This document shows positions 1 through 37,325 of a stretch of DNA of 37,325 nucleotides, piece after piece. The stretch is from Dehalococcoidia bacterium. GTDB lineage: Bacteria > Chloroflexota > Dehalococcoidia > SHYD01. Location of the stretch: positions 1-37,325 of the forward strand of contig SHYE01000003.1 in assembly GCA_009692935.1 (NCBI GenBank). The letters are read 5' to 3'. Each line of letters begins with the position of its first letter. Position 1 is the stretch's first letter. Below the pieces are notes generated by a model. The model was not told the origin of the DNA and made no database searches. It was given only the letters and a program-made list of their open reading frames with translations. A program made the translations under genes and the position numbers.

Positions 1-1
1 C

Positions 2-1231
2 TTCGGCGTGCTCGGCGCGGTCGTGTGCGGCGCGTTCTGCGGCGTACTGCCGTGCGTTATCCAGCACCACCGCGGCTAACGATGCCAGCTGTCCCACCAG
101 TTCCGCTTCCTCAGGCTGGAACTTACGGCGACGGCGGGTGCCGAGGTACAACGCGCCCAGCGCCTGACCGCGAGCCTCGAGCGGCGCCACGATCAGCGAC
201 ACCAACCCCATGGCGGCAATGCGCTGCTTGTAAGCCGGCAAGAAACGGTCGTCGCTCGCGTAGTCATCAATGACCAGCGGCGTCTTGCCCCAAATCGCTA
301 TGTTGCCAGCCCCGGCCGTCACCGTCACCGGCGGCTGGCTGCGCTGGCGACGCAGGCCGCTCGACGTGACGGTGCGCAGACGCCCGGTGGCTGGATTGAG
401 CAACGAGATGAACGCCGAGTCCACCCCGAGCAGCGTGCGTGCATCGAGCACGACATGACGCAAGATCGCCTGGGGCTCCATTGCCAGCGTGATGCGATTG
501 GCGATGGCCTGGAGCGCCGTCCAGCGCTCACTCCGCCGCTGGGTCTGCTGGTAGAGCGCGGCGTTCCGGATGGCTACAGCAGCGTACTGCGCCAGCTCCT
601 CCACCAGCTCTTGATCCTCTGCGGTGAACTCGGCGGCACCGATCTTGTCGGTCAGGTAGATGTTCCCGATGTTCCGGCCTTGGTTCAGAATGGGAACGCC
701 CAGCAGGCTCTGCATGCGGGGATGATTGGGCGGGAACCCGACTGAACTGGGATGACGGCTGATACTCGCAACCCGTACGGTGCGGTTTTCCTTGAACAGC
801 TCGCCCAGTAGTCCCCGGCCTTGGGGCAATGGGCCCAGCGCCGTCCGCTGTGCCTTGGTGAAACCCACGGTGTAAAACTCTCGGATTGCACCATCCTGCT
901 CCATCACGGCCAGCGCGCCGTAGCGCGCCTGCACCAGCGAACGCGCTTGCTCCGCCAGGCGTTGCAGCACCACCTCGGGGCGCAACTCAGACGCCAGCAG
1001 CAGAACCGTACCCCGCAACTGCCGGCGCCGGCTTGCCTCTGTTGTCGCAGGACTGCTGGCGGTGAGAAGCTGTGCCGCGTACGCTTGCACCGCCTCAGCC
1101 GTGAAGCGGGGATAGCCGCCGGGCGTGCGTGCCACGGGTAACAGTAGCCCGCGCTTCACCGCGCGACTGAGGGTTGTGTGGTGGACTCCGACTGCGGTAG
1201 CGGCATCGCGCAGTGACAGGTAGGGCGGCAT
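2..1231 (-). CDS. HTH (excisionase/MerR-like) + GAF + GAF sensor/regulator, 3' end outside window
   Basis: Hand translation from ATG 1231 (GGAG RBS) is open to the window edge: MPPYLSLRDAATAVGVHHTTLSRAVKRGLL..RTPGGYPRF (HTH), then ARYGALAV..GRGLLGEL..SVGFPPNHPRMQSLLGVPI..GNIYLTDK (DevS-type GAF), then a second GAF. Absent from the ORF track because there is no stop in the window. Confidence 0.85.
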   Translation of the reverse strand, partial: MPPYLSLRDAATAVGVHHTTLSRAVKRGLLLPVARTPGGYPRFTAEAVQAYAAQLLTASSPATTEASRRRQLRGTVLLLASELRPEVVLQRLAEQARSLVQARYGALAVMEQDGAIREFYTVGFTKAQRTALGPLPQGRGLLGELFKENRTVRVASISRHPSSVGFPPNHPRMQSLLGVPILNQGRNIGNIYLTDKIGAAEFTAEDQELVEELAQYAAVAIRNAALYQQTQRRSERWTALQAIANRITLAMEPQAILRHVVLDARTLLGVDSAFISLLNPATGRLRTVTSSGLRRQRSQPPVTVTAGAGNIAIWGKTPLVIDDYASDDRFLPAYKQRIAAMGLVSLIVAPLEARGQALGALYLGTRRRRKFQPEEAELVGQLASLAAVVLDNARQYAAERAAHDRAEHAE

Positions 1232-1318
1232 TGAGTGCTCCAAGGGTGGGTGAATGGCGCAACTGGTGCAATCTTATCAGGCTGCTGGCCGCCGCGGGCG
1301 CTGCTCCCGGGATCGACG

Positions 1319-2992
1319 CTAGTCAAGGCGGAACCGCGCCTGGTTTTCGCCCAGGCGCATCAGCACGGCGTCGACACCGCCACTGAGGTCTCCTGCCGTT
1401 GCGGCGTCCAGCAGCGCTTCAACCTGCTGGCGAAGTCCGGGCGTATCTTGGTTGGTCAGCTTGAGGAGGCGCTGCGTGCCGGCATCCCATCCCAGCACTA
1501 TCACTGGGAGACCTCCCGGCGCTGCTCGCCAGGTTGAGACAGCGCTGCGCACGTGATCCGCGCACTGCGACGCACAACAATGCACCTCAGAGCGGGTGAT
1601 AACACCGGCCCGCTGCGTGAAATCGACTGCGCTGAACGGCGGCAGCAGGGCGAAGGGCGAGCTAAACCCCCACAGCCAGGTGCGCAGCGCTGGATCGGAG
1701 CCCGTTGGCGGTGCGCCAAGCACCACCAAGGTGCCGGCCGGCGCAGCGTTGAGCTGCTCCCGAACATCGCGGGCTATCACGCTCGAAAAGTCGCCGGCCG
1801 CCTCCCACTCGCCCGATGTCGTACGCAGCAGCGCGTATGACCCCAACAGGAGCAAGAGCCCTCCCCCCGCCACTGACCCTCTGGCCACCCTTGAGCCGCG
1901 GTCCCAAGGCACCCAGGCCAAGAGGGCGCAGCAAAGCGCGAGGCCGGCCGAGGTGAGGTACAGGTGGTGAGCCGTGAAATAGCCCACCACCGCTAAAGGC
2001 CCTACGGTCGCCAGCCACCAGAAGGGTCCCAGGTAGAGCAGGCGCCACCACGTTCCCTTTGGCAGCACAGCCCGCCGGACACAAGCAACCACGAAAGCTC
2101 CGCCCAGGCGGGCCAACCCCAGAACAACAGACAGTGTGTCCCAACCGGCTACCGGGCGCTCCAACCCCGTGAGCGCAGCGACCAGATAGGTTGGTTGTCG
2201 CCGCAGGAACTGCTCCACTAAGCCCATGCCCAGAAGGTCCTCCCGGACTGCGTTGCTGAAGAGCAGCAGCCGCAGGATCAGATACCCAACGGTCAGCAGC
2301 ACAAACGGAGCAAGGGCGCCCCACGCGGCGCGGGTACGTAGGCGCGGGCATCCACCGTGCACCAGGTCCCAGCACACCAGGGCCACGGGTAGCACAATCG
2401 CCGACTGCTTGCTGAACAAAGCCAGGAAGCAAGACATCAGCGCCAGGCTGTACCATCAGGCGCCTCGCTTAGTTCGCCAGAAGTGGTAGGCCAACAGCGT
2501 CAGAAGCATGAACAGTGACGGCAGCGAATCGGCCCGCCCGCTGATCCAGACCACCGTCTCGGCATGCGCGGGCATCAGCGCGAAAAGCACCGCGGCGAAA
2601 GCGGCGCCAAGCCAAGGGAGCGCTGCACCGCTTCGGGCCAACGCCAGCACCAGCAGCGTGTTCCCCAGGTGCAGCAAGATGTTCGTCACGTGGTAGCCGA
2701 CGGGGTTCGCCGCGCCCCAACGCGCGTCCAGCCAATACGAGAAGGCGAGGGTCGGCCTGATCTCGTCGGCGCGGTACCCGTAGATGGTCTCCGTCCAAGG
2801 CGCTGCGAACAGGCTCAGGAAGTGCGCCGGCGGTTTGTCCCACAACAGCCAAATGAGCCCGAAGTCATCGGAGAGGAAGTAGCCGTGCAGCGCGCCCAGG
2901 AACGGCAGCACTGCGGCCAGGGTGGCGACCGCCGTGCTCAGCAGCCTTGGCGAGCGGAAGGCGCCCATCCTGCGCACTAGTAGGCGATGCAT
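1319..2992 (-). pseudogene. Polytopic membrane glycosyltransferase (GT-C/PMT-TMTC-like) broken by an in-frame TGA at 2456-2458
   Basis: ORFs 2456..2992 and 1319..2437 share a frame (RGA*WYSLALMSCFLALFSKQ). Motifs FLSDD, YHVTNILLH, HAETVVWISGR and LFSK are typical of GT-C membrane glycosyltransferases. Confidence 0.75.
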
Positions 2993-3013
2993 GTGGACTG
3001 ATATTCGGCGAGG

Positions 3014-3146
3014 CGGGAGAGTCCACAGAGGACTGCGGCCCTTGGCGCTTGCCCTGAGCAGTGTCGAAGGGGCGGGGTGTTCGAAGGCGAATCCCCTCGA
3101 TTCCTAAGAAGTGCAATGGGTGGGCGGAGGGAACCCTCGCGCTACT
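3014..3146. repeat. REP-like intergenic palindromic element
   Basis: Contains gcttgccctgagcagtgtcgaaggg, a motif shared with 31989-32062, and has an architecture similar to 5355-5460. Confidence 0.5.
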
Positions 3147-3192
3147 CCGAAGGCCGCGATGCCGGGCGGGCAATATCACCTGCGTCGCACCA

Positions 3193-3594
3193 CTAGTGCG
3201 AAAGGGCGGATTGGCCGCTCGGGCCCTTCCGTATCACGATAACGTTATGCGCTGAAAACGTACGGACACCCGGAATCGCCTCCAGTATCCGCTCTACCAC
3301 CCCCAGCACTGGGAGACTCCATGCGGGGGCGAAGTCGGGCACCCAGCCGCGGTACAGGCAATCGACCTGCAGCGCGGCATCCTCGGTGATGGCCTCGGTG
3401 ATCTCGTGTTGCGGTATCAACCGAGTGGCTTCCTGATCCTGCGGCACGCGCGCCATCAGCAGCGGCCAGTACGGGTTGCGCCGTTTGAGATAGTGGGCTA
3501 CGACGGCCGGCGCGAGGCTATCGTTATACTCCGCGGCAATCGCATCGAAGTGGCGGCCGGTGTGCACGTGCGGCGCGCTGTTATTCGCACTCAC
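3193..3594 (-). pseudogene. Class I SAM-dependent methyltransferase remnant (internal deletion)
   Basis: Methyltransferase-like N-terminus (HFDAIAAEY) joins directly to a C-terminal part (NPYWPLLM..VERILEAIPGVRTFSAHNVI). No GxGxG SAM motif; only 133 aa. Confidence 0.55.
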
Positions 3595-4319
3595 TTCCGG
3601 GCGCCACCGCCCGGCCGGGCAAACAGCACCTTCAGTGGTCCCAGCTTCGGCAGGCTTGCCAACCGATAGCGCAGCACCATGCCGATCATCTGGAAGCCCA
3701 GTATCAGCGCTTTGCTGGTGTGGCCGGTCACCGAAGAGACGCCGACCCGGCGCTGGTAGTTCACCGGTACCTGCACCACCCGCTGGCCGTGGATGAAGGT
3801 GAGCAGCATCATCTCGAGACCGAAGGCGCTGCCGCCACCAGTGAAGTGAGGGCTGATGGTCTCGAGCGCCGGGCGCGAGAGATACCGCATGGTGCAGCCA
3901 ACGTCACTGAGCGTGGAAGAGTTGAACAGGAACTCCATGAGTTTCGCCACGCCGTAGTTGCCCCACTTGAGCCACCACCCCATGTTCGAGCCGTCCCAAA
4001 TGAACTCGCGGTGGGTGGGAGTACCGAACACCACGTCGCGCCCGGCAAACGTGCCATCGGGCTCAGAAACAATCACGCCGTCGCCAACAGCCACCTCGAA
4101 CCCTTTGCGGATAGCGTGCCCGTACCCCTGCTTTATCTCGTAGACCAGCGTAGCGCCCGTCCCGGCAACCTCTTCGTCGGTGCCGGCCGCGGCGTTGTTG
4201 TTGACCACGATGACTTCGTCGACGACGCCGGTGGCAAAGAAGTCGAGTACCGCAGCGCGGATCGAGTCCTTCTCGTTAAAGGTTGGGAAGATGACCGAGA
4301 TCTTCTTGCCCTGCCAGAT
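3591..4319 (-). pseudogene. GT2 glycosyltransferase (DPM1-like) with ATC at the expected start and a probable short internal deletion
   Basis: Frame extends upstream of the track start: GAGGAG RBS, then ATC-WQGKKISVIFPTFNEKDSI..DEVIVVNN..QGYGHAI..EPDGTF..LSDVGC. Confidence 0.7.
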
Positions 4320-4417
4320 GAGCTACTCCTCGTGATTCCTGACCCGCTGGTTCCGGCAACTGGAGCGGACGATCCGTCTGGCAGATGATACCAGAGGAGC
4401 GCAGGGGCCGGAGGCGC

Positions 4418-5080
4418 TCAGCCGAGACCGAGCGCGGCGGGAAGGTCACCAAACGCCTTCAGTACGATATCTGCCCCGAGCTGCGAAGCCGGCACCGGGG
4501 TGTAGCCGTAGGGCACCAGGACCACCGGCATGCCACCCGCCCGTGCCGACGCGACGTCGTTGCCCGCGTCACCGACCATCACCGCAGAGACCCCTGTAGC
4601 TCCGAGACGCTCCAGGGTGAGCTGCAGATGGCGGGGGTCCGGCTTCCGGTGCGGCACATCGCCCCCCACGACCACCGCGAAATGACGCCGCAGGTCGAGC
4701 GCCGTCAGCAGTTGCTCGGCCAGCCTATCGGGCTTGTTGGTGCACACCGCTAACCGGCAGCCGACGGCGACAAGCTTCTCCAGCGTCTCGGCTACGCCGG
4801 GATAGACCACCGACTGGTCAGCAACACTGCCGGCGTACACCGCCAGGAATCGCTGCACCACTGGATTGAGGTCCGGCGGGACGGACCCAGTAGCAGCGAA
4901 AGCACGCTCCACCATCTTCGCCGTGCCATCGCCGATCATGTTCTTCACCGCCGCTACCGCAACGCCGTGACGCTGATGCTCGCGCAGCACCACGTTCAGT
5001 GCGGCCGTCAGGTCAGGGGCGGTGTCGACCAGCGTGCCATCGAGATCGAATACGACGACGGCAGGAGTGGCAAGCGTCAC
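4418..5080 (-). CDS. gph: Phosphoglycolate phosphatase (HAD superfamily)
   Basis: FDLDGTLVDT, CTNK, KPDP and MVGD motifs. Start moved to GTG 5080 because the longer track ORF overlaps the tRNA. Confidence 0.85.
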   Translation of the reverse strand: MTLATPAVVVFDLDGTLVDTAPDLTAALNVVLREHQRHGVAVAAVKNMIGDGTAKMVERAFAATGSVPPDLNPVVQRFLAVYAGSVADQSVVYPGVAETLEKLVAVGCRLAVCTNKPDRLAEQLLTALDLRRHFAVVVGGDVPHRKPDPRHLQLTLERLGATGVSAVMVGDAGNDVASARAGGMPVVLVPYGYTPVPASQLGADIVLKAFGDLPAALGLG

Positions 5081-5115
5081 TTGGGACCTTTGTGAAGGGG
5101 TGGTTTGGCGGCTAT

Positions 5116-5190
5116 TGGTGGGCCCAGCTGGATTCGAACCAGCGACCAAACGGTTATGAGCCGTCCGCTCTGCCGCTGAGCTATGGGCCC
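5116..5190 (-). tRNA. tRNA with CAT anticodon, most likely tRNA-Ile2 (lysidine-modified)
   Basis: GGGCCCATAGCTCAGCGGCAGAGCGGACGGCTCATAACCGTTTGGTCGCTGGTTCGAATCCAGCTGGGCCCACCA folds as a cloverleaf with encoded CCA. The anticodon arm GACGG-CTCATAA-CCGTT resembles Ile2 and lacks the three G-C pairs of initiator tRNA. Confidence 0.92.
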
Positions 5191-5354
5191 CAACGCCACG
5201 TGTGCACAGTATACTGGAACTCCTGGCCGCCCCGAGCAGCACGCTGACTCCCATCGCTGGAGGCTCGGCCGCGTCCTCCCCGCATGGTCGGATAGACCTG
5301 CGGGCTAAAGCCACGCAGCACCACCACACAGTAGCCGATGCCTCTCGTCTCGGC

Positions 5355-5460
5355 AGGGGAGTTCTGAGGGGACGGCGAGTCCTCTCAGGCAGGGGTGTGG
5401 GGGTGTCCCCCACTTCGAGACCTCGGGGGCGGGCGGTCGGGAAGAGCCAACGCTCCGCTG
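5355..5460. repeat. REP-like GC-rich palindromic element
   Basis: Hairpins ctgagggga..tcctctcag and gtgggggtgtcccccac lie in the tRNA-infC intergenic region. Confidence 0.5.
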
Positions 5461-5530
5461 ACGGCCGCGGACTCAGAGCGCACTGGGCGGTGCCTCATCA
5501 AGTCTGAGCCCTTACCGGCACATGCACGCG

Positions 5531-5560
5531 TTGACCGTGTTTTTGTGCCTGTGCTATAGT
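5531..5560 (+). promoter_or_regulatory. Sigma70-type promoter of infC-rpmI-rplT
   Basis: TTGACC, 18-nt spacer, then TATAGT with an extended TG; about 40 nt upstream of infC. Confidence 0.65.
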
Positions 5561-5602
5561 TCCTTTATAACGGTCGGTCAGCGTAGTAACAGGGGGTGTT
5601 CG

Positions 5603-6154
5603 ACGCCTAAGGATTTTCGGCTCAATGAGCAGATTCGAGTGCCAGCGGTTCGCGTCATCGGCGCGGAGAGCGAGCAACTTGGCATCATGACCGTGCAGGA
5701 AGCGCTGCGGATGGCGCGCGAGCGGGACGTTGACCTGGTAGAGGTAGCCCCAACCGCACAGCCACCAGTCTGCCGCCTCATGGACTATGGCAAGTTCCGT
5801 TACGAACAGGCCAAGAAGGACAAAGAGGCGCGCAAGCACCAGCACACGGTCGAACTCCGGGAGATCCGGTTCCACCCCAAAATCGGCGTGCATGATATCA
5901 ACTACAAGATGAAGCATGCGCACGAGCTGCTTGAAGAGGGCGACAAGGTGAAGGTGAGCGTTCTGTTCCGAGGGCGCGAGAACACCCACCCCGAGCTGGG
6001 ACACGCATTGCTGGCCCGCTTTCTCGAAGGGCTAAAGGATGTCTCCATCATCGAGCGAGGTGTCATGGCTGAGGGCCGCAATCTGAACGTTATACTGGCC
6101 CCGGGCAAGGTTCACAAGCCCGCGACCGCTAAACCATCGGAGCAGGACAACTAA
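5603..6154 (+). CDS. infC: Translation initiation factor IF-3 (probable ACG start)
   Basis: RLNEQIR..VRVIG..DLVEVAP..PPVCRLMDYGKF..GDKVKV..FRGRE. RBS AGGGGGTG is followed by in-frame ACG. Confidence 0.96.
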   Translation, partial: TPKDFRLNEQIRVPAVRVIGAESEQLGIMTVQEALRMARERDVDLVEVAPTAQPPVCRLMDYGKFRYEQAKKDKEARKHQHTVELREIRFHPKIGVHDINYKMKHAHELLEEGDKVKVSVLFRGRENTHPELGHALLARFLEGLKDVSIIERGVMAEGRNLNVILAPGKVHKPATAKPSEQDN

Positions 6155-6155
6155 C

Positions 6156-6359
6156 GTGCCGAAGATGAAAACCCATAAGGGTGCAGCAGCCCGTTTCCAC
6201 ATCACAGGAACTGGGAAGATTCTCCGAATGAAGGGTGGCAGCAGCCACCTCCGCCGCAATAAGGCCTATCGGGCCAGAAGCCTGTACGACAGCAAGGTAG
6301 CCGTGCACGATGCCGATGTGCCACGGTTGCTGCGCCTCATGCCGTACGGCTTACCCTAA
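6156..6359 (+). CDS. rpmI: 50S ribosomal protein L35
   Basis: MPKMKTHKGAAARFHITGTGK; canonical synteny with infC and rplT. Confidence 0.97.
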   Translation: MPKMKTHKGAAARFHITGTGKILRMKGGSSHLRRNKAYRARSLYDSKVAVHDADVPRLLRLMPYGLP

Positions 6360-6383
6360 TCAGAACACCCTAGGAACGAATCT

Positions 6384-6734
6384 GTGGCAAGAGTTAAACG
6401 CGGAGTAACGGCCAGGCATCGACATCACGCGGTGCTGGAGCTCACAAAGGGCCATTGGGGCAGCAATCACAAGCTTTACCGGCGTGCCCATGAATCCATG
6501 GTGCATTCGCTGGCCTACGCCTATCGTGATCGGCGCGACCGCAAAGGCCAGATGCGGAAGCTGTGGATCATCCGCATCAACGCGGCCGCCCGCTTGGCCG
6601 GACTGTCCTATAGCGCACTGATGCACGCCTTTAAAGAGGCCGGCATCGAAATCAACCGGAAGATGCTCGCAGACCTCGCCGTCCGCGATGCGTCGGCGTT
6701 CCAACAACTGGTACAACAAGCCACCGCAAGATAG
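6384..6734 (+). CDS. rplT: 50S ribosomal protein L20
   Basis: [38 protein letters not shown]. Confidence 0.98.
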
Positions 6735-6782
6735 CCCGGAACTGTGCGCTAGCGGCACCGTTCCAGGCTCCCAGGAGGGCCA

Positions 6783-7319
6783 ATGGAGAGGGTCGCAGAG
6801 CGCGCGGTTCTTGTGTTGAACGAGAACTACGAGCCGTTGCATATATGCACGGCTCGTCGTGCTGTAGTGCTGATCGGCCGTGGTAAGGCCGAGGTGCTGG
6901 AGCACGACGAAGCGCTGCCTTTACGCACCACCGATCAGGCCTTTCCGGTACCCTCGGTTATTCGGCTGGTCTACCTCATTCGCCGGCCGCGCCCGCATCG
7001 GAAGCTGACCCGCAAGGAGATCTTCCAGCGGGACCGCTACACCTGCCAGTACTGCGGCAAAGAATCTCGCGACCTGACACTCGACCACGTGGTACCGCGC
7101 ATCCGCGGCGGCCGCCACACCTGGGAGAATCTGGTGAGTGCCTGCCGCCAGTGCAACCATCGGAAGGGCAGCAAGTCTCCCGAGGAGGCTCGCATGCGTC
7201 TGGCCAAGCAGCCGGAAATCCCCCGCAGTACGCCGTACTACATCGTGTATCACTACATCGACGTGCGTATCGAGTGGCGCAAGTTCATCCCCGAGGGCGA
7301 GCTGGCGGCACTGGCTTGA
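6783..7319 (+). CDS. HNH endonuclease family protein
   Basis: VLVLNENYEPL N-terminus; RDRYTCQYCG..TLDHVVPR..GG.HTWENLVSACRQCNHRKG. Confidence 0.92.
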   Translation: MERVAERAVLVLNENYEPLHICTARRAVVLIGRGKAEVLEHDEALPLRTTDQAFPVPSVIRLVYLIRRPRPHRKLTRKEIFQRDRYTCQYCGKESRDLTLDHVVPRIRGGRHTWENLVSACRQCNHRKGSKSPEEARMRLAKQPEIPRSTPYYIVYHYIDVRIEWRKFIPEGELAALA

Positions 7320-7377
7320 GTCCGAGACACCGTGCGAACCGAACGCGTGAGCATCCGATTCCAGCGACCTCCCACGG

Positions 7378-8070
7378 ATGACCCTAGCAAACTTCGACTG
7401 GATCAGTTTGGTGTACGGGGTCGCCGCGCTGTTCATCGCCGTAGAACTCGTGCGCAACCGGCGAGACTTCGTGGATACGCTGTTTACCGCCGATGACCGC
7501 GCTCTGGCGGTGCGGGTCGGGTTCCTATGGCTCACACCCTTCGGCGTGCTCATCCACGAGGTAGCACACTGGTTGCTGGCTCAGAGTGTGGGCGCCAGCA
7601 ACGTCCGCATGGACTATCGGTTCTATTGGGGGTTCGTCTCTTACCGCGGCCTACTGCCCGCTGAGGCCTCATTCGCGATAGCGGCAGCGGGACCGCTGGC
7701 CAGTGCCTTGCTGGCTGTCGCCGCCCTGGTCGCCGCGTTGAGGGCGCCCCAACCCTTCAGGACGGTGCTCGGCGTCTTCGGCATAACCACCGCCGGTTTC
7801 GTGCTGGTGATCTACCCCATAATGTCGTTCATTGGCCCGGTTGGTGATTTCCGCATAATCTATGCCGATCGCACGCCTAGCTTAGGCGCGGCCGCAGGTG
7901 TGTTTCACATGGCACTGCTGGCCATGAGCGCTTGGCTGTACTACCGCCGCGGGCCGATGACACCCGTGCGTCCATCTTGGGGGTGGCAGCCGGCGGCCCC
8001 AGCGCCAAACCCGCTGCCGCTTGAAACACCGCCGGACCAGCCAACGAGGCCGACGCAAGACCCACCATAG
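7378..8070 (+). CDS. Membrane zinc metalloprotease, M50-like
   Basis: LIHEVAH motif, IAAAGPLAS and GD motif, several hydrophobic segments. Confidence 0.7.
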   Translation: MTLANFDWISLVYGVAALFIAVELVRNRRDFVDTLFTADDRALAVRVGFLWLTPFGVLIHEVAHWLLAQSVGASNVRMDYRFYWGFVSYRGLLPAEASFAIAAAGPLASALLAVAALVAALRAPQPFRTVLGVFGITTAGFVLVIYPIMSFIGPVGDFRIIYADRTPSLGAAAGVFHMALLAMSAWLYYRRGPMTPVRPSWGWQPAAPAPNPLPLETPPDQPTRPTQDPP

Positions 8071-8132
8071 CCCCGGCCCGCCTGCCGGAGGTGCGCTACA
8101 CTGCAAGGCACCCATAGCCGAAGGAGCCCCCC

Positions 8133-8912
8133 ATGCGCACCAACACCACCAAAGCCAAGCTCGCCCAGGGCAAGACCGTCTTCGGGGCCATCGTCAGCTC
8201 CTACGCGCCCGATATGGTGGAGATGCTCGGCCTCATCGGCTACGACTTCGTGTTCTTGGATTGCGAGCACGGCCCCATGAGCTGGGACCAGGTGGAAAAC
8301 ATGGTGCGGGCCGCCGAGCTGTTCGGCATCACCCCCATCGCCCGCGTGCCCGACCAGGGAGCATCCACCCTGCTGCGATACCTGGACCGCGGCGTGCAGG
8401 GCGTGATTGTGCCGCACGTGAATACGCGGGAGCAGGCCGAACGGGTGGCCGCGGCCTGCCGCTACTATCCCGACGGCCAGCGCGGCGCCGCCAGCGGCCG
8501 CGCCCACGACTACAACGTTGGCGTGGGCCGCGAAGAGAGCATGGCCTGGATCAACAGCCAGGTGCTGGTGATTCCCATGTGCGAGGAGGTGGAGGCCACC
8601 AAGAACCTGGAGCAGATTCTGCAAGTGCCGGGGGTCGATGTGGTGCACGTGGCGTCGAACGACTTGGCGCAGAGCATGGGTAATCCGCCCATGGCCGAGG
8701 TACGCACGCTGATGGCCGACCTCATGCGCCGCATTCGCGCCGGGGGCAAACACGCGGGATGCGGCGGCAACTCGCCCAGCGATACGGCAGGCGTCGCAGC
8801 GCTCATGGACCAGGGGGCAGACTTTGTGACGGTGCAGGCGCTGGGCCTGATGCGTACGGGCGCCGACGCGTTCCGCCACGGGGTGGAGGCCGCGGTGAAG
8901 CGGTCGGCATGA
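8133..8912 (+). CDS. HpcH/HpaI aldolase family protein
   Basis: GYDFVFLDCEHG, ARVP, LDRGVQGVIVPHV, MCEEVEA..GVDVV..NDL. Confidence 0.9.
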   Translation: MRTNTTKAKLAQGKTVFGAIVSSYAPDMVEMLGLIGYDFVFLDCEHGPMSWDQVENMVRAAELFGITPIARVPDQGASTLLRYLDRGVQGVIVPHVNTREQAERVAAACRYYPDGQRGAASGRAHDYNVGVGREESMAWINSQVLVIPMCEEVEATKNLEQILQVPGVDVVHVASNDLAQSMGNPPMAEVRTLMADLMRRIRAGGKHAGCGGNSPSDTAGVAALMDQGADFVTVQALGLMRTGADAFRHGVEAAVKRSA

Positions 8913-9105
8913 CACCAACGCGCCCCCACCCGACACAGCGGGCCCTCCTGCGGCCTCTCCAGGGTGCAGGGCGTTGTTGCAGGTAACGCGCAGGCAGCGA
9001 AGGGGTGTCCACGAGTGCTCCCCCCCTTGAAGGGAGGAGCTTGAGGAGGGTGGAACGTCCCGCGGATTACCGCGTACCACAAAGCGGTTCACCCGCTCCC
9101 CAAGT

Positions 9106-9133
9106 TTGACAGGGGTGTCTCGCACCCTATAGT
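9106..9133 (+). promoter_or_regulatory. Sigma70-type promoter of the substrate-binding protein gene, with a palindromic spacer (possible operator)
   Basis: TTGACA, 16-nt spacer, TATAGT; the spacer contains gggtg-tctcg-caccc. Confidence 0.6.
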
Positions 9134-9196
9134 TTGACCTAATCCCGCGGTGCTCTCGCATCGGACACTCGCATCGCGGCTCATCGGAGGCTTGGC

Positions 9197-11989
9197 ATGT
9201 CACACCGTAGTCATTGGCGTTCAGGTTGGGCTCTCGCCGCACTCTCCAGCCTTGCGCTGTGCATTGGCTGCAACACGCCCACACCGCCGGCACCCTCCCC
9301 GGCGGGCGACGCCAGCGGGCCAGTACAGCCCAAGGTGAACCGCGTGGTGCTCTCGCTCGACCCGCAAGCCACCGAGAGCAACCAGGCCATCGACAGCGGC
9401 CTTGGGCTGCGGCCGATGTACGAGACACTGCTGGATGTTAGCCTCGACACCGGCAAGTTCGTGCCCATGCTTGCGGAATCGTGGGCCATTGGCAGTGGCG
9501 GTACCAGCATTCAGTTCAAGCTGCGCAAGGGCGTCCCGTTCCATGACGGCAAAGGCGAACTCACGTCGAAGGATGTCGACGCCACCTATGAGGCCATTGC
9601 CACCAGCCAGCTTACGGGCACCACCGTCACCTACGTGCGCACCAACGTGGATCGCCGGGAATTGCCCAACGACTACGAGATCATCCTGCACATGAAGCAG
9701 CCCGACTCGCAGTTCCTGGAGTATGTCTCTAGCCAGACCCAGGGCGCCTACATCATCAACGCCGCACAGCTATCAGCCGAAGGGCAGCCCAACACCGCCG
9801 GCAAGCCCTTGGTGGGTACCGCAGGACCACTTGTAACTGTACCAGCTGACCTAGGTCCAGCTCCTGCCCTCAGCACACAATCCTATGTCAATTCCAAAAA
9901 TCTAGATTTCTTCAGTGAAAACTTTCCTCGAGACCACGGTGGCATCAATCCGTTGAGTGCAGAGGCAGTGGCCTTTTTCAAATATCCCGATGGTACACAA
10001 GGCTTGGTTTCCAGCATAAATCAGTACTGGCAAAATGGCGTAATGATGTCAAGAGATTTGGCTCATCCGGGTCGTATTGTGTTTTATAAAAAGATGGCAA
10101 CTGCATCTGATTGGCAAACACATGCGGTCTCTGTGCAACAGCAGGCACGGCCCTGTATTCACGCTCGTAAAGTTCTTGTCGCAGACTTCAACAGAGACTT
10201 GATTCCAGATTTTGCAATCATGTGTCATGGCTGGGATGCACATCCATATCCAGGCGAACGCAACACAATACTGCTGAGCCAAAGCGATGGATATGTGCTG
10301 GCATACATGTCAAATCGTATTGACTTTCATCACGGTGGCAGTACCGCAGACTTCAACGGTGACAGAATACCCGACATTGCTGTAACTACCAAATCGGGAA
10401 TTCGTGTGTACATCAACAACGGCACTGGCTCTTTTACGGAGTCATCCACTTACACAATTCCAGTAGTCAGAACAGCATTCCATGTCGAGTTAGTTGATCT
10501 CAATGGTGATGGCCACTTTGATGTTGTTGCCGGCGGTCACGAATGGGATGATGCTACTCGCATTATTATCAATCCAGGAAACAATCAATTTGGCAATGCC
10601 AGATCAGATACTATATCCACGGTTCCGGGCGCCGGGGTTATTGTTGATTTTGTATACGCTCCGTCAAACAATTCCTTGTACATTTTGAGAACCGGCGACG
10701 GACGAAACAATGGCACAGTATTTTATCAAGGACTTTGGCTACAAAAATACTCACTGACTACCAGAATCAGCACAGTTGTATTGACAGATCCAAATTGGAC
10801 GGATTCACGTTTTGGATATCCTTCGCGTTGGCTTAGATGGATCGACGAAGAAAACGGTTATATTGTAAGCCAATGGGGCAATGCAATTCGAATCAAGGTG
10901 GACTAATTTTTTTAATCAGCCCTCCTTGAAATATTTATGGTTAACACCCATCCCTACGAATACGTCACCCGCGAACTGAACCAGTTCCTTCGCTTCAAGC
11001 GAGTGGACTACAAGCATTGGCGGGCGACGCCCGATTTCCCCGAAATGGAGATTCGCTGGGTGCGCGAACCCTCCACCCGCATGGCGGCGCTGATAGCCGG
11101 TGAAGCCCACCTGGCGGCCCTACCCGAAGACCAGATCAAGAACGCCGAGGGCCGCGGCATGAAGGCTATCCGCGGCCGGGTGCCCGCCTTCCGCGCCATC
11201 CTCAACTTCCATTGCTGCCTGGCGAAGGAGCCGTTTGACCCGAACTCGGGCTACGTCAACCCGAACACCCCGCTGGCGGACGTCCGCATCCGCAAGGCGC
11301 TGAACAAGGCCATCAACCGCGATGAGTTGAACAAGGCCTTCTTCGGCGGCAAGGGCGAGCTGATCCACAACAACCCGTATCACCCCACTAAGCCGGGCTG
11401 GAACCCGGCCTGGCAACAGCGGTATCAAGACGCCTACGGTTTTGACTTGGCGCAAGCAAAGGTGCTGGTGGCGCAAGCCGGCTATGGGCCTAGCAACCCC
11501 CTCAAGCTGAACCTGGTGATTCAGCCGACCCGCGGTCTGGCCGCGGCAGCTGACGTCGTGGAAGCGGTCGGCAGCTACTGGCGCAACAACCTGGGGGCCG
11601 AGGTGAAGCTGATCACCATCACCGGCACCACCGAGCTGCGCGCGCCCGACGCCAACGACCACATTGTGATGTGGGCCACCAGCGCCAGCATGTGGGCCGG
11701 CACCGCCAACTACGGCACGGCGCTCATCGAAAGCAACCGCATCTGGGGGTGGGGCCTGCCCGACGCTGACCTCGTGCTCAGAGAGATAGCTAGCACCCTC
11801 GACGAGAAGAAGTCGGAGGAGCTGTGGCGCAAGATGGGCGACATCTACTTCAACAAGTACAAGTTCATCCCGCTGCACTACCTGCCGGTGGAGATTGTGG
11901 CTAACCCGCAAATCGTGGCCGACTACGTGTTCCCCGGCTCCATCTCCACCAACTGGACGCACCTGGAGCACCTGAAGGCGGCGCGGTAG
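9197..11989 (+). pseudogene. ABC transporter substrate-binding lipoprotein (family 5, DppA/OppA-like) interrupted by a 1128-bp insert
   Basis: N-half: lipobox CIGC, PMLAESW, FKLRKGVPFHDG..LTSKDV, ending PLVGTA. C-half resumes PYEY..EPSTRMAALIAGE..DVRIRKALNKAINR. Both halves are in the same frame and rejoin to 554 aa. Confidence 0.88.
9824..10951 (+). other. Foreign low-GC insert: 5'-truncated FG-GAP/VCBS repeat gene plus 45 nt downstream
   Basis: Abrupt GC drop (sampled 60-nt lines 35-47% versus about 60% in a flanking line). Three repeats VADFNRDLIPD, TADFNGDRIPD, LVDLNGDGHFD. Stop TAA at 10904-10906. Boundaries uncertain by a few nt. Confidence 0.85.
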
Positions 11990-12000
11990 CGCGCTATAAA

Positions 12001-12108
12001 CCTCCCCCTAGCAGGGGGAGGTTAGGAGGGGGTTGAAGTTCTGCCGCGAGCCCGCTTCTCGGCAACGCTTCGACCCTCCTCTAACTCCTCCCTGCTAGGG
12101 AGGAGAAC
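12001..12108. repeat. Paired REP-like inverted repeat
   Basis: cctccccctagcagggggaggttaggaggggg ... ccctcctctaactcctccctgctagggaggag. Related units at about 9018-9052, 33500-33538 and 34390-34425. Confidence 0.7.
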
Positions 12109-12117
12109 CGGAAGGAT

Positions 12118-12155
12118 AGTAAGCGGCCCCGGTCAGGTGACTGGGGCCGCTTACT
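12118..12155. terminator. Long hairpin between convergent genes (probable bidirectional terminator)
   Basis: agtaagcggccccggtc..gactggggccgcttact forms a near-perfect stem; no clear U-tract. Confidence 0.6.
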
Positions 12156-12174
12156 GCCTGCTTTGGCCTTGGGG

Positions 12175-12987
12175 TTAGCCGAAGAAGTCGGTGATGGCCT
12201 GCGAGAACTCTTCAGAGTTCTCGTAGTGCACCTGGTGGGCACCGGTCTCGATGATCACCAGCTTCGAGCTGGGTACCAACTCCACCAGCTTCTCGGCGGT
12301 CTGGCTGGTAGGGTCGCCGCGGCCGATGAGGAACAGCGTGGGCATGGTGAGGTACGGCAACCGGCGCAGCAGGTTGAACCGCACCCGGTTGGCGCCGTCG
12401 GCCATAGTCTTCATCATGTCGCCGTAGGCTTCCGCATAGCCCGGCTCGTTCAACTTGCGGACCTTCGCCGCCACCAAAGCGTCGAACTCGGCCGGGCTGG
12501 CGTCCTTCATCATCGGCGTCAGCGCCTGCCGCACCTTCTCCTCGCTCGGCACGTCGAAGCTGGCCAGCCGGGCGTTAGCGGCGCCGTGAAAGCCGGGGTT
12601 GCCGGTCATTACCACCTTGTCCACCCGGTGCGGACTCTCGTACGCCAGCAGGCCGGCGATCCAGCCGCCCATGGTGGCGCCCACGATGTGGCTGCTGCGA
12701 ATACCCAGCGCGTCCTGGAACTCGCGCACGAACTCCGTCATGTCGGGGAACGCATCGACGGTGGGGTTGTCGCGAATGTCGCCGGGAGGCCAGCCGATGA
12801 AGTCGGGTACCAACACCCGGTAGCGCGTGCTCAGGTAGGGCAAAGCCACGCGGAAATCGTCGGCGCCCCCTATCACCGAGGCGCCGTGCAGCAGGATCAC
12901 GGGATGTCCCGTGCCCGCCTCCAGGTAGCGGGTCTTACCGTGGCTCAGGGTTACGTCTTTGCTTGCGATGGCTGCGGTGGTGGTCAT
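12175..12987 (-). CDS. Alpha/beta hydrolase (meta-cleavage product hydrolase-like)
   Basis: YLEAGTGHPVILLHG, HIVGATMGG, PTLFLIGRGD, GAHQVH; AGGAG RBS before ATG 12987. Confidence 0.85.
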   Translation of the reverse strand: MTTTAAIASKDVTLSHGKTRYLEAGTGHPVILLHGASVIGGADDFRVALPYLSTRYRVLVPDFIGWPPGDIRDNPTVDAFPDMTEFVREFQDALGIRSSHIVGATMGGWIAGLLAYESPHRVDKVVMTGNPGFHGAANARLASFDVPSEEKVRQALTPMMKDASPAEFDALVAAKVRKLNEPGYAEAYGDMMKTMADGANRVRFNLLRRLPYLTMPTLFLIGRGDPTSQTAEKLVELVPSSKLVIIETGAHQVHYENSEEFSQAITDFFG

Positions 12988-13010
12988 CTCATGCTCCTTC
13001 GAACAGATGG

Positions 13011-13958
13011 TTAGGCTTTGGCTGGCTCGCGGGACTCGCGCACCGTGCCAGCGGCCATAGCGTCCACGCTGTGGTGCCACTCTCGCTTCAGGTCATCGAC
13101 CACGGGATTCGAGAATCCGCCGATACCGGAAATCCCGATGCGGCCGACGTCGCCGTTCTGCAGCGGGCCCAGCCCTTGGTGGTTGGTGCCGCACATGAAC
13201 ATGTCGCCCGGCTTCAGGCTGGTGATGGCCGACATCGTCTCGATGAGCTCCGGGATTCGATGCTCCATGTCGCTGGTGTTGTAGTCGTGGCGGATCTGCC
13301 CGTTCACCCAGTACTGCACGTGCAGGTTGTGCGGATCTGGCACCTCATCCGCCGTCACGATATAGGGGCCAATGGGACAGAAGGTGTCGAACGACTTGCC
13401 GAAGTTGCCGGGCATCCACGGACCCTCCCCGGTGTTAGGGGTGATGCCGGGGCCGCCCAGCCACGGGGCCCGTGCCGACACATCGACGCCGGCGAAGTAC
13501 CCGAACACGTGATCCATGGCCTGGGCCGCATGCACCCGGGTTGCCGTCTTGCCGATGACAAAGGCGAGTTCCGCCTCGTGGTGGAAAATGCGCGCCTGGA
13601 ACGGCGGCAGCACCACCGTATCGTTGGGGCCGATGATGGAGTCGGGCGACTTGAAGAAGAGGCTGAGCGGCTTTGGCTTGCCGCCCTGCACCATCTCCAT
13701 GTAGTTGCCCTGCCCCATCAGCAGCTTGCCGGGGCGCGGCACCGGCGGCCGCAGCCGCGCCTTGTCCAGCGGGATCGCCGCGCCCGACTCCGCGGCAGCC
13801 TCGAGCTGGGGCCGCAGCAGCGCGAAGTTGCTGATCCAGTTCTCCAGTAGCAACTGCGCGTGGCCCGGATTGTAGGGACGCAGCACTTGGCTCACGTCCA
13901 CCACACCGCGGTCAGTGATTACGCACGGCCGAAAGTCGTCATAGAATCCGATCTTCAT
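13011..13958 (-). CDS. Fumarylacetoacetate hydrolase family protein
   Basis: FFKSPDS, HHEAELAFVIGK, DVSAR, GKSFDTFCPIGP, LKPGDM..GT. Confidence 0.92.
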   Translation of the reverse strand: MKIGFYDDFRPCVITDRGVVDVSQVLRPYNPGHAQLLLENWISNFALLRPQLEAAAESGAAIPLDKARLRPPVPRPGKLLMGQGNYMEMVQGGKPKPLSLFFKSPDSIIGPNDTVVLPPFQARIFHHEAELAFVIGKTATRVHAAQAMDHVFGYFAGVDVSARAPWLGGPGITPNTGEGPWMPGNFGKSFDTFCPIGPYIVTADEVPDPHNLHVQYWVNGQIRHDYNTSDMEHRIPELIETMSAITSLKPGDMFMCGTNHQGLGPLQNGDVGRIGISGIGGFSNPVVDDLKREWHHSVDAMAAGTVRESREPAKA

Positions 13959-14006
13959 GTCTGTCTCCTTCTAATTATGGGTAGATAACCGCAATCGCCA
14001 TCTCTA

Positions 14007-14120
14007 GTCATTGCGAGCCCGGCGATAGCCGGAGCGTGGCAATCGTGACTGGGTGCGAAGCATGCTCGAAGCCTTCGGGCGCAACCCACGCCATGAGATT
14101 GCTTCGTCGCAGAGCCTCGC
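14007..14120. repeat. REP-like pair (gtcattgcgag..gcaatc / gagattgcttcgtcgc..ctcgc)
   Basis: Imperfect inverted pair in the Rieske-FAH intergenic region. Confidence 0.55.
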
Positions 14121-14146
14121 CACGGCCGCACTCCTCGATACTCGCC

Positions 14147-15424
14147 CTACGCCCTGCCCGCCGTCGCGAAGCGCGACACCACCGCCTCGTCGACCGAAGC
14201 GTTCTCGTCGACGTCGAACTGCACGTTGCGAACCGCCCAGCCCTGGGGCCGGAAGGGCTCCTCCAGCTCGCGGCCCTCCATCAGGTCGCGGGCGGCCTTC
14301 AGGATGTGGCGCCGCACGCGGATGATCGACTCGTCGGAGCTTACCAGCCGTTCGACAGTGCGGTCCATGATCGGGCCGCGCTGATCCTCAATCAGCGCGG
14401 TGTCCTGGGTCGAGAAGCTCTTGATGCCGGTGTAGTTGTAGTTGCGCTGCATCACCCGGTCGATGTTGTAGTCGTTGTGCACGTTGTCGATGCCGGTGAA
14501 GGTGCCGGAGATCAAAGGCGGATACAGGAAGCCGCCATGCTTGGCCTCCCACAGCTCCTTGTCGGTCAGCGGCTCGTTGGGGTTGTAGCGGATGCGCCAG
14601 AACATGCAGTTCCCGTCGTCGATCGGCACGCGGATGTTGTTCTGGCTCACCATGCGGTCGCTGCCGCTGGTGGTGGTGCTAGGCATCACCCAATGGCCCA
14701 TGCCGACTCGCAGCTTGCCCTCGCCGCCACTGCGGGTGGTCACGTTCATCACGCCGTAGTCGGTGTCCTCCACCTGGTAGTAGCGGGGCATGCGGTCGGC
14801 GATGGCCGCCTGGGTGGCGCGCCGCACCCGAATGCGGGGGTTGTTCGCCTGGTCGCCCAGCGTGCTATGCAGGAAGTTGGCGTGGCTAGCGTCCAGGTCG
14901 CCCTCCAGGCTCTGGAAGTAGTTGCACTCGATGTGCATCTTCCAGGTGTAGCGATGCGCGTCCGGCAGGTCCATAAAGCGGTAGCCGGGCAGCGGCGGCA
15001 CCCGGTCCTTGGGCCCCATATACACCCAGATCGCGCCGCCCTTCTCGACGGCGGGATAGGCAGTGATCGTCACCTTGTCCTTGAAGGTCTCGCCCTCCGG
15101 CGCATTCGGCAGGTCGACACAGGCGCCTTCGACGTCGAACTTCCAGCCGTGGTACACGCAGCGCAGACCGTCCTCCTCGTTGCGGCCGAAGAACAGCGGC
15201 GCGCCGCGGTGCGGGCAATAGGCGTCGACCACGCCGACGCGGCCGGAGCTGTCCTTGAACGCGATCAGGTCCTCGGACAGCACCCGCAGGCGCTTCGGGT
15301 CGCAGTCGGGGCCGGGCAGCTCGCTCGCCAGCATCACCGGCAGCCAGAACCTACGGAACAGCGCGCCCATGGGCGTGCCGGGGCCGGTCTGGGTCAGCGT
15401 CACATTCTCTTCTTGGGTCAGCAC
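14147..15424 (-). CDS. Rieske non-heme iron oxygenase alpha subunit (phthalate 4,5-dioxygenase/LigX-like)
   Basis: TGPGTPMGALFRRFWLP; Rieske motif CPHRG..CVYHGW; mononuclear iron site DLDASHANFLH; QD..EDQ. Confidence 0.93.
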   Translation of the reverse strand: MLTQEENVTLTQTGPGTPMGALFRRFWLPVMLASELPGPDCDPKRLRVLSEDLIAFKDSSGRVGVVDAYCPHRGAPLFFGRNEEDGLRCVYHGWKFDVEGACVDLPNAPEGETFKDKVTITAYPAVEKGGAIWVYMGPKDRVPPLPGYRFMDLPDAHRYTWKMHIECNYFQSLEGDLDASHANFLHSTLGDQANNPRIRVRRATQAAIADRMPRYYQVEDTDYGVMNVTTRSGGEGKLRVGMGHWVMPSTTTSGSDRMVSQNNIRVPIDDGNCMFWRIRYNPNEPLTDKELWEAKHGGFLYPPLISGTFTGIDNVHNDYNIDRVMQRNYNYTGIKSFSTQDTALIEDQRGPIMDRTVERLVSSDESIIRVRRHILKAARDLMEGRELEEPFRPQGWAVRNVQFDVDENASVDEAVVSRFATAGRA

Positions 15425-15541
15425 TCCAGCCTCCTAGAAATGACGGGTGGGTTCGGGATTGCGCGGCCCGCCCGCGCTAGTGGTTGCAGTGATACGCCGA
15501 TGTGGGGTGGATGTCAAACTTGGGCGGGTGGAAAGCCAGCG

Positions 15542-16207
15542 CTATGGGGTTAGGATCATTCGTACAGCAGCCGCGATATCGGTACTGGAGGCGGACATCC
15601 CTCCGACGACATATGTCTTCTTCGGCAAGACCGATGCCGGCCAGGCTTCATACGAGCGTTTGTACCTAAACACGATAGTGTGGGGCGCCAAGGCCCTCAA
15701 CAGTGCCAAGGAATGTTGGTTCAAGCAAGAGTGAACCATCTTCTTACTAAGTCCCACGCTATTCCCCTCGGTTGGGAAAGGGACGACATCGATGTAGGCA
15801 GCGTTATCTAGCGTTAACGTCGCCCCTGCCAATACCTTCCTAACGAAGTTCCTATAAATCCCTGGCCAAGGCGGAGAGACCCCTTCGCCTGCCATGCAGA
15901 CACGCGTTTGGGTCATCAGCGCTTCGAACACTTCGCTCGCCTCACTCACGTCCTTAGTAACCGCCAAGTCTTTTAGGAGCCTAAAGCGACGATCCTCCTC
16001 CGGATCGCCCCGGCGTGGTACTGCAGGATTCAAAGCACAAAAGACGAGCCCCCGATACCTCTCACCGATGAATCCAACCTGCGCAGGGAGTGGCTTACCA
16101 TAGGGCCGTGGGATCAGCGAGCGCATTTCCGGCGACAAGTATTGCTGGCCATCCTTCGCCATCGCCCACACTCGTTGGAAAAATTCGGCCCGTTTGTTCT
16201 GCTCCAT
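15542..16207 (-). CDS. Hypothetical protein, possibly uracil-DNA-glycosylase-like fold
   Basis: Lower-GC ORF from ATG 16207; GFIGERYRGLVFCALNP, YIDVVPFPT, LRALAPHTIV. Confidence 0.5.
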   Translation of the reverse strand: MEQNKRAEFFQRVWAMAKDGQQYLSPEMRSLIPRPYGKPLPAQVGFIGERYRGLVFCALNPAVPRRGDPEEDRRFRLLKDLAVTKDVSEASEVFEALMTQTRVCMAGEGVSPPWPGIYRNFVRKVLAGATLTLDNAAYIDVVPFPTEGNSVGLSKKMVHSCLNQHSLALLRALAPHTIVFRYKRSYEAWPASVLPKKTYVVGGMSASSTDIAAAVRMILTP

Positions 16208-16300
16208 ACATGCCTTCGTGCTGTTTCTTCCAACATACCTTGTGTTGTCAAATGATGATCTACTTAGCCTTTGCAACGTCAACCGAGAGAGGGAGGGATC

Positions 16301-16666
16301 TTGAGAGTCAAGGTCAATCGCATCTACGCCGACGCGGACGGCGTCAGCCACTTCGCCGACGACGAGGTTGAACTCGACATAAACACCTTCGCGCCGCCGG
16401 CCGACCCCGTGCTCCTCTCGGCGTGGACGGCCGCCACCCGCTTCGCCTACCTCTGCTTCCCGGCCGGCTGGGTCGGTGACTGGCACCCCTCACCGGCCCG
16501 CCAGGTGCAGTTCTTCATCCGCGGCGAGGGCATCGTGTCCGTCAGCGACGGCAGCAAGCGCCGGTTCGGGGCAGGCGACGTGTGGCTGGTGGAGGACCTC
16601 ACCGGGCCGGGGCACCACACCATGGCCATTGAGGAGTGTTTGGCGGGCGTGGTGCGATTGGCGTAG
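16301..16666 (+). CDS. Cupin domain protein
   Basis: GGAGGG RBS then TTG; RIYADADGVSHF, WHPSPARQ, SDG..RRFGAGDV.LVEDLTGPGH. Confidence 0.85.
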   Translation: MRVKVNRIYADADGVSHFADDEVELDINTFAPPADPVLLSAWTAATRFAYLCFPAGWVGDWHPSPARQVQFFIRGEGIVSVSDGSKRRFGAGDVWLVEDLTGPGHHTMAIEECLAGVVRLA

Positions 16667-16822
16667 GTGCCCCTTTTGGAATTGTCACCCTCCAAACACT
16701 TGACACGATAGCAATGGGGGGGTAGGGAGGTAGACTGTCGGCGTATCCGCTGGAACGTTCTCCAGTCTCGTCACCGTCGACCAGCGCTCAGGCAAACCAG
16801 AGCCTGAGAGGAGGAGACCGTC

Positions 16823-17623
16823 GTGTTCAAGAGACGCAGGGCCATGGGCTGGCTGGTTGGGATGGGGGTCGTACTAGTTGCGGTCCTCTTGGGAGCACCG
16901 TTCGGTGCACAGGCGATTGGAGGGGCAGCCCCGACCCAAACACCCAAGGCCAAGGCGCCGGCACCGGTTCCGCCCACGATTCCGACAGGGTGGCGCCCTG
17001 CGCCATTCCCGCCCTTGCCCTCTCCCTCTGCTCTTACGCCTAATCCTACGCGGTCACCTGAACCGACCCCAACGGCGGGCCCTTGCGACACGCCCCTTCC
17101 AGCGGGGAGCACTTGGGGTACATACACAATGAAGGACCTGCCCCTCAGTTTCCAATATCCTGCAAGCTGGTCTGTTGTGGCGGAAAACTATCCGCCGACA
17201 GCTCCTCCGAATCAACCGGCTCAGAACCCTTACGCTGCTATTAGGAATGTCCAGCAAGGGTGTTACCCCATCAGCCGTCTCTTCCAGGGAGGCGTGCCAC
17301 CTTGGATAACGCTCTATGCCACCATAATTCCCCGTACAGGGCCTGAATCGATCGATCCCATCATTCCTCGGCGCATAACGTTTGGTGATGGCCGCGATGC
17401 GGGGCCGAACCCTGCCTTCATCTCAAGCACCGAACGCATCGTCCAAGGACAGCGAGCCGTACTCACGATCCATCGAGACGCGGTGCGTCCCAATGTCGAC
17501 CAGGCATAATTCGTCGTGGTAGGTGCCACATATTTTTACCTGTTGCAGACCACCTACACAACGCCAGCAGCGGCCGCTATCTTCGAGCGAGCTATTCAGA
17601 GCGTGGAAATAAAGGTACGGTGA
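16823..17623 (+). pseudogene. Secreted Pro/Thr-rich protein with an in-frame TAA at 17507-17509
   Basis: GAGGAG RBS, signal peptide, PT-rich linker, LSFQYPASW. The frame continues after TAA (FVVVGATYFYLLQ..IFERAIQSVEIKVR*), resembling a PsbP-like C-terminus. Confidence 0.6.
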
Positions 17624-17628
17624 CCCAC

Positions 17629-17796
17629 ATGACTGAATGGAAGCCATTACAGCGTCTTCTTCTCGCAGTTGCACTTGCTGTTACAGCTCTAGGATCCGCA
17701 CCAACGCCCGCAGCCCGGGCTGACCACCAATACCCCGAGGGATGGAGGCTACCTTTCGATGCGATTATCGGGAACATCACGAACGCGCCAGCGTAG
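17629..17796 (+). pseudogene. Truncated secreted-protein remnant
   Basis: MTEWKPLQRLLLAVALAVTALGSAPTPAARADHQYPEGWRLPF..*: an AxA signal peptide followed by an early stop; starts 5 nt after the preceding gene. Confidence 0.45.
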
Positions 17797-17844
17797 GACA
17801 CCCATGCCTTGCCTTAACCCTACTGGGACATAGATCCGTGTTAG

Positions 17845-18115
17845 GGATCAGTGCCGACGAGACCACGACTTCCGACTGGACAGCCCCCGTCATCACCTTC
17901 TAAGGCGGAAGTGCTCCCATCGTGGGAGATCAGTCGGCCCGGTTAATCTGTGCATCGTCGAACGAGGCTCACCGGGGTGAGTCTCGTTCCCATCAACGGA
18001 GCCTTCGGGTCAATAGCTCCGTCGGGCGTCTCTGCACCGTTTCGTGCGAGGGCCGCTCTCGCCCCACTCAGTGGCATGTAGTAGGGGGTGTCTGCTCTCA
18101 CGGTTAGGGTCACCT
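17845..18115. mobile_element. Structured non-coding region, candidate IS110-family end remnant
   Basis: Hairpins at 17960-17989 (13 bp), 17996-18022 and about 18046-18062. On the minus strand an RBS/ATG leads into a frameshifted VV(F)VGTDP, resembling an IS110 N-terminus. Confidence 0.4.
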
Positions 18116-18242
18116 CCAAATACTCAAGCGGTCAACCTGGACCCACCCGCTCTCACGCCTGCGTGTGCTAAACTATGGAGGCTGTTTTCCAGCCGCGTCC
18201 GCGGCGCGCGGGCGGCACGCTCTACCAACAAGGGGGCGAACG

Positions 18243-19943
18243 GTGGTCTTTGAGCACGATGTGCTAATTATTGGTGCTGGCTTGGCCGGCCTGCGCGCAG
18301 GCATTGAAGCCAAGCGCAAGGGTGTGGATGTCGCCATCCTCACCAAGGTGTACCCGGTGCGCAGTCACACCAACGCGGCGCAGGGCGGCATCAACGCCTC
18401 GCTCGACGAGGGCGACTCCTGGGAGTCGCACGCCTACGACACGGTGAAGGGCAGCGACTACCTGGGTGACCAGGACGCGATCGAGATTCTGGCCCAAGAG
18501 GCGCCCAGCGACATCATCGAGCTGGAGCACATGGGCGTCATCTTCAACCGCGACGAAGAGGGCCGCCTGGGCACCCGCGCGTTTGGCGGCGCATCCCACG
18601 CCCGCACCTACTTCGTGGCCGACATCACCGGCCAGGCGTTGCTGCACGTGGGGTACGAGCAGAGCCTGAAGTACAAAATTCCGACCTACAACGAGTTCTT
18701 CGCCACCTCGCTCATCTACGAGGACGGAGCAGTCAAGGGCTGCGTCGCCATCGAGATGCGCACCGGCGAGTTGCATGTGTTCAAGGCCAAGGCCGTGATC
18801 ATAGCCAGCGGCGGGGTGGGCCGGGCCTTCGAGCCCAGCACCAACGCCTTGATCTGTACCGGCGACGGCATGGCGCTGGCCTACCGGGTCGGCGCACCGC
18901 TGATGGACATGGAGATGGTGCAGTACCATCCCACCACGCTGCCCTCCAACGGCGCGCTGCTGACCGAGGGCGCCCGCGGCGAGGGCGCGTACCTGGTCAA
19001 CAGCAATGGCGACCGGTTCATGAGCACCTACGCTCCGAACATGCTGGAGCTGGCAAGCCGCGACGTGGTGTCCCGCTCGGAGCAGACCGAGATCAACGCT
19101 GGGCGCGGCATCGACGGCTGCGTCATGCTCGACTGCCGCCATCTGGGCGCAGACCTAATTCACAGCAAGCTACGGCAGATTTGGGAGCTGGCCCGGGATT
19201 TTTCGGGCGTCGACCTAGTGACCGAGCCCTGCCCCGTCCGGCCGGGCATGCACTACATCATGGGCGGCATCAAGGCCAACTTCAACGGGCAGGTGAAGTG
19301 GGGCGAGAGCGCCGGCCAGAGCGTGCCGGGGCTGTACGCCATCGGCGAGACGTCGTGCATCAGCATTCACGGCGGCAACCGCCTTGGCGCCAACTCGCTG
19401 CTTGAACTGGTGGTGTTCGGCCGCCGTTCGGGCCTGCACGCCGCTGAGTACGCGATGACCCAGAAGCACGCCAATGTCGGCGAAAGCCGGGCCGAAATCG
19501 ACCGCAAGAAGATTACCGCGCTGCTGGAACGCCCGCAGGCCAGCGACATGGTGGGCAAGCTCCGCATGGAGTTGGGCGACACCATGAACCAGCACGTGGC
19601 CGTATTCCGCGACGAAGCGGGTCTGAAAACCGCCGTGGCCAAGGTGAAGGAACTGAAGCAGCGCTACCAGGGCATCGGTCTGCAGAACAAGGGCAAGGTG
19701 TTCAACACCAACCTGCTCTCGGCTCTGGAGCTGGAGAACATGCTGGATGTGGCCGAAGTCATCACCGAGAGCGCACTCTACCGCAAGGAGAGCCGCGGCG
19801 CCCAGTTCCGCACCGACTACCCCGAGCGTAACGACGCTGAGTGGTTGAAGCACACGCTGGCGTTCCAGACCGACAGCGGCCCCCGGCTCGATGCGCTGGA
19901 AGTCACCATCACCAAGTGGCAGCCGCAGAAGCGAACCTACTAG
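18243..19943 (+). CDS. sdhA: Succinate dehydrogenase/fumarate reductase flavoprotein
   Basis: IIGAGLAG, RSHTNAAQGG (FAD His), QYHPT, TEGARGEG, ELASRDVV, HYIMGG, HGGNRLGANSL, ESRGA. GTG start after AGGGGG. Confidence 0.96.
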   Translation: MVFEHDVLIIGAGLAGLRAGIEAKRKGVDVAILTKVYPVRSHTNAAQGGINASLDEGDSWESHAYDTVKGSDYLGDQDAIEILAQEAPSDIIELEHMGVIFNRDEEGRLGTRAFGGASHARTYFVADITGQALLHVGYEQSLKYKIPTYNEFFATSLIYEDGAVKGCVAIEMRTGELHVFKAKAVIIASGGVGRAFEPSTNALICTGDGMALAYRVGAPLMDMEMVQYHPTTLPSNGALLTEGARGEGAYLVNSNGDRFMSTYAPNMLELASRDVVSRSEQTEINAGRGIDGCVMLDCRHLGADLIHSKLRQIWELARDFSGVDLVTEPCPVRPGMHYIMGGIKANFNGQVKWGESAGQSVPGLYAIGETSCISIHGGNRLGANSLLELVVFGRRSGLHAAEYAMTQKHANVGESRAEIDRKKITALLERPQASDMVGKLRMELGDTMNQHVAVFRDEAGLKTAVAKVKELKQRYQGIGLQNKGKVFNTNLLSALELENMLDVAEVITESALYRKESRGAQFRTDYPERNDAEWLKHTLAFQTDSGPRLDALEVTITKWQPQKRTY

Positions 19944-19996
19944 ACTATAGAAGCCGAGGGTAGTGGCAGGTAGCATTCATTGCGGAGGGGGTCACA

Positions 19997-20188
19997 ATGA
20001 CGACGATTGAAATCGATGATGACATGGTGCAGATCGTCTAGGACAACGCCAGTAGGCTGAATGGGGATCCAAAGGAGTTCTTGAGGAAGGCTATCGCGGC
20101 CTATCTCTATTTTCTTGAACAACAGAACCAGGGTTCGAAGATATTGGTCCAACAATCAAACAGCCAATATAAGCAGGTAGGGCTTTAG
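19997..20188 (+). pseudogene. Ribbon-helix-helix (CopG-like) protein with an in-frame TAG at 20039-20041
   Basis: GGAGG RBS; MTTIEIDDDMVQIV*DNASRLNGDPKEFLRKAIAAYLYFLEQQNQGSKILV..; lower GC than flanks. Confidence 0.6.
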
Positions 20189-20190
20189 TC

Positions 20191-20469
20191 ATGGCCGAGT
20201 CCATGACATCGGGCCTGCAAGCGAAGGACCTTCCCGTTGTTACGACCTACGACCCTATGCCAGCTCGCGAGGAAGCACGGCGCCGCATCGCATACTCGCT
20301 AATGGGTCTCCTATACCTGACGTTTCTCGGGACATCTGTGCTGATTGTTCGGTTCAAGCTAGCCCCAGAGACCATCAGAGAGATGTTCACGGCCCTCGTT
20401 GGGCTCACTGGGACGATGCTAGGTTTCTATTTCGGCGGACAAGCCACCCAGCAGCGGCCACCTGGCTGA
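20191..20469 (+). CDS. Small two-TM membrane protein
   Basis: EEARRRIAYSLMGLL..LVGLTGTMLGFYFG; starts 2 nt after the RHH gene. Confidence 0.65.
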   Translation: MAESMTSGLQAKDLPVVTTYDPMPAREEARRRIAYSLMGLLYLTFLGTSVLIVRFKLAPETIREMFTALVGLTGTMLGFYFGGQATQQRPPG

Positions 20470-20528
20470 ACGATGAGACGAGAAGATTTGCACTGGGCGG
20501 AACGCTAAGCGAAAGAGGAGCATCCACT

Positions 20529-21482
20529 ATGGAAGCGAAGGTGCGGGTAGCCCGCTATGACCCCGATGGTAACCGTGACCATCATTTCGACGAATACACC
20601 GTCCAGTTGGCCGAGAACGCCATGGTGCTGGACGCGCTGATCGACATCCGCGAGAACGTGGACGAGACGCTGTCGGTCCGCTGTTCCTGCCGCAGCGCCA
20701 TCTGCGGGTCGTGCGCCATGCGCGTCAACGGCAAGGCCACCCTGGTCTGCAACACGCCCATGAGCCGGGTGGCCCCCAACGGCGAGCAGATCACCGTGGA
20801 GCCGATGGGCAACATGCCGGTCCTTAAGGATCTGGTGGTCGACCTTGAGGTGTTCTGGAACAAGGTGAAGGCGATCACCCCGTGGATTCAGCCCGAAGGC
20901 CCCAAGCCCGAGCGCGAATACATTGTGGCCGACGAGCACATGCAGAACTTGATCAACACCGTGCAGTGCATTCTATGCGGCGCCTGCGTGTCCGACTGCA
21001 CCGTGCTTGAAGTCGACCCCAGCTTCATGGGCCCGGCGGCGCTGGCCAAGGCCTATCGGTTCGCCGCCGACCCTCGGGACGGCCACAAGCAGGAGCGCTT
21101 GGAGCTTTATAGCCAGGCCAGCGGCATGTGGGACTGCACCCACTGCTTCCAGTGCGTCGAAGTATGCCCCAAGGGGGTGGCGCCCATGGACTGGATTCTG
21201 GAGTTGCGGCGCGAGGCCGAGGCCGCCGGTCTAAAGGACCACAACGGTGTGCGCCACAGCGAAAGCCTTGCGCACAGCGTGAAGGAAAGCGGCTGGCTCG
21301 ACGAAGCCAAGCTGGCCATGGACTCCTACGGCAAGTTCAGCGACAAGCTGAAGTTGGTGCCGGTGGGTGTCCGGACGATTCTCAAAGGTAAGATGCCCAA
21401 GACCGGCCCCTTTCACCACAAGCGCCCAGGCGCAGAGCATGTCACGCGGATATTCGAGGAACTGGAGGGTAAGCATTCGTGA
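20529..21482 (+). CDS. sdhB: Succinate dehydrogenase iron-sulfur subunit
   Basis: SCRSAICGSCAM..C; CILCGACVSDC; CTHCFQCVEVCP. Confidence 0.95.
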   Translation: MEAKVRVARYDPDGNRDHHFDEYTVQLAENAMVLDALIDIRENVDETLSVRCSCRSAICGSCAMRVNGKATLVCNTPMSRVAPNGEQITVEPMGNMPVLKDLVVDLEVFWNKVKAITPWIQPEGPKPEREYIVADEHMQNLINTVQCILCGACVSDCTVLEVDPSFMGPAALAKAYRFAADPRDGHKQERLELYSQASGMWDCTHCFQCVEVCPKGVAPMDWILELRREAEAAGLKDHNGVRHSESLAHSVKESGWLDEAKLAMDSYGKFSDKLKLVPVGVRTILKGKMPKTGPFHHKRPGAEHVTRIFEELEGKHS

Positions 21483-22366
21483 AGTACGCCTTCTACCCCG
21501 GTTGCGTAGCTAAGGGAGGCGCGCCGGAACTCTATGACTCTACCCTTGCGGTGGCGGCGGCTATAGGCCTGGAGCTGGTTGAGCTGACCGGTGCCGCCTG
21601 CACCGGCGCCGGCGTCCTCAGCGAGCGCAACCCCGAGCTTGCCGACACCTTGAACGCCCGCACGCTGGCGATGGCGGAAAAAGAGGGCCTGCCCCTCATG
21701 AACATCTGCTCCACCTGTCACGGCGTGTTCAGCCAAGCCAACGCCCGACTGAAGAAGGACCCGGAGTATCGGGCCCGCGTCAACCAGCACCTAGCCCCCG
21801 AGGGCCTGCAGTACAGCGGCACCACTGAAGTGAAGCACATGCTGTGGGTGCTGATGGAGGATGTGGGGCCCGAGAAGCTGAAGAGCCTGGTGACCAACCC
21901 GCTGGGCGACCTGAAGGCTGCCCCCTTCTACGGCTGCTACATCGTGCGGCCAAGCTGGGTGCTGGGCTACGACATCAAGCCTGAGCGCAAGCACTACCTG
22001 GAGGACCTGATCGCCATCCTCGGCGCCGAGCCGGTGGAGTATCAGGGCGCCACCAAGTGCTGCGGCTTCCCCATTCTGACCATGAACCGCACCAACTCGC
22101 TGACCATGACCGGCACCCACGTGTCGGAGGCGACCGAGAAAGGCGCCGACTGTATGGTGACGCCGTGCCCGCTATGCCACCTAAACCTGGACGGCGGGCA
22201 AGTAGAGGCAGCCGGTGTGGTGAAGAAGCACCTAGCGCTCCCAGTCCTGCACCTCCCGCAGATGGTGGGCCTGGCCCTCGGGATCCCGCGCGATAAGCTG
22301 GGACTTCGCAAGAACCTGGTGGACACCGGCCCGGTGCTAGAGAAGGTGCTGGGCGTTAACCGGTAG
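21479..22366 (+). CDS. CCG-domain (HdrB-like) subunit, type-E SDH anchor
   Basis: YAFYPGC, CTGAG, CSTC, FYGCYI.RP, CCG, TPCPLCHLNLD; overlaps the sdhB stop. Confidence 0.9.
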   Translation: MKYAFYPGCVAKGGAPELYDSTLAVAAAIGLELVELTGAACTGAGVLSERNPELADTLNARTLAMAEKEGLPLMNICSTCHGVFSQANARLKKDPEYRARVNQHLAPEGLQYSGTTEVKHMLWVLMEDVGPEKLKSLVTNPLGDLKAAPFYGCYIVRPSWVLGYDIKPERKHYLEDLIAILGAEPVEYQGATKCCGFPILTMNRTNSLTMTGTHVSEATEKGADCMVTPCPLCHLNLDGGQVEAAGVVKKHLALPVLHLPQMVGLALGIPRDKLGLRKNLVDTGPVLEKVLGVNR

Positions 22367-22389
22367 ATCAGTCGAACGGACTTCTGAGT

Positions 22390-22413
22390 GTGGGGCGTGG
22401 ATTCACGCCCCAC
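22390..22413 (+). terminator. Perfect 10-bp hairpin after the sdh operon
   Basis: gtggggcgtg-gatt-cacgccccac; no strong U-tract. Confidence 0.5.
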
Positions 22414-22469
22414 GCTGCGTTCAGCGGGGCACCTCCCCAGCCGCGCAGGTGTTGAGTGTGAGCAGGACG

Positions 22470-22557
22470 GAGGATACTTCCTTACGACAGCATGGCAGGC
22501 GGCGGATCTTGTGTCAGCACACCGCAGCATGTCATGCTGAGGCACGAAGCATCCTCT
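22470..22557. repeat. REP-like inverted pair
   Basis: gaggatacttc..cagcatggca pairs with tgtcatgctgaggcacgaagcatcctc. Confidence 0.55.
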
Positions 22558-22621
22558 GTCCTGTGCAGGCTGTAGTAACCCGCGGCCCGGGTACACTGCC
22601 GCCCACCGCTGCCTGAATCCT

Positions 22622-22936
22622 ATGCCCAACGCATCCCCCAGCCCCATGTACGTCGGCATCGGCCGGATCGCGCTGCGCATGCCCCAGAACGGCTCGCTCA
22701 AAGACAAGCGCCAGATCATCCGGTCGGTGATGCAACGGACTCGCAACCAGTTCGCGGTGGCCATCGCCGAGGTGGGCGGGCAGGACACCTGGAGCTTCGC
22801 CGAGCTTGGCCTCAGCTACGTCAGCAAGGACGCCCGCCACGCCGAGGAGGTCATCGCCAAGGCCATTCGCTCGATCGAGGAGGCCCGGCTGGACGCCGAG
22901 GTGGTGGACACGCTGATTCAGGTCGAGCAGTACTGA
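22622..22936 (+). CDS. DUF503 (YlxP-like) protein
   Basis: SLKDKRQIIRS..RNQFAVAIAEVGGQDTW. Confidence 0.88.
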   Translation: MPNASPSPMYVGIGRIALRMPQNGSLKDKRQIIRSVMQRTRNQFAVAIAEVGGQDTWSFAELGLSYVSKDARHAEEVIAKAIRSIEEARLDAEVVDTLIQVEQY

Positions 22937-22983
22937 GGTGTGGTCCAGCACCGCTATCTGCGCGTTAGGTTAGGTGCACGACC

Positions 22984-24231
22984 GTGCCGATCCCACCGCG
23001 TACCTTCGCCTCCTTCGCGCACCGCGACTACCGGCTGCTGTGGCTCACCATTTGCGGCACCTCCACCAATCAGTGGATGGAGCAGGTGCTGCTGGGCTGG
23101 CTGGCGTATGACCTGACCGGCAACCCGCTGGCGCTCAGCGGCCTGAGCCTCGCCGGGGCAATCCCCACGCTAGTTCTCGGCCCACTGGGTGGTCTGGCCG
23201 CCGACCGCATGCATCGGCCGCGGCTGTTGTTGGCATCCCATGCGGTGTCGCTGGCCGCGGTGGCCGTGCTGCTGGCGGCAAGCACAGCAGGTGGACTGAC
23301 CATTGTGCAGCTGTACGCGTTTGCGGCGGTGTCGGGCGGCGTGTGGGCCTTCAGCCAGCCGGTGCGGCAGGCGTTGCTGCCAGCGCTGGTGCCTGCCGAC
23401 CGGCTGAGCAACGCGGTGGCGCTGCAGTCGGCCGGCTTCCAGTTCACCCGCATGGTGGCGCCGGGAGTGGCGGGCGTGCTGCTGGCCGGCTTCGGCCCCA
23501 CGGTGATCCTCTCCCTTGAGGTGCTGCTGGCGGCCCTGGTGATGCTGGCAGCCGGAAGTATTCGAACCCAGCAACCACCTGAGCCCAGCCAGCGTGAGTC
23601 GATCCTCACCAGCCACAGCAGCGCAATTGCTTATCTCCGCGGTAACCCGCCACTGCTCGCGGTCATCCTTATCGGCTTCGTCCCGACGCTCACCGCCACG
23701 CCCTACCAGACGTTGCTGCCGGTCTTCGCCCGCGAGGTGCTGCAGGTGGGTCCCGAAGGGTACGGCGTGCTGGCGTCGATGTCGGGCTGGGGCGCGGCCG
23801 CGGTGACGTTGACCGTAGCTACCGTGGCCGAGATTCGAGGGAAAGGGCGATTGATCGCCTTGGCGGGCATGGCGCAGGGCGTGGTGCTGCTGGTGCTGGC
23901 ACTCTCGGCCTGGCTGCCCGCCCAGCCCATGCTGGGGTTCATATCCCCGGCCTATCTCGCATCGGCGTTCACACTGGCCGTGATGGGTGCCTGCGTGATG
24001 ACCTTCAACACGCTGAGCACGGCGCTGGTGCAACACCTGTGCAACGACCATATGCGGGGGCGGGTAATGAGCCTGTTCTTGCTCGATATCGGCATCGCGC
24101 CGCTGGGCAATGCCTGGACAGGGCTCCTGGCGAGCGTCCCGCTGTTAGGAGTGCCGGTCACCTATGCGGCCATGGGCGTGGTGACGCTGGTAGGCATGTT
24201 GCCGGGCCGGGGCGCCATCCGGCGGCTCTGA
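22984..24231 (+). CDS. MFS transporter
   Basis: FASFAHRDYRLLW, GGLAADRMHR, MRGRVMS; about 12 hydrophobic segments. Confidence 0.92.
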   Translation: MPIPPRTFASFAHRDYRLLWLTICGTSTNQWMEQVLLGWLAYDLTGNPLALSGLSLAGAIPTLVLGPLGGLAADRMHRPRLLLASHAVSLAAVAVLLAASTAGGLTIVQLYAFAAVSGGVWAFSQPVRQALLPALVPADRLSNAVALQSAGFQFTRMVAPGVAGVLLAGFGPTVILSLEVLLAALVMLAAGSIRTQQPPEPSQRESILTSHSSAIAYLRGNPPLLAVILIGFVPTLTATPYQTLLPVFAREVLQVGPEGYGVLASMSGWGAAAVTLTVATVAEIRGKGRLIALAGMAQGVVLLVLALSAWLPAQPMLGFISPAYLASAFTLAVMGACVMTFNTLSTALVQHLCNDHMRGRVMSLFLLDIGIAPLGNAWTGLLASVPLLGVPVTYAAMGVVTLVGMLPGRGAIRRL

Positions 24232-24296
24232 GGCGAGGCAACCGGTGGCAATATGGGAGCTTTCCACGGCCCATGTTGCCACCGGTTCCTGCGTAG

Positions 24297-25247
24297 CTAG
24301 GAAGCCCCACCCGACACGGCAACCGGCGGCTTGGCCCGCCCTCGGCGCCAGCTCGCTGCGGCACCCAAGCCGGCAATACCCAGCAGCAGCACCCACCACG
24401 ACATCACGGTCACTCGCAGGCCGGCGTCGAGCACACGTACCAGCGCCTGGGTCGAGGTTTCCCACGACTCTTGGATGCTGCGGAGCGGGTCCCAGCCTTT
24501 GGGGCTCTCGGGCTTGCCGGGGATGACTGGGGACAACGAGATGGTGACAGTGGCCATGTCAGACGTGCGCTGCAGCACGTTGATGCGGCCCTTCAGCCGT
24601 TCGATCTGGCCACGCACCTGGCTGAGCTGGTTCTGCACCTTCAGGATCTCGTCGACTGTCTTGGCCTGGATCATCAGCGCTTGGAGCTGTGCTTCACTCG
24701 CCTCCAAGTTCTTGGCCTGGGCACCCAGGTCGGCGAACTCCTCCGTCACGTCACGGGTGGAGCCATTCTCGGCGGTGACCTTCACACCCAGCTTGCGGAG
24801 CTGATCCATGGCCTGGTTGTAGGCCTTAGCTGGCACACGGATCACCATGGTGGCGAAGTCTTTGTCGCCCTGCGCCCTGAGCGTGTTTTGCGAAACGTAG
24901 CCGCCGAGCCCCTCCGCCAAGCCGGTCACCGCCGCCACCGAACCCGTTACGGAGTCTACGTCGAGGCTGATCTGGGTGGTGTACATGATCATCCGGTCAT
25001 CGGTTGGGGCGGGAGCTGCAGCGCTATCACCACCCTTGGCGGGTACTCCTGACGGGGTTCCTTGGGAAAGCAGGGGGGCCTGCGCTGCGCGATCGCGTTC
25101 GACTGCAGAGGTGACCCCGTCCTGCAGAGAGCCGACTGGCCCGCCCGGTTCGCCGCCGATGCTCGGTGATGCGGCAGAACAGGCTGCGCTCAGCATTATG
25201 GCCGCAACAACCATGAACCTCCCTAATCGACGGACGCTGGTATGCAT
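24297..25247 (-). CDS. DUF4349 domain lipoprotein
   Basis: Lipobox SAAC; RMIMYT..GGYVS..IRVPA..DVTEEFADL..L.QVRGQIERLKG. Confidence 0.85.
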   Translation of the reverse strand: MHTSVRRLGRFMVVAAIMLSAACSAASPSIGGEPGGPVGSLQDGVTSAVERDRAAQAPLLSQGTPSGVPAKGGDSAAAPAPTDDRMIMYTTQISLDVDSVTGSVAAVTGLAEGLGGYVSQNTLRAQGDKDFATMVIRVPAKAYNQAMDQLRKLGVKVTAENGSTRDVTEEFADLGAQAKNLEASEAQLQALMIQAKTVDEILKVQNQLSQVRGQIERLKGRINVLQRTSDMATVTISLSPVIPGKPESPKGWDPLRSIQESWETSTQALVRVLDAGLRVTVMSWWVLLLGIAGLGAAASWRRGRAKPPVAVSGGAS

Positions 25248-25328
25248 ATCGTCCCTCCTGACGTATTGGCGAAACCCACGAGTCTCACCTTCTGCTAATA
25301 CCGATAAGCTATGCCAAAGGTTACGGCA

Positions 25329-26705
25329 TCAGGACGCCAAGGGCAGCGTGAGCAAACCGTCCAGCGACTGGAGGATAGCCCGCACTCGGTCGGCGTCCGG
25401 ACGGTCTGCGTTATACACCACCTGGACGAAACGCAGGCTGGTCTCGATGGCGCCCACAGCTTCGTGCGAGAGGTAGGAGGGCTGCGGAGCCTTGCCCCAG
25501 GGGACTATGGCGCCACCGTTGCTCAGGATCACTCCGGCGAAGTCAACCTCGAACTTCGCCGTGGGTGGGATATCGACCAGTACGTCAAAGTCGCGCAGCG
25601 GCGGTGCACCCTCCCCCAGCGCCGCGGTGACGCGCCGGGCAATCGCAGCTTCGTAGTCGCGCTTCCGGTCGCTGTCTCGGAGTTGCAGGTCAAGGTCCGG
25701 GAGTGATGAACAGGGTATGGTCACCGCACGTTTGTAGAGCCTCCGTTGTTCTGTCCTGCCCAGCAGTTCCAGCGAAGGTGGCGGTGGCACGCCGGCCTCT
25801 TGCAGCAACTCACCGAGGCGAACCTCGAGCGTCGCGTCGGTGGCTAGGCAGAGCCGCCGCAAGCGCGGCTCTTGCACCGAGAGCCGCGTAAACCCGAGAG
25901 CCCGCAGGCTGTCTGCCACCGCACGGTTGAACATCGCCGAAGCAATGCGGGCAGCATGATGCCAGTAGACATACCGGAACATAAGGTACTTGGCGAATAC
26001 CACACTCTCGACGGTGCCGACGCCGTCTTCGGTCATCACCAGCTGGCCGGAATCTGGATCAACGCGCAGCGACGCTATGAGCCGCTGCACCTCGACGCGT
26101 CCGTAGGGCACGCCAGCATGATGGGCATCGCGATTGAGATAGTCCAGCTTGTCCATGTCCATGTGGCTATCGACCAAGCTGTGCAGGAACGGGGGAAGGC
26201 GCGGGTCTGCTCGTCCCGAGAGCAACCCCGTCACCAGGGCAACGTCCACCCCCCAGTCGTTGGTCAACACCTGTTGCAGCTCTGCGTCACCCTCAATCAG
26301 CGAGACCGAAAGCTCTCCATGATGCAGCCGGGTGCCGTTGAACGAGATCTCCTCCATCAGGTGCGAGTAAGGGAAGTGCCCCAGGTCGTGCAACATGCCG
26401 GCCGCGAGCGTTGCCCGCACAGCCTCCGGATCGATAGCCGCCACCGCCGTGAGGTGCTGCAGGGCAAGCCGCACCAGGTGATAGACGCCAATGCTGTGGC
26501 TGAACCTGCTGTGGGTGGCGCCCGGGTACACCAAGTGGGCTGGGGGCACCTGTCGGATGTGCCCCAACCGTTGCATAAGTGGCGTGTCCAACGTGCGATA
26601 GGCCGCAGCCATCAGCGGCACGCTGCCATAAACAGCATCACGAATGCTGTAGGGGCCGGGCTCGAAGAGGTAGGGGTGCAGGGCGATGCCGCTTGGCTCA
26701 GTCAG
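25329..26705 (-). CDS. HD-domain phosphohydrolase (dNTP triphosphohydrolase-like), probable CTG start
   Basis: IRDAVYG, QRL.HIRQ, YPGATHSRFSHSIG, LHDLGHFPYSH, DMDKLDYLNRD, VYWHH. Confidence 0.88.
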   Translation of the reverse strand: MTEPSGIALHPYLFEPGPYSIRDAVYGSVPLMAAAYRTLDTPLMQRLGHIRQVPPAHLVYPGATHSRFSHSIGVYHLVRLALQHLTAVAAIDPEAVRATLAAGMLHDLGHFPYSHLMEEISFNGTRLHHGELSVSLIEGDAELQQVLTNDWGVDVALVTGLLSGRADPRLPPFLHSLVDSHMDMDKLDYLNRDAHHAGVPYGRVEVQRLIASLRVDPDSGQLVMTEDGVGTVESVVFAKYLMFRYVYWHHAARIASAMFNRAVADSLRALGFTRLSVQEPRLRRLCLATDATLEVRLGELLQEAGVPPPPSLELLGRTEQRRLYKRAVTIPCSSLPDLDLQLRDSDRKRDYEAAIARRVTAALGEGAPPLRDFDVLVDIPPTAKFEVDFAGVILSNGGAIVPWGKAPQPSYLSHEAVGAIETSLRFVQVVYNADRPDADRVRAILQSLDGLLTLPLAS

Positions 26706-26785
26706 TGCCTTCTCCTTGAATCACGCAGTGGACCTTGACTTCATTGTATCGCCAGGGGCAGGCCCTCTCCGTGTAGACTGGGAAC

Positions 26786-27448
26786 ATGCGCCTGTTTTTG
26801 ATCCGCCACGGGGAAACCGACTGGAACGTCGAGGCGCGTATTCAAGGCGTGGCGGATATCCCACTGAACGAGCGCGGCCGGCGCCAAGCCGAATTACTGG
26901 GCGAGGCACTCGCGCGTGAACCCATTTCGGCTGTGTTCGCCAGCCCGCTGCAGCGTGCCCAGCACACCGCCGCATGCGTCGCGCTGCCCCATCGACTGGC
27001 CGTGCGCACCCACCCGGGGCTGGCCGAGCTGGATCAGGGCGTGCTGGAAGGGCTATTGGCTAAGGATTTGCGGGAGCACCCCGCAGGCATTGTGCAGGCG
27101 TGGGAGGCCGGCAACATGGCTGTTGTCATCCCAGGTGGCGAGTCGATGGAAGCGCTGCAGCAACGTGCGTGGTCGGCCATTGAGGCCATTCGCGATCAGG
27201 CTGGTCCGGACGGCGTGGTGGCCGTGGTCTCTCACAACCTCACCACCAAAGCCATCATCTGCTCGGCGCTGGGACTCCCGCTCATTACCTACCGCCGGCT
27301 GCGTAAAGACAACGGCTCGGTGAGCGTCCTGGAGTTTCAGGCTACCCATAACGTGCTGATGCGCCTGAACGACGTCTCCCACTACGCCACGCTTGATGCA
27401 CTCGGCACGACGAATGCCCCGCCAAGTGCACCGGCCAAGCGAGGGTAG
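26786..27448 (+). CDS. Histidine phosphatase family protein
   Basis: LIRHGETDWN, SPLQRA, GGES, VVSH. Confidence 0.92.
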   Translation: MRLFLIRHGETDWNVEARIQGVADIPLNERGRRQAELLGEALAREPISAVFASPLQRAQHTAACVALPHRLAVRTHPGLAELDQGVLEGLLAKDLREHPAGIVQAWEAGNMAVVIPGGESMEALQQRAWSAIEAIRDQAGPDGVVAVVSHNLTTKAIICSALGLPLITYRRLRKDNGSVSVLEFQATHNVLMRLNDVSHYATLDALGTTNAPPSAPAKRG

Positions 27449-27489
27449 CGTAACAAGCGATTAGCCACCGCGTTACCGATTGCAGAGCG

Positions 27490-27900
27490 ATGAACTTCTT
27501 CCCCCGTATCTCCTTCCCAACCCCTTTTGGCCCATCGACACGAGCGATCGTGACCCTGGCGAGCGCCGCTATCGTGGTGTTCTACACCTTCGCCGTCGGC
27601 CAACGGGCCATCCATACGCTTGAGCTGCAGCAGGAGGCCGCGACGCTGGAGCGTCAAAGCACCGCACTCAAGCTGCGGGGCCTTGAGCTGGCCGCAGAAC
27701 GTCAGCGCCTGCTGGACGGTACCGACGTGGAGACCATTGCCCGCCGTGAGCTGAACTACATCAAGCAAGGTGAGGCCGCAGTGGTGGTTCTACCCACGGC
27801 CGCAGCCATCGAGCGTGCTCGCCTGGCGGCCGAACCCCCCCAGCGCCCAGCCGAGCGGTCCCTCTGGGAATCGCTCTTGAAGGTGCTCACCGGCGGGTAA
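27490..27900 (+). CDS. Septum formation initiator (DivIC/FtsB-like)
   Basis: One TM segment, coiled coil, ETIARRELNYIKQGE. Confidence 0.8.
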   Translation: MNFFPRISFPTPFGPSTRAIVTLASAAIVVFYTFAVGQRAIHTLELQQEAATLERQSTALKLRGLELAAERQRLLDGTDVETIARRELNYIKQGEAAVVVLPTAAAIERARLAAEPPQRPAERSLWESLLKVLTGG

Positions 27901-27915
27901 GCGCTGGCTTCCACC

Positions 27916-29382
27916 ATGCCTGCCGCTGCATCCAAAGTCGTCCAGCACCGGGTCATCGCCCCGCTCCGCCGAGCGCTACAGACTGCCCTGCAGGGAAGGC
28001 CGGAAACGCTGCTGGCCGGCGTCTCCGGCGGGCCCGACTCGCTCTGTCTACTGCACGGTCTGGCGCAGTTACGGAGGACACTCCCAATCCGGTTGCACGT
28101 AGCGCACCTGGATCACGGCCTGCGCGGACAAGCCGGGGCCGATGACGCCGCCTTCGTGCGTGAAACGTGCAGGGCCCTCGATATCCCCTGCACCACGGAA
28201 CGCCGCTCCGTCAGCGAGTATCAGGCCACACACCCAGAGGTTACGTCGGTTGAAGCGGCAGCCCGCAACGTCCGCTACAGCTTCTTCCACGATGTGGCGG
28301 CCGCCATTGGCGCTGCCGCAGCGGTCACCGGCCACACGCTCGATGACCAAGCCGAAACCGTCCTCATGCACCTCATCCGAGGCGCTGGCTCCACCGGCCT
28401 ACGGGGTATGCAAGCGGACAGCATCGCCCAGACCGAGGCCGGACCGCTGCGAGTTCTGCGTCCCCTCCTCGGTGTCTCACGGGCAGCGACGCCTGCCTAT
28501 TGCCGCAGCGCCGGCCTGCACCCTCGGGATGACGAGACGAACCAATCGCTGGACTTCACCCGCAACCGAACCCGCCTGCACGTCTTGCCAGTGCTGCAGC
28601 AGCTCAACCCAAAGGTGGTGGATGCTTTGGCCCAATTGGCGGTTCAAGCGCAGCAGGACCACGCCTATTGGGATGCTGAAGTAGCCCGCACTCTTGCTGA
28701 GTTCGGCGAGCCATTCCAGACGGGCCTCCTGCTGGATCGTCGCCGGTTGCGCAGCAAACCTGCAGCTCTGGTCACGAGAGTGTTGCGGCGAGCAGCGATC
28801 GCGGTAACGCCCAATGCCGAAATCAGCTTCGATCACTCGGAGGCGTTGCAGGCATTAGTCAACGGCTCCTCCGGCAAGCTACTGTGGCTCCCCGGCATTC
28901 CGCTCTATGCCCTTGCCACCTATGCTCACCTCTTGCTGGTGCATGAACCACTCAACCTAGGGAGCCTGCCGCAGCCTCTGCCCGTTGCCGGCGTCAGCGA
29001 GCAGCGCTGGGGACCCTGGCAAGTGACGCTCGGCCCCATGACTGCTGCGACATCGAAGGGACACTGGCAGACACCCTTGACGGAGGAGCAAGCGGGCCGG
29101 GCGCATGTAGGGCATCGGGTTCCGGGGCAGCGGTACGGCCATCGTAAGCTTCAAGACGCGCTGGTGGACGCTGGCTGCCCGGAGCTGCTGCGCGACCACC
29201 TGCCGGTGCTCACCGACAGCGAGGGAACGGTGCTATGGGTTGCAGGTCTAGGCCCGGTGGCATCGCCGCCGCGGTCAGGCAGCGGCCCAGGGACTTTTCT
29301 CCAAGTGCGACCGGCCGATCGGCTCCTCGAAGGTGCCTTGCGGCTTTGGGAGGGCCGTTCCTATAATGACGAAGCCCGCTAG
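27916..29382 (+). CDS. tilS: tRNA(Ile)-lysidine synthase
   Basis: VSGGPDS, HLDHGLR, EAAAR..RY, GHTLDDQAETVLM, RPLL, D.TN..RNRTR. Confidence 0.95.
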   Translation: MPAAASKVVQHRVIAPLRRALQTALQGRPETLLAGVSGGPDSLCLLHGLAQLRRTLPIRLHVAHLDHGLRGQAGADDAAFVRETCRALDIPCTTERRSVSEYQATHPEVTSVEAAARNVRYSFFHDVAAAIGAAAAVTGHTLDDQAETVLMHLIRGAGSTGLRGMQADSIAQTEAGPLRVLRPLLGVSRAATPAYCRSAGLHPRDDETNQSLDFTRNRTRLHVLPVLQQLNPKVVDALAQLAVQAQQDHAYWDAEVARTLAEFGEPFQTGLLLDRRRLRSKPAALVTRVLRRAAIAVTPNAEISFDHSEALQALVNGSSGKLLWLPGIPLYALATYAHLLLVHEPLNLGSLPQPLPVAGVSEQRWGPWQVTLGPMTAATSKGHWQTPLTEEQAGRAHVGHRVPGQRYGHRKLQDALVDAGCPELLRDHLPVLTDSEGTVLWVAGLGPVASPPRSGSGPGTFLQVRPADRLLEGALRLWEGRSYNDEAR

Positions 29383-29414
29383 CGAATCCCCGCACCGCCA
29401 CTCACGAGTCGCAG

Positions 29415-29882
29415 TTGCCTCCCAGCCTGTTCAACCGAACGCCGCAACCACCTACCTACCGCATTCTTGTGCCGCTTGGCGGGAACCCTTCCGACGAGGT
29501 CGCCCTGCGTTTGGCGTGCGACATCGCTAAGAAGGAAAAAGGCAGAGTGCAGGCCGTGTACGTGATTGAAGTACGACGAACGCAGGCCCTCGATGCCGAG
29601 TTGCCGCCTGAGCTTGAACAAGGCGAGGTCATCCTGCGCGAAGCAGAGGCGCTGGGATCGCAGCTGCAAACCGAGATCGACACTGAACTGCTGCAAGCAC
29701 GCGAGGTGGGCCCCGCGGTTGTGGACGAGGCCTGCGACCGGGGGGTGCAGTTGATTGTGATGGGGTTACCGTATAAACGGAAGTTCGGCGACTTTAGCCT
29801 TGGCCGCAGCGCACCATATATTCTCAAGCATGCGCCGTGCAGGGTATGGATTCTGCGCGAACCTCCGGCGGCAGCGGAGTAG
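29415..29882 (+). CDS. Universal stress protein
   Basis: RILVPLGG, LIVMG, LGRSAPYILKHAPCRV. Confidence 0.88.
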   Translation: MPPSLFNRTPQPPTYRILVPLGGNPSDEVALRLACDIAKKEKGRVQAVYVIEVRRTQALDAELPPELEQGEVILREAEALGSQLQTEIDTELLQAREVGPAVVDEACDRGVQLIVMGLPYKRKFGDFSLGRSAPYILKHAPCRVWILREPPAAAE

Positions 29883-29903
29883 TCGCGTCATGGGGAGCTT
29901 TAC

Positions 29904-30308
29904 ATGCGTGTGGTGATCATGGGCTGCGGCCGTGTGGGTTCCACCTTAGCCGCGAATCTCGACCAAGGCGGCCACGAGGTCACCATCGTTGATTTGGATT
30001 CGAGCCAGTTCCGCCGGTTGCCCGCAGGCTTCGGCGGACGTTCGCTGGTAGGTAACGGCATCGACCAAGATGTGCTACGGCGAGCCGGTATTGAAGAGGC
30101 TGATGCGTTTGTGGCGGTGACACAGGGAGACAACCACAACGTCTTGGCATCACAGATCGCGAAGCATGTGTTCAGCGTTCACAACGTCATTTGCCGGATG
30201 TACGACCTAGTGCGTGAGGAGTTCTACCAGGATCTCGGCCTCACGACGATATCGCCCACCAAGGTCATTAGCGGCATGATTGGCGACATGCTGCATCACC
30301 CGGAGTAG
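29904..30308 (+). CDS. TrkA-N (RCK) domain protein
   Basis: VIMGCGRVG, AGIEEADAFVAVTQGDN; N-domain only. Confidence 0.88.
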   Translation: MRVVIMGCGRVGSTLAANLDQGGHEVTIVDLDSSQFRRLPAGFGGRSLVGNGIDQDVLRRAGIEEADAFVAVTQGDNHNVLASQIAKHVFSVHNVICRMYDLVREEFYQDLGLTTISPTKVISGMIGDMLHHPE

Positions 30309-30314
30309 CTGCCC

Positions 30315-30977
30315 ATGTACATCATCCTTGTCGGCGGTGGGAAAGTCGGGTTTCATCTCGCCCGTGCGCTGCTCAGCGAGGGCCACGAAGTGTTGGTCAT
30401 TGAGCGCGACCGGCGGAAGTGCGTTAGCATCAACGATGAACTGGGATCGGTCGTGCTGCAGGGCGACGGCTGTGAGGCCGCCATCCTGGCCGAAGCCGGT
30501 GCCAGCCGGGCCGACCTGGTGATTGCCGTGACCGGCGGCGATGAGGACAATCTGGTGGTATGCCAGCTTGCCAAGGGCAAATTCCACACTCCCAGGACTA
30601 TCGCCCGGATCAACAATCCCAAGAACGAAAGCATTTTCAAGAAGCTGGGCATTGACGATACGATCAGCAGCACGCAAGTGATCATGGAGCGCATCCAGGC
30701 GGAGATTCCGTCACACCCGTTGCTGCACCTTGCGTCGCTGGGCAGTTACGGTTTGGAATTGGTGAACCTGAGCGTGGCCGAGGGCGCCGCCGCCGCCGGA
30801 CACAAGCTACGCGATATTTCGCTGCCGCCTCAGACCGTGGTATCGCTCATCATCGGCGCCGACGGGCCACGGGTCCCGACCGGAGACACCCTTATCCAAA
30901 TCGGCGATGAGGTCATTGCCGTTACTAGAGTGGAGTCCGAAGACGCGTTGCGAGCACAGTTCGCGAGCCAGCACTAG
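30315..30977 (+). CDS. trkA: TrkA family potassium uptake protein
   Basis: IILVGGGKVG, GDG, TGGDEDN, ARINNP, C-terminal TrkA-C domain. Confidence 0.88.
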   Translation: MYIILVGGGKVGFHLARALLSEGHEVLVIERDRRKCVSINDELGSVVLQGDGCEAAILAEAGASRADLVIAVTGGDEDNLVVCQLAKGKFHTPRTIARINNPKNESIFKKLGIDDTISSTQVIMERIQAEIPSHPLLHLASLGSYGLELVNLSVAEGAAAAGHKLRDISLPPQTVVSLIIGADGPRVPTGDTLIQIGDEVIAVTRVESEDALRAQFASQH

Positions 30978-30980
30978 CGC

Positions 30981-31823
30981 ATGCCCCCCCGACGCGTTGC
31001 CTATTTGGGCCCAGTTGGCACCTTCAGCGAAGCTGCCGCTCGCCTTTACGCCCCAGCCGCCGAGCACCTAGCTCAGCCCAATACCGCCGCTATTGCTCAC
31101 GCGGTGGAACAGGGAGCCGCTGATGTGGGTATCGTCCCTATCGAGAACAGCCTTGAGGGTTCGGTGCCCGACACCCTCGATCTCCTGATCCACGAATCCA
31201 AACTGAGCATCTGCGCCGAGGTGGTGGTCCCGATCGTTCAGTGCCTGATGGTGAAGGCAGGGACAACGCTCGACCGCATCCGCACCGTTCACTCTCACCC
31301 GCAGTCCCTGGGTCAGTGCCGCCACTTCCTGGAGCGCACGTTGCCCCACGCCGAACAGATGGCGCATGTCAGCAATGCGGCTGCGGTTCAAGAAATGCTG
31401 AAGCGGGAGGACGCGGCCGCCATCGGGCCGGAGCGCTCGGCGGAGCTCTACGGAGCGCAGGTCCTCCAGCGCTGCGTTCAGGACCGCTCCCCCAACGACA
31501 CCCGCTTCGTGGTGCTGGCTGACGCCGATCACTCGCCGACAGGCAAGGACAAGACATCGCTCTGCTTCGAGGTGCAGGACCGCCCCGGAGCGCTGCTGAG
31601 TGTGGTCCAGGCGATCTCGGGCCGCGGCATAAACCTGCGGAAGATTGAGTCACGCCCCTCCAAGGAGCAGTTGGGGACGTATCTCTTCTTGGTGGACTTG
31701 GAGGGTCACCGGCTGGAACCCGCGGTAGCTGCCGCGCTGGACGAAATCCGCCAGTTCTGCCGCCCTGAGCACACCCGCGTCTTCGGCTCCTATCCCCGCT
31801 TCGAATCGGAGCGGCGGCCCTGA
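30981..31823 (+). CDS. pheA: Prephenate dehydratase
   Basis: AYLGPVGTFS, PIENSLEG, SHPQ, NDTRF, ACT domain with KIESRP. Confidence 0.95.
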   Translation: MPPRRVAYLGPVGTFSEAAARLYAPAAEHLAQPNTAAIAHAVEQGAADVGIVPIENSLEGSVPDTLDLLIHESKLSICAEVVVPIVQCLMVKAGTTLDRIRTVHSHPQSLGQCRHFLERTLPHAEQMAHVSNAAAVQEMLKREDAAAIGPERSAELYGAQVLQRCVQDRSPNDTRFVVLADADHSPTGKDKTSLCFEVQDRPGALLSVVQAISGRGINLRKIESRPSKEQLGTYLFLVDLEGHRLEPAVAAALDEIRQFCRPEHTRVFGSYPRFESERRP

Positions 31824-31988
31824 CGCCGAAGTGAGGACGAGCCGGGCCATACGGCATGCGCCTTTGGCCTAGACTCCGCCCAAACGGCCCGATGGCGCGG
31901 CCCTGCGGTAGACGCCAGGCACCCAGGCCTAGCGACTAGCTCAAACCGGTCGCCGGCCATCGAATCGCGGGCGTCCCCCCATCTGAGG

Positions 31989-32062
31989 CCTTCGACCGCT
32001 CAGGCAACCGATGCCCCTGAAGGCGTGGTGTGGGGCGGGCTGTTTGCTGAGCTTGTCGAAGC
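31989..32062. repeat. REP-like inverted pair between convergent genes
   Basis: ccttcgaccgctcaggcaac ... gtttgctgagcttgtcgaagc. Confidence 0.55.
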
Positions 32063-32101
32063 GACCAGCAGGGTGGGGGCTGCCAATGCTGAGATAGTGA
32101 C

Positions 32102-32692
32102 TTAGCCGCCGCCACCGTTCGAAGTGCTCGTCGCGACGGCGCCAACTGGCGTGCGGCGCCACTTAGCCTTCCCCTCTTCCAACAGGTCGTGCCCCTCGGA
32201 ATCCACGCACACGATGACCGGGAGTTTCTCCACGGTGAGCCGGCGGATGGCCTCGGTGCCGAGGTCCTCGTAGGCGACTACTTCGGCCTTCTTGATGTGC
32301 TGGGTCAGGAACGCGCCGGTGCCACCGACCGCCATGAAGTAAATGGCGCCTAGGCCCTTCATCTTGGCGCGCAGTGCGGGCCCGCGCCCGCCCTTGCCGA
32401 GGGTCGCCAGCAGACCGAACGGCAATAATTCCTCCCAGAAAGCGTCCATGCGCATGCTGGTGGTAGGGCCCGCCGAACCGAGCGCTGCGCCTTCGCGCGG
32501 GGGCGTGGGCCCGGTGTAGTACACAATGTTGCCCTCAAATGATATCGGCGCTTGTCCGCCGGCCTTGAGGGTCTCGGCCATACGCTTGTGAGCGGCGTCG
32601 CGGGCGCTGTAGATCTCGCCGGTGATCTCGACGAGCTGGCCCACCTTGAGTGATCGGCGCACCTCTTCAGTAATCGGCGTACGGAGTTCCAT
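32102..32692 (-). CDS. Class I fumarate hydratase beta subunit
   Basis: ARDAAHKR, YYTGP, GPTTSMRMD, GKG, EDLGTEAI. Confidence 0.93.
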   Translation of the reverse strand: MELRTPITEEVRRSLKVGQLVEITGEIYSARDAAHKRMAETLKAGGQAPISFEGNIVYYTGPTPPREGAALGSAGPTTSMRMDAFWEELLPFGLLATLGKGGRGPALRAKMKGLGAIYFMAVGGTGAFLTQHIKKAEVVAYEDLGTEAIRRLTVEKLPVIVCVDSEGHDLLEEGKAKWRRTPVGAVATSTSNGGGG

Positions 32693-32710
32693 AGGGGTTC
32701 CTTTCGGCCG

Positions 32711-33493
32711 TCAGGCCTTCATGGTCTGTGTGGTGGCTTCTGCAAGAAATGGCAAGACATGCGGCAACACCAGATCGCCCCGGCCGGACGCCTGCCCATG
32801 ATTCAGGCCGGCCAACGGGACGAACTGGGCGCCGGCAACGGCGCTCGCGGCGCGCTGTGCGCCCTCGAACAGGCCATCGGCGGTGCCGCAGTAGAGCAGC
32901 GTGGGTCTGGTCAGCCTGGCCAGCGCCTCGGTCTGGTTGCGATAGCCCTCAGTGCCCTCGGCCGCGTCAGCCAGCGCCTCGGCATCGGTGGCCAGCATGC
33001 GGGCGCGACGCTCCGGGGTCATGGCCGCCTGGCCGGAAGCCTCGATCCAGGCGAGATAGGCCGCCATCCCTTGGCGGAGCGGCGCAACACGGCCATTGGG
33101 CCGGCCACTGGGATCGCCATAAGGATGCATGCCACCGAGGATCCATGCGGTGATCCGCTCGGGCGCCATAAGGGCGGTGGCAAACCCGAGCATGGCGCCC
33201 ATGGAGTAGCCCCAGTACATCGCACGCTCAGCACCGGCAGCGTCGAGGACGGCGAGCAGGCCACCAACTAGGCGGTCACGGCTATAGTATTCAACGCCAT
33301 GCGGCTTGCCGCTTTGGCCATGCCCGGGCAGGTCGGGCATGATGAGGCGATAGTGCGGCTGTAGGCCGTCGACGAAGCCGCCTTCGTACCAACCTTCGAC
33401 GCTGTTGGTGTGCCCGTGCACCAGCAGGAGGCTGGGACCACTGCCCTCGATGCGGTAGTGGAGGTTGACGCCGTGGTGCATGACGTATGGCAT
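32711..33493 (-). CDS. Alpha/beta hydrolase
   Basis: DLPGHGQSGKPH, WGYSMG, LGGMHP, LNH. Confidence 0.9.
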   Translation of the reverse strand: MPYVMHHGVNLHYRIEGSGPSLLLVHGHTNSVEGWYEGGFVDGLQPHYRLIMPDLPGHGQSGKPHGVEYYSRDRLVGGLLAVLDAAGAERAMYWGYSMGAMLGFATALMAPERITAWILGGMHPYGDPSGRPNGRVAPLRQGMAAYLAWIEASGQAAMTPERRARMLATDAEALADAAEGTEGYRNQTEALARLTRPTLLYCGTADGLFEGAQRAASAVAGAQFVPLAGLNHGQASGRGDLVLPHVLPFLAEATTQTMKA

Positions 33494-33508
33494 GGGGATC
33501 CCCTCTCC

Positions 33509-34330
33509 CTAGCCCTCGCCCTGCGAGGGAGAGGGGCTGACGGCTTGTTGGGCAACCTTGGCGAGAAATGGGAGCACGTGCGGCAGCACCAAGTCGGCCC
33601 GCTCCGAGGCCTGCGAATGGTTGAGGCCGGACAGCGAAATGAACCGAGCGTCGGGCAGCTCACCCGCTACCCGTTGCGCGCCCTCGTGCAGAGGATCAGC
33701 GTCCCCGGCGTAGACCAACACCGGCATGGTGAGACGCGCGATGGCGGCGTCCTGGCCGATCCAGGTGACCGCGCCCTCCATGAAAGCAGCGAGCGCCGGA
33801 CCGTCGTTCGCCAGCAGGCGGGCGAGGCGCGCCTCTGGGAGCGGCTCCGGCAGTTCCGGCTTGACGATAGTCTCGTAGTAGTGCTGCATGCCCTGACGGA
33901 AAGCGGGGGTGCGGTCGGGGCGACGGCTGCCGCTGCCACTCTGTGGGCTGCGGGGATAGGGGTGCATGCCACCCAGCACAAAGGCATCGAACCGTTCGGC
34001 CGCCAGCAGTGCCGCAGCGTAGCCGGTAGCTGCGCCCAGCGAGTAGCCCCAGTACACGGCGCGGTCCACGCCGACGTCATCCAGGACCGCCAACACATCG
34101 CCCACCACGTGCTCACGGGTGTATGCGTCTGCGGTGTGGGGTTTGTCACTCTGGCCGTGGCCGCGCAATTCCATCACCAGCACCCAGTAGTCGCGTCGCA
34201 GCGCCTCGACGTAGCCGAAGTCGAACCAGCCCTGGCGGCTCGCGGTGAGGCCATGCGCCAGCACCACCGCCGGGCCGGAGCCGACGCTGTCGTAGTGGAT
34301 GCGGACGCCTTGGTTGTCAGCGAATGGCAT
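33509..34330 (-). CDS. Alpha/beta hydrolase (paralog of the adjacent gene)
   Basis: LRGHGQSDKPH, WGYSLG, LGGMHPY, GLNH..DLVLPHVLPFLA. Confidence 0.9.
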   Translation of the reverse strand: MPFADNQGVRIHYDSVGSGPAVVLAHGLTASRQGWFDFGYVEALRRDYWVLVMELRGHGQSDKPHTADAYTREHVVGDVLAVLDDVGVDRAVYWGYSLGAATGYAAALLAAERFDAFVLGGMHPYPRSPQSGSGSRRPDRTPAFRQGMQHYYETIVKPELPEPLPEARLARLLANDGPALAAFMEGAVTWIGQDAAIARLTMPVLVYAGDADPLHEGAQRVAGELPDARFISLSGLNHSQASERADLVLPHVLPFLAKVAQQAVSPSPSQGEG

Positions 34331-34438
34331 AGTAGCCCGCCCTCAGAAGGGGAGCCGCGCCCGGCAGGTTGCTTCGTTGCACGACTTCTACCCTCCCCCT
34401 CACCCCTCCCTCCAAGGGAGGGGAATGCTCGGACCAGT

Positions 34439-35284
34439 CTACAGGACAGCGTGCTTGGTGCGGGCGCTGTGGCATTGCAGGTTGACCGCCACGGGGAGCG
34501 CCGTGATGTGCGTGGGGTACGTCTCCACGTGCACGGCCAGCGCGGTCTGGGTGCCACCGACGGCTTGCGGACCCAGGCCGAGTTTGTTCACCGCGGTCAG
34601 CAGTTCTGCCTCAAAGCCGGCGGTCTCGGGGTCAGGGTTCGTCTCTTCCACCTTGCGCAGCAGTGACTTCTTGGCGAGGTACATGGCGTACTCGGCGGTG
34701 CCGCCGATGCCGACACCAACAATGAGCGGGGGGCAGGGGTTGCCGCCCGACTCCTCAATCACATCACAGATGAACTGTGAGATGCCCGCTTTGCCGGCGC
34801 CCGGCAGCAACACCTTGATCTGGCTCATGTTCTCGCAGCCGCCGCCTTTGGGCATCACGGTAATGCCAAGCTGGTCGCCGGCCACGATCTCGGTGTGGAT
34901 CACGCCCGGGGTGTTGTCTTTGGTGTTGGTGCGGCTGCTGAAGGGATGATCGGCGATGGAGGCCCGCAGAAAGCCGGTGGTGTAGGCTTGGCGGATGCCC
35001 TCGTTCACGGCGTCGTACAGACCACCGCCGGTCACATGGACGTCCTGCCCTAGGTCCAGGAAAACGCAGGAGGTGCCGGTGTCTTGGCAGAGGGCAATCT
35101 GCTGGGTGCGGGCGATCTTCTGGTTCTCGAGGATCTGGCCCAGGATGTCTTTACCCAGCGGCGACTCTTCTTGCGTGCGGGCCTTCTCGATGCTGGCAAC
35201 GACATCATCGGGCAGGTAGTAGTTGGCCTCCTGAAAGAGGCGCTTCACGGTATCGGTGATTTCGGTTGTGGTTATTTCACGCAT
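34439..35284 (-). CDS. Class I fumarate hydratase alpha subunit
   Basis: CQDTG, KGGGCEN, NPCPP..GVGIGG, HI..LPVAVNLQCHSAR. Confidence 0.94.
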   Translation of the reverse strand: MREITTTEITDTVKRLFQEANYYLPDDVVASIEKARTQEESPLGKDILGQILENQKIARTQQIALCQDTGTSCVFLDLGQDVHVTGGGLYDAVNEGIRQAYTTGFLRASIADHPFSSRTNTKDNTPGVIHTEIVAGDQLGITVMPKGGGCENMSQIKVLLPGAGKAGISQFICDVIEESGGNPCPPLIVGVGIGGTAEYAMYLAKKSLLRKVEETNPDPETAGFEAELLTAVNKLGLGPQAVGGTQTALAVHVETYPTHITALPVAVNLQCHSARTKHAVL

Positions 35285-35597
35285 GTGTTTTTGCCCTCAA
35301 CAGATAAGGTTCATGGATGGTGCGGAGCAGCTCCTCGTAAGCACTCCAGTAGCGGGTCTCGTCGAGCACAGAACCCGCCAGATCGCAGGCAAGATAAAAC
35401 GGCTCCTCGTGACACACAATATCCTCATCAGCGCGTAGTGTGCGCATCGGAGGACCGCTCTCTCGAAGCCGCAGGCGATAGCGCGAAACAACGTCGCGAG
35501 CCGCTTTTGACGACATGCCATGAAAGCGAACAAGGCACTGCCGCACAGCTTCCCAGTATGCCCCTACCCGGAAAGGATACTCGGGGGTGTTCTTCAT
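35277..35597 (-). CDS. Hypothetical protein (possible partner of the DUF3990-like gene)
   Basis: 106 aa; overlaps both neighbours; YWEAVRQCL..HEEPFYLACDL. Confidence 0.65.
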   Translation of the reverse strand: MKNTPEYPFRVGAYWEAVRQCLVRFHGMSSKAARDVVSRYRLRLRESGPPMRTLRADEDIVCHEEPFYLACDLAGSVLDETRYWSAYEELLRTIHEPYLLRAKTHA

Positions 35598-36103
35598 AGG
35601 ATGTCCCTCGGACTTGCATTGAGCAAAGAAGCAGCTTCACCGGTGTGGAAGCTCACTTGATCAAACCCATCGTAGATGCTTCTGGTGAGCAAGTCACCTC
35701 TGGTTACCGGCCCTACTACCGCATCGTACCAGGTGGGTAGGACCAATCCTGGCCGATGTGATCCCCCAGAGCGGCAGTGCTGGACGGATTGCCAGTACTC
35801 TTCGGCTCGAGCATCCGCCCGAACGAACCAGAGGGTATCCAGACGCGCCAAAGAGTCCCGGTTCACGCTAAACGCAACGACTGCGCGGGCCTCTTGTAAG
35901 CGCTACGCCTTCCGGTCGGCCCATTCTGTGGCTTGGTCGAGTGACGTGGTTGTGTAGAAGCCCGAACCAAACTCGCGACGCGCCATGCCGTGTCGGACAT
36001 CCACTCCAGCCAACACTCGGTGGGCATTCCCATCTGTAGTGCCATGACACAGGGTAACTGGGCCATTCACCCAACCACCCTGACTTGCTGAGCGTTGAAC
36101 CAA
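35594..36103 (-). pseudogene. DUF3990-like protein with an in-frame TAG at 35903-35905
   Basis: LCHGT..EFGSGFYTTTSLDQATEWA..*..YDAVVGPV..DQVSFHT; track ORFs 35903..36103 and 35594..35866 are in the same frame. Confidence 0.75.
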
Positions 36104-36107
36104 GACC

Positions 36108-37325
<1,218 letters not shown>

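Follow-up and report, generated by a model that had tools for sequence, protein, structure and literature searches.

Organization of the locus

The window analysed here is a 37,325-nt stretch of a Dehalococcoidia genome, G000, which is a freshwater metagenome bin of 141 contigs that is 57% complete and has a GC content of 64.6%. Its forward strand carries a gene for a family-5 substrate-binding protein (SBP) in two parts. The N part, of 209 codons (9197..9823), matches positions 1-117 of the SBP_bac_5 profile (PF00496) with 60.8 bits, and the C part, of 345 codons (10952-11986), matches positions 116-358 with 104 bits, so that both halves exceed the Pfam gathering score of 32.4 bits. The interruption falls between profile positions 116 and 117, and the profile is not contained in one polypeptide but in two open reading frames (ORFs), with 1128 nt and a stop codon between them. 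Upstream, on the same strand, lies TTGACA-16-TATAGT (9106..9133), which is promoter-like by consensus match only (11 of 12 positions), and a GGAGG at 9186-9190 precedes the ATG at 9197 by 6 nt. The leader, ...LALCIGC-NTPTPP, is of the lipoprotein type. It aligns with GVGC, GVAC, AAAC and LAAC of four orthologs, the cysteine is aligned in the five sequences that cover the leader, and we take it to be the lipobox cysteine as this motif is generally defined. The neighbouring genes encode an HpcH/HpaI aldolase, an alpha/beta hydrolase and an FAA hydrolase, with no permease or ATPase genes adjacent, and the SBP gene is an orphan.

The two parts are separated by an insert of 1128 nt with 44.9% GC, located at 9824..10951 on the plus strand. 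Boundaries at 9823-10950 are equally possible, since the match between the window and another sequence context extends up to 10950, and the length is the same under either choice. The insert contains a 5'-truncated FG-GAP beta-propeller gene in the sense orientation (9824..10906, 360 codons plus a TAA at 10904-10906), followed by an AT-rich tail of 45 nt (10907..10951). Translation from 9197 gives a chimeric ORF of 569 aa (9197..10906, plus strand), in which 209 aa of the SBP, including the leader, are fused in frame to the propeller. Within the tail, an ATG at 10937, in frame with 10952, opens a second plus-strand ORF of 350 aa (10937..11989), which consists of five insert-tail codons (MVNTH) and the 345 SBP codons. 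It has no signal peptide, and the sequence before this ATG contains no Shine-Dalgarno-like motif. The original prediction, made from the letters of the window, had described this arrangement, namely an abrupt drop in GC at 9824 with a return at 10951, a 554-aa protein restored by excision, and a 569-aa chimera with three DxNxD FG-GAP repeats that ends in TAA plus 45 nt with an in-frame ATG, and all of these elements were found where it had placed them.

When the insert is removed, the 209 and 345 residues add up to a protein of 554 aa. In all 13 full-length paralogs that match both parts, the halves join directly, without the gain or loss of any residue. The ortholog P0159 is uninterrupted and exactly 554 aa long, reads ...GKPLAGTA-PYEF... 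across the site, and is 84% identical to the N part and 95% identical to the 350-aa ORF. Ortholog P0160 is likewise uninterrupted. In addition, the metagenome contig L022 is syntenic (aldolase, then SBP) and shows the empty site within a single 554-aa ORF. The uninterrupted allele that the prediction implied thus exists in close relatives. With these family-5 lipoproteins of the peptide/nickel type (P0159, P0160 and the L022 ORF) the gene shares its identity, its total length and the HpcH/HpaI aldolase upstream, and it differs from them in being interrupted. A combination of PF00496 and FG-GAP was found only in the window's own protein (P0001) among the 120 best matches listed, and these contain none of the full-length fusion homologs that would have spoken for an established family. 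A search among shorter proteins with residues 150-270, which cover the fusion, gave a single match, 67% identical over half of the query, and this match does not span the fusion.

Composition of the insert

The insert is DNA of foreign origin. Its GC fraction is 0.449, compared to 0.645 in the 1 kb to the left, 0.633 in the 1 kb to the right, and 0.646 in the genome. This corresponds to z = -7.8, and the lowest value among 1479 non-overlapping genome windows of 1128 nt is 0.543. The tetranucleotide composition of the insert lies at an L1 distance of 0.728 from that of the genome (z = 11.8), against a mean of 0.286, a standard deviation of 0.037 and a maximum of 0.539 for the same 1479 windows. 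By both measures, the insert is the most deviant stretch of the genome. Codon usage deviates as well, since GC at third codon positions (GC3) is 0.40 in the insert and 0.79 and 0.87 in the N and C parts of the SBP gene, respectively. The anomaly that had been suspected by eye is therefore borne out by tetranucleotide and codon statistics. The insert shows no amelioration at all towards the composition of the host, which speaks for a recent event.

The insert occurs once in G000 and was not found in 40 relatives, save for weak FG-GAP repeat matches in one of them (G012). Elsewhere in the bin only two more 500-nt windows fall below 50% GC, on contigs C45 and C62, and these are gradual dips rather than sharp inserts, so nothing indicates that G000 has captured DNA repeatedly. 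As a side observation, one of the two dips surrounds an ORF that, judged by eye, resembles a DNA methylase.

The truncated propeller gene and its probable donor

The ORF in the insert matches the Pfam families FG-GAP_3 (72.4 bits, cut-off 26.9) and FG-GAP (36.2 bits, cut-off 22.1). It corresponds to residues ~45-404 of a family of FG-GAP lipoproteins of ~400 aa, i.e., the 3' 90% of the gene. The fragment aligns over its full length to the ~360 C-terminal residues of all 12 stand-alone relatives compared (382-427 aa), to which it is 57-80% identical, and all 12 possess their own N-terminal, cysteine-containing leader, which the insert lacks. Compared to the stand-alone FG-GAP/VCBS-type lipoproteins (P0002-P0018, and the gene on contig L019), the whole propeller, the three motifs, the native C-terminus and the stop codon have been kept, whereas the native leader and first ~44 residues of P0002-P0018 are replaced by 209 residues of the host SBP. 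The three DxNxDxxxD motifs (D121/N123/D125/D129, D176/N178/D180/D184, and D225/N227/D229/D233) occupy invariant or nearly invariant columns, and motifs of this kind are generally interpreted as putative calcium-binding loops. All 27 invariant columns of a 58-sequence family alignment are intact in the insert. An AlphaFold2 (AF2) model of the propeller consists almost entirely of beta strands (pLDDT 92.5, pTM 0.91). Foldseek returned 174 PDB chains at E <= 0.001; those listed are mostly propellers, with TM scores of 0.4-0.56, and include FG-GAP-type lectins and CRTAC1. The fragment is thus predicted to adopt a closed beta-propeller fold of the seven-blade type.

The propeller family sits on contigs of ~42% GC, some of which are classed as large phages. 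Relatives occur on two IMG/VR records of 103 kb and 91 kb (CheckV completeness 31% and 27%), one viral record with a relative is classed as a provirus, and a further relative lies on a 332-kb contig named uncultured Caudovirales phage by its source. The tetranucleotide L1 distance of the insert to L019, a viral contig of ~42% GC, is 0.33, and L019's own FG-GAP gene has a distance of 0.32. Nucleotide identity to L019 is 78.5% over window positions 9871-10906. The similarity ends at the stop codon, and the gene 3' of the L019 homolog is unlike the 45-nt tail in the window. The best non-self protein match is 78% identical, and no closer donor was found. On the basis of these database classifications, the donor was most likely a large freshwater phage. 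No PHROG family contains the insert protein, and a distant-mode blastn search of 50,697 phage records with the insert returned no match. The Terminase_6N and Phage_capsid Pfam models had no match in either IMG/VR record; both records are only 27-31% complete. A protein-pattern scan of genome contigs for a donor returned only four loci, with 26-37% identity.

Read support for the junctions

Contigs from four public runs from two studies (X1-X4) were compared with the window. In X1, a contig of depth 6.72 spans 9638-10010 with no mismatches, and thereby covers 186 and 187 nt on either side of the left junction. Since X1 is probably the source sample of G000, this contig represents an independent assembly and not an independent sample. 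A second X1 contig spans 10921-11320, again with no mismatches, and consists of the final 30 nt of the insert followed by 370 nt of host sequence. Pieces of the insert and of the host have similar depths in all four runs: 6.72, 3.73 and 6.89 versus 5.31, 6.8 and 7.3 in X1, 3.53 versus 4.9 and 4.22 in X2, 2.2 and 3.1 versus 2.4 in X3, and 4.3 versus 3.8, 3.0 and 5.2 in X4. The coverage step expected of an artefact is absent. In X2-X4, no contig crosses either junction, and the stretches without cover include both junctions. A contig with the empty site (9823 joined to 10952) is not listed in any of the four runs, where cover at this position is thin. We do not regard the insertion as an artificial splice.

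Of the two junctions, the right one is less secure. No public contig has at least 31 nt on both sides of 10950/10951, and the X1 contigs 10303-10950 and 10921-11320 share exactly 30 nt, which we take to be the overlap expected at a branch if contigs are built with k = 31. Public contigs indeed branch at this 30-nt word (10921..10950), which also occurs between a flank of 77% GC and a flank of 33% GC. Because of this branch and the other flanks, the link between the propeller and the C part of the SBP gene rests on the deposited contig and on the equal depths. Of the two artefacts that the original prediction had considered, assembly chimera and splice, neither is supported at the left junction, where the X1 contig crosses without mismatch, and a residual doubt is retained at the right junction.

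The alternative context of the 30-nt word occurs in runs X1, X2 and X3. Within G000 the word is unique, down to 12-mers, and no copy was found in 400 other genomes of the class, in viral contigs or in metagenome contigs. Both alternative flanks gave no match in G000 (<=3 mismatches) or in viral contigs, and the high-GC flank gave none in 13 genomes (G000 and 12 relatives). The summed depth of the bin with the 30-mer is 21 in X1, 13.7 in X2 and 3.69 in X3, compared to about 12, 5 and 1.3 expected from four equal-depth contigs in that bin. For the alternative-context contigs, depths sum to about 47 (X1) and about 43 (X2), which are upper bounds because related propeller-gene contigs may share the bin. 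This excess, as an upper-bound estimate, hints that the alternative context comes from a more abundant genome. In X2, the bins for 10966-11193 are without cover while both loose ends are present, and the alternative context is therefore probably one continuous sequence. A CRISPR spacer was considered for the 30-mer and rejected, because its two flanks are unrelated to each other.

Search for signatures of mobile elements

The insert bears no marks of an insertion sequence, transposon or MITE. No direct or inverted repeats flank it, no repeat pair brackets 9824 and 10951, and target-site duplication and terminal inverted repeats are absent. There is no transposase either, as the sole ORF in the insert is the propeller fragment, present in a single copy in G000. 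An intein was rejected, since the TAA at 10904-10906 breaks the frame and the only Pfam families matched in the insert are of the FG-GAP type, and group I and group II introns were rejected after an Rfam search of 9000-12300 (E <= 1) gave no match in the insert. Of note, the same search gave two sub-threshold matches to miRNA models, both on a palindrome at 12004-12102. As for integrase-mediated remnants, no integrase was found on the contig, since none of the four matches to PF00589 (tyrosine recombinase) in G000 lies on C108, and the empty site of L022 does not contain the 30-mer. These searches agree with the earlier reading that no target duplication, terminal repeats, recombinase or intron and intein motifs are visible. 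G000, at 57% completeness, yielded no match to Ku (PF02735) or to DNA_ligase_A_M (PF01068; ATP-dependent ligase). Among 12 relatives searched, Ku is present in three of seven genomes of the same family and in one further genome of the class.

Origin of the chimeric gene

Taken together, it is likely that a low-GC foreign fragment was joined into the SBP gene by illegitimate recombination, with no dedicated recombinase. A linear foreign piece would have been joined into a break within the orphan lipoprotein gene by an end-joining or template-switch type of event, with no host base lost or duplicated. It would have landed in the sense orientation with both junctions in frame by chance, for which the probability is about 1 in 18, and the SBP promoter, ribosome-binding site and leader would therefore now drive the 569-aa chimera. 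The last 345 SBP codons would have been left behind a stop codon, preceded only by the start codon of the insert tail and without a Shine-Dalgarno-like motif. Of the recent illegitimate capture that had been proposed originally, the event itself stands, given the foreign composition, the clean in-frame site, the uninterrupted orthologs and the left-junction contig; its recency is the more tentative part, and a working lipid-anchored propeller, as the prediction had it, is a putative product.

Non-homologous end joining (NHEJ) often leaves a deletion or filler at junctions, whereas the junctions here have neither. In Sinorhizobium meliloti, heterologous DNA was captured experimentally at chromosomal double-strand breaks by NHEJ (Ku/LigD) (PMC6379672). 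The DNA captured there resembles our case in being a linear, non-homologous fragment without target duplication, terminal repeats or recombinase, and our case differs in being a natural event in an uncultured organism. [quoted passage not shown] It likewise involves ectopic DNA, two illegitimate joints and no element machinery, but unlike these microindels, the insert is 1128 nt long and no host bases were replaced (bioRxiv 10.1101/2023.11.22.568220).

It is unlikely that the insertion is real but longer than assembled, with two copies of the 30-mer collapsed by the assembler. The true order would then be SBP-N, propeller, 30-mer, foreign DNA, high-GC segment, 30-mer and SBP-C. This would account for the two contexts that enter the 30-mer (the propeller and the 77% GC flank) and the two that leave it (SBP-C and the 33% GC flank), as well as for the missing public contigs with at least 31 nt on each side of 10950/10951. 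Assemblers normally use words of more than 30 nt, though, and neither alternative flank is present in G000. The excess depth, with its hint at a separate, more abundant genome, and the probable continuity of the alternative context in X2 also argue against it.

Could the capture have been adaptive, with the chimera a selected, working surface lipoprotein and the phage propeller domesticated, possibly alongside a split SBP? The sense orientation with both junctions in frame would fit, as would the start of the fragment in the linker after the donor's lipoprotein leader, which preserves a leader/linker/propeller layout. The 27 intact invariant columns, the complete and confident AF2 fold, and the strong promoter-like site and Shine-Dalgarno motif upstream, as read from sequence, point the same way. 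Nevertheless, we consider it quite unlikely, since 1 in 18 is not small for a feature noticed after the fact, the partial SBP domain of 209 aa is unlikely to fold, and the unameliorated GC3 is in keeping with an event so recent that selection could not yet be read from it.

A more specific functional scenario, in which the phage propeller is kept as a decoy or a shield resembling superinfection exclusion and the 30-nt word is a recurrent joint for fragments of the phage lineage, seems improbable to us. In this scenario, the propeller would be re-anchored by the host lipoprotein leader under a strong host promoter, and the 30-nt word would join a high-GC flank to AT-rich DNA, probably of a more abundant genome from the same lakes. 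The phage-encoded surface lipoproteins Ltp (PMC3952083) and T5 Llp (PMC9586334) are reported to mediate superinfection exclusion. The likeness, a phage-borne lipoprotein on the host envelope, is relevant to this speculative function only, and the insert propeller has no sequence or fold relation to them. In a literature search on phage superinfection-exclusion lipoproteins, none of the papers listed contained the term FG-GAP.

Very unlikely, in our view, is that the insert is a mobile element or prophage remnant with the 30-nt word as an att-like core in attL, attR, attP and attB contexts. Site-specific recombination does leave exact islands of identity like this 30-nt word, with two different contexts on each side, and viral records carry relatives of the propeller gene, including one record that is classed as a provirus. 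However, the left junction has no copy of the 30-mer, the empty sites of both L022 and P0159 show no trace of it, the contig has no integrase, the insert begins mid-gene, and the high-GC alternative flank is not the N part of the SBP gene.

An artefact without cellular counterpart, be it a chimera formed during assembly or in the library or an in-silico splice, would suit a bin of 141 contigs at 57% completeness, for whose insert no donor closer than 78% identity was found and no junction-spanning protein fragment is on record elsewhere. It is hardly credible, because a separately built X1 contig crosses the left junction exactly at the depth of its neighbours, because the two breakpoints directly adjoin each other in the host gene and a mis-join would require words shared at both, and because two more runs, both of another study, contain exact pieces of the insert together with host pieces of comparable depth.

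Consequences of the insertion

Capture of the foreign DNA was real but probably accidental. Most likely, one SBP gene out of more than 20 paralogs was lost in consequence, and this loss would have been neutral and tolerated as such. It is possible that the 569-aa chimera, a predicted product, has gained a function. For the organism, the practical consequence is probably small, as one of many paralogous binding proteins is lost. For metagenome-assembled genomes, the locus serves as a check, since an apparent splice artefact proved to be backed by reads. Capture of heterologous DNA at breaks has already been shown in laboratory bacteria (PMC6379672). The locus described here provides a clean natural example of a chimeric gene formed in bacteria without mobile-element machinery, with the empty site visible in close relatives, and environmental cases of this kind, with read support, help to judge how often capture contributes to domain shuffling.

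A low-GC gene fragment interrupts an orphan solute-binding protein gene

The window is one entire contig of a metagenome-assembled genome of 1.74 Mb, which consists of 141 contigs and is 57% complete. As the original prediction had noticed, its GC content falls abruptly at positions 9824-10951, to 44.9% versus 64.5% and 63.3% in the flanking kilobases and 64.6% in the genome. The lowest value among 1479 non-overlapping genome windows of the same length (1128 nt) was 54.3%, which places this insert at z = -7.8. The suggested comparison of tetranucleotide and codon usage also set the insert apart, with a tetranucleotide distance to the genome of 0.728 versus 0.286 ± 0.037 for the 1479 windows (maximum 0.539; z = 11.8), and a GC3 of 0.40 versus 0.79 and 0.87 in the coding sequences before and after it. 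The insert occurs once in the genome. Contig C45 of the same genome shows, at 1400-3000, a gradual GC dip (~0.43-0.55), unlike the sharp insert of the window; an ORF within it resembles, as judged by eye, a DNA methyltransferase, and the region may be a restriction-modification island.

The window contains both ORFs described previously, a chimeric ORF of 569 aa (9197-10906) and a downstream ORF of 350 aa (10937-11989). The Pfam profile SBP_bac_5 of family-5 ABC solute-binding proteins (SBPs) is matched over profile positions 1-117 in the former and 116-358 in the latter, and FG-GAP_3 and FG-GAP matches are located in the low-GC part. The SBP halves on either side of the insert, an N part of 209 residues and a C part of 345 residues, were compared separately with all full-length paralogous ORFs that match both (12 from this genome and one from the other genome of the genus), and in 13/13 the N part ended exactly where the C part began, with neither gaps nor additional residues. 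Searching 5.8 billion proteins for matches to the C part, followed by alignment, yielded four orthologs that lack the interruption (P0159, P0160, P0161, and P0162). P0159 (554 aa) matches the C part at 95% and the N part at 84% identity and reads ...GKPLAGTA-PYEF... at the site, and P0160 (550 aa) shows 89% identity. An uninterrupted allele was also found in synteny with the window, on a metagenome contig (L022; 4070 nt, 66% GC) with nucleotide identities of 86.5% for the aldolase gene, 79.7% for the SBP N part and 85.4% for the C part; its SBP gene is a single 554-aa ORF, in which the empty site reads ...GGCACC GGG CCT TAC.... Thus, excision restores a 554-aa SBP without loss, as had been proposed, and the insertion is specific to this lineage.

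The SBP gene is an orphan, flanked by an HpcH/HpaI aldolase gene on one side and two hydrolase genes on the other. A near-consensus promoter-like site lies at 9106-9133, GGAGG is located 6 nt ahead of the ATG, and the leader Cys is kept among orthologs. The SBP family is much expanded, with 20 matches in this genome and 36 in the 55% complete congener; their mutual identity is mostly 36-47%, and many are apparently full-length (~550-600 aa). In the protein search, two paralogous matches were labelled Chloroflexota by their source. Directly 3' of the gene lies a G+C-rich palindromic element (arms 12006-12049 and 12057-12100), and directly 5' a related arm (9021-9055) that is 83% complementary to 12069-12103, so that the pair brackets the entire gene. 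This palindromic repeat is dispersed, with 35 blastn-short matches on 25 contigs of the genome, self-matches included (32 for query 12000-12110 and 3 for 9015-9060), and its summed contig depth was ~80 in the public run X1, described below. In Rfam, it matched only miRNA models, all below threshold.

The insert is predicted to encode a complete propeller domain

The 360 codons of the insert can be aligned over their full length with the last ~360 residues of stand-alone proteins of ~380-430 aa, at 57-80% identity to 12 aligned relatives; the best non-self match in the protein search was 78%. Each of the 12 relatives begins with a Cys-containing leader of its own and then has a linker rich in Gly, Pro and Thr. 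The insert starts within this linker, includes the native C-terminus (...IRIKVD) and stop codon, and extends 45 nt further. None of the 27 invariant columns in a 58-sequence family alignment is disturbed. An AlphaFold2 model built from this alignment (pLDDT 92.5, pTM 0.91) consists almost entirely of beta strands, and its PDB neighbours in the Foldseek listing are for the most part beta-propellers, among them FG-GAP-type fungal lectins and CRTAC1 (TM 0.4-0.56, identity 10-16%). The model and its neighbours indicate that the fragment encodes a complete propeller domain.

Consequences for the host

Judging from the sequence, the promoter-like site, SD and leader of the SBP gene would now head the 569-aa chimera, in which the leader-spacer-propeller layout is kept. 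A working SBP is unlikely, because the 350-aa ORF lacks a signal peptide and an SD-like motif. The SBP halves and the propeller ORF carry no further lesions and the composition of the insert is unameliorated, so the event is probably recent. Neutral gene loss is the most likely reading; an adaptive chimera is possible, but has a low probability. By our arithmetic, the chance of sense orientation together with a left joint and an ATG (10937) that are both in frame is ~1 in 18. This is noteworthy, but carries limited weight because the calculation followed the observation.

Support for the junctions in public sequencing runs

Parts of the stretch occur in four public runs of freshwater samples (X1-X4), which belong to two studies, and their assembled contigs were compared with the window over 8800-12200. 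Of the sampled words, 91% occur in X1, probably the sample from which the genome was assembled. The left junction is crossed by a 373-nt X1 contig (9638-10010; depth 6.72) with 186 and 187 nt on its two sides, and two further X1 contigs cover 10303-10950 (depth 6.89) and 10921-11320 (depth 6.8), the latter comprising the final 30 nt of the insert and 370 nt of host sequence; none of the three has a mismatch. The last two overlap by exactly 30 nt, and these 30 nt (10921-10950) are matched alone by one or more other contigs in X1, X2, and X3, with flanks of 77% GC before 10921 and 33% GC after 10950. Provided that the public contigs come from assembly with 31-letter words, this 30-mer would be a branch point, and in that case the contigs alone leave the pairing of left and right arms ambiguous. 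The deposited contig and the equal depths of the three X1 contigs support the right-end arrangement of the window. X2 has no cover directly right of 10950, yet contains both loose ends, which points to an unbroken alternative arrangement in this run.

Exact pieces of insert and host flank co-occur in 4/4 runs, at similar depths for insert and host (X1, ~4-7 and 5-7; X2, 3.5 and 4-5; X3, 2-3 and 2.4; X4, 4.3 and 3-5). This is expected if both form one molecule; for an insert from a separate phage population, the agreement would be accidental. A purely computational artefact, which the original prediction had kept as an option, is very unlikely, as it requires two mis-joins with host breakpoints adjacent to the nucleotide; the bridged left junction and the similar depths largely refute it, with the right junction as a caveat.

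An X2 contig (10740-10902) that ends one base short of the stop codon departs from the window at two sites, both of which alter the protein: 10770 G>T (Ser to Ile) and 10784 A>G (Thr to Ala, with Ala being the consensus of the family). Almost identical variants are thus in circulation, and the contig suggests a close relative, either a donor lineage or a second host strain, in the same water.

No trace of the second context of the 30-mer was found in this genome, in 400 other genomes of its class, or in collections of viral and metagenome contigs. The summed depth at the 30-mer appears higher than that of the host, hinting that its carrier is more abundant than the host, although this estimate is an upper bound. 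The second context may reflect a mosaic joint within the donor phage lineage or another capture event, in a different high-GC genome; alternatively, it may indicate that the insert extends further than the assembly shows.

A large freshwater phage as plausible donor type

The closest DNA relative of the propeller gene (L019), from a 103-kb IMG/VR record of 42% GC, shares 79% amino acid identity with the insert propeller and 78.5% nucleotide identity over 9871-10906. The tetranucleotide distance to L019 is 0.33 for the insert and 0.32 for the propeller gene of L019 itself. Another relative derives from a 91-kb IMG/VR record of 40% GC, and further family members come from contigs of 315-332 kb, including one that its source names an uncultured Caudovirales phage. 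Both IMG/VR records are rated 27-31% complete (CheckV-type), which together with the 315-332 kb sister contigs points to genomes of ~330 kb. Based on these database labels, a ~330-kb freshwater phage lineage is plausible as donor type. The family has no PHROG, and the two record fragments gave no terminase or capsid match. In L019 (1-11104), the genes around the propeller gene encode two hydroxylases resembling Asp/Arg beta-hydroxylases, a nuclease of the SNase type, a member of the nitroreductase family, an AAA_28/thymidylate-kinase-like protein and an endolysin-like cell-wall hydrolase.

Mode of insertion

In agreement with the original prediction, repeat searches found no target duplication or terminal repeat at the insert ends, Rfam detected no ribozyme in the insert, and none of the four tyrosine-recombinase matches of the genome lies on this contig. 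The insert contains no ORF other than the 5'-truncated propeller gene, and the empty site in L022 shows no similarity to the 30-mer. The boundaries are ambiguous by one base (9823-10950 or 9824-10951), the only visible hint of microhomology. The proposed illegitimate capture is supported by the lack of an element signature, the truncated fragment and the empty site in L022. Bacterial NHEJ is reported to capture heterologous DNA at genomic breaks, as shown experimentally (PMC6379672), and double illegitimate recombination of transforming DNA is described as a second known route (bioRxiv 10.1101/2023.11.22.568220). Ku is present in 3/7 genomes of the same family. Searches for Ku and for an ATP-dependent ligase gave no match in the 57% complete genome or the 55% complete congener. 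A 5'-truncated gene fragment bluntly joined into a coding sequence is what is expected for break capture, and a stray linear foreign fragment may have been captured at a chromosome break within the SBP gene. The insertion is a further example of an already known kind of event.
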